Assembly (NCBI GenBank): GCA_963762115.1
Contig: CAVXJH010000005.1
Location: forward strand, 32,001 to 96,000
Source of the DNA: Candidatus Babeliales bacterium
GTDB taxonomy: Bacteria; Babelota; Babeliae; Babelales; JANWKD01
Direction of reading: 5' to 3'
DNA: 64,000 bases
In this document: positions 1 through 64,000 of the stretch, piece after piece
How positions within the stretch are numbered: position 1 is the stretch's first letter
How the letters are laid out: every line of letters starts with the position of its first letter
The notes under the pieces: generated by a model
What the model was told of the DNA's origin: nothing
Database searches by the model: none
Seen by the model: the letters and a program-made list of their open reading frames with translations, nothing else
Made by a program: the position numbers and the translations under genes

Positions 1-123
1 TGACATTTTGTCACAGACTGACATTAACGCCTCAAAAAATTTTACTCTTATTAAACTATTTGTTATTTTATTCTGAATGCTTATAAAAAATAAATTTGAT
101 AAAATTTAACTTTTAGGACCTTT

Positions 124-963
124 ATGCCAACAAATGAATTAACAAAAAATTACATTTTTGATGGTACACGAATTCGTAAAAAATTATTCAATAACGAATG
201 GTATTTTTCAATTGCAGATATTTGTAACGTTCTTATCGAAAGTTCTGATCCTGGTGCTTATTGGAGAAAACTTAAACAAAGGTTAATTTCAGAAGGAAGT
301 GAAGTCGTGACATTTTGTCACGGGTTGAAATTAATTGCACCTGATGGGAAGCAGAGAGAAACTGACTGCGCCAATACAGAAGGGATATTTCGCATAATTC
401 AATCTATTCCATCACCAAAGGCTGAACCATTTAAACTTTGGTTAGCAAAAGTCGGCAAAGAACGTATTGATGAAATTGAGAATCCCGAACTTGGTATTGA
501 AAGAGTTAAAAGTCTTTATGAGAAAAAAGGCTATAAAAAAGATTGGATTGGAAAAAGATTGCGCGGCATAGCTGTTCGTCAACAACTTACTGATGAATGG
601 TCTGATAGAGGAGCCGAAAAATCAATTGATTATGCAATATTAACAAATGACATTATGCAAGGTGCATTTAACTTAAAAGTTGATGATTATAAAAAACTTA
701 AAGGAGTTGAAAAAGGTAATCTTCGTGATCATATGACTGATTTAGAACTTATAATAACTATGCTAGGCGAAGCAACAACAACGCAAATTACTCAACAAAA
801 AGATTCTACTGGAATGCCAAGATTAAGAAATGATGCAAAAGTTGGTGGTGCCCTTGCTGGAAGAACTCGAAAAGATATTGAGCAACAAATTGGTAGTTCT
901 GTAATTACAAAAGAAAATTTCTTGCCGAACAAAAAAAATAAAAAAAGCATTGAAAATATTTAA
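124..963 (+). CDS. Bro-N domain DNA-binding protein (phage antirepressor-like)
   Basis: WYFSIADIC...YWRKLKQRL, VTFCHGLK, IFRIIQSIPSPKAEPFKLWLA and NLRDHMTDLEL motifs typical of this family. Confidence 0.85.
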   Translation: MPTNELTKNYIFDGTRIRKKLFNNEWYFSIADICNVLIESSDPGAYWRKLKQRLISEGSEVVTFCHGLKLIAPDGKQRETDCANTEGIFRIIQSIPSPKAEPFKLWLAKVGKERIDEIENPELGIERVKSLYEKKGYKKDWIGKRLRGIAVRQQLTDEWSDRGAEKSIDYAILTNDIMQGAFNLKVDDYKKLKGVEKGNLRDHMTDLELIITMLGEATTTQITQQKDSTGMPRLRNDAKVGGALAGRTRKDIEQQIGSSVITKENFLPNKKNKKSIENI

Positions 964-1391
964 TCATAATGAATTTTTGCACTTCTCATTTTTTTAATTT
1001 CACCACGATGCGTCTTTTTGCGTAAGCGTGCTTCTTTAGTCGATTTTGAAACTTTTGTTTTCATACGCTTTTTGGGCACATGCAATGCTTTTCTAATTTC
1101 TTGTGCAAGTTGATCAAGTGCCATCTTTTTGTTTTGTTGCTGACTTCGTGATGCACTATTATGCACCAAAAAATCGCCTTCGCTCGTAACTTTGGAAGCA
1201 AGATTTTGTAACACACGTTGCTTTTGCTCGTCACTCAAAGCTGCTGTTGTGTTAATATTCCAACGCACGGTAATGCGTGTATCAGTTTTGTTGACATGTT
1301 GCCCACCAGGACCGCCTGCACGACTTGTGGTGATTTCTAATTCTGCTTCTGGAATTACAATACCATTTTTAACGGCTACATCATTTTTCAT
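960..1391 (-). CDS. arfB: alternative ribosome rescue peptidyl-tRNA hydrolase ArfB
   Basis: RAGGPGGQHVNK (GGQ) motif, RSQQQNK and a basic C-terminal tail. Confidence 0.95.
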   Translation of the reverse strand: MKNDVAVKNGIVIPEAELEITTSRAGGPGGQHVNKTDTRITVRWNINTTAALSDEQKQRVLQNLASKVTSEGDFLVHNSASRSQQQNKKMALDQLAQEIRKALHVPKKRMKTKVSKSTKEARLRKKTHRGEIKKMRSAKIHYD

Positions 1392-1430
1392 AAAATCCTC
1401 ATTACTACTATAATTCTTGCATTGTGCATT

Positions 1431-1486
1431 TTACAAGTCTTTTGCACCAAAAAAATTGTGGCATCTTTCCAACAATCAAATTCATG
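1431..1486 (-). pseudogene. relic 3' end of the FAD oxidase gene at 3135-4208
   Basis: Reads LLERCHNFFGAKDL* versus LLERCHNFFGINN* in the intact gene; 19 bp identical (1447-1465 = 3148-3166). Confidence 0.8.
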
Positions 1487-1638
1487 TAAGTATCTTTTGC
1501 CACAATGAAAACGTTAGACTTTTACATTTTATACTTAATCTTATAAGAAATTCTACTTCATCAATTCTCTTGACTACTCGATTTAAAATTTTTTAATTTT
1601 CTAACACCATAGTAAGATATAAGAAAAGGTAAAAAAAT

Positions 1639-3114
1639 ATGAAAAAATTTTTAATAATAATACTTCTTCTTTATACAAGTAGAATACTATTAGCTACAGA
1701 GCTTGCAAAAGAATTGGTTACATTAGAATCAACGCTTAATGCACTGAATAAAGCTTTATCTGTTTCAAAAAAAACACCTAGCATTGTTCCTGGATCTAAA
1801 GTTGTTCCTGAATTTGTAACGTTAGTAAGAAATTCAGAGCATTTTGATAAAAAAGCAGTTAAAAAAGGTAAAAAATCACTCTTTCCTACCCGCGAAAATC
1901 GAATTGCAGTAATTGCTGCAAATGATACCACTAAACAAGCTGAAATTGTTGAGCAAGCAAGAACTACCTATCCTTTGTTGCACCCAAAAACTTTACTACT
2001 TATTCAGGGTTTTTTAGAAAACAAAAAAAAATATGGAAGTAATCTGGAAAAAGCTTTATATAAAACTATGAATGAAAAATCTTTTATTAATCGATTACTT
2101 ATCAAACGTCCATTAATGTTTATGACAGAATCAGATTCGTATCTTTTAAGGGATGGTTATACGCAAGGTGCTGGTGGATTTGAAGCAATTGGAACTAATC
2201 AAGAACAGCCACCATTAATTCTTGCTGACTATCTTTCTTATGATGAAATGCAAATTGCTACACTATTAGGCGTATCGGTGCCAACCTATTTTATTAACGA
2301 TGGCAATCGAAATAATAAAAGCATAAAAGGGGCGCCAGGAACTTATGAAGAAAAAGGTATTTATGTTGCATTGGTTGGGGCTCGTTTTGAAAGACCTGGA
2401 CTCATGGAATGGCAACATATGATTATAACCCCGGAACAAAACACTACACAACATGGTTATGGCATTGGTAATACATCTAACCCAGCTATTTCTTTATGGT
2501 CAAAAGTGTATGGTCTTCCTTTTCCAACGTATCAGGAAGCAGCACAAAATACTTCGGGAAGATATATTCCTTTTGATGGTGGTCAAAAATATTTTGATAG
2601 TTCCGTATATAAAGAACGTTTAAAGTTAGTTCTTGAGCCATTTTTACTTGATGCTCATAAACGAGCTATGCTCCAAGGAAAAAGATCCTATGTTCAAGTT
2701 GTTGGAATTGGTCTTGGCGTGTGGAGAAAAATTGATGAACAGTGGCAGTTGATGCTTGATACTTATGCTGAAATAATAAAAAAACATGATTTATCGCATA
2801 TTGCAGATATAAATTTCATTTGGTTTCCTGAATATGCAAATAGCTGCGGAGGCGTGAAAAATGGTGGCATATTCAAAACAAATACTAATGCAATTACTAT
2901 ACATTTCTCTACAAGGAATCCTACAGAAATGTTAAAAGGAAAAGATGCTGGTAAATTATTAGTAGCTTGCTATGCATGGGATGGAAATTCTTATCCGGGT
3001 AATGAATATTGGATTGGTTCGCTTACTGCTTCCGGGGACCCCGCTGCTGCATGCTGCTCGACCATTGCCGAATTGCAAAATCCAGAAATAAATAAGTTAT
3101 TTTTAGTAAAATAA
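1639..3114 (+). CDS. secreted DUF4804/MavL-like macrodomain protein
   Basis: Signal peptide; YLSYDEM, GARFE, YAWDGNSYPGNEYW and SGDPAAACCSTIAELQNP motifs. Confidence 0.8.
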   Translation: MKKFLIIILLLYTSRILLATELAKELVTLESTLNALNKALSVSKKTPSIVPGSKVVPEFVTLVRNSEHFDKKAVKKGKKSLFPTRENRIAVIAANDTTKQAEIVEQARTTYPLLHPKTLLLIQGFLENKKKYGSNLEKALYKTMNEKSFINRLLIKRPLMFMTESDSYLLRDGYTQGAGGFEAIGTNQEQPPLILADYLSYDEMQIATLLGVSVPTYFINDGNRNNKSIKGAPGTYEEKGIYVALVGARFERPGLMEWQHMIITPEQNTTQHGYGIGNTSNPAISLWSKVYGLPFPTYQEAAQNTSGRYIPFDGGQKYFDSSVYKERLKLVLEPFLLDAHKRAMLQGKRSYVQVVGIGLGVWRKIDEQWQLMLDTYAEIIKKHDLSHIADINFIWFPEYANSCGGVKNGGIFKTNTNAITIHFSTRNPTEMLKGKDAGKLLVACYAWDGNSYPGNEYWIGSLTASGDPAAACCSTIAELQNPEINKLFLVK

Positions 3115-3134
3115 CTTATTTATCCTGATAAAAT

Positions 3135-4208
3135 TTAATTGTTGATGCCAAAAAAATTGTGGCATCGTTCTAATAATCGATCAAATTCATGCTGATTGGC
3201 ATCTTCAGAATCTTGTCCTCGAATAAAGGTAATACCCAAAATACCTTCTTCCTTTGGTGCATAATAAATAAGCTCATCACGCGCTTTGCCTTGGGCATTC
3301 ACCATGACCACTTTTACATTAATCATATACTGCACATTTTCTAAAGACGGTTGATTTTTAAGACTAATAAGATGACCCTGCACTGGAATAATACGTTTAT
3401 CATCAGTTAATTGCTTTGCACCCATACCAGCACAATTAAATAGTATAAAATCATTACTATCATCAAAGGAGTGTACTTCTTTTTGCACAATAACAATGCC
3501 AAGTTCACGAATATTTCGATGCAATTCTTGCATAATTTTTGCCGTATTAATAAAAATTGTTTTATACGCCATAACCTCATGCGACTTGCCATTACCAAAA
3601 TCAATCATAACTCTTTCAGGTGTTTCCATAAGCCCCTGTTCAATATAAGGATTAAAACCGGGGTCAATATCTAACCCAAAATAAGCCGGCAGTATTTTAG
3701 GCCCTTCTTGAATAAACGGATGTTCTCCCCGAGAAATACTGCAATATGTTTGATATGATTCCATGCCCATGGCATTAAATAAAAAACGTTCTTGCGCAGA
3801 AGAACATTTACGTGAACGCGGGAAAAAAAACCCCGCTGCTTTTGTTGAAGGAATATTTCCCGTCTCCTTAGCAACAATTGAAACAGTATAGCCCTTACGC
3901 TTAAGCATAATAGCCGTTAAGAGGCCATAACATCCTGCTCCAATGACACAGATCGACTTGTTTTTTAATTCATTATCATGTGCCAACATCTGCTCAAATT
4001 GGCGTATTGATTCATGAACACACCCAAAAAGAAAAGTCCACCCTGCACCACCATGCCCATAATTATGGAAAACAAGCTTTTCTCCACGTATTTGAGAATA
4101 TACCTGAAAAATCCGCTCACGATGAGCTCGAATACAGGTTATTCTTTCTTTGATATGTTCAGAAGAAATTGAAGGTGGCGTAAGGTGTATGATTTTTTGT
4201 TTATTCAA
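3135..4208 (-). CDS. D-amino-acid oxidase-like FAD-dependent oxidoreductase
   Basis: VIGAGCYG Rossmann motif, HNYGHGGAGWT, FNCAGMGA, PVQGHL; TTG start. Confidence 0.85.
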   Translation of the reverse strand: MNKQKIIHLTPPSISSEHIKERITCIRAHRERIFQVYSQIRGEKLVFHNYGHGGAGWTFLFGCVHESIRQFEQMLAHDNELKNKSICVIGAGCYGLLTAIMLKRKGYTVSIVAKETGNIPSTKAAGFFFPRSRKCSSAQERFLFNAMGMESYQTYCSISRGEHPFIQEGPKILPAYFGLDIDPGFNPYIEQGLMETPERVMIDFGNGKSHEVMAYKTIFINTAKIMQELHRNIRELGIVIVQKEVHSFDDSNDFILFNCAGMGAKQLTDDKRIIPVQGHLISLKNQPSLENVQYMINVKVVMVNAQGKARDELIYYAPKEEGILGITFIRGQDSEDANQHEFDRLLERCHNFFGINN

Positions 4209-4429
4209 GTGATACTAATCGAGTTAAAGGGAAAATATATAATAAAAGCTAGAAGTATACGGTGAGTATACACAAAAACAGGTATTTTTGATAATTTCTA
4301 TATGAAACAAATCAACCATTAGACAAAACTAAAAGTTACTATAAACTGATTCTTAGGTGAGGTTATATCTTTTGATATAATTTCTTGTTTTATATCTATT
4401 CATATTCATTAAAAAAATGAGGTTTTTTT

Positions 4430-4813
4430 ATGCATATTTTAGCAATCGCTATCGCTACTATTTCTTCTTTTGTTCTTGGGGCTCTTTGGTATTGCCCTTT
4501 ATTTGGTAAAATCTGGCAAAAAGCTGTTGGCATTTCAGATGAACAGATAAAAGCTTTAGGCAATGTGCCTTATGCAATCGCTCTTGCTTGCTCCTTCCTT
4601 GGCGCAATGGGCTTTAATTATTTAGTAATGAATTCAGTTTCATTAGAAAATAATATATTTGTAGGCTTGATGGTTGGCATCTTGGTGGCAACATCAATGT
4701 GCATTAACTATCAATTCTCTGGCCGCGATAATAAGGGTTTCTTGATTGATGCAGGATTCCATATTGCTCGCTTTGTTCTTTGCGCATTAGTTTTCTGGTT
4801 TATTAAAAACTAA
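4430..4813 (+). CDS. DUF1761-family membrane protein
   Basis: FVLGALWY..LFGKIW and FLIDAGFH motifs; four hydrophobic segments. Confidence 0.8.
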   Translation: MHILAIAIATISSFVLGALWYCPLFGKIWQKAVGISDEQIKALGNVPYAIALACSFLGAMGFNYLVMNSVSLENNIFVGLMVGILVATSMCINYQFSGRDNKGFLIDAGFHIARFVLCALVFWFIKN

Positions 4814-4823
4814 AAAATTAACC

Positions 4824-4878
4824 AAAAAGAGACGGCTCTTCAGGACTCATTGAGTTCCGAAGGGCCTTCTCTTTTTTT
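4824..4878 (+). terminator. intrinsic terminator
   Basis: Long imperfect GC-rich hairpin followed by a T run after the DUF1761 gene. Confidence 0.7.
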
Positions 4879-5249
4879 AAGCCAATTCACTAAATAAATA
4901 CATAAACTTAATCTCATTCTTAGATGGCCTCATGTCGGCCAGACATGAATATATTGCATGCCCAATATATTCAATACAAGGGCACCAACGTTCCGTTGGA
5001 TCTTTTTTCCCGCGCGAATATGCACCACTCCATTGTTGATGCCTTCAGCATCAAAATTCCAGGTGCACGTCGCACTACCAGACTAACTTATTTATAAATT
5101 TTTCTTACTTCAAGACGATAATCAGAACAACATTCAAAAAAAAATGTCATTCCTAACCTACGAACTTCGAAGAATCAAAAATAGCAGAGGCCTGTCCGCC
5201 ATAGTGATTGTGTTAAAAGTCAAATATTTTTTAATAAAGCTAAACAATA

Positions 5250-6191
5250 TTAAGCTTTACATAATTCACCTTTTTTTAGTAAAGAATTAGCAATCACAAT
5301 AAGTTTATGCATAATAGCTACGATAGCTATTTTAAAAGGTTTTTTAGAAGTTATTAAACGATCGTAAAGTTCCTTTAATGGGAGATGATATTTAATAGTT
5401 GTTAATGCACACATATAAAGCATATTTCTTGGAATAGTTCTTCCACCTCTGATGAATTTTTTACCCTTATAACTTCCACTTTCATTCTCATAAGGACAAA
5501 CACCAATGAGTGCTGATACTTTTTTATTACTTATTTGACCAAGTTCAGGAACGAATGATAATAATGTTGCAGCTGAAGTTTTGCCTATTCCTGGAATTGA
5601 CTCCAAAATTTTTGATTTTGTATTTAATTTTTCATCTTGCTGAATTAAATCTTGTATCTTTAAATCAATTGATTTGATTTCGCACTCTAAGATTTTGATA
5701 AATTTCTTTATACTTGATGCATATAATGCATGAGATGGATGTTTAGATCTTGTTTTTTCGGCAACTAAAAATTTTACCAAGTCATTTTTACGATTGACCA
5801 AAGCTTGTAATTTTTCTTGATTTTCGCTTTTGTTCATTATCTCATAATCAGGAGAATTTTTAGAAGCAAATTCAGCAATTTTTCGAGCATCAATTTTATC
5901 CGTTTTGCTTTTGCAGCCACTAGCAACAATATAGCCTTTTATTCTTCTTGGATCGATGATCCAAAGATAATAACAATTTTTTTTTAATATTCGAGCAAGT
6001 AATTTTTCATACCCACCAGTTGCTTCGCATGCAATTTGTTCGATATCATATTTAACTAATTCTTTAATGATCTCCGTTATTCCAACTTCTGAGTTTGATA
6101 CTTTTAAAGATTTTCCTATTGGATGGATATAAACATCTAAAGTGTTTTTTGAAATATCGACACCTATAAATACTTTTGATATATTTTTCAT
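5250..6191 (-). CDS. IS110-family DEDD recombinase/transposase
   Basis: GVDISK, CEATG, KTDKID (DEDD), SIPGIG and catalytic-serine loop NESGS. Confidence 0.97.
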   Translation of the reverse strand: MKNISKVFIGVDISKNTLDVYIHPIGKSLKVSNSEVGITEIIKELVKYDIEQIACEATGGYEKLLARILKKNCYYLWIIDPRRIKGYIVASGCKSKTDKIDARKIAEFASKNSPDYEIMNKSENQEKLQALVNRKNDLVKFLVAEKTRSKHPSHALYASSIKKFIKILECEIKSIDLKIQDLIQQDEKLNTKSKILESIPGIGKTSAATLLSFVPELGQISNKKVSALIGVCPYENESGSYKGKKFIRGGRTIPRNMLYMCALTTIKYHLPLKELYDRLITSKKPFKIAIVAIMHKLIVIANSLLKKGELCKA

Positions 6192-6400
6192 AAATACCTC
6201 TGGCTTGTAGACATGCGAGATCGTATGTACTTGATACGTCTCTAGTGATTGTTCGAGGTCATTTTTGTATAAGCTGATAGTCTCAAACTATGACACGGTC
6301 CTTTGAGACCAAGCTTGACACGAGATCTATCAGCTTCTCAAACAATTAATTTCAAAACAACTGATCATAAATTAACAAAATTTAGCTTTAAAATCATTTT
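6192..6400 (-). ncRNA. IS110 bridge RNA (target-binding loop ~6271-6336, donor-binding loop ~6197-6260); ends approximate
   Basis: 10-bp stem AAGCTGATAG/CTATCAGCTT encloses guides matching the flanks; second loop carries ACAATCACT and TACAAG matching the donor junction. Confidence 0.88.
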
Positions 6401-6558
6401 GATTTAACATACAAGCTTGCCAAGCCTGAAGGCGTGGATAAGCGAAGGGAAATGCTTGGCCTGCATAAGGCCGTTTTATAACAAACAAAATATCTTGTTG
6501 AAAAATACAAAATATATAATAATAAAAAATAAATAGTATTTATAACAAGTGAGAATCT

Positions 6559-6903
6559 ATGCAAATTGTTAAAGAAAAAATTACCCTTGAAGAACTAAAA
6601 AAAATGTCAGAGGAAATGTTTGGCAATTTGGTTAAAGCTGTTGTTGATATTGAACAAAAAATTATGGTTGTTGATGCTGACATGCATGCTGATGAAGAAG
6701 AGCTTTTATTAGAATTGGGATCAGAACAAAAAAACCTTTGGGGAATCAACATTCATCCTGATGAAGTTGATACTGAAAACTGGATAGAATTTGACTCAAT
6801 GATCAACATTCGTCCACGCTGTGACAACAAAAGCCGCTATGTACACAATCCAAAAATTAGAGAACAAATAATAAAAATTGTTAATCAATTGGTTAAAAAA
6901 TGA
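6559..6903 (+). CDS. DUF5674-family protein
   Basis: VKAVVDIE...MHADEE.LLL..GS.Q.NLWGINI...IEFDSMINIRP. Confidence 0.8.
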   Translation: MQIVKEKITLEELKKMSEEMFGNLVKAVVDIEQKIMVVDADMHADEEELLLELGSEQKNLWGINIHPDEVDTENWIEFDSMINIRPRCDNKSRYVHNPKIREQIIKIVNQLVKK

Positions 6904-7238
6904 AAATTCATCATACATCACTTACCATTGAACGCTGGTCAAGATTTTCACTCCTTGAACAATTAGCTAATGTTGGTAGTGATGTTGAACGCACAATCCA
7001 ATGGAAAAAAAGAGGCAATTTAGAATATAGTCAAAATGCATTTGAACGCGTATTAGAACTTTTAGACTTTACCATTGAAGACCCAAAAAATAAAAAAAGG
7101 CTCAGAGAAATCTTGCGTGTTCGCGAAGCATTGATAGATTATTTTATGTATAGCAATGAATATTCTTCCACCGACAAATCTTGGCAAGACTATTTTTATC
7201 AATTTAATTATGCTGCAGCAATGCAAAAAGGAAAATAA
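6900..7238 (+). CDS. conserved all-helical protein coupled to DUF5674
   Basis: ATGA overlap with upstream gene; RW..FSLLEQLANVGSDVER motif. Confidence 0.75.
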   Translation: MKIHHTSLTIERWSRFSLLEQLANVGSDVERTIQWKKRGNLEYSQNAFERVLELLDFTIEDPKNKKRLREILRVREALIDYFMYSNEYSSTDKSWQDYFYQFNYAAAMQKGK

Positions 7239-7242
7239 GAAA

Positions 7243-7806
7243 ATGAATATAATGAAGTTTTATGCAACGCTATTATTTTTAATAGTTATGCCAGCTTTTG
7301 GCATGGAAAAACAAAAATCTTTACCTGAATTTATAAGCATTGATTGGGGAGACTCACGATCAGACCCCCTGTATGAATCACCGGGACAATTAATTGAACA
7401 TCACATTCAACACCCTACATTTATACGCAATCAATTAGAAAAATATCCCCCGCAACAACTTTTAAAATTCCGATACTTTCACCACAATAATCTCTTTCAT
7501 ATTCTTGTTAAAACATTAACACAACAAAAAGATTCTCCTGAAAATTTTGGTCAGCTCATTGGCGAATATAAACCCGTATTTGAATATCTTGTAAAAACAG
7601 GCCTGGATATTAACGAAGTAAATGATGATCATAGAACCCCTTTTATTCTCCTGGTTAAAGCTCAAGATAAAAGATTAAGGCCATTAGAAAATTTCCTAAC
7701 TGATGAACTTGGAGCACATTTAACCTATGCTTCTATCGCTCCTGAATTAAGGTTTTTTTGGAATATTATAACCTGCAATTCTTGTAGAAAGCCAAAATAC
7801 TCTTGA
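7243..7806 (+). CDS. secreted ankyrin-repeat-like protein
   Basis: Signal peptide ending PAFG-MEK; NNLFHILV and GLDINEVNDDHRTPFILLV ankyrin-like segments; start moved to 7243. Confidence 0.7.
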   Translation: MNIMKFYATLLFLIVMPAFGMEKQKSLPEFISIDWGDSRSDPLYESPGQLIEHHIQHPTFIRNQLEKYPPQQLLKFRYFHHNNLFHILVKTLTQQKDSPENFGQLIGEYKPVFEYLVKTGLDINEVNDDHRTPFILLVKAQDKRLRPLENFLTDELGAHLTYASIAPELRFFWNIITCNSCRKPKYS

Positions 7807-7879
7807 ATATACCCATATCAATTGTATATAAATTAAAATAAACATTTAGCTTCACATAAAAAACATACGATGCTAGAAC

Positions 7880-8003
7880 TGTCATTGCGAACCCTGCGTC
7901 AATAAGCAGGGTGTGGCAACCCAGCATTTTGATAAATTTTTTATTCTTAAGGAACTCATTTTATTATCTGGGTCACCACGTCACTACGTTCCTCGTGATG
8001 ACA
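7880..8003. repeat. REP/RPE-like palindromic element
   Basis: TGTCATTGCGA...TCGTGATGACA termini with internal CCCTGC/GCAGGG and ACCCAG/CTGGGT arms. Confidence 0.7.
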
Positions 8004-8068
8004 ATGGTGATTATTTTGCTCATTCTGAACATCGAGTTCGCGTTATATTAAAAAAAGAGGAGTGTGTT

Positions 8069-8224
8069 ATGCCCTATAAAGTTGGTAAAAAAACAAAAAC
8101 TAAAGGTTATCCAATTTTGAAACATGAAAATGGAAAGTGGAAAGTCATTGCTCATTCAAGCACACGCGAAAAAGCGGAAGCAAGCATCAGAGCACGGCAT
8201 ATGGGCGCACACATGAAAGGTTAA
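8069..8224 (+). CDS. small basic protein (51 aa)
   Basis: GAGGAG RBS before ATG 8069; MPYKV...HSSTREKAEASIRA. Confidence 0.65.
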   Translation: MPYKVGKKTKTKGYPILKHENGKWKVIAHSSTREKAEASIRARHMGAHMKG

Positions 8225-9414
8225 TCTTTTAGATTCTTTATCAACTCACCAGCTTCATGCCACGGCACAAGATTTCCCTGTTGCCCGGAAAATGACATAG
8301 TGCCTCCATACACAACATAATTATTTTTTTCTGATTGATCAGCTAAGGTAACCCACTTATTCAATGAATTAAAAAAATGTGGGGTAAATGTTTCTGCTGA
8401 TTTAATTTCAATAGGAATGAATGACGAATCCTTATTAATAAGACAATCAACTTCAACATCACCATTTTTATCACGCCAAAAATAGCATGGTGCTGGTAAT
8501 CCTTGATTAAAATATTGTTTATAAAAATCAGCAACAATAAGATTTTCAAAAAGATTTCCATATAAAGGATTCAGTGCCAAACTTTTTTCTGAACTAATTT
8601 CCAACACAGAACAAGCAACGCCCATATCATAAAAATAAAGTTTCGGTGTTTTTGTTATGCGTTTATTAAAATTATTCCAATGCGGCCGCAATAAAAAGAT
8701 AATGTAACTCGCTTCAAGCACCGCCAACCATTGATGCACCGTCGGCACACTAATGCCACAATTGGCTGCAATATCAGAATAGTTAAGCAGTTGTCCTATT
8801 CGCGCAGCACACAGTTTTATACACTTTTGAAAGGTGCTCAAGTTAGTAACATTAATAAGTTGTCGCACATCACGCTCCAAATATGTTTGAATATAAGAAG
8901 GATACACTTCTTGCGGCTCAAAAGTATCAATATAAACACGTGGATAACCGCCGCGAAATATAGTTTTTTCCGGATGCGCAACATCAATAAGCTTATTTTT
9001 TGTCAGTTCATGTAATGAAAAAGGTAATAATGTTAAAATACCGACCCTACCGGCCAACGATTCAGTAATAGCTTCATTCATTAAAAAATTTTGTGAGCCT
9101 GTTAACACAAAATAACCCGGCCTATTTTTTTCATCGACGATCACTTTTATATAGGATAATAATTCAGGAAAATTTTGAAATTCATCAATAATAATACCAT
9201 GCTCATTTTCATATTTGCGCAATATTCCTTTTGGATCATTTTTAATAAGATTCAACAATTCAAGATCATCCAAATTTAAAAACACATGATTCTTAAAAGC
9301 ATGTTTTGACAACGTTGTCTTGCCCGATTGCCGCGGACCCAAAAGTGCTATTACGGGAAATTTACTAAATTCCTTAAGTTTTTTTTCTAAATCTCTTTGA
9401 TAAAACATAAACAC
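8221..9414 (-). CDS. AAA+ ATPase with DUF4143 domain
   Basis: GPRQSGKT Walker A, IIDEFQ Walker B, LTGSQ, ESLAGR, PKLYFYD.G, EVD...IEIK. Confidence 0.92.
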   Translation of the reverse strand: MFMFYQRDLEKKLKEFSKFPVIALLGPRQSGKTTLSKHAFKNHVFLNLDDLELLNLIKNDPKGILRKYENEHGIIIDEFQNFPELLSYIKVIVDEKNRPGYFVLTGSQNFLMNEAITESLAGRVGILTLLPFSLHELTKNKLIDVAHPEKTIFRGGYPRVYIDTFEPQEVYPSYIQTYLERDVRQLINVTNLSTFQKCIKLCAARIGQLLNYSDIAANCGISVPTVHQWLAVLEASYIIFLLRPHWNNFNKRITKTPKLYFYDMGVACSVLEISSEKSLALNPLYGNLFENLIVADFYKQYFNQGLPAPCYFWRDKNGDVEVDCLINKDSSFIPIEIKSAETFTPHFFNSLNKWVTLADQSEKNNYVVYGGTMSFSGQQGNLVPWHEAGELIKNLKD

Positions 9415-9421
9415 CTCTTTT

Positions 9422-9459
9422 TCCTGCTAATCATAAAGTCCTATTATAGATTAGCAGGA
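9422..9459 (-). promoter_or_regulatory. operator-like inverted repeat around the -10 box of the ATPase gene
   Basis: TCCTGCTAATC-N16-GATTAGCAGGA with TATAAT (minus strand, 9443-9448) in the spacer. Confidence 0.6.
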
Positions 9460-9599
9460 TTTTAGATAAAAATACTAGAGAAAAAAGAACGAAAATCATT
9501 ATTATGTTAAAAAATCGGGTATTTGTGGGTATAATTGGATATAATTGGGTATAAATATGGGTATTTTAACCAGCCATAAAAAATAACGAATCATACACT

Positions 9600-10343
9600 A
9601 TGAACAAAAAAAACACCTTATCAGCTTACGGCAATCTTTGCAGCCTCTTTTATGATGCCACCAAAAAATTTGCCCCAGAAAAAGAAATCGATTTTTACAC
9701 GGCATTTCTAAAAAATAAAAATGGCAGAATATTGGAAGCCATGTGCGGCTCAGGACGCGTTTTAATTCCTCTTGTGCAACGTGGTTATACAGTTGACGGT
9801 GTTGATAATTCTCCCATCATGCTTGAGCGTTGCCGTGAGCGGTGCGCCACCTTAAAAATAACGCCTGAACTGTATGAGCAATCACTTGAAGATCTAACGT
9901 TACCGCACAAATATGATGCCGTCACTATCGCCGTTGGTTCATTTCAGCTTATTACCGATCGAGCGTGCGCACTCAAAAGCCTCCAAAATTTACGTGCTCA
10001 TATGCATGAGCATGGTGACCTTCTCATTGACATCTTTGAACCTGCAATCAATGAAGAACCTTCAATAAGAACAGCAAAAATTGATCAAACCACCGAAATT
10101 CGCCTCACCACTCGTTATGTATTCTCTCCTGAAGAAAAGCTCGCCGATGCTTTTTGTCTGTATGAACTTTTAATTAATGGTAAATGCACGCAACAGGAAC
10201 AAGAACTCATTCAGGTTACCTGGTACTCTGATGCCGAACTCACCGAGCTTTTGCAAAAAGCTGGCTTTGAGATTGCCGCCTTCCATGAAGCATCCCTACG
10301 AAGCAGCGGCCCTTCGCGCATTGTCCACGCACGAGCAATCTAA
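9600..10343 (+). CDS. class I SAM-dependent methyltransferase
   Basis: ILEAMCGSGR and GVDNSPIML motifs. Confidence 0.9.
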   Translation: MNKKNTLSAYGNLCSLFYDATKKFAPEKEIDFYTAFLKNKNGRILEAMCGSGRVLIPLVQRGYTVDGVDNSPIMLERCRERCATLKITPELYEQSLEDLTLPHKYDAVTIAVGSFQLITDRACALKSLQNLRAHMHEHGDLLIDIFEPAINEEPSIRTAKIDQTTEIRLTTRYVFSPEEKLADAFCLYELLINGKCTQQEQELIQVTWYSDAELTELLQKAGFEIAAFHEASLRSSGPSRIVHARAI

Positions 10344-10469
10344 AAGGTATAAACTTTAATTGCTTATAGCAATTAATCACTTGTAAAAATAGAAATTGTC
10401 TGCTTTTAAATAATATGTTATTCTCAAAGAACGTAATTTTACCATTTTTAATAGATAAAGGATTTACCA

Positions 10470-10970
10470 ATGGATTTTAAACAAGAACTTTTTGGCGTTA
10501 TCAACGATTTCAAACAAAATGTCATCACCATTGACTGGGAAGCGGTATGGAATGATGAAGAAAAATTCGATGCATTATTAGAAGCTCTTGATGCTTTGAT
10601 TAACAGCATTGCGCTTCTTTCTAACTTTGACCATTCAAAAAGAGCAGCTCTTGTTGCGCAATTAGCAATTGGTCGTGCACAACTTACCGATTGTTTTGGC
10701 GATGAAGATCGTTACAATTATTTTCAAGCAACAACACAAGCTTTAGAACATGCTATGCGCGATACCATTACTTCTTCAGATTGGTTACAAAAAGCACAAA
10801 GCAGCTTTGATGAATATTTGATTTTTGAAGATACTGTTACTGAAGATACAGAAATCACCCGTGATCAGATTGATCATTATCGTCCTGTGATGACCGCTTT
10901 AGCACTCATGAACATTATCACTATTGATCAAGAAGAAGAGTGTGATGATGAAGAATGTGATGACGAGTAA
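10470..10970 (+). CDS. acidic hypothetical protein
   Basis: 166-aa ORF with AAGGA RBS and acidic tail. Confidence 0.7.
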   Translation: MDFKQELFGVINDFKQNVITIDWEAVWNDEEKFDALLEALDALINSIALLSNFDHSKRAALVAQLAIGRAQLTDCFGDEDRYNYFQATTQALEHAMRDTITSSDWLQKAQSSFDEYLIFEDTVTEDTEITRDQIDHYRPVMTALALMNIITIDQEEECDDEECDDE

Positions 10971-10984
10971 GGCATAAAAAAATC

Positions 10985-11026
10985 AGGCAAAAAAGAGTTT
11001 TTTTAATTAAAAACTCTTTTTTGCCT
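10985..11026. terminator. bidirectional terminator
   Basis: AGGCAAAAAAGAGTTTTT/AAAAACTCTTTTTTGCCT between convergent genes. Confidence 0.75.
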
Positions 11027-11077
11027 TTGAAAGTCTTAAGTTACCCTCGTGCTCTTATGTATATTTTAAAAAAATTA

Positions 11078-13042
11078 TTATTTTCCAAGCCAAGGATTTT
11101 CCTTATAAGCTTCTGCAACACCACCGCCTGTTGGTTGTCCAGCAACTTGATCAACAAGAGCTTTAAGTTTTTCTACTACCTTTTGTGCTATCTCAAACTC
11201 TCCACTTGTGAGAATACTACCAACCCTTTTTCCATATACAGTTCCCTGCATTTTCTCATTCCATGATTTGATTTTTTCAATAAAATCATCAAGATAAACA
11301 TACATATCTTCTAGCTTTCGTTTATCAAAAGCCTGTGCATTATTAATGTGTCGTAACACTAACTCTAATTTACCGGTTTGTATATCAAATTGAGTATGAA
11401 CAACACCGGATATTCCTTGAAAAAAAGTTTTTATAGGCTTAAAATACTCTTCTTTAAAAGCTTGACCATTATTAAAAGCTTGCGCGAATGCTTCGAAAGC
11501 AGGTTTAAATCCTGTTTCAATTTCTTCTTCTAAAATATCATAATAGGTAACTGCATCTTTTGCAGCTTCAATTTCTTTTTCAGTTGGTTGGCCACCGGCA
11601 ACTCCACTTGCTGCGCCCGACACTTTGTTTAATTCGACAATTACAGTTCTTAAATTTTTTACCAAATCTCCATTGCCAATTATGTCTTTTACAGCATTTG
11701 ATTGCATAATATATTCATTAAAATATTTGGGGGCTAAACCAACAGTAGGTGTTTTTCGATACTCTTCCATGATACCAACTCTAGCTTGAGGATAATTAAC
11801 TTTAATAAATTGGTCTACTTTTTGAATATACACACCGAAATTCAAAAATCCCTGTAAAATTTTATTTAAATACTCACTAACCAATTTTGCTTCTTGTCCT
11901 TCAACCTCATCAAATCCGGCAAATTCCATATCTCCTATTTTTCCATTGATATCACCTTCAAAGTTTTGAAGATTATTAAATTGCATCCTAAGGTTGCGAA
12001 ATGCTTCTACAACAGCATTAATATCAGCATTTTTTGCTAACAGGTCAATAAAAGTTGGCATCAGTTTGGCTGAAATTAATTCCATTGCCTCTTTTACTGG
12101 CGTAAAATTGCTATCAATGTTAATAATATCTTGACTCAATTTTGGCATATCATCAGGAATAGTAAAAAATGGAATCTTTGGCATTGCAAGAGTAAACGGT
12201 ATGCCAGTCCCCTGTTGTTTACCAGCGGCCGCACCGCCTGCAGCTCCACCCGTTGGTTTTATTTTTGAATGACGCATAAATCGATCTTGAGCCCTTTTAA
12301 ATTCCTCATATATTCCATTTTGATCAGTTGGGTTTAAAGAGGCAAAAGCATCATTCATTAGTATTGCATTATAAAAATGATATTGTACATTAGCTTCTTC
12401 TTGAAATGCACCTTTATAAGTCAATCTAATTTGCTGCCATGCATTTTCATTTTGATTATAAATGTTATCAACATACGTATAAAATTGATTAATACCTTGC
12501 ATGATCTCATACAAAAATTGAGCTATCAAGCCTGCATCAACAGGCGCAATAGCATTCAATTTCCCATCAATTTCCTGTAAGAGTTTTGTTAATTCTGCTT
12601 CTGGTGCGGCCATCTTATTAAGATCCACTACAAGAACATCTAAAACCTGTGATCTATCATGAATACCAGGTTGTATATAATCTACCAAAGTAAAAATAAA
12701 ATGATTCATAGCGTTTGCCAAATCATTAAACTGCACTTTTATGTTTCTAAGCAAATCGTTTAAACCTGCATCTGATGTTTTTGGAAATTGAAAATTTGTT
12801 TCTATTTTAGGTGCTGGAATAACTTTCCCTCCACCGGCACCGACATGGCTTGGTGTTGGTTCTGGCAATGGTAGTAAAGTGCCGCCGGTTGAAGGCTTCA
12901 ATACACCGGGCTTTTGCAAGGCATCTCCCAAAGCAGTTAAATGCTGCTGCAAGCTAACTAATTCGCGTTGCAAATCTGCCCGTATTGATACAACATTCGC
13001 TACCATCAAACAAAATAATAAACCACGAAAAACTATCTTCAT
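11078..13042 (-). CDS. secreted helical protein with duplicated domain and Gly/Ala linkers
   Basis: Signal peptide, Pro-rich linker, two similar ~180-aa helical units. Confidence 0.8.
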   Translation of the reverse strand: MKIVFRGLLFCLMVANVVSIRADLQRELVSLQQHLTALGDALQKPGVLKPSTGGTLLPLPEPTPSHVGAGGGKVIPAPKIETNFQFPKTSDAGLNDLLRNIKVQFNDLANAMNHFIFTLVDYIQPGIHDRSQVLDVLVVDLNKMAAPEAELTKLLQEIDGKLNAIAPVDAGLIAQFLYEIMQGINQFYTYVDNIYNQNENAWQQIRLTYKGAFQEEANVQYHFYNAILMNDAFASLNPTDQNGIYEEFKRAQDRFMRHSKIKPTGGAAGGAAAGKQQGTGIPFTLAMPKIPFFTIPDDMPKLSQDIINIDSNFTPVKEAMELISAKLMPTFIDLLAKNADINAVVEAFRNLRMQFNNLQNFEGDINGKIGDMEFAGFDEVEGQEAKLVSEYLNKILQGFLNFGVYIQKVDQFIKVNYPQARVGIMEEYRKTPTVGLAPKYFNEYIMQSNAVKDIIGNGDLVKNLRTVIVELNKVSGAASGVAGGQPTEKEIEAAKDAVTYYDILEEEIETGFKPAFEAFAQAFNNGQAFKEEYFKPIKTFFQGISGVVHTQFDIQTGKLELVLRHINNAQAFDKRKLEDMYVYLDDFIEKIKSWNEKMQGTVYGKRVGSILTSGEFEIAQKVVEKLKALVDQVAGQPTGGGVAEAYKENPWLGK

Positions 13043-13103
13043 TTCTCTCCTTTTTTTCTTAGAAAAACTTTTTTAACAGCGTAAAAAATCTAACCATCTC
13101 AAA

Positions 13104-13805
13104 TCAAGAATACGCAATGCGTTTAAAATACGATCGCATCATCATAAAATACCACAGTGCTGAAAGCAAAGCGCCCAAATGTGTTAAACAATACAGATAA
13201 AAGCTTATCTTACTTAATTGCTTAAACACAATGGTTGCCTCTTGTAATAAGGTAATTTTGCCAACCAATGATGAAAAGAGAGGAGTGCGTTTTAAAAGTT
13301 TTTTGAATATAGTAAGCGGCGTTACTTTCTCAGCTATTTCAGAAGAAACAGGTTGCTCGGTCAACTGTTTGAGCCGAGGAATATATTTTATGGCAACAAC
13401 GGCCATGCAGCCAAAAAATAACAATCCCGTTACGGTGATAATGCGCATGGTGAGTGGCCAATTGAGACAAATAAAACGCATAACAAAAGCACGATTGTCA
13501 CCATGAACATTGGTTTTATAACACCAAAGAATGCCAAACACAACAATGATAACCATCAAAAGGGAAAACCATACATGCCATACATCAAAAACATGGATCG
13601 TTAAGGGCAATGGCGCCGTCTCAGACTCCAAATAGTGTTTAATAAAGCCAAAGGTGTGATAATACAACGTACACAAAAAGTTAAACACCGAACAACCAAG
13701 CAGCAACAAAGCAATCATGCCAATAAAATACATAACAACATGCCCAGAATGTATTTCATCTTTTCTTAACGCCTGCACCATCTTATCAACGGACCATACT
13801 ATCAT
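13104..13805 (-). CDS. hypothetical membrane protein
   Basis: Several hydrophobic segments; AGGGG RBS. Confidence 0.7.
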   Translation of the reverse strand: MIVWSVDKMVQALRKDEIHSGHVVMYFIGMIALLLLGCSVFNFLCTLYYHTFGFIKHYLESETAPLPLTIHVFDVWHVWFSLLMVIIVVFGILWCYKTNVHGDNRAFVMRFICLNWPLTMRIITVTGLLFFGCMAVVAIKYIPRLKQLTEQPVSSEIAEKVTPLTIFKKLLKRTPLFSSLVGKITLLQEATIVFKQLSKISFYLYCLTHLGALLSALWYFMMMRSYFKRIAYS

Positions 13806-13828
13806 ACCGCTACCCCTTATAATGAGTT

Positions 13829-14710
13829 TTATATCTTTTCAAAACCTTTTTTAATATCTTCTGCGGTGAAAACGTTCATAGGCTGCTTAAGACAATAGCG
13901 ATACACCGACACATAAAAAAGACCTTCTGCCATAAGCACAAGCGTCAGAATGAGACCCAAGATGAAAAAAATCACGGCAACGCCGACAGCTTCATTCCAC
14001 ACATAACTGACAACCGTTTCAGTGCTATAACACAGTGCCACTGTTACCATAATAAACAATTCAGTAAACACAAAAGTCGCATATACTTCTGAACCGAATG
14101 TTTCTTTCATATGACGTTCAGAATCATGGATCATTTCTTTCATTGAACGATCTTCAACGGCAATAAGAGGGACCATCAACGTGGTGACTTCAGCCCACTT
14201 ATCAGATTTTGCTTGGATCAAAAAATCAGCTATGCCAAATTCTTGAGCGCGTTTTTTAATAAATTGTTTAAGTGGCGTTTCACCACCAAGAATTACTATT
14301 GTTTTTGCCCACGCATATTCAAGGATAGTGCTCACATGCTTTAAGGCATAAGAAATACTTTGAAACACGGTTGAGCTTTTGGCTGATGTGGCAGTTAACA
14401 GATAATGTGCTGTGCTCACTTGCATCATGAGCATGTTAATCATAATTAAAAAATAAAGAGGAGCGAGTAAAAATAGGATGAAGAAACTTAATTCCCATAA
14501 TGAAATAAGACCCCACAATTCTAAGGTGTCAGCATTAAAAACATGAATACCGTAACGAAGATAGACGATAACCCACACTATAATTTCGATCAAACAGAAA
14601 ATTAAAAGACTCACCAGAGGGAACATAAAAAGCGTTGGTTGTTGCAAGCAAACCAAAAAGCTCTTTTTTAACAATTGAACGGTATACCACAATGATTGCA
14701 CCATGCCCAT
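13829..14710 (-). CDS. hypothetical membrane protein (DUF6159-like)
   Basis: Multiple TM segments; LLKKSF...PTLFMFP and W...T.LMVPLIA.ED pattern. Confidence 0.6.
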   Translation of the reverse strand: MGMVQSLWYTVQLLKKSFLVCLQQPTLFMFPLVSLLIFCLIEIIVWVIVYLRYGIHVFNADTLELWGLISLWELSFFILFLLAPLYFLIMINMLMMQVSTAHYLLTATSAKSSTVFQSISYALKHVSTILEYAWAKTIVILGGETPLKQFIKKRAQEFGIADFLIQAKSDKWAEVTTLMVPLIAVEDRSMKEMIHDSERHMKETFGSEVYATFVFTELFIMVTVALCYSTETVVSYVWNEAVGVAVIFFILGLILTLVLMAEGLFYVSVYRYCLKQPMNVFTAEDIKKGFEKI

Positions 14711-14780
14711 ACTCTACTCTCCTTTTTTGCAGATTTAGTATGAGCATAAAAAAATGCCGAAGGGCAATGCTAGATTTTAT

Positions 14781-15413
14781 TTATAAATCTTTTTTTTCTA
14801 AAAAAGAAACGACAAATTGACTCCAAGATTCAAGTGAATCACCCAATGCTTTACAGTCTTCTAGCGGAACTAATTGACCACTTTTAAGCTCTTCGTTGAC
14901 AGAAATAGTTGGCGTGGAACCCTTAATTAAAAACACAAAACCAATATGCACTTGTCCAACCGGATTGGAATCATCATTGATCACACCCAGCGGTTGAATG
15001 GTAAAATCATCATGATAGTTAACTTCTTCATGAAACTCTCGACGCGCCCATTCAAAGATAGAATTATGCTCCATATCTTCTTCTCGAATGTGACCGCCAA
15101 TACCCAACGTGAATTTATTATGCAACCTTTTCTCGCCTGACACATTAGTGCGTTGCATGAGAAAATAGGTATCATTATGTGCAAAAATAAGATACGGAAT
15201 AATTTGTTTATACGCAGGATCAACTTCCATATGCGTACGGGGTAAAAACTGTTTTTTTTCTTGTATTAATGAAAGATACGCATCGAAATCTACTTCTTTA
15301 AGTCCTGTCCAAGCTGGTTGCGCTTGAGAAAAAAGATAGTCCCGTTTGACGACCAATATCATTTCATCATTGACGCTCATATGAGGTGCGGTAGTTTTTT
15401 GAATTTGTGTCAT
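14781..15413 (-). CDS. NUDIX-family phosphoesterase (YmaB-like)
   Basis: EVDPAYKQIIPY, GEKRLH..TLGIGGH, REFHEE, VGQVHIG. Confidence 0.88.
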   Translation of the reverse strand: MTQIQKTTAPHMSVNDEMILVVKRDYLFSQAQPAWTGLKEVDFDAYLSLIQEKKQFLPRTHMEVDPAYKQIIPYLIFAHNDTYFLMQRTNVSGEKRLHNKFTLGIGGHIREEDMEHNSIFEWARREFHEEVNYHDDFTIQPLGVINDDSNPVGQVHIGFVFLIKGSTPTISVNEELKSGQLVPLEDCKALGDSLESWSQFVVSFLEKKDL

Positions 15414-15495
15414 AAGATTCTTACCTCTTTGCAAAATGGTGAACAGTATAATCTCTTTAAGTTTGTCATTTTAGAGAAATTACTGCAAATGATTT

Positions 15496-15882
15496 TTATT
15501 GCGCCAATAATCCAGCTTTTTCCATTTTCTCTTTTAATTCTTCAGCTGTCATTGTTGCAACATCACGCACTTCAGGTTGCTCTTGGCGATTTAAATATTC
15601 TTCTTGGCAAGGACCTTGTACAAGATATCCTTTTTGAACCCATTCAGCCATACCACCCTCATAAGCCCAAACATTGCTAAATCCTAAATCATATACAATA
15701 TGCCACGCCTTATGACTGATTGGGCAATGATATGAACCACAATACACAACAATATGCGTCTCTTTATCAACTTTTTTTAAATAATTTTCTAATTCATCCA
15801 AAGGAGCATTAACTGAACCTAAAATATGACAATCTTTATAATAATTTTTTTTTAATGCGTTAATCACCAATAATTTTTGCAT
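15496..15882 (-). CDS. rhodanese-like domain protein
   Basis: HILGSVNAP, IVVYC, YEGGMAEW. Confidence 0.88.
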   Translation of the reverse strand: MQKLLVINALKKNYYKDCHILGSVNAPLDELENYLKKVDKETHIVVYCGSYHCPISHKAWHIVYDLGFSNVWAYEGGMAEWVQKGYLVQGPCQEEYLNRQEQPEVRDVATMTAEELKEKMEKAGLLAQ

Positions 15883-16069
15883 ACAATGCTCTCTTTTTTT
15901 CTAAAATTACCCTATAACTTCTTCTTTTATGTTCTATACCAAGAAATAGATCTTAGATGCAAATCTATTTTTAAATTCACCATTATAAGGCCATAACTCC
16001 CATTTTTAATAATAAACAGTATATGGTACAATCAAAGCAGAAAATACTCATGAACTAAAGGAATATCAG

Positions 16070-18514
16070 ATGAGTTACCCTTTTAAAGATGTAGAAAAAA
16101 AATGGCAGCACTATTGGGCTGATCACAAAATCGGAGAAGCAAAACCAACCGGCAATGGAAAAAAATATTATTGCTTAGATATGTTTCCTTACCCTTCTGG
16201 ATCAGGATTACATGTTGGTCATTGGCGTGGTTATGTTTTATCGGATGTATATGCACGCATTAAATCATTACAAGGATACAACGTTTTACATCCTATGGGA
16301 TGGGATGCTTTCGGCTTGCCGGCAGAAAATGACGCTATAAAAAAAGGCATTTTGCCGCAAGATAGTACCGCAAAAAACATTGCACATTTCAAACAACAAC
16401 TACAAGAAGTTGGTGCGTTATATGATTGGTCAAAAGAAGTAAATACAACTGACCCTGATTATTATAAATGGACGCAATGGATTTTTTTACAAATGTATAA
16501 AGCTGGTTTGGCTTATCAATCTAATATGCCAATCAATTGGTGCCCCGTAGATAAAACAGGACTTGCCAATGAGGAAGTCATTGATGGTTGTTGTGAACGA
16601 TGCGGCGCGCAGGTTGAACAAAAAAAAATTCCACAATGGGTATTACGTATCACCAACTACGCACAAAAGCTACTTGATGGTCTTGATACGCTTGAATGGC
16701 CAGAAAAAGTAAAATCAATGCAAAGAAATTGGATTGGCAGGAGTGAAGGGTTAATCTTTACTGCTCCGATAAAGGGTACCAATCTCACTTTGCAAACATA
16801 TTCTGCTCACTTTGAAAGTTGTTATGCCGACACTTTTGTTGTTATTGCTCCTGATCACCCATTTTTAAAAACGTTACTTGAAGATGTTCCCAACAAACAA
16901 GAAATTCTTGATTATTGCCACGCTATTATAAAAAAGAGAAGTGAAGATCGTGATCTTTCAGAACCCGAAGGAATTTTCACCGGGAAATACATTATTGATC
17001 CTTTAGGCAATGGCGATCTTCCTATTTGGGTTGCAAGTTTTGCTCTGGCAGATTATGGAACGGGTATCGTTAAATGCTCTGCACATGATGAGCGTGATTT
17101 TGCTTTTGCAAAAAAATATCACATTCCACTCAAAGCCGTTTTATTACCGGCATATGATAAAGAACTACAAGAAAAAGTAAAAAAATTCGAACTATGTTTT
17201 CACAATGCACAAGAAGGTATCTTAACCGAACCATCACCATTTGCAGGAAAAATTGCTGCTGACGTTCGTGAACAATTGGCCGATTATTTGGTAGAAAAAA
17301 AATTCGCCGAACGAAAAATTAACTACAAACTGCGTGATTGGATCTTCTCTCGTCAACGCTATTGGGGTGAGCCAATTCCGTTAATTCATTGTGAGCAGTG
17401 CGGCATTGTGCCCGTGCCAGAAGATCAATTGCCCGTCACGTTACCAGCAGTTGAAGAATATCATCCAACAGGAACGGGCGAATCGCCGTTAGCCGCCATC
17501 ACTGATTGGGTCAATACAAAATGCCCACAATGCAACGGCCCTGCAAAACGTGAAACCAACACCATGCCTCAATGGGCTGGATCATGTTGGTATTTCTTGC
17601 GCTACCCAAATCCACAATTGCAAACAGAAGCATTCTCTCAAAAAGATATGCAGTATTGGTTGCCTGTTGATTTATATGTTGGCGGTGTTGAGCATGCTAT
17701 TTTGCATTTATTATATGCACGTTTTTATGTCAAAGTGCTCCATGATCTTGGTTTTTTGAAATTTAATGAACCATTCACGCACCTCTTCAATCAAGGCATG
17801 GTAAACAAATTTTCAGAATTATCCGGTGCTGTTGAAAAAATGTCCAAATCAAAAGGAAATGTCGTAAATCCTGATGAAATTGTGCAACAATATGGTTCTG
17901 ATGTATTACGCATGTATATATTGTTCATGGGCCCGCCTGAACTTGATTGCGTTTGGCAAGACAATGGTCTTGAAGGCATAAAAAGATTTTTGAATAAATT
18001 ATGGGATTATTTGGTGCAACCAACCACCATTCTGCCTGAAGGTCAACAAGAAACAAAAGAAGTCACGCAAAGATTTCATCAATTTTTAAAAGCATGGCAA
18101 GAACGACTTGATCTTTTTAAACCAAACACCGCTTTATCTGCTGCTATGGAATGGCTTAATGATGCAATCGCACACAATATGCAATTCAATAAAAATACGA
18201 TAGAACAACTTTTAGTTGCTCTATCAACGATGGCGCCTCATTTTAGCAGTGAATTGTTAGTCATGTTGGTGAATAAAAAATTGCAAGATTGCCAATGGCA
18301 AACTTATAATGCTGCGCTTGCACAAGAAGAAATGGTTATTATTGTTGTACAAATAAATGGTAAAATGCGTGCCAATCTTACTATACGACGAGATACTGAA
18401 CAAAAAATTGTTGAAGGTGAAGCTGAACAACTTGCATTCAAATGGCTTGAAGGGAAAGATATCAAAAAGATAATCTATGTTCCCAATCGTTTGGTTAATT
18501 TTGTGGTGCAATAA
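16070..18514 (+). CDS. leuS: leucine--tRNA ligase
   Basis: [49 protein letters not shown]. Confidence 0.98.
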
Positions 18515-18523
18515 CATTCTTTA

Positions 18524-18550
18524 TGAGGTGAGCATGCTGCGCTCACCTCA
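18524..18550. terminator. hairpin between convergent genes
   Basis: TGAGGTGAGC-N7-GCTCACCTCA. Confidence 0.7.
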
Positions 18551-18551
18551 C

Positions 18552-18965
18552 TTAACTAATAATACAACGTTTTTTTTTAGATTTTTTATGCATTACCGCA
18601 ATAGAAACATCTGCAATAACTTTACCACCTCGATCATAGATCTTGCCATCACGCAAATAACGAGTAGGACGACTTCTTTGCAAAAAATCATATAATTGAG
18701 TGAAATCATTTTCATAAAAACTACCATCGTCAAAATACGTTATAGCTTTATGCGTGGTGCCATCAAATTTTCCGCGTAATTTTCCATCTTCATTAACGTA
18801 GACCGTCACTTTTCTTTGTTCGCTTGCCTTATTCATACGGTCAACACAAATAGTTTTATCAGAACGCCATTGCTTACATAATCTTTCACGCATGTCGTCC
18901 ATGCCAAACATTGAACCTACACTGAAAAAAATCACTATAAAAAAGAAATTTTTATAGCTCTTCAT
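18552..18965 (-). CDS. secreted protein with polybasic CaaX C-terminus
   Basis: Signal peptide; ends KKSKKKRCIIS. Confidence 0.8.
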   Translation of the reverse strand: MKSYKNFFFIVIFFSVGSMFGMDDMRERLCKQWRSDKTICVDRMNKASEQRKVTVYVNEDGKLRGKFDGTTHKAITYFDDGSFYENDFTQLYDFLQRSRPTRYLRDGKIYDRGGKVIADVSIAVMHKKSKKKRCIIS

Positions 18966-19021
18966 AGCATAACTCCCAAAAAAATAATGGTTTTTATTGT
19001 TCCATTCATACTAAAAAGATT

Positions 19022-19576
19022 TCAATTCAAAATACAACAACATTTTCTTTTTCTTTTTCTCAACAAGGCCATATCTTCTGAGTCTTGCAACATCGCTGTC
19101 ACACTTCCAACATTTTTGCTCAACTGCTCGTATTTTGCCAACCTCACTTCATCCGAATCGCGCTGCCCAAGTCTTTTGCCATTTTCTACAGGCATATATT
19201 TTCCTCCACACAAAGTGCCAATATTGTGTTCTTCATCTTTGCTCTCTAATCTAAGCTTAAATGCTTCATATGCAAGCTTTAACTGTCCTTCTGGAAATTG
19301 CATTACCACTCTTTTTTTTTGTATATCAAATTTTGCTATTAATTCCCCAGCACGCTTCACCTTAATCGTACCATCGACATATTCCTGTTGTTCTAAAATC
19401 TCTAATGCCTGTTTTTCTAAACCCCGCCAATGTTCAAAAAAAAGCGCATCATCAACATCAACGTTACTTAAAAACATTTTCTTTTTTTCTTCTTTTTCCA
19501 TGCCATACAAAGAGACAAAAATAAATGCATAGAACACACCATTACCAATCACAAAATAATTTTTAATCTTCATCAT
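19022..19576 (-). CDS. secreted protein with polybasic Cys-rich CaaX-like C-terminus
   Basis: Hydrophobic N-terminus; ends RKRKRKCCCILN. Confidence 0.8.
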   Translation of the reverse strand: MMKIKNYFVIGNGVFYAFIFVSLYGMEKEEKKKMFLSNVDVDDALFFEHWRGLEKQALEILEQQEYVDGTIKVKRAGELIAKFDIQKKRVVMQFPEGQLKLAYEAFKLRLESKDEEHNIGTLCGGKYMPVENGKRLGQRDSDEVRLAKYEQLSKNVGSVTAMLQDSEDMALLRKRKRKCCCILN

Positions 19577-19585
19577 TTCTCCTTA

Positions 19586-20041
19586 TTACCAACAAGAAAA
19601 ACAACAGCAACATTTTTTATGTTCCTTTTCTTCTTTATCAATAAAATGATCATTTTCTGTTGCATTGGAACCATCATCAATTTCATCTTCATCAATGGGC
19701 AAAGGTTCCTGCAATAATTCTTTGAACTTTTCATAAGGGTAAACACGTTCAATTCTTTTTTTTTCGTTTTTTGGATCAGGAATTTTAACTGATGCTTGTT
19801 GCCACAAACCATTAAAACTACCCACCGTTAGCTCTTCCTTATTATGCAAACTAACTGAATTTTTTGAAAGTAATGACTGTGCCATATATTCAGCAGCCTT
19901 TTCTTTTTTAGGAATCCATATTCTTTTAACCGCATCATCACATGCTTTTTGATAGGCATCAAAGTCATTCTCCATTGCATATGAAAAAGTAATTAAGCAC
20001 ATGAAGGCAAAAAAATAGATTATCTTTTTTTGTTTTTTCAT
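19586..20041 (-). CDS. secreted protein with Cys-cluster C-terminus
   Basis: Signal peptide; ends KEHKKCCCCFSCW. Confidence 0.8.
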   Translation of the reverse strand: MKKQKKIIYFFAFMCLITFSYAMENDFDAYQKACDDAVKRIWIPKKEKAAEYMAQSLLSKNSVSLHNKEELTVGSFNGLWQQASVKIPDPKNEKKRIERVYPYEKFKELLQEPLPIDEDEIDDGSNATENDHFIDKEEKEHKKCCCCFSCW

Positions 20042-20231
20042 GAGTATGACTCATGTAATAAAGACAACAAAACAACAATAGAAGCACAACTATTATCCAT
20101 AAAAATCTCCCCCTTATGAATCCCCGTTAAAACAGATTTTCTGTTTTTTCTATAAAACTCACTATAGTAAGTTTTATAAGTACAAAGAAAGGTTTTTATG
20201 CATTTTATACATGTTGTGCAAAGAATTTTTT

Positions 20232-21298
20232 TTAAGAAACGATAATATACCAACCATGCTGAAGGAGCGCTTTCACGCGCAAAAATTCTTGCTTAAATTC
20301 ATTATCGAGATGCGATAACCGAACATAAACATCATCACGTAAAATCCAAGGATCAATACCACGACTTTTAGAAGGCAACCACATATCATAGTGTGTTTCA
20401 TCTCCCAATGTCACTTTGAACGTATTTTTTAATCGATGCAATAAAAACTGTATAGTTTTATCTGATGAATTTGAAAGAATATGCCATACATCTTCATCAC
20501 AAGAAAAATGAATAACATGATCAGAAAGAAGACCTATTGATAAGCCATATTTTAACAGTTCTCCGGTATAACGATTAATTAAAAGATCATATGCTGAACC
20601 AAAATGAAATTCTGTTAAATGCAAGGGAATCATCGCCAATTTTTTTGCCAGAGCTACATCGGTGAAAAACCAACGACCATGCGCAAAATGCAAATCAGCA
20701 ACAATAGTTGAAATCTCTTCAGGTTGTAGTAAAAGATCAATCACCGCACCAAACATGTTATAATCTAAACGATCTGCACAAAGTTCCGGCAAATCTTGCT
20801 CTAAAGCCGTAAATTCAGCATTCTTGTGTAAAATATCGGTGATTAAAATGCCATGTTTTTTTAAAATTTCAGGAATTTCCGTTTGCTGCAAAAACCATTC
20901 ATGAATATCATCTTGATAAGAACCAGTCAATGAATGATGATTATACACAATCTCACCAGTATGCGAAAAAACCGTATGAGAAACATCATGCAGCAACCCT
21001 GCTATTTGTTCCAATAATGATGCATTTACCTTACGCAATAAGCATAAAACACCGATTGAATGATCATAACGAGTAAAACGTTTTTTGGTGCCAACAAAAA
21101 ATCTGCACCATATTGATTGATTTTTCTTAATCGTTGCACAGAATGAGATGATAGGAGATCCAATAGAACTGGTTCTGTTATGACAAAGGTGCCATAGATG
21201 GTGCAAAGAACCTGTGATGGCTGATAACAACGCTTGTCATCAACAGAATGCGCTTGATAAGAAACTGAATTTAAATCTATTTTTTTTGGTATAAACAT
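20232..21298 (-). pseudogene. HD-domain phosphohydrolase, frameshifted near 21096-21101
   Basis: N-terminal VQRLRKINQYG in one frame; TRYDHSIG...LLHDVSHTVFSH...CADRLDY in another; one base short in a 6-nt homopolymer. Confidence 0.8.
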
Positions 21299-21376
21299 TA
21301 TATCTTGTTTTTTCCTTCATTTTGCAAATATTTTTATTAAAAGTAAACAATTTTAATTACATAGGGAGTTTGATCA

Positions 21377-22031
21377 ATGAAATTATTTTTAGACACGGCA
21401 CATCTTGATGACATACGAGCCTGGGCATACATGATTGATGGTGTCACCACCAACCCCTCACATCTTGCAAAAGAAAATAATGATCCCAAAAAACAAGTAT
21501 TAGAAATTTGTTCTGTTATGCATAACAAAGATGTCAGCGTTGAAATCACCTACACAGAACCAACGGCAGTCTATCAACAGGCACTAGCCCTTTCAAAACT
21601 TGCACCTAACATTGTTGTTAAAGTTCCTTGTCATCACGATTATTATCCGGTGATTGCACAATTAGTGCGCGATGGCGTCAAAATCAATGTCACTTTAGTG
21701 TTCACCCTTGTGCAATCACTCTTTATGTGCAAATTCAGGAGTTAGGTATATTTCTCCTTTCATTGGCAGATGGGATGATATTGATATTGATGGCACCAAT
21801 CTTTTATTTGAAATTCGCAGCATGATTGATCAATATAATTATAACACACAAATTCTTGCTGCTTCAATTCGACACATTCGTCACTTACATGAAACAATTC
21901 TTGCTGGCGCTGATGTTGCAACAATACCAGCATCAGTTCTTGAAAAATCATCCAATCATATTTTAACAAAAGAAGGAATGGAACAATTCAACGCCGATTG
22001 GAATAAACTTGGCCATCCATCTTTCCCTTAA
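21377..22031 (+). pseudogene. transaldolase / fructose-6-phosphate aldolase family, frameshifted near 21736
   Basis: MKLFLDTA, DGVTTNPS, VVKVP, NVTLVF, then YISPFIGR and ILAASIR in a second frame. Confidence 0.85.
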
Positions 22032-22037
22032 ACCATT

Positions 22038-23227
22038 ATGAACAAAAAAATAGTATCAATATTATTTGTAACCAATAACTATACTCCTTATTCTGGTGGC
22101 GTTGTAAGTTCTATTTTTTTACATACAACAGCATTACGCAAACAAGGTCATACCGTCACTATTGCCACACTCGATTTTTTAAATACGCACCACCAACAAC
22201 AAGAGGAGCATGTCATACGTCTTTATTGTCCTATTCGCTGGATTATGAATACAAATCATATGGCAATCCCGTGGCAAGCAACCAAACAACTGGAACATCT
22301 TATAGCAACATTACAACCCACCATTATTCATGTTCACCATCCATTTTTACTCGGCACTGCTGCAAGCCGTGTCGCTCGCAAAAAAGAATACCTCTTGTGT
22401 TCACCTATCACACTCTTTATGAACAATATGTACATTACATACCCTATATTCCTCACCTCATTTCCAAACAAATGGTTACTCACCTAGTAAAAAAATTCTG
22501 TAACAACGTTGATGGTATCATCGCTCCAAGCAGCATTGTTGAAGAACAATTACAACAGTCACAGATTAAAACTAAAACAGCGCGGATACCCAGTGGCGTT
22601 GCAGAGCACTTTTTTTCTGCCATGCCGCGCTTGCCAAAACAACCATCAACAAAAATACAACTGCTCAGCGTCAGTCGATTTGCAAAAGAAAAAAATATTA
22701 CTTTTTTACTCGATGTTGTTGCCGCTCTTAACCCAACACAATTCAACACAACGTTTATTGGCTACGGTCCAGAAAAAAATAATTTAGAACGGTATGCCTT
22801 TCATCACAAAAAAATTTCTCCTCAAGCAGTTCAATTTATCGAAAGACCATCAAAAGAAATACTCTTACATGCTTATTATGCCGCCGATATTTTTATCTTT
22901 GCTTCAAAAAGTGAAACGCAAGGAATTGTTTTGGCCGAAGCTATGTCACAAGGAACACCTGTTGTTGCTGTGCATGGTCCTGGCCAACGTGATCTGATCG
23001 AACAAGGGAAAAATGGCTTTTTAGTGCACACTCAACAAGACATGCAAACGGTTCTTGAATATATACACGCAAATCCCACGCTGCTTGCCTCATTACAGCA
23101 CAATGCTTTTGCAACAGCACAGAACTTTAAACCGGAAATAGTTACGCAGAAATTAATCGACTTTTATTATGACGTTATTAATCATTATTCTACGAGCCCA
23201 AAAAGAAATTTTGAACTTATCTATTAG
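22038..23227 (+). pseudogene. GT4 glycosyltransferase, frameshifted at A6 22380-22385
   Basis: YTPYSGGV and IHVHHPFLLG, then VFTYHTLY and SKSETQGIVLAEAM in a second frame. Confidence 0.85.
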
Positions 23228-23299
23228 CATTAAATGAGAAAAATGATAGTATAAAACAGATAATAATTAATTTTATGTTCATAATTTCGAGGTGTAACA

Positions 23300-23641
23300 A
23301 TGATAGTAAGTTTGAGACATAAAACATCACCAATTCTTTTTATAATGATTTTTCTTTTAACAAATACAAACACATCATTATCACTTCATCGCAACCAATT
23401 TAAGAATCGTCGAAATTCATTAGAAATAATGCTACCCAAGATGCAACAAGAAGAATTTAATTCTCGATTACAAGAATTTACACAACAACAAAAAAATGCC
23501 TACCAACAAACTATAGCGCCTCAACCCAAACAAAAATCTTCTATTGAAGTAACGGTGTTACAACCGCAAAAGCAATTTACTCCAGAAATACTTGCATCAA
23601 TTAAAGAAGCAATCAGATTCTGCCCAACTAGAATCCGTTAA
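23300..23641 (+). CDS. signal-peptide ORF, probably the N-terminus of the downstream hydrolase
   Basis: GAGG RBS and signal peptide; overlaps the next ORF, which lacks a good start. Confidence 0.55.
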   Translation: MIVSLRHKTSPILFIMIFLLTNTNTSLSLHRNQFKNRRNSLEIMLPKMQQEEFNSRLQEFTQQQKNAYQQTIAPQPKQKSSIEVTVLQPQKQFTPEILASIKEAIRFCPTRIR

Positions 23642-25574
23642 AAAAAAATCTTATGCTGATATTCACAATATTCAACAGGGCAAAACAACTAAAAGTATTC
23701 TCTGTAGGCCTTTTGCTGAAGATCAATCAATATATAAACGAGGCAACGTTACAACGTCTGACAACTCTCCACAAAAGAATTCTCCTGAAAAGACAGCATC
23801 TTGTCATGATACTGCGCAAGAAACTGATGAACAAGAAAATGGCAAAGAAAAAGAACAATTTCATAATCTTCAATCTGAACCAATTGACATGACGGCTTCG
23901 ATATTCATTTATCCAATAGAAGTACAAAATGAACCTATAACTGAAATTGTACGAGAATTACCTGAAAAAAAACTTACCAACGATGAAGCAATGCCTTTTT
24001 TATTAACAAACATTACAACGCCTGAAAATTCCCCATTAAATGCTTATCCTGAAAACCTAACCAGCTATTGTGTTGCACGAGATAATGACTCACCAGAAAA
24101 AGGTAAAAGAAAACTTACTGACGATACAATAAATCATTCATCAAAGGATGGTGAAAAAGAAACAGAAGAAAAAAATAATGATAATGAAATTAAGTCATAT
24201 GAAGATTTCTCTTTATGCATAGAAGATTCTTTACAGCCAGATGAACAATTAAGCGCATTATGGCCAGATGAACAAGTAAGCGCATTAGAAAACACTAGCC
24301 CCTGTGGAATAATTGCTGCACAAGAAATTCGTAGCCGCAAAAAATTAGATGTATTAAATATGCATGAAAACCCTCAAGCATCTTATCAAAACTACTTAGC
24401 AACAATACTATTAGGTAAATCTAATACCTTTAAACTTTCAGATTTGTATGAACAAATCAGCCAAAGGGATCAAAAAGACACTTCAGATATTAATGACCAT
24501 GACAAAGAAGAATGGGTTACTCTAAGCAACCTACCAAATCCTAAATTTAAAGAATATGAGTGGAAACCAAAAATAATTAATACTGACAAGAAAGAAAATG
24601 GCATTATCATTTTTTTTCTTATTCATGGAACCTTTAATGATTCAACTGAATATTGTAAAGATAAAGATGCAAAAATGAGCAAGGATTTAATTAATTTCAG
24701 CAGCATGCTTGCTGATACAAATGATTGCGCAGTCAAAATTATTCCTTTTCAATGGTCCGGAGAATTAAGTGTTGAAACTAGAGAAGAGGCCGCTTCAGTG
24801 CTACAACGTTATTTTCTCAGTGATGAAGACTGCATGAATGCACATAAAACAATAGCTTTTAGTCATAGCTATGGCGGTGATGTTCTTTTACAATTTGCAA
24901 ACTTACTCAAACCTCATAATAAAACATTAGATTTAGCTGTTATGGCCGCAACACCATCGGGTGAAGGGACTAAGAAAGAAACAGTTAAAAAACATGCAAG
25001 AATATTAGAATATACCGACCCTGAAGAGTGCTTCAATATTAAAAACATTATTCAATGTTTTTCGCGAGGTGATGTAACGCAAGCTTTAGGATCTCGGCAT
25101 ATGACCGTGGGTATATTTAATCCTCTTGGGACCGCTGAAAGAAGATTGCCTTTTCGCATAAGCAAAGACAGAAATGTCGTAAATTGCCATTTTGAGCATA
25201 ATGGAGAACTTTGTTCACACGTAAGCATCAAATGGCATGCTGCTGCATCAATGCATCTTTTTCTTCCTATGCTCCAAAACCTTTATCCTCATGCGCATGA
25301 TCTGAATATTTCCACCTGTGATGATAACAGGTTACACTTACCAATTATAACCCTCAGAAATAATATTTTCTCACCTGGCTGTGAAACAACAAACCGTCGT
25401 TCATTTCAAGCAAGCATCCTTGGAGAAGAAATGTTTGAAAAACTCTACGAAAGATCGATAGGAACTTATAATACATTGACATTATTTAAATTATTTAAAG
25501 AAGGAACGGACGCAGGATATGATCCCAAAAATCAAGGCCGTGAAGACTTAGCTAAACTATTTGAAAAAAACTAA
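23592..25574 (+). CDS. alpha/beta-hydrolase-fold protein with long low-complexity N-terminal region
   Basis: FLIHGTF, FQWSGEL, FSHSYGG nucleophile elbow; short tandem duplication at 24236-24287. Confidence 0.7.
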   Translation: MHQLKKQSDSAQLESVKKKSYADIHNIQQGKTTKSILCRPFAEDQSIYKRGNVTTSDNSPQKNSPEKTASCHDTAQETDEQENGKEKEQFHNLQSEPIDMTASIFIYPIEVQNEPITEIVRELPEKKLTNDEAMPFLLTNITTPENSPLNAYPENLTSYCVARDNDSPEKGKRKLTDDTINHSSKDGEKETEEKNNDNEIKSYEDFSLCIEDSLQPDEQLSALWPDEQVSALENTSPCGIIAAQEIRSRKKLDVLNMHENPQASYQNYLATILLGKSNTFKLSDLYEQISQRDQKDTSDINDHDKEEWVTLSNLPNPKFKEYEWKPKIINTDKKENGIIIFFLIHGTFNDSTEYCKDKDAKMSKDLINFSSMLADTNDCAVKIIPFQWSGELSVETREEAASVLQRYFLSDEDCMNAHKTIAFSHSYGGDVLLQFANLLKPHNKTLDLAVMAATPSGEGTKKETVKKHARILEYTDPEECFNIKNIIQCFSRGDVTQALGSRHMTVGIFNPLGTAERRLPFRISKDRNVVNCHFEHNGELCSHVSIKWHAAASMHLFLPMLQNLYPHAHDLNISTCDDNRLHLPIITLRNNIFSPGCETTNRRSFQASILGEEMFEKLYERSIGTYNTLTLFKLFKEGTDAGYDPKNQGREDLAKLFEKN

Positions 25575-25577
25575 AGA

Positions 25578-25607
25578 GTTGGGCCGTAGAATATTCTACG
25601 GCCCAAC
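25578..25607. terminator. perfect 30-bp palindrome between convergent genes
   Basis: GTTGGGCCGTAGAAT|ATTCTACGGCCCAAC. Confidence 0.8.
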
Positions 25608-25627
25608 ATTAAAAAATCTCGTTTATG

Positions 25628-26389
25628 TTACTCTTGTGGAATACCATCCAAGTGGATTTGTATTTTTTGAATCTGATTTTCTAAATCTTGAATTTGATCA
25701 GCGCTAGCAGTGCCACTCGCTTCTAAATCTGCTAATTGCGCACTTAAATCATCTAATCGTGTCGTTAACATGTCATAAATTTCATCCCAATTTCCATCTT
25801 GTTGCAACACAACTAATGAATCATCAAATCCTAAACCATAACCATAGTAAGGATAATAACCACCCCAATATTGATTAATAGCAAGGGCTGATAATATTCC
25901 TAAGCCAAGCCACAAGCCACCAAAGCCCCAGCCCCAGCCGCCTCCCCAGCCACCGCCACGGAATGCACCATGACGACCTGCAATACCACGACCGCCATGA
26001 CGTCCACGACCTGCACCGCCACGTCCACGACCTGCATGTCTACCAGCACCGCCACGCCCACGAGCTCCAGCCCTAGTTCCTGCTCTACCTCTAGCGCCTG
26101 TTCTTGTACCCGCTCTTCGAGTTCCTGTCGCTCTTGTTCCCGCTCTTCGAGTTCCTGCTGCTCTAGTTCCAGCTCTTCGGGTTCCTGCGGCTCTTGTACC
26201 TGCACGGCGAGTTCCTGCTGCTCTAGTTCCACCAGCGCGACGGGCACCACCAGCTCTCATGCCACCGCCACGCATGCCACCACCACGCATGCCACCTCCG
26301 CGTCCGCCGCCGCCGCCACCACCACCTCTTCCATCAAGCTGTGGAATCACCAACAGCACCATAAGAATCGATAAAACTATTTTTTTCAT
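25628..26389 (-). CDS. secreted Gly/Arg-rich repeat protein
   Basis: Signal peptide, MRGGG and RAAGTRRAGT repeats, hydrophobic segment, acidic coiled-coil end; AGGGG RBS. Confidence 0.8.
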   Translation of the reverse strand: MKKIVLSILMVLLVIPQLDGRGGGGGGGGRGGGMRGGGMRGGGMRAGGARRAGGTRAAGTRRAGTRAAGTRRAGTRAAGTRRAGTRATGTRRAGTRTGARGRAGTRAGARGRGGAGRHAGRGRGGAGRGRHGGRGIAGRHGAFRGGGWGGGWGWGFGGLWLGLGILSALAINQYWGGYYPYYGYGLGFDDSLVVLQQDGNWDEIYDMLTTRLDDLSAQLADLEASGTASADQIQDLENQIQKIQIHLDGIPQE

Positions 26390-26552
26390 ACTATTCCCCT
26401 TTATCGTTAAAAAATAACAACACTTATATTTTAATTTTTTTATAGTATAAAAATCAACAATTCATTTCAAGATGTAATTAAATCGCCACACTTTGCCTCG
26501 TATAATACTAGAAATTTCAAAGAAGTATTTATTATTATGAAATAAAAAAAGG

Positions 26553-26906
26553 ATGACTCTCATGAAAAATCTGTTATTCATATTCATAAGCTGCTTACTG
26601 TTTACTATTCGCCTTAAAACAATGTCAGACAGAATTGAATTCATAACACCGTCATATAATGACTGCCATGAGAAACATTATATGCAATACAATTCAAAAG
26701 AATTCATTGATCTATTACTGTCATTACAAAAGCCATGCAATGAATCTAAAGAAAGTGCCAGATTAGGGGTTTTAGTAGATCGTTATATTGAATACCAAAT
26801 AATCAAACTAGACATTGAGCATCAACTTGCAACCCTACAAGCCGAACGACATATTCTTTCAATCCGAGAACGATTTAAACGATATCAAACCAAGCAAAAC
26901 CTCTAA
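26553..26906 (+). CDS. hypothetical exported protein
   Basis: Hydrophobic N-terminus, 117-aa ORF. Confidence 0.55.
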   Translation: MTLMKNLLFIFISCLLFTIRLKTMSDRIEFITPSYNDCHEKHYMQYNSKEFIDLLLSLQKPCNESKESARLGVLVDRYIEYQIIKLDIEHQLATLQAERHILSIRERFKRYQTKQNL

Positions 26907-26971
26907 AACACCAAAGGTTTTAATAATTTTTTTATATTTTCAAAATGAAAAAAAAGTGTTATAATAACAGT

Positions 26972-28930
26972 ATGAAAAAACTTTTTAAACTACATTCACC
27001 CTTCATTCCCGCAGGAAGTCAACCTGAAGCTATCAAAAAATTAACAGAAGGAAGACCTGGCATATCAACCCTCCTTGGGGTGACTGGCTCTGGAAAAACG
27101 TTCACCATGGCAAATATAATTGCCAATCAGAATAAACCGGTGCTTATTTTGTCGCCCAACAAGACATTGGCTGCACAGTTATATGAAGAATTCTCCCTAT
27201 TTTTCCCTGAAAATAAGGTTTGTTATTTTGTCAGCTATTATGATTATTATCAACCTGAATCATATATGCCTGCTCAAGATATTTATATTCCAAAAGAAAC
27301 CAAGGTAAATAGTGAAATTGAGCGGTTGCGTGTCGAATCGACAGCATCCCTTATTAATAGAAAAGATACCATTGTAATCGCCTCTGTTTCGTGCATTTAT
27401 TCCCTGGGTAATCCTGATGATTACCGCAATTTAGCATTTGCTCTTACGGTAGGCCAAACAATTAAACGGGTCGATTTAATTAACCAACTTATTTTTATAC
27501 AATACAGAAGAAATGATGTTCAAAGAGACTCGGGGACCTTTGCAGTGATTGGCAACACCATTGAAATCAATTTACCCTATCAAAAAGAAAAATTAAGAAT
27601 TGAACTCTTTGGCGACACTATTGAAAACCTTCAATGGATTGATAAACAAAATAATAATGTGGTCATGAATCTTGATAATACACTGATTTTCCCTGCCAAA
27701 CATTTTGTAACAACACAAGAAAAAAAAGATGCTGCCGTAGAAAGTATCACCAATGAAGTTGAAGCATGGGCACCACAATTACCAAATCCGTTATATCAAG
27801 AACGTATAAAACAGCGCGTTGCACATGATCTTGAAATGCTTCAAGAGGTTGGCTATTGTTCAGGCATTGAAAACTATTCACGTCATTTTGATGGTAGACT
27901 TCCTGGCACAAAACCAGCAAGTTTATTCGATTTTTTTGATAATGACTTCTTACTTTTTATCGATGAATCACATATAGCAATTCCCCAATTAAAAGGAATG
28001 TATGCTGGCGATAGAGCACGCAAAAAAGCATTAATCGAATTTGGATTCAGATTACCTTCAGCCTATGATAATCGCCCCCTACAATTTCATGAAATCGAAA
28101 GCTATTTTAAGGATACCATTTTTGTTTCGGCAACGCCGTCTGAATATGAACTTGAAAAATCAGATCTTATTGTTGAACAAATTATTCGCCCAACAGGGTT
28201 ATTAGATCCGATCTTGGAAACTCATCCGCGCACCAATCAAATGAACCATCTCATTGAACAAATTACCGCAACAACAAAACAAGGTTACCGTTCATTAGTT
28301 ATGGTGCTCACCAAAAAATTAGCAGAAGAATTAGCGCTCTACCTTGAAGAAAAGAAAATTAAAGTTTGTTATTTGCACAGCGAAATTAAAACACCACAAC
28401 GCAGTGAACTCCTACACAAATTACGTGCTGGCGTTTTTGATTGCTTAGTTGGTGTTAACTTACTGCGCGAGGGAATTGATCTTCCAGAGGTTGCCCTTGT
28501 TGCGATTATGGATGCAGATATTGAAAGTTTTTTACGCGATAAACGTTCGTTAATCCAGATTATTGGACGAGCAGCGCGTAATGCTGAATCTCGTGTGTTG
28601 TTATATGGTGATAAAATGACAAAATCATTAAAAGATGCCATGAATGAAACGCAACGCAGACGCACCATGCAAGAAGCATATAATACCGAACATGGCATTA
28701 GTCCCATAAGTGTGAAACGAGAAGTTACCAAAACAATCTCAAACTTCCAAGCGGCTATTGCCTTGGCAGCCAAAAAACGTTCTCCTAAAAAAGAGACGAC
28801 AGAAAAAATATCAATTAATGATCGTATTCAAGAACTTGAAGAAGCAATGGTTAAAGCAGCTGAAGGATTCGATTTTGAAACAGCAATTGCTTTACGAGAA
28901 GAATGGTTTGCCTTAAAAAAAGACAAATAA
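26972..28930 (+). CDS. uvrB: excinuclease ABC subunit B
   Basis: LLGVTGSGKTFT, FVSYYDYYQPE, DESH, GFRLPSAYDNRPL, C-terminal UVR domain. Confidence 0.98.
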   Translation: MKKLFKLHSPFIPAGSQPEAIKKLTEGRPGISTLLGVTGSGKTFTMANIIANQNKPVLILSPNKTLAAQLYEEFSLFFPENKVCYFVSYYDYYQPESYMPAQDIYIPKETKVNSEIERLRVESTASLINRKDTIVIASVSCIYSLGNPDDYRNLAFALTVGQTIKRVDLINQLIFIQYRRNDVQRDSGTFAVIGNTIEINLPYQKEKLRIELFGDTIENLQWIDKQNNNVVMNLDNTLIFPAKHFVTTQEKKDAAVESITNEVEAWAPQLPNPLYQERIKQRVAHDLEMLQEVGYCSGIENYSRHFDGRLPGTKPASLFDFFDNDFLLFIDESHIAIPQLKGMYAGDRARKKALIEFGFRLPSAYDNRPLQFHEIESYFKDTIFVSATPSEYELEKSDLIVEQIIRPTGLLDPILETHPRTNQMNHLIEQITATTKQGYRSLVMVLTKKLAEELALYLEEKKIKVCYLHSEIKTPQRSELLHKLRAGVFDCLVGVNLLREGIDLPEVALVAIMDADIESFLRDKRSLIQIIGRAARNAESRVLLYGDKMTKSLKDAMNETQRRRTMQEAYNTEHGISPISVKREVTKTISNFQAAIALAAKKRSPKKETTEKISINDRIQELEEAMVKAAEGFDFETAIALREEWFALKKDK

Positions 28931-29027
28931 TTTAAACCATGAGTCAACAGGCACCTCTTGTCATATTAATCATTTTGAGCTATTCTAAGAGAAATAAATA
29001 TAATTATATTAATTATTAAAACAGAAG

Positions 29028-29405
29028 GTGGTCATTATGAAAAAATTACATTATGCATTAGTTATTACAGGAATTTTTTTTCTTGTTTTTTCTCATTCTC
29101 AACTCTTTTGCGTATACGATGATACAGTAGCAGGCAGAGCCGATGCTAGAGCCAAACGAGCACCATTAAACATACCGAAAAATAACACCTTATTTTCACA
29201 AGGCTTTTGGCATGGTTTTATGCCATTTAGATTACTCAGCCCTAGTTCATTCAATGATTTTTACCGTGAAACATTTGGATCAACTAATGGTGACAAAAGT
29301 TACTTAAAAGGATTTGGCGCTGGTCTTGGCAGTGGCCTTGTAACAGTGACTGCAACAACATTAGGCGGCATTTATCTTTACAAAAAATTTGTAGAAAAAA
29401 ATTAA
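29028..29405 (+). CDS. hypothetical exported/membrane protein
   Basis: Signal peptide and Gly-rich C-terminal hydrophobic segment. Confidence 0.65.
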   Translation: MVIMKKLHYALVITGIFFLVFSHSQLFCVYDDTVAGRADARAKRAPLNIPKNNTLFSQGFWHGFMPFRLLSPSSFNDFYRETFGSTNGDKSYLKGFGAGLGSGLVTVTATTLGGIYLYKKFVEKN

Positions 29406-29447
29406 AAATATAAGAAATTTTATTAAAGATTCAAATACAAGAAAAAA

Positions 29448-29792
29448 CTATATTTTTTCTTGTATTTGAACAAGTTCTAAATTCAAAAAATACGTTAATA
29501 CCGTTCTAATTACCACCAATGCACCCAATATACCAATTTGATAAAAATCTGGATTAGCTATTGTTTTGATGATATCTGCTGCAAGCATAAATTCAACGGC
29601 CAAAACAATACTCTTTCCCAGGGTAAGGCGCATTTGATCATTACTCATTATCGGCATCATACCCAGGATGCCCGTCATATAGCGCCCAATACACCATAAT
29701 GCTCCAGAAGTAATAATAATTACCCCTACAACATCCAAAAATTCAATAAGAAATACAATACCCAAATTTGAAATTATGCTCACCATACTCAC
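29448..29792 (-). CDS. DUF1622-family membrane protein
   Basis: RLTLGKSIVLAVEFMLAADIIKT...LGALVVIRTVLTYFL. Confidence 0.9.
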   Translation of the reverse strand: MSMVSIISNLGIVFLIEFLDVVGVIIITSGALWCIGRYMTGILGMMPIMSNDQMRLTLGKSIVLAVEFMLAADIIKTIANPDFYQIGILGALVVIRTVLTYFLNLELVQIQEKI

Positions 29793-29926
29793 TCCCTTCT
29801 TTTATGTTACAATAACGATTATTCAAAAGAAAAAGCAATATATTCAAAATACTATCTTATTTTTTATAATATAATAATTTGTATACTATCATTACATTTT
29901 ACTCACTTAATACATAGGATATTTTT

Positions 29927-30451
29927 ATGAAAAAAACACAGATTTTTTTGTTGAGTCTATCATTTTTCTTACTGTCATCAGCAATGGAAGAAAAACCTGG
30001 CTCAAAAAAACCAAAAAAAATTAGCTTTGCGATTGAACCAAAAAAGAAAATTCTCACAAAAGAAGAGCGATTTTCCAGAGAGATGCTCGCACTTAACGCT
30101 AAACAAGCGCAAAGAAAAATTAAAGAATGCACCAAATATGCAAAACGAGCCGTAAAACAAGCACAAAAAACCAAAGACAGGACAACAAAAACAGAAAAAC
30201 TTGATTCAGCTGAAGATTTTTATTGCCAAACCGCTCTCATCTATTTAACTATTTTTGCCTCTGATATGCAAAATATGGATGCTTTTGATAAAGCACAAAA
30301 CATAATGGAAAAAGATGTCTATTCAATAGGAGTAAAACGGCAAGAATATAATATTAGTTTTTACGTACATCCAAATCTGGAATTCACCTGGAAAAAATTC
30401 CGCGAAGCAGAAGACAATTTGCGCATTCAACAAAAAAGAAAAATTTGCTAA
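29927..30451 (+). CDS. secreted basic hypothetical protein
   Basis: Signal peptide ending LSSA-MEE. Confidence 0.75.
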   Translation: MKKTQIFLLSLSFFLLSSAMEEKPGSKKPKKISFAIEPKKKILTKEERFSREMLALNAKQAQRKIKECTKYAKRAVKQAQKTKDRTTKTEKLDSAEDFYCQTALIYLTIFASDMQNMDAFDKAQNIMEKDVYSIGVKRQEYNISFYVHPNLEFTWKKFREAEDNLRIQQKRKIC

Positions 30452-30475
30452 CATAATTCAAAAAGAGGAGAGCGT

Positions 30476-32542
30476 ATGAAAAAGAAATTAATAGTACTCA
30501 TAGGTTTTATGAGTATATTTTCAGGATGTTTAGAACAACAAAAAACAAAACATCCAAATTCTATTGAATCAATAAACGATATAATCAATTATTTTCCAAC
30601 AACAAGCGATGAAATTAAACAAATTGCAGCTGATGCACAAACAAAAACACAAAATTTAATTTCAACCCTACTTACTACACCTCCAGGACAAGAATCATTC
30701 GAAACAATTTTTGGTGTTTTTGATAAAGCCATTGCCGCCATGACACGGGCAATTAGTCTCTTTGAAGTTATTTCCCTGACTAATCCTCATGAATCTTTAC
30801 GTACTGCAGCGCAAGAAGAAAGTGTGCGATTACAGGGAATTTTTATTGATTTAATAAGTCAAAATAAAAATCTTTATAACAAATTATCATCATATGCAGA
30901 TACCAGTGCAAACCATGAAACATTAAGTGATGCTCAAAAATATTTTATTAAAGAAACACTTGAGTCATATCAACGAGATGGTATAAATTTACCCGAGGAA
31001 AAAAGAGATCAAGTGGCAAAAGTTAAAAAAGAACTTGCCGATCTTACCACCCTTTTTGATAAAAACGTCAATGATGATGCAAGCACAATTGAAGTTCCCC
31101 TTGAAGGATTAAAAGGGCTTAGTGAAGAATTTATAACAAATCTCAAAAAAAACTCTGAAGGATTATATATTCTGGGTGTTGACTATCCCACCTATCAACA
31201 AGTAATAAAACAAGCTGAAGATCAGCAAACACGAAAAAAAATTCTTGAAGCATTTAATAATCGTGCATACCCGGCCAATATAAAAGTATTAGATGCAATT
31301 ATTGTTAAAAGAAATGAGCTTGCTCAACTTTTAAACTTCCCAAGCTTCTCTCATCTCAATATGGCAAGCGAGATGGCAAAAACACCTGAAAAAGTTGAAT
31401 CATTTCTAGAAGAATTATTAGAAAAATCACTCAAGAAAACATCAAAAGAATTTGCTGAATTAACAAAAGAGTTACCACCTTCTGTAAACTTGAACCCTGA
31501 TGGCACCATGAATGCATGGGATATTCAATTTGTTGCTACGTGGTATACCAAAAAGAATTATGACCTAGATCCTTATAAAGTTGCTGAATATTTTCCTATG
31601 GAAAAAACCATTGAAGGTCTTTTCAATATTTACCAACAATTTTTTGGTCTTCGCTTTCAAGAACTGCCCTTAACAGGCCTTTGGGATAAAGAATTAAAAC
31701 TCCTTGCAGTTTATAAAAACGAAACCTTGCTTGGTTATCTTATTCTTGATTTATACCCTCGTGATAACAAACGCGCAGGTGCTTTTAACGCTACTATTAT
31801 CCCAACGTTACGCACCAAAGATGGCAACATTACCCCTGCACTCAGTCTTGTTGTAGCAAATTTACCAAAATCAACGGCAACTAAACCATCACTCCTTTTG
31901 CGCAGCGATGTAAGCACTTTTTTCCATGAATTTGGGCATGCTCTTCATGCATTACTTGGCGCAACTGAATTAGAATCACAATCAGGCACCAATGTTAAAA
32001 CAGATTTTGTTGAGCTACCATCTCAAATGCTCGAAGAATGGTTATTTGATAAAGATATTCTTTCTAATCTGAGTAGTCATTATGTAACGGGAGAAAAATT
32101 ATCACCCGATACTCTTGATAAAATTCTTATTTTAAAAAATCTTTCCAATGGAAAATGGATAACCACACAAATACTCTATTCTTTTTTTGCCCTCAAATTA
32201 TTTGGTCCTGGCACAGAAAAAGATTCACAAAAAATACTGCAAGAATTACAACAAAAACTTGATAAACATATCTTCAGCGGACCCAATGATCATATGCAAG
32301 CTGCATTTCACCATTTAACAGGTTATGGAGCACGATATTATAGTTATGTATGGTCAAAAGTATTTGCGCTTGATATTTTTAATGAAATAAAAAAAGCTGG
32401 ATTACTTAATCCTGAAATTGGTAAAAAATATAGTGATACTATTTTGAGTAAAGGAGGCAGCAAAGATCCTGAACTTTTATTAATTGACTTCTTAGGACGA
32501 AAACCAAATTCAGAAGCTTTTTTTAAAGATCTTGGCTTATAA
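30476..32542 (+). CDS. M3A oligopeptidase, probable lipoprotein (copy 1)
   Basis: FFHEFGHALH, DFVELPSQMLEEW, GYGARYYSY; FSGC lipobox-like. Confidence 0.93.
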   Translation: MKKKLIVLIGFMSIFSGCLEQQKTKHPNSIESINDIINYFPTTSDEIKQIAADAQTKTQNLISTLLTTPPGQESFETIFGVFDKAIAAMTRAISLFEVISLTNPHESLRTAAQEESVRLQGIFIDLISQNKNLYNKLSSYADTSANHETLSDAQKYFIKETLESYQRDGINLPEEKRDQVAKVKKELADLTTLFDKNVNDDASTIEVPLEGLKGLSEEFITNLKKNSEGLYILGVDYPTYQQVIKQAEDQQTRKKILEAFNNRAYPANIKVLDAIIVKRNELAQLLNFPSFSHLNMASEMAKTPEKVESFLEELLEKSLKKTSKEFAELTKELPPSVNLNPDGTMNAWDIQFVATWYTKKNYDLDPYKVAEYFPMEKTIEGLFNIYQQFFGLRFQELPLTGLWDKELKLLAVYKNETLLGYLILDLYPRDNKRAGAFNATIIPTLRTKDGNITPALSLVVANLPKSTATKPSLLLRSDVSTFFHEFGHALHALLGATELESQSGTNVKTDFVELPSQMLEEWLFDKDILSNLSSHYVTGEKLSPDTLDKILILKNLSNGKWITTQILYSFFALKLFGPGTEKDSQKILQELQQKLDKHIFSGPNDHMQAAFHHLTGYGARYYSYVWSKVFALDIFNEIKKAGLLNPEIGKKYSDTILSKGGSKDPELLLIDFLGRKPNSEAFFKDLGL

Positions 32543-32559
32543 TTAATGAAAGAAAAATC

Positions 32560-34629
32560 ATGAAAAAAAGGCTCATAGTAATAGTATCTTTAATTATCAT
32601 TTTTCCCTGTTGTTTAGAAATAGAATCTTCTAAAGCATTACCTGATGTGGTTAAATCGGTTCATGATGTTGTTGCCTATTTTCCAACAACGAGTCAAGAA
32701 ATAAGAAACATATCAAATACCACCCAAAAAGAAGTTGAAGAATTAATTTCCACTATAATCAACACTACCCCAAAAGAATATTCATTTAAAACAACTTTTG
32801 GTGTTTTAGATAAAGCTTTCGCTCTTATGTCGCGCACAATCAGTCTTTTTGAAATTATTTTTAAACTTAATCCTGATGAAGTTTTACGCAAAATTGCCGA
32901 AGATGAAGCCGTGCGATTACAACAACTATTTGTTGATTTAATAGGCCAAAATAAAAATCTTTATAACACCTTATCGGCATATGCAAATACAACATCAAAA
33001 AATGAAGATCTAACTGATTCACAAAAATATTTCATCAAAGAAACCCTTGAAGCATATAGACGTGAGGGATTAGATTTACCTGACGAAAAGCAGGATTTAG
33101 TTAAAAAAATAAAAAAGGAACTTGCAGATCTCTCGTCACTTTTTGATAAAAATATTAATGATGACATAAGAACAATTAAAGTTTCTCGCGAAGCACTCAA
33201 AGGCATTGATGAAGATTTTATTAACGAACTAAAAAAAACGTCTGAAGGTCTCTATATATTAAATATTGATGAGCCGACTTATTATATCATAATGAAACAA
33301 GGTGAAGATGCTCAAACTCGAAAGAAGCTCTTTGAAGCAGTTTTAAGTCTTGCATTTCCTGCAAATATGCACGTTTTAGAAGAGATTATTGCCAAGAGAA
33401 ATGAACTTGCTCAACTCTTGCATTTTCCAAGCTTTGCTCATTTAGATATCGCGGGCCAAATGGCAAAAACACCAGAAACCGTTGAAGCATTTTTAAAAGG
33501 ATTGTTAGAAAAATCAGCAAAAAAAGCTTCTTTAGAATTTGCTGATTTAACAAAGGAATTACCACCCTCAGTAGTGTTAACCCCTGAAGGCAAATTACAA
33601 CCGTGGGATCGCCAATTTCTAGATAATTGGTATATCAAAAAGCATTATGATATTGATCCCTTTAAAATTGCTGAATATTTTCCCATGGAAAAAACTATTG
33701 AAGGGCTTTTTGATATCTACCAACAATTTTTTGATCTTCATTTTGAACAAGTTCCACTCACAGGCTTATGGGATAAAGAATTGAAACTTCTTGAAGTATA
33801 TAAAGATACTCTATTCTTAGGTTATATTATTCTGGATTTACATCCTCGCGATAATAAACGAAAAAATGCTTTTAATACAACATTAATTCCAGCATTGCGA
33901 ACGCATGATCGGAAGATCAATCCTGCACTTACTCTCGTTAATGCAAATTTTCCTAAAGCTACTGCTACAAAACCTTCATTGTTATTACGAATAGATGTAA
34001 GTACCTTTTTTCATGAGTTTGGTCATGCTTTGCACGCCTTACTTGGTGCAACAGAATTAGAATCGCAATCAGGCACCAATGTTAAAACAGATTTTGTTGA
34101 GTTACCCTCGCAAATGCTAGAAGAATGGTTGTTTGATAAAGATATTCTACATAATTTAAGTAGTCATTATAAAACGGACGAAAAATTATCGACTGATGTC
34201 ATTAATACAATAATTTCTTTAAAAAAACTTAATTCTGGCAAATCAACCATTGATCAACTCATTTATTCATATCTTGCTCTCCGTTATTTTGGTTCTGAAA
34301 AACAAAAAGACACGCAAGACATTCTCAAAAATTTACAAGAAACAATTGATGTTCACACACAATATGATCCCAATGATCATTTCCAAACTTCGTTCAATCA
34401 CTTAACCGGCTATGGTGCAAAATATTACAGTTATTTATGGTCACAAGTATTTGCGCTTGATCTCTTTAATGAAATTAAAAAACAGGGCTTACTCAACCCT
34501 ATCATTGGCAAAAAATATAGTGATACTATTTTGAGTAAAGGAGGCAGCAAAGATCCTGAACTGCTCTTAATTGACTTCTTGGGAAGAAAACCAAACTCTG
34601 ATGCATTCTTTAAAGATCTTGGCTTATAG
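32560..34629 (+). CDS. M3A oligopeptidase (copy 2)
   Basis: Same zinc-binding motifs; signal peptide with Cys-Cys. Confidence 0.93.
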   Translation: MKKRLIVIVSLIIIFPCCLEIESSKALPDVVKSVHDVVAYFPTTSQEIRNISNTTQKEVEELISTIINTTPKEYSFKTTFGVLDKAFALMSRTISLFEIIFKLNPDEVLRKIAEDEAVRLQQLFVDLIGQNKNLYNTLSAYANTTSKNEDLTDSQKYFIKETLEAYRREGLDLPDEKQDLVKKIKKELADLSSLFDKNINDDIRTIKVSREALKGIDEDFINELKKTSEGLYILNIDEPTYYIIMKQGEDAQTRKKLFEAVLSLAFPANMHVLEEIIAKRNELAQLLHFPSFAHLDIAGQMAKTPETVEAFLKGLLEKSAKKASLEFADLTKELPPSVVLTPEGKLQPWDRQFLDNWYIKKHYDIDPFKIAEYFPMEKTIEGLFDIYQQFFDLHFEQVPLTGLWDKELKLLEVYKDTLFLGYIILDLHPRDNKRKNAFNTTLIPALRTHDRKINPALTLVNANFPKATATKPSLLLRIDVSTFFHEFGHALHALLGATELESQSGTNVKTDFVELPSQMLEEWLFDKDILHNLSSHYKTDEKLSTDVINTIISLKKLNSGKSTIDQLIYSYLALRYFGSEKQKDTQDILKNLQETIDVHTQYDPNDHFQTSFNHLTGYGAKYYSYLWSQVFALDLFNEIKKQGLLNPIIGKKYSDTILSKGGSKDPELLLIDFLGRKPNSDAFFKDLGL

Positions 34630-34651
34630 TAGATGAAAACGTAGACTAATA

Positions 34652-36739
34652 ATGAAAGAAAAAATCATGAAAACTACCATGAAAGTCCTTACAATTATGT
34701 CACTAATTACCCTCAATGCACACTCAAAAAATACTGGTTATCCCCTTGAAATGCCGTTGATTCAATCAACAGCAGATGTTGTCGCTCTATTTCCCAAAAC
34801 ACCTGATGAAATCAAACAACTATCAGAAAATACTCTGGCAAAGGTACAACAACAGATTCAAATGCTTATAGCATTACCCCTACAAGAATTAACCTATGAT
34901 AACACTTTGCGCGCTCTTGATAGGGCAATGGATACTTTTTCCCGCACCACACAAGCCCTAGAGATCATACTACTACTCAGCCCATTCGAACAGCTTCGCA
35001 CGGCAGCGCAAGAAGAAATCATGAAACTACAATCAGCATCTGTTGATTTATTTAATCAAAATAAAGCGTTATATCATATTGTTGCCCACCATGCACAAAC
35101 ACGCGCCATTACTGAAAAATTATCGCCAGAAGAACGATACTTTGAGCAAGAAACATTAAAAGAATTTATGCGTAATGGCCTTGATCAACCAGATGATAAA
35201 CGTGCAATAACAAGTAAATTACAAAAAGAATTAGCCAACCTCTGTACCACTTTTGATAAAAACATTAATGACGACACAACAACTATCACCGTTTCTCCAG
35301 AAGAATTAGATGGCATTGAACAAGATTTTATCAATAATCTCAAAAAAACTGCCGATGGGAATATAATTCTTGGTGTCGATTATCCCACTTACTATAAGAT
35401 TATAGAACAATGCCATAATCAAGAAACTCGTAAAAAGCTCTATCACGCATTCTCCAATCGTGCTTATCCAGCCAATATTGAAATTTTAGAAAAAATAATT
35501 GCTACTCGAGACAAACTAGCACAACAATTGAACATGAAAAGTTATGCCCACCTTAACATAGCAAGTGAAATGGCAAAATCACCCGATACCGTTGAAGAGT
35601 TTCTTCTTGATTTATGGCAAAAAGCGACACAAAAAGAAATGTTAGAAGTTGAGCAACTTAAAGAGGAATTGCCATCTTCTGTCGAACTTTCTCCTGAAGG
35701 GAAAATACAACCCTGGGATAGATTATACCTTGCTGAGATGTATAAAAAAAGAAACTACAACATTGATGAATATGCTATTGCTGAATATTTCCCCATGGAA
35801 AAAACCGTTGAAGGACTACTCAAAATTTATGAAACGTTTTTTAGTATTACTTTTAAACAAGTTTCACTATCAGGGCTATGGCATGAAGACGTAAGAACTC
35901 TGGAAGTGTATCGCGATAAAACTTTATTAGGATATATCCTACTTGACCTTCATCCACGAGATTTTAAATATGGTCATGCTTGTGAAATCACCGTTGTTCC
36001 TGCATTACTTTCAGAACAAAATGAAATCAAGCCTGCTGTCGTCGTTGTTGTTGCAAATTTCCCCAAAGCATCTGCTCATAAACCCTCGCTCTTATCACGA
36101 TCAGATGTAGGAACATTTTTTCATGAATTTGGCCATGCTTTGCATTCTATTTTAGGCGCAACTCGATTAGCATCACAGTCTGGCACCAACACAAAACATG
36201 ATTTTGTAGAAATGCCTTCTCAAATGCTCGAAGAATGGTTATTGGATAAAGATATTTTACGTAACTTAAGCTCTCATTATCAAACAGATGAAAAATTATC
36301 ACCTGACATCATTGAAACATTGCTACAATTGAAAAATTTTAGTTCAGGCACATGGGTTTCTCGACAAATATTTATATCGCTTTTGGCTCTTGAATATTTC
36401 AAAGCAGGCGCACAAAAAGATACGCAAGCAATCATGAAGCAACTACATGAAAAAACACGGTTATACGATCAATATGATCCAAACAATCATTTCCAAGCAT
36501 CATTTGGCCATTTAACCGGTTATGCAGCTCGTTATTATGGTTATTTGTGGTCAAAAGTATTCGCTCTTGATCTTTTTGACACCATAAAACAACATGGTTT
36601 GCTCGATCCAAAAATTGGCGCTCATTATGCGCAAAGTGTTCTGAGTAAAGGTGGCAGTAAAGATCCTAATGAATTGTTGTTTGATTTCTTAGGAAGAAAT
36701 CCTAATAATGAGGCATTTTTACGCGATTTAGGATTATAA
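34652..36739 (+). CDS. M3A oligopeptidase (copy 3)
   Basis: HEFGH, DFVEMPSQMLEEW, KYGHAC; signal peptide. Confidence 0.93.
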   Translation: MKEKIMKTTMKVLTIMSLITLNAHSKNTGYPLEMPLIQSTADVVALFPKTPDEIKQLSENTLAKVQQQIQMLIALPLQELTYDNTLRALDRAMDTFSRTTQALEIILLLSPFEQLRTAAQEEIMKLQSASVDLFNQNKALYHIVAHHAQTRAITEKLSPEERYFEQETLKEFMRNGLDQPDDKRAITSKLQKELANLCTTFDKNINDDTTTITVSPEELDGIEQDFINNLKKTADGNIILGVDYPTYYKIIEQCHNQETRKKLYHAFSNRAYPANIEILEKIIATRDKLAQQLNMKSYAHLNIASEMAKSPDTVEEFLLDLWQKATQKEMLEVEQLKEELPSSVELSPEGKIQPWDRLYLAEMYKKRNYNIDEYAIAEYFPMEKTVEGLLKIYETFFSITFKQVSLSGLWHEDVRTLEVYRDKTLLGYILLDLHPRDFKYGHACEITVVPALLSEQNEIKPAVVVVVANFPKASAHKPSLLSRSDVGTFFHEFGHALHSILGATRLASQSGTNTKHDFVEMPSQMLEEWLLDKDILRNLSSHYQTDEKLSPDIIETLLQLKNFSSGTWVSRQIFISLLALEYFKAGAQKDTQAIMKQLHEKTRLYDQYDPNNHFQASFGHLTGYAARYYGYLWSKVFALDLFDTIKQHGLLDPKIGAHYAQSVLSKGGSKDPNELLFDFLGRNPNNEAFLRDLGL

Positions 36740-36758
36740 AAAAAGAATATAAAAGCAG

Positions 36759-36794
36759 TAGAAGATGCCAACGAACAAGCGTTGGCATCTTCTA
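36759..36794. terminator. bidirectional terminator
   Basis: TAGAAGATGCCAACG-N6-CGTTGGCATCTTCTA. Confidence 0.8.
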
Positions 36795-36813
36795 TTTTGA
36801 AGGGAGAAATTAT

Positions 36814-37179
36814 CTACCATTGTTCTTCTTGAATAACATCATACAATTCTGGATCTTCATCTTCATTGTAATAGTAGCCACCATCATACAATTCATCAGC
36901 CGCAAGACCCAAACCTAAACCAAGGCCTAATCCAGCACCATAACCATAACCATAGCCACGGCCGCCTCTTCTTCCATAGTAATTTCGATTACCAAAGTTT
37001 CGACCACCACCGCGATTCATACCGCCACTACGCATGCCACCACCACGCATACCGCCACCTCGGCTCATACCACCACCACGCATACCGCCTCCGCCGCCAC
37101 CACGACTTTCAAGCGAAGAAACAACACCCACCATCATTATTAAAAACACAAAAATCGCCTTCAAATACCTATTATTCAT
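36814..37179 (-). CDS. secreted Gly/Arg-rich protein, related to 25628-26389
   Basis: Signal peptide, RGGGM repeats, GLGLGLG segment, acidic tail. Confidence 0.75.
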   Translation of the reverse strand: MNNRYLKAIFVFLIMMVGVVSSLESRGGGGGGMRGGGMSRGGGMRGGGMRSGGMNRGGGRNFGNRNYYGRRGGRGYGYGYGAGLGLGLGLGLAADELYDGGYYYNEDEDPELYDVIQEEQW

Positions 37180-37454
37180 ACAAAACCTTTCTTTTTTATC
37201 GAATACAATAACATGCTATTTTGTTATCATGCTGTATCACACACTACGCATTATATAAATAATACAATTTGAAAGCATAATAAATCAATAATTTTGTATT
37301 ATTTTCTTTTTTTTGTTTTTGTAGCGCAAAAAAGACTCATGTTACTCACTGAATAAAATAAACTAAAATTTTTCTAGCAACAGAGAGAAATGTGAGTTAG
37401 GATAAGCATTATACGAAGCTAAAATTCACAAAAATTTCATTTTGATTAACTAAT

Positions 37455-38063
37455 ATGCTAAAAAACTGCGGTATTATATTACGTAATTATTATCCTTATA
37501 AACAAAAAATTAGTCTTTTTGATAAGGAACACGGTCGCATTGAAGCGTGCATTAATAACACGCGTTTCAATAATGCCAATCAACTCAATAATGGCACGAT
37601 ACTCCGTTATCAAATAACCTTATACCCATCACCTTGCAAAATAAATGATTTAGAAATACTTTCTATCCCCTTTGCATTAGCAAAACATGACCTGGTATTT
37701 TTTCATCACATATTAGAACTCAGTTACTATTTTTTACCCCTTGGTGCCTCAGCGCCAGAGACTTTTGATCTTATTATGTATTTATTTAACACAGCATCAC
37801 TTAGCTTTAATAAACAACTTATTCTCTTTCGTTTTTTTATTTCTCTTGGCATGTACCCTGAACATATTCCCTTTGAAAAAAGTTATTTTATTTATTTAGC
37901 TTCACAAAAATTAGATATATTCTTTAAAGAAAAACTTGACGAAATACATCACAAAGTGCTTGAATCGTGGTTATTACAGTGCATTGCAATGCACCCCAAT
38001 AAAAATCAATTTAAAACAATTTCACATGAAAAAAATGTAATGGTGTCCAATGAAAAAATATAA
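37455..38063 (+). CDS. recO: DNA repair protein RecO-like (divergent)
   Basis: N-terminal GIILR...KISLFDKEHGRIEA OB-fold pattern and F.L.F...LG.YP motif. Confidence 0.6.
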   Translation: MLKNCGIILRNYYPYKQKISLFDKEHGRIEACINNTRFNNANQLNNGTILRYQITLYPSPCKINDLEILSIPFALAKHDLVFFHHILELSYYFLPLGASAPETFDLIMYLFNTASLSFNKQLILFRFFISLGMYPEHIPFEKSYFIYLASQKLDIFFKEKLDEIHHKVLESWLLQCIAMHPNKNQFKTISHEKNVMVSNEKI

Positions 38064-41000
38064 TCAACTCGTTTTGGCAATACTTATACTCATGCAAGCT
38101 ACACATTTGCAAGGCAGTCTTTTTGATTATTTTAAACTTGCTGTAAAAAAAAATGGGCCCACACAAGCAAAAACACGCTTCCCGCTCGGTATTACTGAAA
38201 AAAAAGAGCAGCTTCAACACTTACAAAATGATTTAACGGAACTACAAAACAATCAAAAAGATTTTTCAGAAAAGACTCAAATTAATCTTGATCAAACAAC
38301 AGCACAAATTAATGAGATAAAACAACTTATTAAAGATTCCCCAGCTTCAGAAGCTGGATTTTTAAATAGAATAATATCAATTCTCAATGAGACATATCAA
38401 ACACTCTTTACTCTACAATTTTCCTCAAAAGAATTATTAAAAATTATTGAACAACATATCACCTTACTAGAAGACTTTTTAAAAGATCCAGAATTCAAAT
38501 CATTAGATCTAAAATTACATTCTTTTTATACCTTCGAAGAACTGCAAGAACTTTCAAGAAGAATTGTCGCACAAGAAGACAAGGTTAAACGCCTCATTGA
38601 ACAAAAAAATGAAGCGCTCGTTGATCTTGATAACCGTAAGCGTAAAATAAACATACTCAATAAAGAATATCAAGAACGCAAAAAAAGACAGGAAGAATTC
38701 AGTTCAAAATCTACAGTGCCCATTGCATCAAATGAAAACCCAGAACTTGATTTTAGACAAGAAGGAAAATTATTAGATGTTGAAGAAACATTTTATCGTT
38801 TTGAAAAGCAATTAGCAGAACTAAAGGTACAAGAAGCAACACGCAAAATAGCTTTTTTTGACACTTCCATTGCTCTTGAATCAGAAAAATTAAAATTATT
38901 AAAAGCACACTTTGCACGTGTTAAAGAGTCTTTGAGAATTGAACCAAAAGATATAAAAGTTGCAAAAGAAAAATTAGAATTACAAAAAAAAGAGTCATTG
39001 AATTTACGTGATGGCTTTTATGATGCTATAAAAAAAGTAACAATTTATCGCGATGGCATCATTAAAGAAATAGAAGCATTAAAAAAAAATTATACAAAAA
39101 TCGATAGCAACACTTTAGGATTAACAGATTGGAGCGTGATTCCAAAAACTATTGATGCTTATACAGCACTTGCTGAACTTGGCTTAAAAAGCTCACAAAT
39201 CACGTTACTTGAAAATAAGATTGAAACATTAAAAGCAAATATTGAAAATGAAAAAATAGCTTTTAAACGCAAAGAAATTGAAGTCGACATTCTCACTTCT
39301 TGGTATAAAATAACGCGTCGTCAATTTAAAACTACTGATGAAATCGATCAAGAACTAAAACGCTATCAAGCATTAGTCACTGAATTATCTCGCGATGAAG
39401 CTGCAGCAAGAGAAAAAACAGCAACAATACAAAATGCTCTGGCGGCACAAAATAAAGCCCTCAGTAATATTAAACTTATTATTGCTGATCTAAAAACACA
39501 AAGAACTAAACTTTTCCGCGGCAATCTTCCTATTTATAACGCAAGTATTGCTCGATTTACCTTGGCAGAAAAAACATTAGAAGAACAAATAGAAGAAAGT
39601 AACCGACTCTTAAAAATTTATACGGCAAATTTAACAACAATCCGCAGCACCAGCCAAGAGTTGGTGAGCATTATTTCTACGCTTGAAAGCAAAAGTATTT
39701 GGCAACGATCTGAGTATGCTATTTCATGGAAAGGTATAAAAAATATTGGTAATGATTTTTCATTATTCTTCAAAGATATTGCTACCCTTGGCTCATTGTA
39801 TATAGCAAATTTTGACGCTCAACATGTAACCAAAATCACCGCACATTTTGGTCATCATCTCATCGATCTCTTTTTATTGATTCTCAAGATTTTGGCACTC
39901 ATTTTTATCTATTTTATGGGAAAAAAATATCTGCCTCAAGCAAGCAATTATTTCATGCGTTTCACTCCAACAAAACGATGGTTATTACTTGCATCGCGAA
40001 CAATAGGGGTCATTCTCAGCTTTATTAATGATTATTTCTTATCAATTTTTTGCTGGTTTGCTTTATTCACGCTCATTTATTTTGATGTAATCATTGACCT
40101 ATTCTTGCAAGTAATGTTTTATTTGCTTTCTATTATTTATTTTATCTATCTTATCAATCGCTTTATTGCCTATATCATTGCTTTTAACAAAGAACACAAC
40201 TCATTATTATTTGGACAACAATTCCAAAAAAGATTCTCTTTTGTATTTTCATGGTTTGGCTATTTAACCGTTATATTACTTTTCTTTCGAGAAGCATTTA
40301 TTTTGGCAACATACCATGCATCTGAATTCCCAACGATTTTATTAGCAACCTATTCAATTATTATCAGAACACTCATTATATTTTCAATTGGCAAAGATGA
40401 AATCATCAGTTTTATACCTTCGCGAGGAGCTGTTTGGCAAGCAGTTGCAGACTTCATTAATCGTTATTATTACCCGCTGTTAATTTTTATTATTATTCTC
40501 ATGATAATCAGTGATTCCTATGTCGGCGGTTATGGCAACCTTGTTTCCTATGTTGTGTGGGGCGTTATTGGCACCATGATCCTCATAAAACTCTTATTAG
40601 TTGGCCAAGATCACTTAAAAAAGAAAGCTTCAAAACTATTTTTTGCAACCGATGAAGAAACAATAAAAGAACGTTTTGTCTATGCAAAAACATGGTATGG
40701 TCTTTTTGTTGTTGGCTTATTTGTTGTTTTTAGCATTATTGGTCTTATTCTTAGTTTGCGTATTTGGGGAAAATCAACCTCATGGCAAGAGATTAGTTAT
40801 ATTCTTAACTATCCACTTTACCCATCAAGCTTTGATGTCGTAACCGGACAACATATCTGGCTTACCCCCATGACAATTTTATCTCTTCTTGGTTTTATTT
40901 GCGCTGGTTTTATTCTTGCATTTACTATAAATCGATTCGTTTTAATTCGTATTTTCCAACTTCTCCCTGTTGATATCGGCATCCAAAATACTGTTTTAAG

Positions 41001-41655
41001 TTTGTCGCGTTATCTCATCGTTATCGCAGCAATTTTTCTTGGCTTTCAATGGGCAAATTTAGGCTGGTTACTCATAGGAATTGGTTTAGTAATCGGTAGT
41101 ATCGGTTACATAGTCAAAGAACCAATAAGTGATTTTATCTCTTATTTTATTATTCTTGTACAACGCCCTCTTAAAATAGGCGACTTGGTTATGGTAAAAA
41201 ATAATTTGGGTGTTGTGCGTCACATCACCCCACGATCGGTAATTATTCGTACAAAAAATAGTTATACCGTCATCGTTCCCAATGCGACTATTATTAATGA
41301 AACAGTACATAATTGGAATTATTCACGAGGATTCATTGCTTTTGATGATATATTTATCACTGTTCCTTATAGTGCTGATCCACTTTTTGTTAAATCAATT
41401 ATTGAAAAAGTTCTTGATGCAAATACAGACCTTCTCAAAAGCCCAAAACCCATCATTCGTTTAGAAAATTTTGGAGAAAATGGCTATGAATTCTTGTTAC
41501 GCGGTTTTTTGAGTAGCAATAAAACATTAGAAATTTGGGATATCGCCAGCAATGTTCGTTTGGCATTAGTACAAGCATTACAAAAAGAAAGTATTTATAT
41601 TGCTCTACCAACACGCTTGATTATTAATGAACAACAAAGGACGATAAAAGAATAA
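38050..41655 (+). CDS. large MscS-family mechanosensitive channel (MscK/MscM-like)
   Basis: Signal peptide, long coiled coil, many TM helices, ISDFISYFIILVQRPLKIGD and IVPN...NW motifs. Confidence 0.9.
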   Translation: MKKYNQLVLAILILMQATHLQGSLFDYFKLAVKKNGPTQAKTRFPLGITEKKEQLQHLQNDLTELQNNQKDFSEKTQINLDQTTAQINEIKQLIKDSPASEAGFLNRIISILNETYQTLFTLQFSSKELLKIIEQHITLLEDFLKDPEFKSLDLKLHSFYTFEELQELSRRIVAQEDKVKRLIEQKNEALVDLDNRKRKINILNKEYQERKKRQEEFSSKSTVPIASNENPELDFRQEGKLLDVEETFYRFEKQLAELKVQEATRKIAFFDTSIALESEKLKLLKAHFARVKESLRIEPKDIKVAKEKLELQKKESLNLRDGFYDAIKKVTIYRDGIIKEIEALKKNYTKIDSNTLGLTDWSVIPKTIDAYTALAELGLKSSQITLLENKIETLKANIENEKIAFKRKEIEVDILTSWYKITRRQFKTTDEIDQELKRYQALVTELSRDEAAAREKTATIQNALAAQNKALSNIKLIIADLKTQRTKLFRGNLPIYNASIARFTLAEKTLEEQIEESNRLLKIYTANLTTIRSTSQELVSIISTLESKSIWQRSEYAISWKGIKNIGNDFSLFFKDIATLGSLYIANFDAQHVTKITAHFGHHLIDLFLLILKILALIFIYFMGKKYLPQASNYFMRFTPTKRWLLLASRTIGVILSFINDYFLSIFCWFALFTLIYFDVIIDLFLQVMFYLLSIIYFIYLINRFIAYIIAFNKEHNSLLFGQQFQKRFSFVFSWFGYLTVILLFFREAFILATYHASEFPTILLATYSIIIRTLIIFSIGKDEIISFIPSRGAVWQAVADFINRYYYPLLIFIIILMIISDSYVGGYGNLVSYVVWGVIGTMILIKLLLVGQDHLKKKASKLFFATDEETIKERFVYAKTWYGLFVVGLFVVFSIIGLILSLRIWGKSTSWQEISYILNYPLYPSSFDVVTGQHIWLTPMTILSLLGFICAGFILAFTINRFVLIRIFQLLPVDIGIQNTVLSLSRYLIVIAAIFLGFQWANLGWLLIGIGLVIGSIGYIVKEPISDFISYFIILVQRPLKIGDLVMVKNNLGVVRHITPRSVIIRTKNSYTVIVPNATIINETVHNWNYSRGFIAFDDIFITVPYSADPLFVKSIIEKVLDANTDLLKSPKPIIRLENFGENGYEFLLRGFLSSNKTLEIWDIASNVRLALVQALQKESIYIALPTRLIINEQQRTIKE

Positions 41656-41874
41656 TTAATGCTTCTTTTTGCCTTCGGTTAATTCTTTAATTTTTTCAAG
41701 CCAACCAAGTTTTATGCAACCGTATAAAATAAGGCACAAGGCACCGCCTATAACAAAAAGATTTAACCATCTTTGAAAAAAATTAAAGGCATATAAAAGA
41801 ATTAAAATACCTGAAACAATACAGATTATACCTTTTTGTGCATCTGATAATGAACGGAAATGAAAAGCCATCAC
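41656..41874 (-). CDS. small two-TM membrane protein
   Basis: AGGAG RBS, GTG start, two hydrophobic helices. Confidence 0.65.
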   Translation of the reverse strand: MMAFHFRSLSDAQKGIICIVSGILILLYAFNFFQRWLNLFVIGGALCLILYGCIKLGWLEKIKELTEGKKKH

Positions 41875-41957
41875 TCACTCCTTTTTTAATAGTTAATTAA
41901 CTCTTATTTTTTATACTATAAAAGAAGTCAGTAACTATTTTCAATATTCTTACTATG

Positions 41958-43427
41958 TTATTGAAATTTTCTCTTGTTTAAAAAAGTAATAAAAGGCTTT
42001 GCGCCATTGCGCAGAGTGCGTTCTTGTGTGCTGAAATCAACATGATATAAACCAAATCCTTGATTATACCCATCACACCACTCCCAATTATCCATCAACG
42101 TCCAATAATGATAGCCGCGCACATCAAAACCATCTTGAACTGCTTTTGCAACGGCATATAAATGCCTATTGATAAACGATTCTTTTATACCATCAGCTTT
42201 ATCAGCAACACCATTTTCAGTCACATACATCGGTATACCAAGCACTGAACATCGCTCAATTGCTCGATACAATCCTTCAGGATACACAACATTACCCTTT
42301 TCAGTTATGTGCTCATAAGGGTGTATTGCCACGGCAAAAGGTTGTTTAAATCGATAAAATAATTTAAGTGATGTATGAGAATAATAATTTATACCAATAA
42401 AATCTAATGATTGTTGTGCATGTTTATTTATGCCATCAACAAGAGTGTACCCGGGAAATCCCCACACAAATTTTCCTGTTTTAAAATAATTAATCGTAAC
42501 TTGATTCAAAAGAGTATCAAACAAATGCGCAACTATTTTTTCAAGTGGATGCCAAGCATGATAAGGATCCAACGGTTGGATAACATGTGCAAAGCCAATT
42601 TGCAATGCTGCATCTTCAGGAGCACGCTTTTTAAATGCCTGATACACGGCAATATGAGCATCCAAAAAATTGCGCAGCACAACACCAGCTAAAGTTAAAT
42701 CATGTCTTCCTGGAGGATAATGACCACGAAAAAAACCTTCCAAGGCATACCCAGAAGGTTCATTGATCGTCATCCATGTTTTTACGTCATTATGCAAATG
42801 TTCAAAAACATACAAAGCAAAACGCACAAAATAAGCGATGTTTTCTACTTTTTCAAAACCACCTTTTTGCTCAAGCCATTGCGGTGAGGTATGATGCCAT
42901 AACATAATAATTGGCTTGATACCACGCGCACAAAGCGCTTTTACCAAAGCAAGATAGTGCTCCATAACCTTATCATCAAAAACACCTTCTTCTCGTTCTA
43001 ATTTGCTCCAAGAAATTGAAAATCGATAAGCATCAAAACCACCATCTTGAATTAATTGAATATCATCTTCCCACCGATTCCAATGATCACATGCATGCCC
43101 AACCTTTTGACCATCTTTAATATGACCATCTTCGTTTTCCCATGCAACCCACGTATCAGGAGCAATCTGATCATCGTAATAATAAGGCCCTTCAAGCTGA
43201 TATGCTGAGGTTGCAACACCAAACTCAAAATCAAGAGGAAATGCCAACGTAGCAAGAAAATTATCTTGTTCACTCTTAATTACTGACCAATCCCATCGCA
43301 ATGGTGATTTAGAAAGTATTTTCACCTTTGTTTGTTGCTTGCAAGTATGCTTATCAGCGGCTTGAAGAGAGCATGTTTGAAATAAAATAATAGTTAATAA
43401 TAAAATTTTTTTTGCATAGTTCATCAT
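41958..43427 (-). CDS. glycoside hydrolase family 1 with signal peptide
   Basis: FGVATSAYQLEG, YRFSISWS, TINEP, VTENG, WTLMDNWEW. Confidence 0.95.
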   Translation of the reverse strand: MMNYAKKILLLTIILFQTCSLQAADKHTCKQQTKVKILSKSPLRWDWSVIKSEQDNFLATLAFPLDFEFGVATSAYQLEGPYYYDDQIAPDTWVAWENEDGHIKDGQKVGHACDHWNRWEDDIQLIQDGGFDAYRFSISWSKLEREEGVFDDKVMEHYLALVKALCARGIKPIIMLWHHTSPQWLEQKGGFEKVENIAYFVRFALYVFEHLHNDVKTWMTINEPSGYALEGFFRGHYPPGRHDLTLAGVVLRNFLDAHIAVYQAFKKRAPEDAALQIGFAHVIQPLDPYHAWHPLEKIVAHLFDTLLNQVTINYFKTGKFVWGFPGYTLVDGINKHAQQSLDFIGINYYSHTSLKLFYRFKQPFAVAIHPYEHITEKGNVVYPEGLYRAIERCSVLGIPMYVTENGVADKADGIKESFINRHLYAVAKAVQDGFDVRGYHYWTLMDNWEWCDGYNQGFGLYHVDFSTQERTLRNGAKPFITFLNKRKFQ

Positions 43428-43431
43428 GCTA

Positions 43432-44184
43432 TTATTTTCCTACTGGATCTTCCGAGGGTAAAAATTGTTCTTTTTTTAAATATTCTTCAAATGCTTTGGG
43501 ATCTTTAAAAACAAACCCTTTGATTTTTGGGTCAAATTTTTGAGCTCCTTCAACATTTTCCTTTTTATCATCAACAAAAATAGTTTGCTTATTTTTTATA
43601 CATTCTTCATCATTATTACAAAATTCTTTGTTAACCTTTTTGTGAAGTCTTTTATAAAATTTTTTATCTGGTTTTTTACCATTGCTCTTGCCAGAAACAA
43701 AAAGAATATCAAACAAATCAAAAATTTCTTTCCGCGATTTTTTATGATGCGCCAAAGAGTCTTCGTGCATATTTGATGCCAATACTATTTTAACACGATT
43801 GGCTCGTAATTTTTTTATCAGTGCAATAGTTTCTTGGTTAGGTTTATCACGTATTTCTAAACATTCATATAACCCATCATAATATTTTTTCAAATGTGGA
43901 AGATCACGAGCTAAACTATCAATCGAAACATCTTCTCCTTGTATGCGTTTCCATAAAACTTGCAAACTAGCACTATGCAAATGAATATCAAGAATATTCT
44001 GCCAATACAAATTGGCAAAACAACTATTTGCACTATGTTTATCTTGATCCACGACAACATCATGGTAATCAAAACGAGCTTCCTTAACCGGTTCTGCTTG
44101 ATTTGTTTCATCAGCAAAACAAATTAACGAACTAACTGCCAAAAAATTGAACATCAAACTTTTAAAGCGCTTATTCACTATCAT
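43432..44184 (-). CDS. exported HAD-superfamily protein
   Basis: FDYHDVV (motif I variant), LASN, KKPD, FVDDKKENVEGA. Confidence 0.8.
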   Translation of the reverse strand: MIVNKRFKSLMFNFLAVSSLICFADETNQAEPVKEARFDYHDVVVDQDKHSANSCFANLYWQNILDIHLHSASLQVLWKRIQGEDVSIDSLARDLPHLKKYYDGLYECLEIRDKPNQETIALIKKLRANRVKIVLASNMHEDSLAHHKKSRKEIFDLFDILFVSGKSNGKKPDKKFYKRLHKKVNKEFCNNDEECIKNKQTIFVDDKKENVEGAQKFDPKIKGFVFKDPKAFEEYLKKEQFLPSEDPVGK

Positions 44185-44277
44185 TTTTTTCTTCCATCAT
44201 GTTTTGATCATATTCTTTTTTAAATTCTTCCGGCGTGACAGCACGAATATTAAGCTCTGATTGTTGCACTGCGCTTT

Positions 44278-44895
44278 CTATGATACATAATTCTTGCAAA
44301 GCCGCGCAATTCCTATGGAACCTGCAGCGATAGCAAAAGATACTGGAATTAATGCTGATGTTATATACTGAACCTTCTTGTGCATCTTCTCTTCTTCAAG
44401 ATTCTTCTCAAACTCTTCATCTTCTTCATCAACTACTTTTTTTTCAGAAATATACCCTTGATTTTCATGCCAAATTAACGAATCAGCAAGTTGCTTAGAA
44501 TCTGATTTCTCTAGTGCCATAAACCCTTGCTCTAACTTTGTATATAACATTGTCAACGCACTATGAGCCAAAAGACCTAATCCGCCAATTGCCAGACAAT
44601 TTTTAATTGAAAAATCTAATCTAGATGACTTAGTGCCAATAAGAGCAGCGCCAAAAAAGGGAAGCGATGATAAAGCTCCGCACATAAAATCTTTTTTTAT
44701 AGTCCCATGCCAGTTAGGCAAACCATGTATTTTCTTTAAAAAGCAACTCGATGCTGTAGCCAAACCTGCTGCCATCATTGTAGCTACGGGCGCTACATTA
44801 TGTTTTATAGCCGCACCAGCAGTTTCCATGCCACTTGCCCTATTAAAAACACAAATAGAAACAAATAGCCATACGATCAATTTTTTATTCTTCAC
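44278..44895 (-). CDS. secreted/membrane hypothetical protein
   Basis: Signal peptide ending RASG-MET; several hydrophobic segments. Confidence 0.7.
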   Translation of the reverse strand: MKNKKLIVWLFVSICVFNRASGMETAGAAIKHNVAPVATMMAAGLATASSCFLKKIHGLPNWHGTIKKDFMCGALSSLPFFGAALIGTKSSRLDFSIKNCLAIGGLGLLAHSALTMLYTKLEQGFMALEKSDSKQLADSLIWHENQGYISEKKVVDEEDEEFEKNLEEEKMHKKVQYITSALIPVSFAIAAGSIGIARLCKNYVS

Positions 44896-44974
44896 GATAA
44901 TAACCCCCTTAAACCATAATTTTGATATAACCTCTATATTCTATTATACCATAAATATTTTTTTTGAAATGCCC

Positions 44975-45679
44975 CTATTTTTTGCGCATTTTTTGCAATT
45001 CAACACAAGATTCTGTATTTCCATGCCTCGTGCACGATCTTTTTTTATTTTGCAAATTCGATCGCCAATATTTTTCAGGAAGAGGAAGATAATAACGAGG
45101 CCCAATGATTTTCTCTAGAATCCAATATTGTTCTATTTTTTTAGGTTCTTCTTTAGGATATTTTTCTTGCAATCGTTTATATTTACTTCTAACTGTTTTT
45201 ACCCGGCATTCCACGTATCGTTTCAAACCATCAACATCTGCCGTTGATTGGCATTCCATTTGTTTTAATTTTTTCATTTCGCGTTCTTTTGCTTTTTGTA
45301 AACGCTTAGTGCGTTCTTGCACAAGATGCTGCTTAATATCATTAGTGATGCCAGGAAAGTATTTATCAAGAAACATTGGTACCTTACCAAACGTTAGTGG
45401 CGTCTTTTCTTTTTTTTCAATCTGCTGCATAGCTTTTTCTATCTCAGAGAAATAACTCAGTTCTCTTTCGATTATTTTTTCTGATATAAAACATGCTTCC
45501 TCTGTACCTTCAATACATTCCCTGTTCAATGCAACGAGCCCGTATTTTTCAAGTTCAGCTTCGAAAGCTTCTAGTGTTGCAAATCTTTTTTTACATTCAT
45601 ACATGTCTTCCCATGTTATGCCAAAAGCATTATAAGCAGCTAAACACATAATACTCATCACTAAACAATATTTTTTCAC
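44975..45679 (-). CDS. secreted charged hypothetical protein
   Basis: Signal peptide; start overlaps upstream stop. Confidence 0.7.
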   Translation of the reverse strand: MKKYCLVMSIMCLAAYNAFGITWEDMYECKKRFATLEAFEAELEKYGLVALNRECIEGTEEACFISEKIIERELSYFSEIEKAMQQIEKKEKTPLTFGKVPMFLDKYFPGITNDIKQHLVQERTKRLQKAKEREMKKLKQMECQSTADVDGLKRYVECRVKTVRSKYKRLQEKYPKEEPKKIEQYWILEKIIGPRYYLPLPEKYWRSNLQNKKRSCTRHGNTESCVELQKMRKK

Positions 45680-46386
45680 AGAGAACCTTTCACAGGTAAA
45701 GTAAATTTTTCAACACAATCTTTTTCTAATGCTTCAACAGAACTAAACAACAAACCTTGCATCTTTATTTCAGGTTGCTGCGCAGCACTGACATTTGTAT
45801 CAATAAGTATTAATTCAGGTGCATCACTAGGTTTATATTTTTCATTAATCATAGAGCGCAGTTCATGATAATACTCTTTCTGGAGTTTATGCATTTTTAT
45901 ACCCGAAACAAAAAGCACGTCATCAAACAAATCAAAAATATCTTTATGAATTTGCTTGTTGTAATCACAGCTTTCTTTCATCATTGAAGTGGTAAAAACA
46001 AGCTTTATACCCTGCAGTTTCAATTTTTTTAATACCTCAATAAGTTCCTCATCAGGTTCTTCTAAAGTAATAAAATTATAAATTTCATCCTTATATTTTT
46101 GTAGTTCTCGAAACTCTTTCAACACAATGCCTACCGATAATTTCTGTCCACGCAATTTTTTATAAGCAAGCACAAGTGCCACCCGTAACAACATGGGAAA
46201 TTCACGTTGATGTTTCACCAAAAACACAAATGCTTCACGCGGCTTTTTCCATCGTTTGTTATGAAAAACAAGAGCCTCATCAATAACAACAATCTTTGCA
46301 TGATCCAACTCTTGCACACAAAAAATTGTTTGCGCAACAAACAAAAAAAATAAGAAAAATCTAACACATTCTTTTTTTATCATCAT
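45676..46386 (-). CDS. exported degenerate HAD-like protein
   Basis: EVLKKLK..GIKLVFTTS, IFDLFD.VLFVSG, LIDT; start moved to 46386 (RBS). Confidence 0.7.
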   Translation of the reverse strand: MMIKKECVRFFLFFLFVAQTIFCVQELDHAKIVVIDEALVFHNKRWKKPREAFVFLVKHQREFPMLLRVALVLAYKKLRGQKLSVGIVLKEFRELQKYKDEIYNFITLEEPDEELIEVLKKLKLQGIKLVFTTSMMKESCDYNKQIHKDIFDLFDDVLFVSGIKMHKLQKEYYHELRSMINEKYKPSDAPELILIDTNVSAAQQPEIKMQGLLFSSVEALEKDCVEKFTLPVKGSL

Positions 46387-46469
46387 ACAATAATCCCTTT
46401 TCTCATTAGAAAAGCCCTGGAGGTTATCCAGGGCTTCAATTACTTTTTTATTTTTTACAATCACTACGT

Positions 46470-47183
46470 TTATGCAGCATGCTCAGGCAAGTAACCCAAC
46501 GCAATAAGATTTTTTTCTAACTTTTCAGCTGAAAGAAACCAAATCGGCCGCACATTATAATCAGCAAACTGCGCAGCATCGCAATGTCTTTTATGAGCAT
46601 CAACATACACATATTCTTGTTTGATAGTAAGATGAGCAAGATCATTCACTACATTGCGCAAACCCACAAAAAATTCATTGGAAGGCTTATACCCATGTTC
46701 TTCAGAACCATAATAATAAGCATCAAACAAAGCAAATAATTCTGGATACATTTTTTGTAAAAGTCCCATAACTTCTTCTGATTTATTCGTTGCCAATACT
46801 AAGATAACGCCTTCTTGTTTTAATTTTTTTAGAAGATCGATCATTGCTTGATTTGGCTGATCAAGAGTCACCAATTCATAAATTTCTTGTTCATATTGAG
46901 CTAAATGAGGATACTGTGCAAACATTCCTTTGAGAGAAACTTTATCAGTCATGTGCTTATACAAACAAACAGCTAAAACTTGCAATCCGCGAGGTATTTC
47001 ACGCCATGGTTGCTTTGAGAATAATTGACTTATTTTCTTGAGCATTTCAGTTTTCTGTTGTTCAGCCATAACATGTTGAAATGACATGACAACAGCTCGC
47101 TTGCTTGCTTGCACAACACTTGAATGCATCGTCAAAACTGAAAAAAATAATAAAACTGCTGCAATTTTTTTACTGTTAATCAT
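46470..47183 (-). CDS. exported degenerate HAD-like protein
   Basis: DLLKKLK..GVILVLATN, LFALFD, GYKPS, YVDA; GGAG RBS before 47183. Confidence 0.75.
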   Translation of the reverse strand: MINSKKIAAVLLFFSVLTMHSSVVQASKRAVVMSFQHVMAEQQKTEMLKKISQLFSKQPWREIPRGLQVLAVCLYKHMTDKVSLKGMFAQYPHLAQYEQEIYELVTLDQPNQAMIDLLKKLKQEGVILVLATNKSEEVMGLLQKMYPELFALFDAYYYGSEEHGYKPSNEFFVGLRNVVNDLAHLTIKQEYVYVDAHKRHCDAAQFADYNVRPIWFLSAEKLEKNLIALGYLPEHAA

Positions 47184-47258
47184 AACATTCTCCGCAAAAA
47201 TAGAAGGGTAAAATTTTTTGCTCATTATGGCATTTTATGAAAAAAAAGTCGAACTGAA

Positions 47259-47302
47259 AGTCTCTTATTTCAAAATAGAGCAAGTTATTGAAATAAGAGA
47301 CT
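47259..47302 (-). terminator. hairpin downstream of 47352-47855
   Basis: AGTCTCTTATTTCAA/TTGAAATAAGAGACT. Confidence 0.65.
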
Positions 47303-47351
47303 ATTATTTACGGCGTTATTTCATTTTCTACTGATTTTTTGAAATAACAAA

Positions 47352-47855
47352 TTAAACTACTGATTCATCTTGGCTTACTTGAAAATGCATTGATTGCCTT
47401 TGTTTTTCTGCTTGTCGCCCGCGAACCCAATTTGTTATGGCCGCACCACAGCCATAGGTGCAAACCCCTAACGCACAAATGCCAAGTCCAACGGTTGTTC
47501 CTGCCATTATTGGCGTTGCATGATCATTATCATCAGTTTTATAATCATCAACAAGAAGTACTGTTGCCCATTCTCCTAGACCAGCTGCTATTGTTGTGCC
47601 AACACATAAGCCTGTCGTACAAAGACCAGAAAAAATTTTGCAACCCAATGACATTGACGGCAATTCTTGCTTAGGTTTTTTAACCTTTTTTAAATAAATA
47701 TGGGCGCCATGTTCTAACCCACTGTTAAGCTTATATTGATCATCAATAACTACTTCAAAAAGTTGACCTTTTTCCCCATCATCTTCTTGCATAGCAAAAG
47801 TTGTTGTTATAGAGAAAAATGCACACATCAAGCCACCAAAAAATACCATTTTCAT
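47352..47855 (-). CDS. secreted protein with two Gly/Cys-rich TM segments
   Basis: Signal peptide ending TTFA-MQE. Confidence 0.7.
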   Translation of the reverse strand: MKMVFFGGLMCAFFSITTTFAMQEDDGEKGQLFEVVIDDQYKLNSGLEHGAHIYLKKVKKPKQELPSMSLGCKIFSGLCTTGLCVGTTIAAGLGEWATVLLVDDYKTDDNDHATPIMAGTTVGLGICALGVCTYGCGAAITNWVRGRQAEKQRQSMHFQVSQDESVV

Positions 47856-47935
47856 AAAATTCACTCTTTTTGTTATGAGAAAATAAAAGACAAGCACACC
47901 TTACTATTTTGAACAAATCTATGCAATGGTTTTTT

Positions 47936-49645
47936 TTACTGTTCTTCAGTTCCGAACGTAAATGCATAAGCTGAAACTCCTGAAGGCATAAGAAGACTCA
48001 ATGTATGTCGCCCGTTATCACCACGCAAATCAAGAATATCATACATGCGCGCTTCGTGAACAAGGATTTCTCCCTGCTCATTCATATCAACAGAATGATA
48101 GTTGTGTGCTACTTCTTCATTATCAAACATCACATGAACAGCACGAGGCTCATCAGATTGCATCACAAGATACACACGATTAGCAATAAAATTAAGATCC
48201 ATTCTGCTCATGTCACCCTCAGATTTAATATATTCAGGAGTAACATACCATGCTCCCTTAAGACCAATATAATCATTGGCAAGAGGCTCTTGATAGGAAT
48301 AATCGATCTTTTGATTTTGCTGAATTGCTGGTGATGTTTGATACTGCTGAGCTCGCGCAAAGCCAAGATATAATTCCGGCGTTTGTGCTTTTCTGAGTTG
48401 TATTGGTGTTTCTACCATACCTTTTGCACCAAGTCCTAATAAGGCACGGATTGCATTTTCAGTTTCTTGATAACCACCTTCGCCAAAATGGCGTTCTTTA
48501 ATAGCACCTTGTTGATCAATTAAATAATGAGCCGGCCAATAGCGATTATTATAAGCGCGCCACGTTTCATAATTACTATCAAGAGCAACAGGATATTCTA
48601 TGCCAAATCTCTTTACGGCATCTTGCACATTTTTTATATTTTTTTCAAAAGCAAATTCTGGCGTGTGAACACCCACTAAAACAAAACCTTTATCTTTATA
48701 ATCTGCATACCATTGTTTTAAAACGGGCAAAGTACGCACACAGTTAATACAACTATAGGTCCAAAAATCAACTAAAATGACTTTGCCACGCAATGTTGTC
48801 AGCGACAGCGGCTCGGTATTAATCCAATCCGCAATACCAACAAAATCAGGTGCTTGAGATTCAAGAATCCCTCCCAAAGGGTTATTCACCTCTTTTATTA
48901 CCACTTTCTCTAACTCCTTTTTAATTAAACTAGTATCTTCAAACGTAATCATAGGAAAATAGTTAAGAGTAAATTGTTGCAAAATAACATCCACATGAAA
49001 GGCAATGGCAAGTGCAGCAAAGATCATCAATAAGCCAAAACATTTTCGAATAATTTCTGCATAGGTACTCACCATCCTTGCTGAAGAGACAATTTTACTG
49101 CCGCCATAAGCAATTAAAAACATAGGCAATGCAGCGCCTAAACTATACATCAGCGTAATCAAAACAGCAGCACTGGTTATAGCACGTGTTGCCGCCAACG
49201 TAGAAATTGCTGCTAAAATTGGCCCTGCACATGGCGTCCAGATCAAACCAAGCGCAATACCCAATACAATACCACTCAAAAATCCAGAACCGACTAACGA
49301 TGATTTGCCTTGTATAACATTGCCAATCCGCGCAATTCCTGAAAAATAGCGCACGAGCATTTGTTCAAATCGAGGAAAAAAAAGTGTACAGCCAAAAAAA
49401 ATCATGATAACAATAGCCGCATACCGTAAAAAATCTGGGGAAATGCCAAATGCATGTGCAAGACTTGTCAAAGTAAGCGTAAAAAATGCAAAGCTCACCG
49501 TAAATCCAAGAATTACACCAATTGGTCTAAAACGCCCTGAACCAACACCACTTGCCAATAACAAGGGCAAAATGGGCAAAATGCATGGCGAAAGCACGGT
49601 AACTAACCCAGCAAGAAAAGAAAAAAATAATAAAATGATCATCAT
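47936..49645 (-). CDS. dipZ: CcdA-thioredoxin fusion protein DipZ
   Basis: SPCILPILP and WTPCAGPIL, VDFWTYSCINC, GVHTPEF, TPELYLG C-terminal domain. Confidence 0.92.
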   Translation of the reverse strand: MMIILLFFSFLAGLVTVLSPCILPILPLLLASGVGSGRFRPIGVILGFTVSFAFFTLTLTSLAHAFGISPDFLRYAAIVIMIFFGCTLFFPRFEQMLVRYFSGIARIGNVIQGKSSLVGSGFLSGIVLGIALGLIWTPCAGPILAAISTLAATRAITSAAVLITLMYSLGAALPMFLIAYGGSKIVSSARMVSTYAEIIRKCFGLLMIFAALAIAFHVDVILQQFTLNYFPMITFEDTSLIKKELEKVVIKEVNNPLGGILESQAPDFVGIADWINTEPLSLTTLRGKVILVDFWTYSCINCVRTLPVLKQWYADYKDKGFVLVGVHTPEFAFEKNIKNVQDAVKRFGIEYPVALDSNYETWRAYNNRYWPAHYLIDQQGAIKERHFGEGGYQETENAIRALLGLGAKGMVETPIQLRKAQTPELYLGFARAQQYQTSPAIQQNQKIDYSYQEPLANDYIGLKGAWYVTPEYIKSEGDMSRMDLNFIANRVYLVMQSDEPRAVHVMFDNEEVAHNYHSVDMNEQGEILVHEARMYDILDLRGDNGRHTLSLLMPSGVSAYAFTFGTEEQ

Positions 49646-49831
49646 ATACCCCTTATCATAGATTATACATTCTTATCAATTCTCCATCATTTTCAAATAA
49701 ATAATCAATATTTATCTGCAGCATTTATCTGCAGCGCAAAAAACATTTCTATTTTGATTAACGGGTTGAATATTCTTTATAAATATGGTATATATAAAAA
49801 CAATATATATGTTTTTAATGGCAGGTTTTTT

Positions 49832-50989
49832 ATGAGAAATATACTTTATTTCGTTCTCTTGTGCTCGTTTATAACATTCTCTTTTTCAATACAAGAAAAC
49901 AATGATCCTTTTTATCATATTTTACAAAAAGTGAAAAAAATCGATCCCCAAGCATCTCCAGAAGAATATCAAATTCTTTTTCAAGAGTTGCAAAAAAACA
50001 ATCTTTCGGTGAACAAATGCGTTGAATTACTTTTAGAAAGAAAAAAAGAAAAAGGCTTTAAAAGCACGCGATATTTTAATGATGAAAATAAAGCAATCAT
50101 CAAAAAAATTCACGCTAAGCAACAAGCTGAAGACGCACATAAAAAAATCAAATTAGTCGTACATCTCTCACCCGACATTAATCTCAGCCAGGAAGAAAAA
50201 AAAGAAATTTCAGCAACATTCTCAGATCGTTATAGCGTAACGTTAAAAAATGCAGAAGAAATATATGATCGAAACAGATTATATAAAAATAGCGATTTAA
50301 GCGCTCTAGAAGGAACATGTTGCCGCAGAAGAATACAAAATCTGCACAGTAATGACCTTACAGCAATTATTCCAGGATCTTATCATGTTTATATAGGAAT
50401 AGATTTTGTACAAGCAACACCCAATAAACGTAAGGCTATGCTTTTGCATGAAAAAAAACATATGGAAAATAATCATCAAGTCTTACTCGAGTGTCTGGAA
50501 AAAATGATCGAAAAAAACATCAAAGTTCACGATCCGCATAAACCATATTTTTTACCAGGAAACACACAATCAAAAGCTTTTTCTCGAGCATTAGAAGCAG
50601 AGGCCGATCGATTAGCAATTATCTCCAGTGATCTTGCCACTGCTGCCTGTTTTAATGATTATATAACTGACGATGAAATTGAAAGTGAAATTGAAGATGA
50701 AGAAATAGCAAAATTCAAAGCACATCAACGATTTAGAAAGCGAGCTGAATGGTTTTTACGCTTATACAACCTTAAAAAAGCCGAAGAAATTGCACAGCAA
50801 AATGGTTCAAGTTCTTGCATTCAAGGCGCGCATGATTCCCATAACCTCAGAAATCTTAATACGCGACTTGCTGAGCAAAACATACGTGGATTGCATTTCG
50901 GGATGAAACTTCTTCCAATACCGTTGGCGATCCTCAAGTCTAAAAAATTTTTTTGCAACCTTAAAAACATTGCGCGCAAACCATTGTGA
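49832..50989 (+). CDS. secreted putative zinc metalloprotease (M48-like)
   Basis: Signal peptide; LLHEKKH and SRALEAEAD motifs. Confidence 0.65.
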   Translation: MRNILYFVLLCSFITFSFSIQENNDPFYHILQKVKKIDPQASPEEYQILFQELQKNNLSVNKCVELLLERKKEKGFKSTRYFNDENKAIIKKIHAKQQAEDAHKKIKLVVHLSPDINLSQEEKKEISATFSDRYSVTLKNAEEIYDRNRLYKNSDLSALEGTCCRRRIQNLHSNDLTAIIPGSYHVYIGIDFVQATPNKRKAMLLHEKKHMENNHQVLLECLEKMIEKNIKVHDPHKPYFLPGNTQSKAFSRALEAEADRLAIISSDLATAACFNDYITDDEIESEIEDEEIAKFKAHQRFRKRAEWFLRLYNLKKAEEIAQQNGSSSCIQGAHDSHNLRNLNTRLAEQNIRGLHFGMKLLPIPLAILKSKKFFCNLKNIARKPL

Positions 50990-51826
50990 AAAAAATCCTA
51001 ATCCTTGCATCTGCCCCAATTGAGCTCTAGGCACGGTACCAATTGAAAAAAAAGCACAGCCTTCTGCTCGCAATACAGTAAGTGCTGATAACATTAAAAA
51101 TTCTGAAGTGACCGTTGGCGCCTCAGGAATAACCATTGATATATTCAAAACCCATCCATGAAAAGCGTCAATACGATTCAACATCAAAACGCCTATAACT
51201 CGCCCATTATGCTCAGCATAAAACCATCGTTTATGTATTCGATCAGCAAACACATTGACCTGCAAATAATAAATTTGTGGCCCTTTTCGATTCTGCAACC
51301 AACTATCACGAACTTCTTGCATCGCTTCTTCTAATTGCTCATCGTAATCACAATATTCTTTAACCTGAATACCATCACGAATAGATTGATTATATTTATT
51401 ACGCAATAATGAAGCTTTTTTTCCTTTTTTATGTGTTGGATCTATTGTGGGATTAAGAATAACTTCAACACCACATTCAATAGCAGAACTGCAATACCGA
51501 TTCATAGACCATTTCATGAATTGCTCAGAAGTTGCAATATAAATAACATTCTTATCCTGCGCAGAACAAAATGTATGAAATTCTCTCATCAATCCTTCAA
51601 GACTATCATGCGGACAAACTGGATCACCAATAACAACAACATATTTTGATGCCATGCGATAGCCAATAACGCCATCAATTGATTCAGCGCTAAAAACTTT
51701 ACACGCAGGATCAAGCAAAGCAATAGAGGCAGAATTTCCCCAGCGATATACACACTCCGCTACGCTCTGATCTTGTTGAGACAAATAAATGTTTTTTTCT
51801 TTTATACTTGTTATATAGTTTTTCAT
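50807..51826 (-). CDS. stand-alone aminoacyl-phosphatidylglycerol synthase C-terminal (DUF2156) domain protein
   Basis: VVIGDPVCP, LRNKYNQ..R.G, WLQNRKG, F.L.....YWKKFHP. Confidence 0.8.
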   Translation of the reverse strand: MKNYITSIKEKNIYLSQQDQSVAECVYRWGNSASIALLDPACKVFSAESIDGVIGYRMASKYVVVIGDPVCPHDSLEGLMREFHTFCSAQDKNVIYIATSEQFMKWSMNRYCSSAIECGVEVILNPTIDPTHKKGKKASLLRNKYNQSIRDGIQVKEYCDYDEQLEEAMQEVRDSWLQNRKGPQIYYLQVNVFADRIHKRWFYAEHNGRVIGVLMLNRIDAFHGWVLNISMVIPEAPTVTSEFLMLSALTVLRAEGCAFFSIGTVPRAQLGQMQGLGFFSQWFARNVFKVAKKFFRLEDRQRYWKKFHPEMQSTYVLLSKSRIKISEVMGIMRALNART

Positions 51827-52074
51827 CTTATTTTTAGTTTGTCTCGAGCTAATAACAAAAAGCAACCTTTTTTTATTTTTTAAAAATTTATGTCCCAAGC
51901 TCCCCATAAAGTGACGATTCGTTTTAAGCCAAATAATTTTGGCCTATGATCAAAACCATAAGAAATTGCCACAGCAAAACCGGCCGGATGATCTCGTAAT
52001 AAAAAATAATGTTGCATGAATATACAACAGATAAGGCTTACTTTTTTTACTACGTTCCTTTTCATACCATTACT

Positions 52075-53010
52075 TCATAATTTTCTGGCGATCACCATAA
52101 TTGTTTGGGGACGATTTTTTTTGGGAGCATATTTACCAAGGCCATACCGTAGAAAATATAAAAAATAATAATAACTATTTTTTAAACACTTTTTTAGCAA
52201 AGCAATAAAAGCATTTTGAGCGGATACTGCGTTTTGATCGAAATACTTTGTTGAATCTACCATTTCAGGAGTATTTTTGAGCGATTTTAACCATCGCATA
52301 AACGAAAGCTGAGGAACAATTGAATACCGATAGAAACCAACAAGCTTGAAACCCGTCTTTTCTAAAAGCAAAGATATCGTTTGTTCACTAAAAAAAAAGA
52401 GATGATCTGGATATTGAAAACTAGAAAACAGCGGATAATAAGCAGCATCAACATCGCCTATATTGCCCGTTTCAAACATAAGATAACCATTTTCACCCAA
52501 CAAAGCATGCATCGTGCCAAACTCTTTAATGGGATCATGAAAGTGACTAATCACATCACTATGACAAATAACATCGAAAGTAGTACCAGAAAATGAATTA
52601 ATGGCGAGCGGTTTTTGCTCACAGGGAATATGCAATGTTTTTTGCATAAATTCAGCTTGATCAGGATTAAGTTCCAAACCAAAAGGCTCAAATCCAAGGC
52701 GACGCGCTTCATCCAAAAAATATCCTGCACCAGAGCCAATTTCGAGTATTTTACCTTTTTTGATATATTTTTTGAGAATAGCCAGATGATGTCGGGCATA
52801 TAAGCGCTTTAAAAAGCTACCAGCAATATGTGATTGTGCCGTTATGTGTGCATTACCGTGACCATAAATATCAAGCACTTCATCAATCATTGGCCGCGGG
52901 GAAATATAAATTAATGAACAATCAGAACATTTTTTGCCCTGATATCCATCTTCTTCAATGGCCACATAATTACTTTTTTTTGCACAAAAAATGCAGGCTA
53001 TATCTTCCAT
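52075..53010 (-). CDS. class I SAM-dependent methyltransferase
   Basis: CIFC...CSDC zinc site, ILEIGSGAGYF, PDHLFFFS. Confidence 0.88.
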   Translation of the reverse strand: MEDIACIFCAKKSNYVAIEEDGYQGKKCSDCSLIYISPRPMIDEVLDIYGHGNAHITAQSHIAGSFLKRLYARHHLAILKKYIKKGKILEIGSGAGYFLDEARRLGFEPFGLELNPDQAEFMQKTLHIPCEQKPLAINSFSGTTFDVICHSDVISHFHDPIKEFGTMHALLGENGYLMFETGNIGDVDAAYYPLFSSFQYPDHLFFFSEQTISLLLEKTGFKLVGFYRYSIVPQLSFMRWLKSLKNTPEMVDSTKYFDQNAVSAQNAFIALLKKCLKNSYYYFLYFLRYGLGKYAPKKNRPQTIMVIARKL

Positions 53011-53140
53011 AAAACTCTCTCCTTGCCTAAATATATAAGTGCTTAAAAGATATAATTTGCTTAATGAAAAGTCTAGTTCGCATAACTTAAAATGAGATGT
53101 ATAATTTTTTGCAAGACTTAGAAGAGAGGAATGTCATTGC

Positions 53141-54319
53141 TGTATGTGTTCAGAGTTTCGGTGAATAATTTTTTACACAAAGTGGCAATCAAAGTTGAAT
53201 TGTAAGTTTTTTAATTCCTTAAACGGGTATGCCGGTTTCTTTCAACAATTCGGATGGTACTTTGCCATTCAAACCTTGATGCGGCCGATGTTCATTGTGA
53301 TAGAAATTATATCCAAGAACAGCATCTTTTAATTCATCGATTGTGTTAAAGATGGATCCTTCAATAACTTCATCATCAAAAGAACGCCAAAATCTTTCAA
53401 TTTTTCCATTTGTTTGTGGTCTATAAGGCAAAGTTCTTCGATGTTTAATCGCAAAATGAAGTAGCAATCGTTCAAAAGGATGATTTTTTAATTTTTCTGG
53501 CGTTGAACAAAACTCAGCACCATTATCTGTCAGAGCTTCATCAAAGGTGATATTATATCGTTGGTTCATATGTAAAATAATATCCATCATAGCAAAGGCA
53601 ACATCAATTGCCTTTAAAGATTCAATTACTTCGACCCAAACTATTCTCGAAAAATCATCAATTACACCCAATACAAAATATTTCTTTTTAGGTTCAGATT
53701 GTACAATTCCCTTAGGTAGGTAATGGCAATCTATATGAGCTAATGATCCTGCAAATGTTCTCACAATCTTTCTTTTTTCCTCTTGCACTAATTTAGTTAA
53801 TTTAGAAACACCATATTTTCGTAAAGTTCGATACACTGAACTTGCAGAAAAACCCTTTTTAATCAAAGGATTTTTTTTGAGGGCCGCAGCGATAACATAC
53901 CTATTTAAACCTGATTTTCGGTATTCCAAAATTTTTTTTACAAGGCTATCATCTGCAAGTGGAAGTTCCTCAAATTTAGGTTTAGGACCACGCCTTATAG
54001 GCAGTAGAAGTTCGGGAATTCCCTGGGCCGCTTTATAGCGCCCATAAAGTTTATAAAAATTCTGGAAACAGAGCTCCCTGGCTTCAAAAAATTCTCGAAC
54101 AAACCTAAATTGTGGATGCTTTTTTGCCTTAACAAGCTCATATTCTTCTACATATTTTAGCATGTACTTTATTGAATTACTAACCAAAGTAGGATACGAT
54201 GTATTTATACTCACAAAAGAACTCCTGTGTTAAAATTGTTAATATTTGCGTATTCTAATTCTAACTCTGATTTACTTTTGTGGGTATTTTTTTATTCACC
54301 GAAATTATGAACTTTTACA
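53141..54319 (-). mobile_element. IS481-family insertion sequence
   Basis: TGT...ACA ends; 28-bp terminal inverted repeats with 23/28 identity (53141-53168, 54292-54319). Confidence 0.9.
53219..54214 (-). CDS. IS481-family DDE transposase
   Basis: HIDC, VIDDFSR, LTDNGAEF, PYRPQTNGKIERF, HNEHRPHQGL. Confidence 0.95.
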   Translation of the reverse strand: MSINTSYPTLVSNSIKYMLKYVEEYELVKAKKHPQFRFVREFFEARELCFQNFYKLYGRYKAAQGIPELLLPIRRGPKPKFEELPLADDSLVKKILEYRKSGLNRYVIAAALKKNPLIKKGFSASSVYRTLRKYGVSKLTKLVQEEKRKIVRTFAGSLAHIDCHYLPKGIVQSEPKKKYFVLGVIDDFSRIVWVEVIESLKAIDVAFAMMDIILHMNQRYNITFDEALTDNGAEFCSTPEKLKNHPFERLLLHFAIKHRRTLPYRPQTNGKIERFWRSFDDEVIEGSIFNTIDELKDAVLGYNFYHNEHRPHQGLNGKVPSELLKETGIPV

Positions 54320-54400
54320 GCAATGACATTTCTGATTATTCCGTCACCCACACATATTACATAGTATTTTTATTATATTGTTTATATTTATACAAAAAAA

Positions 54401-54437
54401 AGGCGGATGCTTTTTTTAATAAAAAAGCATCCGCCTG
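54401..54437 (-). terminator. intrinsic terminator of the DEAD-box gene
   Basis: AGGCGGATGCTTTTTT/AAAAAAGCATCCGCCT with adjacent A run. Confidence 0.8.
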
Positions 54438-54444
54438 AAAGAAT

Positions 54445-56205
54445 TTATCGACCAAAAGATGCATATTCAGAATAGCTGCTTGATCTGCTTCTGCTACCGC
54501 CTCTACCGCCAAAGCGACTACCGCCTCTTTGTGGCTTTCTGCTCGAAGAACGATCTTGGCTATCACCGCCATTATTGCCACCACCATTGCCTGAACTATA
54601 AGCATTAATGTCAACACGAATACGTCTTCCACCTAAAATTGATCCCTTCAAGCGATCTGCAATTTCTTGCGCGATTTCTTGTGGAACAACAACGAAGGTT
54701 CGACGTTTAATAACTTTTACTTTTTCTAATTGTTGCTCACTAATTGAAGCAACTTCTTTTAAGCAATCAATAATGTCAGATTTGGTAACACCATCATCTG
54801 ATCCAACACTGAGACACAGTTCTTTGACTGAGCTATTTACTTCACCAGAGTCAGCAGCGTTATTAAGCTGCGTTGTTGGCGCAAACTTAATTGCTTGATC
54901 GCTGGCAAGATGTTTAAAGAATTTCTCATCAAGCAACGTAACAAGCGCCTGTGATAAATCTTGCTGAGAAAAAGAGCTTACCAATTGGTTCAAACCAGCT
55001 GCATATGAACTTTGTCGACTTGACGGAGCAATGATACTTTTTACATATTCATCAGCTTCCTGCATGCGAACTTGCGCAATAACATCAGATGAAGGAACAG
55101 CAATCGGATTAATAACTACTTTAAATTTGCGTTGCAAACCACCAACATACCGTGTTTCACTTTGGCTAACAAAGGTAATCGCAATACCATCTTTACCAGC
55201 TCGGCCTGTTCTACCAATACGGTGAACATAACTTTCCTGATCATCTGGTAATGAATAGTTAATTACGTGGGTTAAATCTGAAACGTCAATACCACGTGCA
55301 GCAACATCAGTTGCAACTAAAATAGTAAAATCACGTTGTTTAAACATTTTAATAACACGATTACGTTGCACTTGGCTCATATCACCATGCAATGCATTCG
55401 CTGTATAACCGCGGCGAGAAAGATGTTCTGCAACTTCAGCAGTTAATAATTTTGTCTGACAGAAAACAAAACCGTAGAACTCTGGAACACTGTCAATAAA
55501 TCTGCTAAGCGCAGCAATACGATCACGCATTGGCACTACACAATAAAATTGTTGTGTTTTTGATGTTCCAACATTTTGTTGGCTCACGCGAACAGAAACA
55601 GGATTCTTCATATGCGCACGCATAATATCATTGATTCCTTGTTTTACCGTTGCTGAAAAAAGCCAAATCTGTCTATTTGCAGGTGCACACTTCAAAATTT
55701 CATCAACTTCTTCTTTAAAGCCCATATCAAGCATAATATCTGCTTCATCAAGCACTAAGGTTGTTAATGATTTTAAGTTAAGTATTTTGCGACGCAAATG
55801 ATCATTAAGACGTCCTGGCGTTCCCACGACAATATGAACACCACGTTTTAAAAGACGGATTTGTTCTTCCATTGAAACACCACCATAAATAGGAGCAATT
55901 TCAATATTCATTTCTTGAGCAACACTGCGCAAACTTTGACAAATTTGAACAACTAATTCACGCGTTGGAGCAACAATCAAGCCTTGAACGGTACGATTAT
56001 TAACATCAATGTTTTGAATTAAGGGAATACCAAAAGCAAGGGTTTTACCCGTTCCTGTTTGAGCTTGGCCATGAATATCAATATTCTTGGCATCAAGCAA
56101 TAAGGGAATAGCTTTTGCTTGGATTTCTGTAGGCGTTTCAAAGCCTAATTTTTGTAATGCATTAGCGATTTGTGGCGCTAAAGCAAGTTCTTTAAAAGAT
56201 TTCAT
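54445..56205 (-). CDS. deaD: DEAD-box RNA helicase (DeaD/CshA type) with DbpA-like RNA-binding domain
   Basis: AQTGTGKT, PTREL, TPGR, DEAD, SAT, ARGID, HRIGRTGR; RGG tail. Confidence 0.9.
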   Translation of the reverse strand: MKSFKELALAPQIANALQKLGFETPTEIQAKAIPLLLDAKNIDIHGQAQTGTGKTLAFGIPLIQNIDVNNRTVQGLIVAPTRELVVQICQSLRSVAQEMNIEIAPIYGGVSMEEQIRLLKRGVHIVVGTPGRLNDHLRRKILNLKSLTTLVLDEADIMLDMGFKEEVDEILKCAPANRQIWLFSATVKQGINDIMRAHMKNPVSVRVSQQNVGTSKTQQFYCVVPMRDRIAALSRFIDSVPEFYGFVFCQTKLLTAEVAEHLSRRGYTANALHGDMSQVQRNRVIKMFKQRDFTILVATDVAARGIDVSDLTHVINYSLPDDQESYVHRIGRTGRAGKDGIAITFVSQSETRYVGGLQRKFKVVINPIAVPSSDVIAQVRMQEADEYVKSIIAPSSRQSSYAAGLNQLVSSFSQQDLSQALVTLLDEKFFKHLASDQAIKFAPTTQLNNAADSGEVNSSVKELCLSVGSDDGVTKSDIIDCLKEVASISEQQLEKVKVIKRRTFVVVPQEIAQEIADRLKGSILGGRRIRVDINAYSSGNGGGNNGGDSQDRSSSRKPQRGGSRFGGRGGSRSRSSSYSEYASFGR

Positions 56206-56570
56206 TTGGAATGGTTCCTATCGAAGGTTTGTGATGCTTACCTCACACAAGCAAAAAGAGGTAGAAAATACCTTTTTTGAAGTAAATATTGGCTTCCAGT
56301 TAAGACGGCGCTCTTTAAATCGAGCAAAATTGGGTATCACAAACAGTATAAATTCGCTTTTTCAATTCAACCCCGAAGGGCTCACCGCCTCTTTGGCCCT
56401 CTTAGGATACCTTTAATCCTAAGACAAATTGTCAATTTTGTCAAATAGTTACTACCGTTACGCTTAGTTTGAGTTTACCCTGGGTTGACAAAAAACCTCT
56501 TTTTTATATCCTAGATATAGAGGTTTTATATAGTAATTAATCGTAATTACTCTTAAATGGAGGAATTTTC

Positions 56571-57149
56571 ATGAATTTCAAACGCACTATCACTATTGTA
56601 TTATTAGGCATTTTAGCCTTATTAATGATCCGTTCTGTTCAAGCTGCCGATGTTGTTGCACAAGGCGCAAAAGCCGTTACTGAAACAGCGGTTACAGAAC
56701 CAGGATTTTTTGCATCATTGGCAAGCACCTTGGGCGGTTATGCAACATCAGTAGTAGATTATGCTGAAGGCAAATCAAGCATTACCATTAATCCTGTTAC
56801 CGTTACCAGAAGAACGCTTTCCTTTGTAAAAGATCATCCTTGGATAATTATAGGTACAACTATTGCAAGCGTGTATGGTTATAGTAAATATGCAACTTGG
56901 TATAATCGTCATGCATCATTACTTTCCCAACTAAACAAATTAATTGCACAAGACCTCGGACACCAAGGAACTCGCAATCAAAAACAGGTCACAAACATTG
57001 CAAACGAGTATAGAACTCCTTACGGATTTAAACACGCAAGATTGATAACAAATGTTAACAGTTTTTATAATGGCAATACTAAATTTTCAAACGATGTTTA
57101 CACTACAATAAAAAACATCTGTGAAAATAAAATAGAAAGCTTGCTATAA
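56571..57149 (+). CDS. secreted hypothetical protein
   Basis: GGAGG RBS, signal peptide (VQA-AD), internal TM; TTGACA at 56485-56490 upstream. Confidence 0.75.
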   Translation: MNFKRTITIVLLGILALLMIRSVQAADVVAQGAKAVTETAVTEPGFFASLASTLGGYATSVVDYAEGKSSITINPVTVTRRTLSFVKDHPWIIIGTTIASVYGYSKYATWYNRHASLLSQLNKLIAQDLGHQGTRNQKQVTNIANEYRTPYGFKHARLITNVNSFYNGNTKFSNDVYTTIKNICENKIESLL

Positions 57150-57211
57150 CAACAGATCTGATCAACAATAGGCATAATCAACTTGCAATACAATTTTTAA
57201 TAATAAAAAAC

Positions 57212-58207
57212 ATGAAAAAAAAGTGTATATTTCTCTTTCTTATCAGTTTTATGCACTTTTTTATTATGACCCAACATTGGACCAAAGAAGCAACGTATCT
57301 CTTTGCCCCCGGCTTGTGGTCATCTGAACATCAAGTGGCCAAATATTGCTCAGAATATCGTGCTTCAACCGGTGAATTTGTTACCAGCAACCACAATTTT
57401 GAAGTAATACAGGAAAAAACGACCGTTTCCTGCAATTTCCCCGAAATTAGACTGCGTAAAATATATACTACACAAGAAGTCTCTTTGTTCATGATTCCAG
57501 GCATTGTCCTAAGTTCATTGCTCGAAAAGCTGGGAAAACATATCCTGGAAACCAGTAATAATCGCTATCAAATCACCATTTCTGGCAAGCCAAAACATGG
57601 GTTAAGCATAAATCCCTACTTTCTCAATCTGCTCAAACTCAATTTTGGTCAAAATCTAGATACGCAAATTCTCAAAAATACCTATGAAAAAGCTACTCAA
57701 GACCCTGAATTACCACAAGATATCATCTTATATGGTGTTTCTCGTGGTGCGGTTGCAGCCTTCAATTTTGTAGCAACAGAGTATGCAACCATGCCAAAGA
57801 AAAATATCAAAGCGATCATTCTTGAATCATGCTTTGACTCACTACACAATATGACCTCGTTTAGTTACTTTCTCTCATTGGTCTTACCGCATTATGATCA
57901 CAATGGCATCGCACCAATTCAGCCAAACATGATTCAAAGCTTTGTTGATATCTGTAATGAATATGCCATTCCGGTACTCTTTATAAGCTCTCTTGCTGAT
58001 AATCGCGTTCCCTATAATAATTCTTATAACCTCTATGAACAAACAAAAAAAGCAGGCCTCAACAACGTTCATTTTGTAACCTTGCATAACTCAATTCATT
58101 CAGGGTATAGCCATGATGATCCACAAGACACAAAATTATATTTAAACGCCGTGCATCAATTTTTTAAAATGTATGGCTTGCCTTACCTTGAAACGTTTTT
58201 AGATTAA
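57212..58207 (+). CDS. alpha/beta hydrolase
   Basis: LYGVSRGA nucleophile, AIILES, DNRVP, SIHS. Confidence 0.8.
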   Translation: MKKKCIFLFLISFMHFFIMTQHWTKEATYLFAPGLWSSEHQVAKYCSEYRASTGEFVTSNHNFEVIQEKTTVSCNFPEIRLRKIYTTQEVSLFMIPGIVLSSLLEKLGKHILETSNNRYQITISGKPKHGLSINPYFLNLLKLNFGQNLDTQILKNTYEKATQDPELPQDIILYGVSRGAVAAFNFVATEYATMPKKNIKAIILESCFDSLHNMTSFSYFLSLVLPHYDHNGIAPIQPNMIQSFVDICNEYAIPVLFISSLADNRVPYNNSYNLYEQTKKAGLNNVHFVTLHNSIHSGYSHDDPQDTKLYLNAVHQFFKMYGLPYLETFLD

Positions 58208-58266
58208 CACACATTCAATACGTTAAAACGCCTAAAATCAAAAGCATTGAGCCTAACAAAAAATCT

Positions 58267-58459
58267 TAAAAACCAAAAATGTCATTCCGAGGCACATTGT
58301 GCCGTGGGAACCCAGATTATGATGTTCTATTAAATAAAATCCCTAAAATCAAAAACTTATTGGATCAACAAATACAACTTAATTGGGAGGAATATATAGA
58401 ATTTTATATGCTGGGTTCCCACGGCACAATGTGCCTCGGAATGACATTTTTGGTTTTTA
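58267..58459. repeat. MITE/REP-like element with perfect 49-bp inverted arms
   Basis: 58267-58315 is the exact reverse complement of 58411-58459; 95-nt AT-rich spacer. Confidence 0.9.
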
Positions 58460-58515
58460 CGGTATTTTTCTAGATCAATGGTTCTTTATACTAAAATACT
58501 TTTGCCTAATAAACA

Positions 58516-58590
58516 TCCCCGCAGCAAGCTGCGGAGTATTTTTCTAGGAAACGAAGTAAGCTTCGGGGAATTAACCCGCAAGTGATTAAA
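58516..58590. repeat. palindromic end resembling HUH-transposon (IS200/IS605-type) termini
   Basis: CCGCAGC-AA-GCTGCGG hairpin, CGAAG/CTTCG hairpin and GGGGAATTAACCC...GATTAAA; no transposase adjacent. Confidence 0.45.
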
Positions 58591-58760
58591 CCAATTAAGA
58601 AAAAACAAACGACTCGCCAAGAATCAATTGATTATAATCATCTTCTGGCAAGCACCCGTCCACTCAATCCTTTATACCGTAATACATAGCAATTTTTTAT
58701 ATACCATTTTATGATGTAGGCGATCTCTTACCTTGCAACATCCTAAAAAAAGGAAAAACT

Positions 58761-59375
58761 ATGTATCTACTTTTTTTACTGTTACTCGTCTTGTGCAATC
58801 AAACGCTTTCATCAATCTCACCGGAAGTTGTTGTCGACGAAATAATTACCTTATTACAATCTGGTGCCAACAAAGATTATATCGGTGAAGACATTTCTCA
58901 ATTAGAACATGCATTACAATGTGCACAATTGGCAAAAAATGCCAATGCCGATGAAGAAAGAATTGTTGCTGCATTATTACACGACCTTGGTCACTTAGTT
59001 AATGAAAATGAAGCAACAAGTATGAATGGGTATGGCACAACACATCATGAAAAAATTGGCGCACAGTATGTTCTTGCGCGAGGATTTTCATCCAAAATTG
59101 CTGAACTCATTAAAGGTCACGTTGATGCAAAGCGATACCTTACGTATGCCGATCAACAGTATTATGAAAAATTATCAGATGCCAGCAAAGAAACACTCAA
59201 ACTACAAGGGGGTCCAATGTCGGCACAAGAAGCACATGCTTTTGAACAAGATCCTTTATTTGAACAAAAAATCATGATGCGCTCTTGGGACGAACAAGCA
59301 AAGGTCGTTGATTGGATTGTTCTACCGCTTGCAAGCTACAAAGAAATGTTATTGAATGCTGTGCAAAAAAAATAA
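58761..59375 (+). CDS. PhnZ-like HD-domain protein
   Basis: YIGEDISQLEHALQCA, AALLHDLGH, HEKIGA, HVDAKRYL, LSDAS..TL.LQGGPM, R.WDEQAK. Confidence 0.88.
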   Translation: MYLLFLLLLVLCNQTLSSISPEVVVDEIITLLQSGANKDYIGEDISQLEHALQCAQLAKNANADEERIVAALLHDLGHLVNENEATSMNGYGTTHHEKIGAQYVLARGFSSKIAELIKGHVDAKRYLTYADQQYYEKLSDASKETLKLQGGPMSAQEAHAFEQDPLFEQKIMMRSWDEQAKVVDWIVLPLASYKEMLLNAVQKK

Positions 59376-59471
59376 TCAAAAAATAAATACATGAAACTAT
59401 TTATTTTTTTTAAAAAATCGTGTTAAGAATAAACGAGAAATATTCTCAACATCTAAAAAAAAGGATTTCTT

Positions 59472-59735
59472 ATGATGAAAAAAAGCCTTCTTTCGCTCAC
59501 CGTGCTCAGTGCATTGTTGTTAGTTGCCTCTGTTGACGCAAAATCGCGTTGCTGCGGAGGAGGAGTAGCTCGTCCTACAACAAATACTGCTACACCTGCG
59601 CCAAAACCAGTTCCACCACAAGAAACAAAATCACGTTGTGGCTGTCGTCCTTCAGCACCTGCTGCGACCCCTGCACCAAAACCAGTTCCACCACAACAAT
59701 CAAAACAAGCTCAAGCACCAAGACCTCGTCGATAA
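59472..59735 (+). CDS. small secreted Cys/Pro-rich repeat peptide
   Basis: Signal peptide (VDA-KS); two KSRC...TPAPKPVPPQ units; AAGGA RBS. Confidence 0.75.
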   Translation: MMKKSLLSLTVLSALLLVASVDAKSRCCGGGVARPTTNTATPAPKPVPPQETKSRCGCRPSAPAATPAPKPVPPQQSKQAQAPRPRR

Positions 59736-59748
59736 AAATCATCAATAG

Positions 59749-59776
59749 AGGCCTGTTAACAAAACAGGCCTTCTTT
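59749..59776 (+). terminator. intrinsic terminator
   Basis: AGGCCTGTT-N5-AACAGGCCT followed by TCTTT. Confidence 0.7.
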
Positions 59777-59943
59777 CATACTATTTTTGCCACAATAGAA
59801 CAGTAAAAAAACTTCAACATCTTATCAAAATTAATACAATAAAACCATTGAAAATAAAGGCTTTTTCCTGATATAATTACAAATATAATAGTATATTTTA
59901 ATATATATTCGATTTAAAATCGGAAATTACCGGAGAAAAAGCA

Positions 59944-60711
59944 ATGAAAACAGCAAAAAAACTCTTAAGCCTATTTTTTTTATTGACCACTTTACCTCTT
60001 GCAGCAATGGAGGAGACCAGATCTTTAAAACAAAGATTTGATAGCAATATTAACTGGAATCCAAGCACTGAAAGCATGTATAGCTCAGCAGAAGCAACGC
60101 TTCGTGATAAATTACTTGAAATATATCAACTCATCGAAGATATTTTAACTAAAAAAGCCATGGGTGATAACTCTTTCAGCTGGGATCAAATAAACAACCT
60201 GAAGAGAAACCGCAATAAAATTCGAGAAGCATATGAAGATGAAAAAGGAAAGAGACAAGAAAAAGAAAAAAAAGCAGCTCAACCAAGAATAGAAGCCGAA
60301 CGTAAAAAACAACAAGAAGGAGCCGCAAAACAACGGCGTGAATTCGAAGAACGAGCGAGAGCACCACGAACAACTCCTCTTGATCAACAATCTATGCAAA
60401 ATGTCATGAACGAATATTTTAAAACTAATGGCGATAATCCTACCATCAACGAAGCTCTAGCAATGAAACAAGAAAATATTAAAGGAAGTTTAAACTATTT
60501 CTTACCGTTTAAAAGAAGAAACGATCATTCTTATTATAAAACAAATATAACAACAAACCAGCTCAAGCAATTAATTAATGATATACAAGTTGCTCAAATA
60601 AATGGCTTATTGTCTGAGATTACCCAAAATGACATTAATGATTTACAATCTATGCTAAAAGACTCAGAGGAAGAAGATATATTTTTTGCTTCACGAACTC
60701 GTCGAAAATAA
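59944..60711 (+). CDS. secreted coiled-coil hypothetical protein
   Basis: Signal peptide ending PLAA-MEE; GGAG RBS. Confidence 0.75.
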   Translation: MKTAKKLLSLFFLLTTLPLAAMEETRSLKQRFDSNINWNPSTESMYSSAEATLRDKLLEIYQLIEDILTKKAMGDNSFSWDQINNLKRNRNKIREAYEDEKGKRQEKEKKAAQPRIEAERKKQQEGAAKQRREFEERARAPRTTPLDQQSMQNVMNEYFKTNGDNPTINEALAMKQENIKGSLNYFLPFKRRNDHSYYKTNITTNQLKQLINDIQVAQINGLLSEITQNDINDLQSMLKDSEEEDIFFASRTRRK

Positions 60712-60729
60712 ATCGCTTTAACTATATTT

Positions 60730-60762
60730 TATTGGAGAAAGATCACTGATCTTTCTCCAATA
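60730..60762. terminator. bidirectional terminator
   Basis: TATTGGAGAAAGATCA-C-TGATCTTTCTCCAATA. Confidence 0.8.
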
Positions 60763-60770
60763 TCTTTTCT

Positions 60771-62171
60771 TTAACAAACAACCGTTCTTGTATCAACAGC
60801 CTTTTTGCAGGTTTTACCCAAATACAAGGCAATAAAGAACCAAACAATGACAAAAGCAAAACCAAAATACGCGGTCATCAAAATATGATACATCTGCCCT
60901 GCATGAGCACCCATACTGAGCTGCAAAGGTTTAAGCAGCATATTATAAAAACCGCCCCCTTGCCGCGCAGATCGCGAGCCAAATGTCTCAATCCATGCCT
61001 GTGCTTTAAAACGCACATCATGTGTTGTGGGAATATAGAGCTGCTTCACCGCGGGAACATTGAGTGCATAATTAAATGCCTTTGAACCAACCATTAACCA
61101 GAAAAGGAAGGTAAGATGATGAACGGTTACAAAACCAAAAATAGCACAACCAAGAATAATGGGCATAAGTGCTAATGAAACACCAAGCCCAAAAAATCTG
61201 GTAATCCGATTAATACCAAGCACCAAACAAAGCAAGGTTATTAAACTAACCATGCTACTATAGGTGCCGATATATTCAACTAATGCCAATCCGCAAAATT
61301 TTTCAGCCGCCATACATTTGAAATGAAAATCAAAAATCTGCGTTAACATCTCAAAGAAAAACATCATAGTGAAAATACATAATAAATAACGATGTTGCAC
61401 CAAAAGTTTCAGACCTTCAAAAAAACCTGGTTCTTGTTTTTCAGCAACTTGTTCCTCATTAACGCCATGGAAAGATTGCAAGAAATGTTTTGGTGTAGTC
61501 GCTAAGAAATAACGTAATAAAAATAAAGCACTCATTAAAAGAAAAGCACAACTCATGACCGAAAGACCACACGTCTGAAAACCAAAATAACGAGGAATTT
61601 TACTAATTAAAATAGGACTTACAATGCCACCCAATTGTCCAAGGGCCACAACTAATGAAAAACCTTTTTTTGCTGATTCGGGTTGCGTTGTATCAACAGC
61701 AATTGACCAGAATAATGCCACCATTAACGAGCCATAACTTTCCACAACCGCATAATAGGCATACCCAAGAAACTGTGTCCCCCAAGCAGCCCACCCTGTT
61801 CTTGCTGCAATAATAGCAGAATCAGCTTCTCCAATAACACCATTCATGATAAGAAGAGCAAAAAGAAAGGTAACAACGGTATACCCTATAGAAAGCATAT
61901 AAAAAAGCCTCTCTCGTGAAAGATAATCAAGAAGGCGGGAATATATCATAAGCATAGGAACAAGGCATATTAGCGAGGTTGCCTTTGCATAGGGAAGCAT
62001 TGCCGAGCCTACCAAAGTACTAATAAGAGCTTCTTTCACCGTGCCCAAGGTCCAATATGAACCAATAATAGCACTGAAAACAGCACCCATTTTAAGGAAT
62101 TTTTTGAATTCTTCGCGCTCGAATGAGCCAAAAAGAGGAGAAAAAACATTTTGGAAAAAAGTAATTATCAT
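60771..62171 (-). CDS. TLC/NTT-family nucleotide (ATP/ADP) translocase
   Basis: EEFKKFL, ESYGSLMVALFW, KAFNYALN.PAVKQLYIP...RFKAQAWIE.FGSR; ~12 TM; start may be 62210. Confidence 0.88.
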   Translation of the reverse strand: MIITFFQNVFSPLFGSFEREEFKKFLKMGAVFSAIIGSYWTLGTVKEALISTLVGSAMLPYAKATSLICLVPMLMIYSRLLDYLSRERLFYMLSIGYTVVTFLFALLIMNGVIGEADSAIIAARTGWAAWGTQFLGYAYYAVVESYGSLMVALFWSIAVDTTQPESAKKGFSLVVALGQLGGIVSPILISKIPRYFGFQTCGLSVMSCAFLLMSALFLLRYFLATTPKHFLQSFHGVNEEQVAEKQEPGFFEGLKLLVQHRYLLCIFTMMFFFEMLTQIFDFHFKCMAAEKFCGLALVEYIGTYSSMVSLITLLCLVLGINRITRFFGLGVSLALMPIILGCAIFGFVTVHHLTFLFWLMVGSKAFNYALNVPAVKQLYIPTTHDVRFKAQAWIETFGSRSARQGGGFYNMLLKPLQLSMGAHAGQMYHILMTAYFGFAFVIVWFFIALYLGKTCKKAVDTRTVVC

Positions 62172-62388
62172 TGAATCTTTCTTTACAAGAAATTGAGGTG
62201 GAAGAATCATCGCTTACTTATTTTAAAGTATTTTATGTTAAAATACTAAAAAAGCTTTTATATACGCATAATTTATCATAAAAAATTCATATAGTCAAAA
62301 ATTTAATCTCTATAAAAAATAAGGTGGCTGTTGTTAAAATTACTCATAATAACAGCCAACCTTTATCTTTTAATTATTTCTTACTTAT

Positions 62389-63825
62389 TTATACATTTTC
62401 AGGGTCTTGATCAAACTTAACTTGACCGGGTATAAACTGATGCTGTGCAACAATCATTCTAGAATACCCCATCCCTAATTCTAGGCCACCCCAAAATGCT
62501 GTAAATCCTAAACAAGCAAATCGAGGAGTAGCACCACTGCTTAACGTATTCAATGCTTTATAGGCAAGGTCATAAAAAGAAATTTCTGGATCCATGTATT
62601 TATTCCAAAGCACTGCTGCAAAACCACCTATTCCTAATCCGAGACTAAAGGTTCCTATTCCCTCACCTAATCCTTTTAAACCCTGCATTAAAGTATATTT
62701 ATTCATCAAGGCCTTTATCCGATGTCGTTGACCTTCTAATAGTGTTGGCAATGTTGCACGTAATGCAATCTGTTTTGATTCTGTAGAAAGTGGATTATTG
62801 GTTAAATCAACATAGGAGTGCTCACCAGCTTTAAATGAAGGCAAATCTTTTATTTGGTTATTGTTAAGAAATAACCAAAACTCATATTCTAATTCTCTTG
62901 GCAATACAAGACTTTCAATAACATTCTCACTTGCAAAAAATTTTCTCAAAAAAGGAAAATGTTCGCGCAATTGAGCAACGTCGAGATTTTTTAGTTTATT
63001 TTTATTCAAATTAAGACTAACAACACAAACATTTTCATATTCTTTAGCGAGTAATGCAATGCCATCTAACATATCAATTTTTTGATCATGTATCACAAGA
63101 TCGGCATAGTCAATATCATTATCATTGTTATGACGTACATGACAAAGCACTTTTAAAGCGCCGCTGTTATATAAGCTGCGTATTGAATTTAAATAATGAC
63201 TACATTGCACCAATTCAGGTTGCTCATCATGCGATAAGATATTTTGTGCATGCAATGTTAATTTACGCATTATCTTTTGTGGCGCACCTAAATAATGCCC
63301 TACTTCAAAAACACGAATCAACGATTCTTTATCAAGTTTTTTTATTTCTCTCTTATGAGCAATACAGTTAAAAACTGTTTTTAAGGTTTCAGCACTAAGA
63401 TCAAGGTCAGCTTTACCAGCATTTCCACCATCTTCACAAAATTGCCCTAAAGTAAAATCAAATGTTTTACCCTCAGATGTTTTATCCACAGAAGAATATT
63501 CTTTTTCACCCTCAGGAGCACTTTCTTCTTGAGCATAGTGTAAATAACCTTCAATCAGGACTGATTGCCTGGCAATATACTCTGGAACACCAATTACATT
63601 GCCATCAGTGCCACGAATTGCAATTGTTTGCCCTGGCTTTTGAAATTGACCCTGGCTTGGCATCTGAATTTCTTTTATACTTTGATTATCAATATCACTA
63701 ACTGCACGAATTTGCCTCAAATATGGAAATGATTCAAGCAACCTAGTAACTTCTGGCTGTTCCATTGCCATTAAACCTGAAGAAATCAGGGCAAGAGTTA
63801 AGAATAAATATCTTTTTTTGAACAT
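62389..63825 (-). CDS. secreted BTB/Skp1-like + LRR protein with C-terminal TM segments
   Basis: IRGTDG...VPEYIARQSVLI and LIRVFEVGHYLG; LNLNKNKL, LFLNNNQIKDLP, VDLTNNPL. Confidence 0.7.
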   Translation of the reverse strand: MFKKRYLFLTLALISSGLMAMEQPEVTRLLESFPYLRQIRAVSDIDNQSIKEIQMPSQGQFQKPGQTIAIRGTDGNVIGVPEYIARQSVLIEGYLHYAQEESAPEGEKEYSSVDKTSEGKTFDFTLGQFCEDGGNAGKADLDLSAETLKTVFNCIAHKREIKKLDKESLIRVFEVGHYLGAPQKIMRKLTLHAQNILSHDEQPELVQCSHYLNSIRSLYNSGALKVLCHVRHNNDNDIDYADLVIHDQKIDMLDGIALLAKEYENVCVVSLNLNKNKLKNLDVAQLREHFPFLRKFFASENVIESLVLPRELEYEFWLFLNNNQIKDLPSFKAGEHSYVDLTNNPLSTESKQIALRATLPTLLEGQRHRIKALMNKYTLMQGLKGLGEGIGTFSLGLGIGGFAAVLWNKYMDPEISFYDLAYKALNTLSSGATPRFACLGFTAFWGGLELGMGYSRMIVAQHQFIPGQVKFDQDPENV

Positions 63826-64000
63826 AAAGTCCCCTTTGTTTTAAATATTAAAAATAGAATGATAATATATGATTAATTTTATAGTAAATATACTATTTGT
63901 CAATATTAGACAGGGGGAATTTCTAGAAATTTTCCTGTTGCTGATTATCAATCAAAACCTGACCAGGTTTATATTGATGCACGAGATTATTAGGATAACT

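Follow-up and report, generated by a model that had tools for sequence, protein, structure and literature searches.

An IS110-group element in a Candidatus Babeliales bacterium whose ends likely form a sigma-70 promoter when joined in a circle

The window analyzed here is a 64,000-nucleotide stretch of a Candidatus Babeliales bacterium genome (assembly GCA_963762115.1, contig CAVXJH010000005.1, positions 32,001 to 96,000 of the forward strand), and it contains an IS110-group element that reads on the minus strand (Table 1). Just upstream of the element lies a DUF5674 gene (6559-7238, plus strand), overlapped by a 112-residue open reading frame without a Pfam match, and just beyond its right end lies a second intergenic repeat of about 180 bp (about 4920-5105) with about 14-16 matches in the genome. 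Elsewhere in the window, a 491-residue protein (1639-3114, plus strand) gives a strong MavL-like ADP-ribosylhydrolase match (PF16062, E 9e-121). The genome holds five copies of the 1,213-bp element, with 0-1 differences and with flanks that differ between copies. A tblastn search of the genome found no match beyond these five, and the scan with a single protein of the genome contigs gave one locus. Four of the five copies are inserted in an intergenic repeat labeled REP-like from its sequence and from family scans. The fifth (C6:255179-253967) interrupts a transposase gene whose best NCBIfam match is IS481, below the cut-off; its IS481-like label likewise comes from sequence and family scans.

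Comparison of filled and empty sites defines the element. Three uninterrupted alleles of the fifth site read exactly as left flank, one CT, and right flank, and nine empty copies of the REP-like repeat are of equal length with a single CT each. A core on both sides of the insertion and one core at the empty site, with no further duplication, is the pattern of an IS110 bridge recombinase. The ends are fixed because the three empty alleles carry one CT and the five copies agree; related elements have the same ends next to other flanks. The IS110 identity, ends, and CT core proposed in a preliminary description of this DNA were therefore borne out. That description had also let the promoter discussed below mark the boundaries on its own, a use that we rejected: around the element, a promoter site at least as good arises from 7 of the 99 CT-CT joins and, when any dinucleotide may serve as the core, from 377 of 4,031, so the promoter alone cannot set the boundaries.

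The 313-residue recombinase contains the PF01548 DEDD domain and PF02371, scores 190 bits against NF033542 (cut-off 140), and falls within the family range of 300-460 residues. It aligns to the IS621 recombinase (PDB 8WT6) with an E value of 1e-32 and 117 bits. Its residues D12, E56, D98, D101, and S238 are invariant in 17 sequences and are the equivalents, in this alignment, of IS621 D11, E60, D102, D105, and S241. The GAGG ahead of the start codon is invariant in 10 close elements. The predicted helix that it joins (helix 3 of the drawn structure) is 96% paired with no two-sided change, and the spacing differs in many distant elements.

A left end of 224 nt that holds the predicted bridge RNA, set against a right end of about 50 nt, is the layout of the IS110 group. 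This left end folds better than 200 of 200 shuffles (z -3.2). The two-loop structure was drawn from the window sequence and, so drawn, is favored by a covariation test, with two-sided changes in 11 of 33 pairs across 10 elements (0 of 500 shuffles). When RNAalifold was applied to the 10 left ends, it recovered the target loop and the inner donor-loop stem and gave no consensus 5' stem; the donor-guide pairing that it produced was rejected as an artefact. Rfam returned one match, below threshold and outside the element. The four guides (LTG, RTG, LDG, and RDG) match target and donor and change along with them, and among 10 close elements whose targets differ, 9 have a right guide that fits 3-4 of the 4 target bases. 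A handshake after RDG has been described for IS621 (PMC11208158, available text). Here, C6203 is complementary to the G before the core in 5/5 targets, and 17 of 19 elements, which are not independent of one another, have a handshake base complementary to the base at target position -1 (0 of 10,000 shuffles); this match supports the core position.

Table 1. Features of the element and related sites, in window coordinates
Feature	Position	Strand	Basis or remark
Whole IS110-group element, 1,213 bp including both CT cores	5203..6415	-	Five copies and empty alleles
Left CT core	6414..6415	-	Copies and empty alleles
Right CT core	5203..5204	-	Copies and empty alleles
Left part of interrupted REP-like intergenic repeat	6416..6449	-	Comparison of copies with empty alleles
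Right part of interrupted REP-like repeat	5190..5202	-	Comparison of copies with empty alleles
Single CT of empty allele of fifth insertion site, in intact IS481-like gene (54214-53219)	53591..53592	-	
IS110 bridge recombinase, 313 aa	5250..6191	-	PF01548 and PF02371, NF033542
Shine-Dalgarno-like GAGG, 5 nt before ATG	6197..6200	-	Also 3' arm of predicted DBL basal stem
-35 half TTGACT (5/6), 13 nt from core	5218..5223	-	Outside guide-paired donor
-10 half TATGTT (4/6), 2 nt from core	6406..6411	-	Overlaps right donor arm and inverted repeat
Predicted bridge RNA	6196..6399	-	Start inferred about 7 nt after -10
Predicted 5' stem-loop	6396-6347	-	Single-sequence folds
Predicted target-binding loop	6336-6271	-	
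Predicted donor-binding loop	6259-6196	-	
Left target guide plus core	6312..6320	-	8/9 match to repeat target
Right target guide plus core	6288..6294	-	Complementary to CT-ATG
Left donor guide plus core	6244..6252	-	9/9
Right donor guide plus core (6209-6204) and first handshake base C6203	6203..6209	-	
Left donor arm (LD), 7 nt, identical to LDG	5205..5211	-	Guide-only calls
Right donor arm (RD), complementary to RDG	6410..6413	-	
Right-end arm of 7-bp subterminal inverted repeat, TTTAACA	5211..5217	-	
Left-end arm of inverted repeat, TGTTAAA	6403..6409	-	Overlaps -10
Rival internal promoter-like site TTTAAA-17-TATGAT (9/12)	6364..6392	-	Not conserved in relatives
Rival flank-hybrid site TTGGCA-16-CAAAAT (9/12)	6396..6423	-	-35 from repeat

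When the two ends are joined through one CT, the sequence reads TTGACT-17-TATGTT, with a spacer of 13 + 2 + 2 = 17 nt. The hexamers, cores, and distances that had been described for this junction are all present on the minus strand, and the promoter points, as proposed, into the left end and the recombinase gene. The hexamer pair matches the TTGACA/TATAAT consensus at 9 of 12 positions. This score is background in such AT-rich DNA: a plain scan of 4800-6700 gave 9 sites at 9/12 against 9.9 expected. Among random CT-CT joins in the genome, a straddling site of at least 9/12 arose in 576 of 20,000, and a -35 of at least 5/6 together with TAnnnT arose in 99 of 20,000 and, at the exact register, in 36 of 200,000. 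A promoter at independently fixed ends is thus unlikely by chance, at about 0.5-3%. The host encodes RpoD, over the family cut-off, and regions upstream of host open reading frames (n = 780) show a peak at spacers of 16-18 nt (55/44/43 against 13-33 at other spacers; 36, 23, and 26 at the same spacers in antisense). Few host -10 candidates read TATGTT (2 counts). In the five integrated copies, neither hexamer has a good flank partner at 16-18 nt, and an outward promoter from the integrated right end was considered and rejected. The proposal that the promoter is assembled only on circularization therefore stands for this hexamer pair and does not extend to all expression of the element, since two other 9/12 sites are present in the integrated state.

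Conservation across related elements carries more weight than the score. We collected 115 loci in 99 clusters at 85% protein identity. The right end was examinable in 83 clusters, and a core was called in 68 of these and in none of the other 15, a call requiring CT and 7 nt that match the donor loop exactly, with the promoter not used. At least three of the 68 calls (L014, L037, and L078) look wrong and were kept in the counts. Left ends were called in 32 of 60 elements, with 28 left without a call. The rules used are stricter replacements for a first automatic end-caller that produced many ties in distant elements. In 48 of 68 elements, the distance from the core to a hexamer matching TTGACA at 5/6 or better is exactly 13 nt, and each other offset from 7 to 19 has at most one element; the same holds for 39 of the 57 elements less than 45% identical to the query and for 25 of the 32 whose hexamer does not overlap coding sequence. 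TTGAC has a pairwise identity of 0.63, compared with 0.34 and 0.29 for the flanking columns, and the sixth base varies towards consensus, with TTGACA in several relatives. At the left end, 22 of 32 elements have TAnnnT at 2 nt from the core, with at most one at other offsets, and the full promoter with a 17-nt spacer is found in 19 of the 32 elements with both ends called. The -35 of at least 5/6 at 13 nt is absent from 20 of 68 elements (a few probably through wrong core calls), and the full hexamer pair from 13 of 32. All of these counts overstate independence because related elements share descent. The split sigma-70 motif, as first described from the window, proved real and in a conserved register at both ends (48/68 right ends and 22/32 left ends), and conservation on this scale makes a chance origin of the promoter very unlikely.

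Among 261 genomes of the window's phylum, 20 carry a relative at E <= 1e-30, and these relatives mostly have the same donor ends and different target guides. L003-L009 and L112 have near-identical donor ends with different target guides that match their own flanks, and G110 is a genome with two elements whose guides differ. Several individual elements vary at the ends themselves. L011 (G252) has CA rather than TG after the left core, with a change in the right donor guide alongside, and keeps the register as TTGACT-17-TATGAT. The element at L014 and L027 (G013) apparently has a TT core, not CT, which the CT-only caller miscalled, and keeps TTGACT-17-TATATT. An 18-nt tandem duplication of the left terminus gives L005 (G064) two cores and two -10 boxes, and L009 (G230) has one base fewer between -35 and core, hence a 16-nt spacer. 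The recombinase gene of many relatives (right end 20 nt) stops at a TGA that forms part of the -35 hexamer.

The two halves of the promoter differ in what else they overlap. The -10 shares its first two bases with the guide-paired donor arm, and the 7-bp inverted repeat starts with its last four. A likely reason for its off-consensus middle is that these bases double as donor arm and inverted repeat. The preliminary description had taken the promoter as evidence for the boundaries independent of the guide matches; this does not hold for the -10, which shares its first two bases with the RDG-paired arm. The -35 lies outside the guide-paired donor. The -10 is confounded with donor recognition, and the -35 is therefore the clean evidence for a promoter. 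Across 27 elements, positions -8/+6 are complementary in 22 (shuffle mean 13.7); the outer inverted-repeat pairs do not exceed shuffle in this set, and only inner pairs covary. The 7-bp inverted repeat is perfect in 7 of 32 elements, and one of these shows a compensatory change.

We conclude that the right-end -35 and the left-end -10 likely form a sigma-70 promoter with a 17-nt spacer upon CT-CT circle joining, with a probability of roughly 0.88. The overlaps just described could instead mean that the hexamers are conserved as a recognition sequence of the recombinase or a host factor and only incidentally resemble a promoter. The position of the -10, wholly inside the donor arm and inverted repeat, and the -8/+6 covariation are what such a sequence would show, and 36 of 68 elements have the end of the coding region or its stop codon overlapping the site of the hexamer. 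We nevertheless regard this as very improbable, given that the -35 is separated from the guide-paired donor by poorly conserved columns, is conserved where it is clear of the gene (25/32), and varies at its sixth base towards consensus. Moreover, a 22-bp IS621 donor without the -35 recombines with bridge RNA in trans (PMC11208160, available text).

It is also quite improbable, in our assessment, that a promoter of the integrated state is the main driver, with the junction promoter minor, as in ISPpu9 (PMC12288879, available text). Two candidates were considered, one internal and one a hybrid with the repeat flank that is present in 4 of 5 copies; both equal the junction at 9/12, and the internal TATGAT is nearer consensus than TATGTT. 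Against them stands the scan in which sites of this quality are no more frequent than chance predicts. In addition, the integrated left end lacks such a site in 11 of 16 relatives, no relative has a site at the position seen here, and only 3 of 16 carry one ahead of the target loop (at -13, +8, and +32). Transcription from the internal site would begin within the predicted 5' stem-loop, an argument that rests on single-sequence folds because RNAalifold gave no consensus 5' stem. These sites might supply low basal expression for a first excision. Lastly, the promoter would never form if the true junction were elsewhere, for example through the TATG common to the left end and right flank. In each of the five copies, a G precedes and ATG follows the element, and comparing the copies alone therefore gives 1,217 bp. 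The empty sites decide here, since the three fifth-site alleles equal left flank, CT, and right flank exactly, the nine empty repeats have the same length and one CT, and relatives carry other flanks beside the same ends. A TATG core was rejected on the single-CT empty alleles, and a junction elsewhere is extremely improbable.

The circle joint itself was sought in several places. The joint of 6415 to 5203 was absent from the contigs of 4/4 runs (two other joints); contigs drop rare forms, so this result does not speak against a circle. In the related loci checked for left-end 16-mers downstream of the right end, no circle joint was found. L010 alone had such 16-mers, 195 nt from the right end, and was rejected as a junction for that distance; L036 looked junction-like by eye and was rejected. 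The right-end motif had 0 matches in viral contigs.

Target sites bear on what the target-binding loop would select. ATG follows the core in 5/5 filled sites and in 0/9 empty copies of the REP-like repeat, which read ACG, TCG, or ACA there; within the repeat, the difference is 4/4 filled against 0/9 empty (Fisher p 0.0014). All four ATG repeat copies are filled, which suggests that the preferred target may be saturated. Four non-repeat sites with a 6/7 left match plus ATG are all empty, and a looser repeat pattern finds three empty ATG sites with other left arms. Because empty well-matched sites exist, guide match alone does not predict occupancy. At the fifth copy, the left flank matches the guide at 1/7, and the site fits only the right guide and the handshake base. 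Half-match insertions are reported for IS621 in the available text of a preprint (10.64898/2026.08.31.748434), so the fifth copy is likely a natural half-match insertion, judging from its flanks.

The proposed mechanism is, by analogy, that published for IS621 and ISPpu10, in a new family member. An integrated copy would make little recombinase and bridge RNA, through low read-through or weak transcription from flank or internal sites. The donor-binding loop would pair both ends, and a circle would form through one CT. On a double-stranded junction, the promoter would start near 6399 and yield a burst of bridge RNA and recombinase mRNA. The target-binding loop would then direct insertion at CT-ATG sites, mostly in the REP-like repeat, and the promoter would be split again. 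We infer circle formation, the start near 6399, the burst, and silencing on reinsertion as steps. According to the available text of the preprint cited above (10.64898/2026.08.31.748434), IS621 excises mostly as a single-stranded circle, and second-strand synthesis would therefore be needed before the promoter could work.

Precedents for such a promoter come from several IS110 relatives, cited here from the text available of each source. A sigma-70 junction promoter at the joined right and left ends has been shown for IS621 (PMC11208160), which is weakly transcribed, by read-through, when integrated (PMC13626964). In the ISPpu10 circle, the right end contributes the -35 and the left end the -10 of a strong hybrid promoter (PMC12288879), and ISEc21 (IS110) and ISEc11 (IS1111 group, Pjunc) form circles with a promoter at the abutted ends (PMC11187229). 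The preliminary description's statement that junction promoters are established for IS110 thus holds for IS621, ISPpu10, and ISEc21 and is not universal, because ISPpu9 of Pseudomonas putida forms circles without one, as described in PMC12288879. The closest parallel is IS621 (E. coli; PDB 8WT6): both elements have a DEDD and Ser recombinase, a CT core, a REP-type target, a long left end with target and donor loops, a handshake base, and a short right end. They would also share a sigma-70 junction promoter, shown together with the circle for IS621 (available text) and inferred here. The two differ in a distant protein (117 bits), in guides and target repeat, and in left-end length (224 nt here, 191 in IS621). 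ISPpu10 and ISPpu9 of Pseudomonas putida are likewise IS110 elements inserted in REP sequences, the ISPpu9 core being AG rather than CT (available text). The target of ISEc21 is within the transposase gene of another IS (PMC11187229, available text), and the fifth copy likewise sits in a transposase gene, although its site fits only the right guide. A transposase labeled Candidatus Dependentiae (P0030), annotated as a protein only, is 70% identical and belongs to the same clade. Among the matches listed, papers on this lineage do not mention IS110.

The inverted repeat invites a more speculative reading. The available text of PMC11208160 gives subterminal inverted repeats of 2-3 bp in the IS110 group and 7-17 bp in IS1111; the element has 7 bp. 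IS1111 elements also carry their RNA downstream of the gene. Here, the RNA and its guides are upstream and the right end is about 50 nt, and IS1111 membership was rejected on those grounds. The clade may be an intermediate form of IS110, with a left-end bridge RNA and an inverted repeat of IS1111 length, in which the -10 would serve as promoter, guide-paired donor arm, and recombinase-binding repeat and the ribosome-binding site would double as the closing stem of the donor loop. The recombinase could then be self-limiting by covering the -10 and locking the Shine-Dalgarno sequence. We consider this combination unlikely and offer it tentatively. If it is true, the recombinase would limit its own burst twice, through an occupied -10 on the circle and a locked Shine-Dalgarno on the mRNA.

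The accepted mechanism of IS110 transposition is unchanged by this element. What the element provides is a clean natural example of the likely switch that turns IS110 elements on, in a lineage with small genomes; a single assembly shows its ends, guides, and handshake base together with the empty alleles. Its relatives, which combine a near-constant donor with many targets, amount to a natural re-programming series, and one more bridge recombinase for genome editing could come from it.

Follow-up and report, generated by a model that had tools for sequence, protein, structure and literature searches.

An IS110-group element and its recombinase

The minus strand of the window, by which we mean the whole 64,000-nt stretch of DNA analysed here, carries an IS110-group element whose recombinase gene lies between a long non-coding left end, containing a predicted bridge RNA, and a short right end (Table 1). 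Divergent from the element, at positions 6559-7238, are a DUF5674 gene and an overlapping 112-aa ORF without a Pfam or NCBIfam match. The genome (1.53 Mb, 7 contigs) contains five full copies of the element, each measuring 1,211 bp core to core, which differ by 0 or 1 nt, with I25V in the protein of one copy and C261Y in that of another. Such near-identity suggests that the element has spread recently.

Table 1. Coordinates of the element, its predicted RNA and associated sites in the window
Feature	Position	Strand	Basis or remark
IS110-group element of 1,209 bp, bounded by two CT cores	5205..6413	-	same ends in five copies
313-aa IS110 recombinase: DEDD RuvC-like domain, coiled coil, Tnp domain	5250..6191	-	ORF, profiles, predicted structure
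Left non-coding end, 222 nt, with predicted bridge RNA	6192..6413	-	RNA start probably near 6400, judged from the junction promoter
Right non-coding end, 45 nt, with -35-like hexamer at 5218-5223	5205..5249	-	hexamer recurs in relatives' right ends
-10-like hexamer	6406..6411	-	17 nt past the right-end -35 solely in joined (circular) ends, computed join
6-bp subterminal inverted repeat flanking donor	6403..6408, partner 5212-5217	-	sequence
Left target with left CT core (6414-6415)	6414..6422	-	sequence and copy comparison
Right CT core (5203-5204) and right target	5198..5204	-	sequence and copy comparison
REP-like repeat left arm, serves as target; resumes at 5202-5190 past the element	6414..6452	-	13 genomic copies; DNA folds
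Target-binding loop: outer stem 6327-6336/6271-6280, bulged A 6326, inner stem 6322-6325/6281-6284, hairpin 6297-6310	6271..6336	-	fold and alignment
Left target guide, 6 nt + core	6312..6319	-	7/8 to left target; covariation at target positions 3-7, absent at 1-2
Right target guide, 5 nt + core (7 nt: 6 Watson-Crick, 1 G-U)	6288..6294	-	covariation; separates occupied from empty repeats
Target-loop handshake; U6287 is the predicted partner of donor position 7 (A) once strands are exchanged	6286..6287	-	covariation; concept from the accessible part of PMC11208158
Donor-binding loop: outer stem 6255-6259/6196-6200, inner hairpin 6217-6242	6196..6259	-	alignment consensus
Left donor guide	6244..6252	-	9/9 to 5203-5211; donor positions 6, 7 track guide
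Right donor guide, 6 contiguous nt; discontiguous pairs of the IS621 type possible at 6213-6214	6204..6209	-	complementary to left end
Donor-loop handshake; C6203 is the predicted partner of target position 7 (G) once strands are exchanged	6202..6203	-	covariation; G at position 7 in five of five genomic sites
Uninterrupted IS481-like transposase gene = empty allele of fifth site, core 53591-53592	53219..54214	-	allele comparison

The recombinase matches PF01548 and then PF02371, both above the gathering score, its length fits the 300-460-aa range of IS110 proteins, and it scores 190 bits against NF033542 (cut-off 140). In a sequence search of the PDB the sole matches were IS621 and ISCro4, and the predicted structure (mean pLDDT 87) superposes on their structures with TM-scores of 0.79-0.83 at 28-31% identity. 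Residues D12, E56, D98, D101 and S238 align to IS621 D11, E60, D102, D105 and S241, whose catalytic roles are defined in the accessible part of PMC11208158, and the wedge positions are occupied by Y259, M260 and L263. The DEDD residues and the serine are unchanged in 64/64 aligned proteins (the query and 63 of the 120 homologues listed), all of which also have an Asp at residue 80 (D80) where IS621 has N84, a residue that contacts and reads the core according to the same part of PMC11208158. The profile score, the PDB matches, the structural likeness and the unchanged catalytic residues bear out an earlier, sequence-only reading of this DNA, which had taken the protein for an intact IS621-type IS110 recombinase.

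That reading had further assigned the element to a poorly sampled lineage, which holds for the literature searched, where coverage is thin, and fails for sequence data, where the family is not rare: 952 homologous proteins were retrieved at E<=1e-40, and of 261 genomes examined from the phylum, 32 contain a match. With the one protein as query, GTDB contigs gave 1 locus. The few homologues with an organism name, both of the recombinase and of the DeaD helicase in the window, are from Dependentiae or Babeliaceae, which makes a host of this phylum likely. Our searches found no paper linking IS110 with Dependentiae; the names are absent from 7 supplementary files of PMC11208160, where unnamed members of the clade remain possible, and the names Dependentiae and Babelota are absent from the accessible main text of the IS622 preprint. 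A 42%-identical relative (L014, L041, L042; G013) has an apparent TT core at the donor and at some targets.

The two ends hold the halves of a candidate promoter. In a computed join of the ends, the -35-like and -10-like hexamers are separated by a 17-nt spacer and agree with 9 of 12 consensus bases, giving a motif match to a predicted sigma-70-like promoter; the same arrangement, at the motif level, is described across the joined ends of IS621 in the accessible text of PMC11208160. A consensus scan of the linear locus returned 9 promoter-like sites with 8.1 expected, that is, no signal above chance. No joint of right end to left end, as in a circle, was seen in the low-depth contigs of four DNA runs at the locus and three at the fifth copy, contigs that give partial cover and drop rare forms. 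No RNA run is listed among the sequencing runs that contain this sequence. Run X3 contains a sister element, about 96% identical, in which both target guides differ, at window positions 6291 (right guide) and 6319; at its right flank, mismatch counts rule out both flanks of this genome while leaving the base itself unfixed. Locus L005 has a tandem duplication at the beginning of its left end, with two left junctions 19 nt apart.

Predicted bridge RNA and covariation of its guides

The segment 6192-6400, proposed as a bridge RNA by the sequence-only reading, folds at -53.7 kcal/mol (z -3.21) and is more stable than 200/200 shuffles. Its single-sequence fold contains the target-loop stem and both inner hairpins, along with a predicted A/U-rich 5' hairpin that precedes the target loop and lies outside the alignment test; the outer stem of the donor loop is unclosed in this fold and shows in the alignment consensus instead. 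The 10-bp stem (6327-6336/6271-6280) and all four guide matches are located on the minus strand where they had been placed, among them the donor guides, with their 9/9 identity to the right end and complementarity to the left end. Other landmarks are G6321 (an invariant linker G), linkers at 6320 and 6295-6296, G6254 and G6216; through such landmarks and covariation, rather than through the published covariance model, IS621 numbering was transferred by eye from the accessible part of PMC11208158. Across the window, Rfam has 0 matches at the gathering score, and a search of the genome for an orphan bridge RNA gave 5 matches, each at one of the five copies. When the left end minus its first 14 nt was subjected to 5,000 dinucleotide shuffles, the guide matches, each taken alone, arose in 2.8%, 10.1%, 0.08% and 7.2% of them, and all four jointly in 0.

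Relatives of the element provide a view of the stems and guides at clade level. There were 71 loci, 60 of them with a strong match; 16 under 50% identity were dropped, 4 of the remaining 44 were unparsed, and the other 40 yielded 33 distinct target loops, this element included. The register was set from the RNA alone, with 3 unassignable loops excluded. The named stems are paired in 97.0% of 984 cells, with two-sided changes in 14 of 30 pairs, a result attained by 0/500 shuffles and set against 29-40% in slid controls; RNAalifold recovers nearly the same helices unaided. An RNA model built from the alignment matches 10 loci among the more distant ones (41-73 bits) and finds no match in L021-L031 or L068-L071.

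The guides and the sites change together across these relatives. For the left guide, identities at target positions 1-7 number 5, 8, 11, 15, 18, 20 and 23 of 24, where 6.1, 6.1, 6.8, 7.8, 9.2, 9.5 and 14.7 are expected, or 100/168 overall (60.0 expected). For the right guide, positions 10-14 give 25, 25, 27, 19 and 24 of 27, or 120/135 over 27 elements (61.0 expected). In the 21 elements with both flanks, right positions 10-14 agree in 94/105 cases and left positions 3-7 in 76/105 (Wilcoxon p 0.008); across the clade, sites adhere more closely to the right guide than to the left one. The relatives are kin, which makes permutation p-values overstate the signal, although the sites of these elements vary widely. 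Donor positions 6 and 7 follow the left donor guide in 28/28 elements each, while the right donor guide is nearly invariant in the clade and hence allows no covariation test. The two target guides and the left donor guide of the sequence-only reading are upheld by this joint change; that reading had missed the handshake base, one per loop. The first handshake base is complementary to target position 7 in 25/27 elements for the donor loop (15.0 expected) and to donor position 7 in 26/28 for the target loop (19.6 expected); the second handshake bases are not complementary (5/27 in the donor loop, 0/28 in the target loop). Of two unparsed relatives read by hand, one (L034) matches 9/9 on the left side, and the other (L045) combines the left guide of this element with a different right guide and is located at a site spelled by that right guide. 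The 10-nt segment after the linker G holds the core in two registers, 6+CT+N or 7+CT, depending on the relative, with the loop length constant.

The relatives also redefine where two of the guides end. The left target guide had been given as 6312-6320, an 8/9 match to 6414-6422; the match is present, but in relatives the identity of 6320 with target position 1 is at chance (5/24, 6.1 expected). This base, which follows the invariant G6321, is a likely U/C linker, and a 9-nt guide is rejected in favour of 6312-6319. The right target guide had been given as 6288-6295 with 8 bp; that pairing too is present, but 6295 sits at a linker position of the IS621 structure, outside the 14-bp target, and the 8-nt version gives way to 6288-6294. 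Likely linkers are thus what the earlier reading had counted as the first base of the left target guide and as the eighth pair on the right side.

Insertion sites inside and outside the repeat

The sequence-only reading had staked its case on the flanks of the other copies agreeing with the guides. Four of the five copies are indeed at the predicted target, in distinct variants of one REP-like hairpin repeat with differing outer flanks; the fifth fits the right guide only. A census by the 39-nt left arm found 13 repeat copies in the genome, in which ATG follows the core in 4/4 occupied and 0/9 empty copies (Fisher p 0.0014 for occupancy against ATG); an extra, short-armed copy is also empty and without ATG. 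The left arm is present in 57/261 genomes of the phylum, with compensatory variants and with 0 control matches tabulated, and the ATG variant makes up 2/36 copies in five related genomes against 4/13 here (p 0.036). Two sites outside the repeat match the guides no worse than the occupied sites do, but are empty. Both lie in open frames (707 and 156 codons) and are without an upstream hairpin over the left target, so that selection or structure could explain their emptiness.

The repeat recurs around related elements. Many related IS110 guides appear to target this or similar repeats (G005, G108, G109, G110, G188; L073-L102), and in G241 the same repeat is found empty about 40 nt upstream of an IS110 element with other guides (L035, L036).

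The fifth copy (C6:254955) interrupts an IS481-like transposase gene, which scores 163 bits against NF033577, below the cut-off of 224. Three uninterrupted copies of this gene are present in the genome, identical in the junction region and with a single CT. These empty alleles fix the ends of the element, show the insertion to be scarless and identify the bases after the right core as target DNA; they rule out that the three bases after that core are part of the element. A contig of run X1 omits exactly 1,211 bp at this site, with 2 letters fitting either side, and may stem from another copy. The right guide pairs here at 5/5 positions (4 Watson-Crick, 1 wobble), as it does at 0.33% of 148,942 CT cores, or at 0.078% when G at position 7 is also asked for. 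The left guide has 1/6 matches in register; if a one-base bulge is allowed it reaches 3 and a wobble, as do 47% of 38,107 genomic CT sites preceded by G. On these alignments, the best reading of the fifth copy is insertion through the right half only. A half-match to a donor arm was also considered and discarded, the site having only 1/7 to the left donor and 2/5 to the right donor.

The IS481-like element itself has four copies (window 53127-54319, C3:197475-198823, C3:347542-348878 and, interrupted by the IS110 element, C6 near 254955). Its copies are adjoined by a second and larger dispersed repeat family of about 190 nt, with dozens of copies that are 70-85% identical, as at C6:253100-254100 and many other places.

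At five of five sites the left target lies in the 3' arm of a DNA hairpin, with mean pairing of 0.79-0.87, and a pairing of 0.75 is reached by 3.8% of 1,500 random CT sites; the hairpin was noticed after the fact, and four of the five sites are the same repeat. A target hairpin throughout the clade is unsupported, the mean pairing at 37 sites being 0.40 versus 0.31 at random sites and 0.32 with shuffled flanks. Hairpin pairing also shows no relation to the left-guide match (Spearman -0.01, 34 sites).

Proposed mechanism, rival explanations and known systems

The ends, the core, scarless insertion, the correspondence of guides and sites and the recent copies are read directly from the DNA. We put at roughly 93% the probability that this is an intact IS110-group element whose predicted left-end bridge RNA guides the 313-aa recombinase in joining the element ends to a target centred on CT. 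On the pattern of IS621, low-level transcription would permit excision, and the joining of the ends would then build the -35/17-nt/-10 promoter and boost the output of bridge RNA. The donor loop would read the joined ends, and the target loop about six bases to the left and five to the right of the CT core. The serine would attack at the core, with serine-linked strand exchange taking place in a synaptic complex of two dimers and being driven by one handshake base per loop. In the case of IS621, the accessible part of PMC13626964 reports that the joined ends drive expression and that the linear element does so weakly; cut-and-paste and copy-and-paste movement have both been argued in print, in the passages available.

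Could the protein recognise the hairpin repeat by itself, the guide matches of the left end being incidental or vestigial? The position of the left target under a hairpin at five of five sites fits such a view. We nonetheless regard it as extremely improbable, since guide and site change jointly in relatives with unrelated flanks, nine repeat copies with the same arm and another right half are empty, and the four guide matches never arise jointly in the shuffles. That the four repeat copies spread partly by homologous recombination or branch migration along with flanking bases, such that the sorting of the right variant would reflect co-conversion, strikes us as unlikely, if less far-fetched. 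The higher share of the ATG variant here than among the 36 empty copies of five relatives leaves some room for it, occupied and empty copies within one repeat sub-family differ at exactly the right-target variant base, and for CazIS110 the accessible part of 10.1101/2025.10.25.684509 describes direct transfer that bypasses a circle. Against it, the fifth site, which has no repeat, natively possesses the same three bases according to its empty alleles, and the flanks of the four copies diverge 12 nt from the core on the left and 9 nt from it on the right. Further, the ATG variant exists empty, in 2/9 copies in G005, and the right guide of relatives tracks the occupied variant, in 25/27 at target position 11.

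For the fifth copy, an explanation that we take seriously, at somewhat under even odds, is that of an imperfect full-match insertion, with a bulge and wobbles, or of a rare sequence-independent event, the hairpin being incidental. One bulge raises the left side to 3 Watson-Crick pairs and 1 wobble of 6, relatives L044, L063 and L065 fit better with a bulge, and IS621 is reported to tolerate insertions in the target; that the hairpin is incidental accords with target hairpins being no feature of the clade as a whole and with the event being a single one. On the other hand, close to half of all comparable sites reach the bulged score, and the two bases beside position 7 are still mismatched with it; the right side is within the best 0.33% of CT cores, and so the insertion was not sequence-independent. 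A more far-reaching possibility, which we hold to be doubtful, is that the recombinase is anchored by the right guide and that a DNA hairpin over the left target can replace left-guide pairing, an idea drawn from one event, that at the fifth site. If this holds, the fifth copy would be a case of natural right-target-only insertion made possible by the structure of the target, contrary to the stem-loop result for ISPpu10 (below), and a hairpin class of off-targets would be predicted for bridge editors with 7-nt right guides.

Judged by its sequence, the element is likely a working addition to the known RNA-guided bridge recombinases. As this type of system is already known, the element by itself is not surprising. 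Its practical value would be that of a compact, apparently recently mobile orthologue, in which recombinase, RNA, donor, target and boundaries are all readable and for which relatives in the clade supply about 30 natural guide reprogrammings. Furthermore, the one genome offers a test panel of four occupied repeats, nine empty ones with another right half and a half-matched site with its empty alleles. The panel bears on two current questions: do right-target-only matches drive natural insertion, and can a hairpin in the target take over from pairing of the left guide?

All testable features of the IS110 group and of bridge RNAs were found in the element. The IS1111 group, which has its seekRNA or bridge RNA in the right end, shares the recombinase family and subterminal inverted repeats. 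The present element differs from it in having the RNA in a 222-nt left end, a right end of 45 nt and a 6-bp repeat that is shorter than the 7-17 bp of IS1111; the absence of both the long RNA-bearing right end and the 7-17-bp repeats excludes membership of that group, and the same three traits are those of the IS110 group (IS621-like). With IS621 and ISCro4/IS622, as described in the accessible parts of PMC11208160, PMC11208158, PMC13626964 and 10.1101/2025.05.14.653916, the element has in common the domain order, the DEDD residues and serine and the fold (TM ~0.8). The likeness extends to an RNA in a long left end, with two internal loops and bulged-A and linker-G landmarks, to the CT core, the position-7 handshake and REP-type targets, and to the right donor letters, which agree at IS621 positions 8-14. 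It departs from IS621 and ISCro4 in its protein (about 30% identity) and its likely host (Dependentiae/Babelota). Set against what these sources give for IS621, the left guide is 6 nt plus core here and 9 nt in all there, the native right guide 7 nt here and 4 nt there, and the subterminal repeat 6 bp here and 2-3 bp there; there is only one handshake base per loop, Asp replaces N84, and the letters of the left donor and target differ. Longer native right guides were already noted in the first description of the system.

ISPpu10 of Pseudomonas putida, compared here by description and not by protein from the accessible part of 10.64898/2026.03.19.712850, shares six left positions that tolerate core-distal mismatches and five strict right positions, and its target is likewise a REP with the left half in a stem-loop. 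According to that source its stem-loop cannot rescue lost left-guide pairing, whereas the fifth site here combines a hairpin with a chance-level left match. The hairpin is moreover conserved among ISPpu10 homologues, as far as the same text goes, and not across this clade.

Insertion with the core and one arm matched has likewise been described for IS621 in the accessible part of 10.64898/2026.08.31.748434, where a right-target half-site is enough in vitro; donor half-matches are reported in the available text of a survey of expanded elements (10.64898/2026.08.14.744561). Reports on other elements already cover tolerance in the left guide, strictness in the right one, hairpins at the target and insertion on a half match. 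The genomic re-analysis of IS621 excluded right-target-only sites because the right guide of IS621 has 4 nt, as stated in the available text of 10.64898/2026.08.31.748434. In the present genome, by contrast, a native right guide of 7 nt and three empty alleles make one natural right-only event readable.
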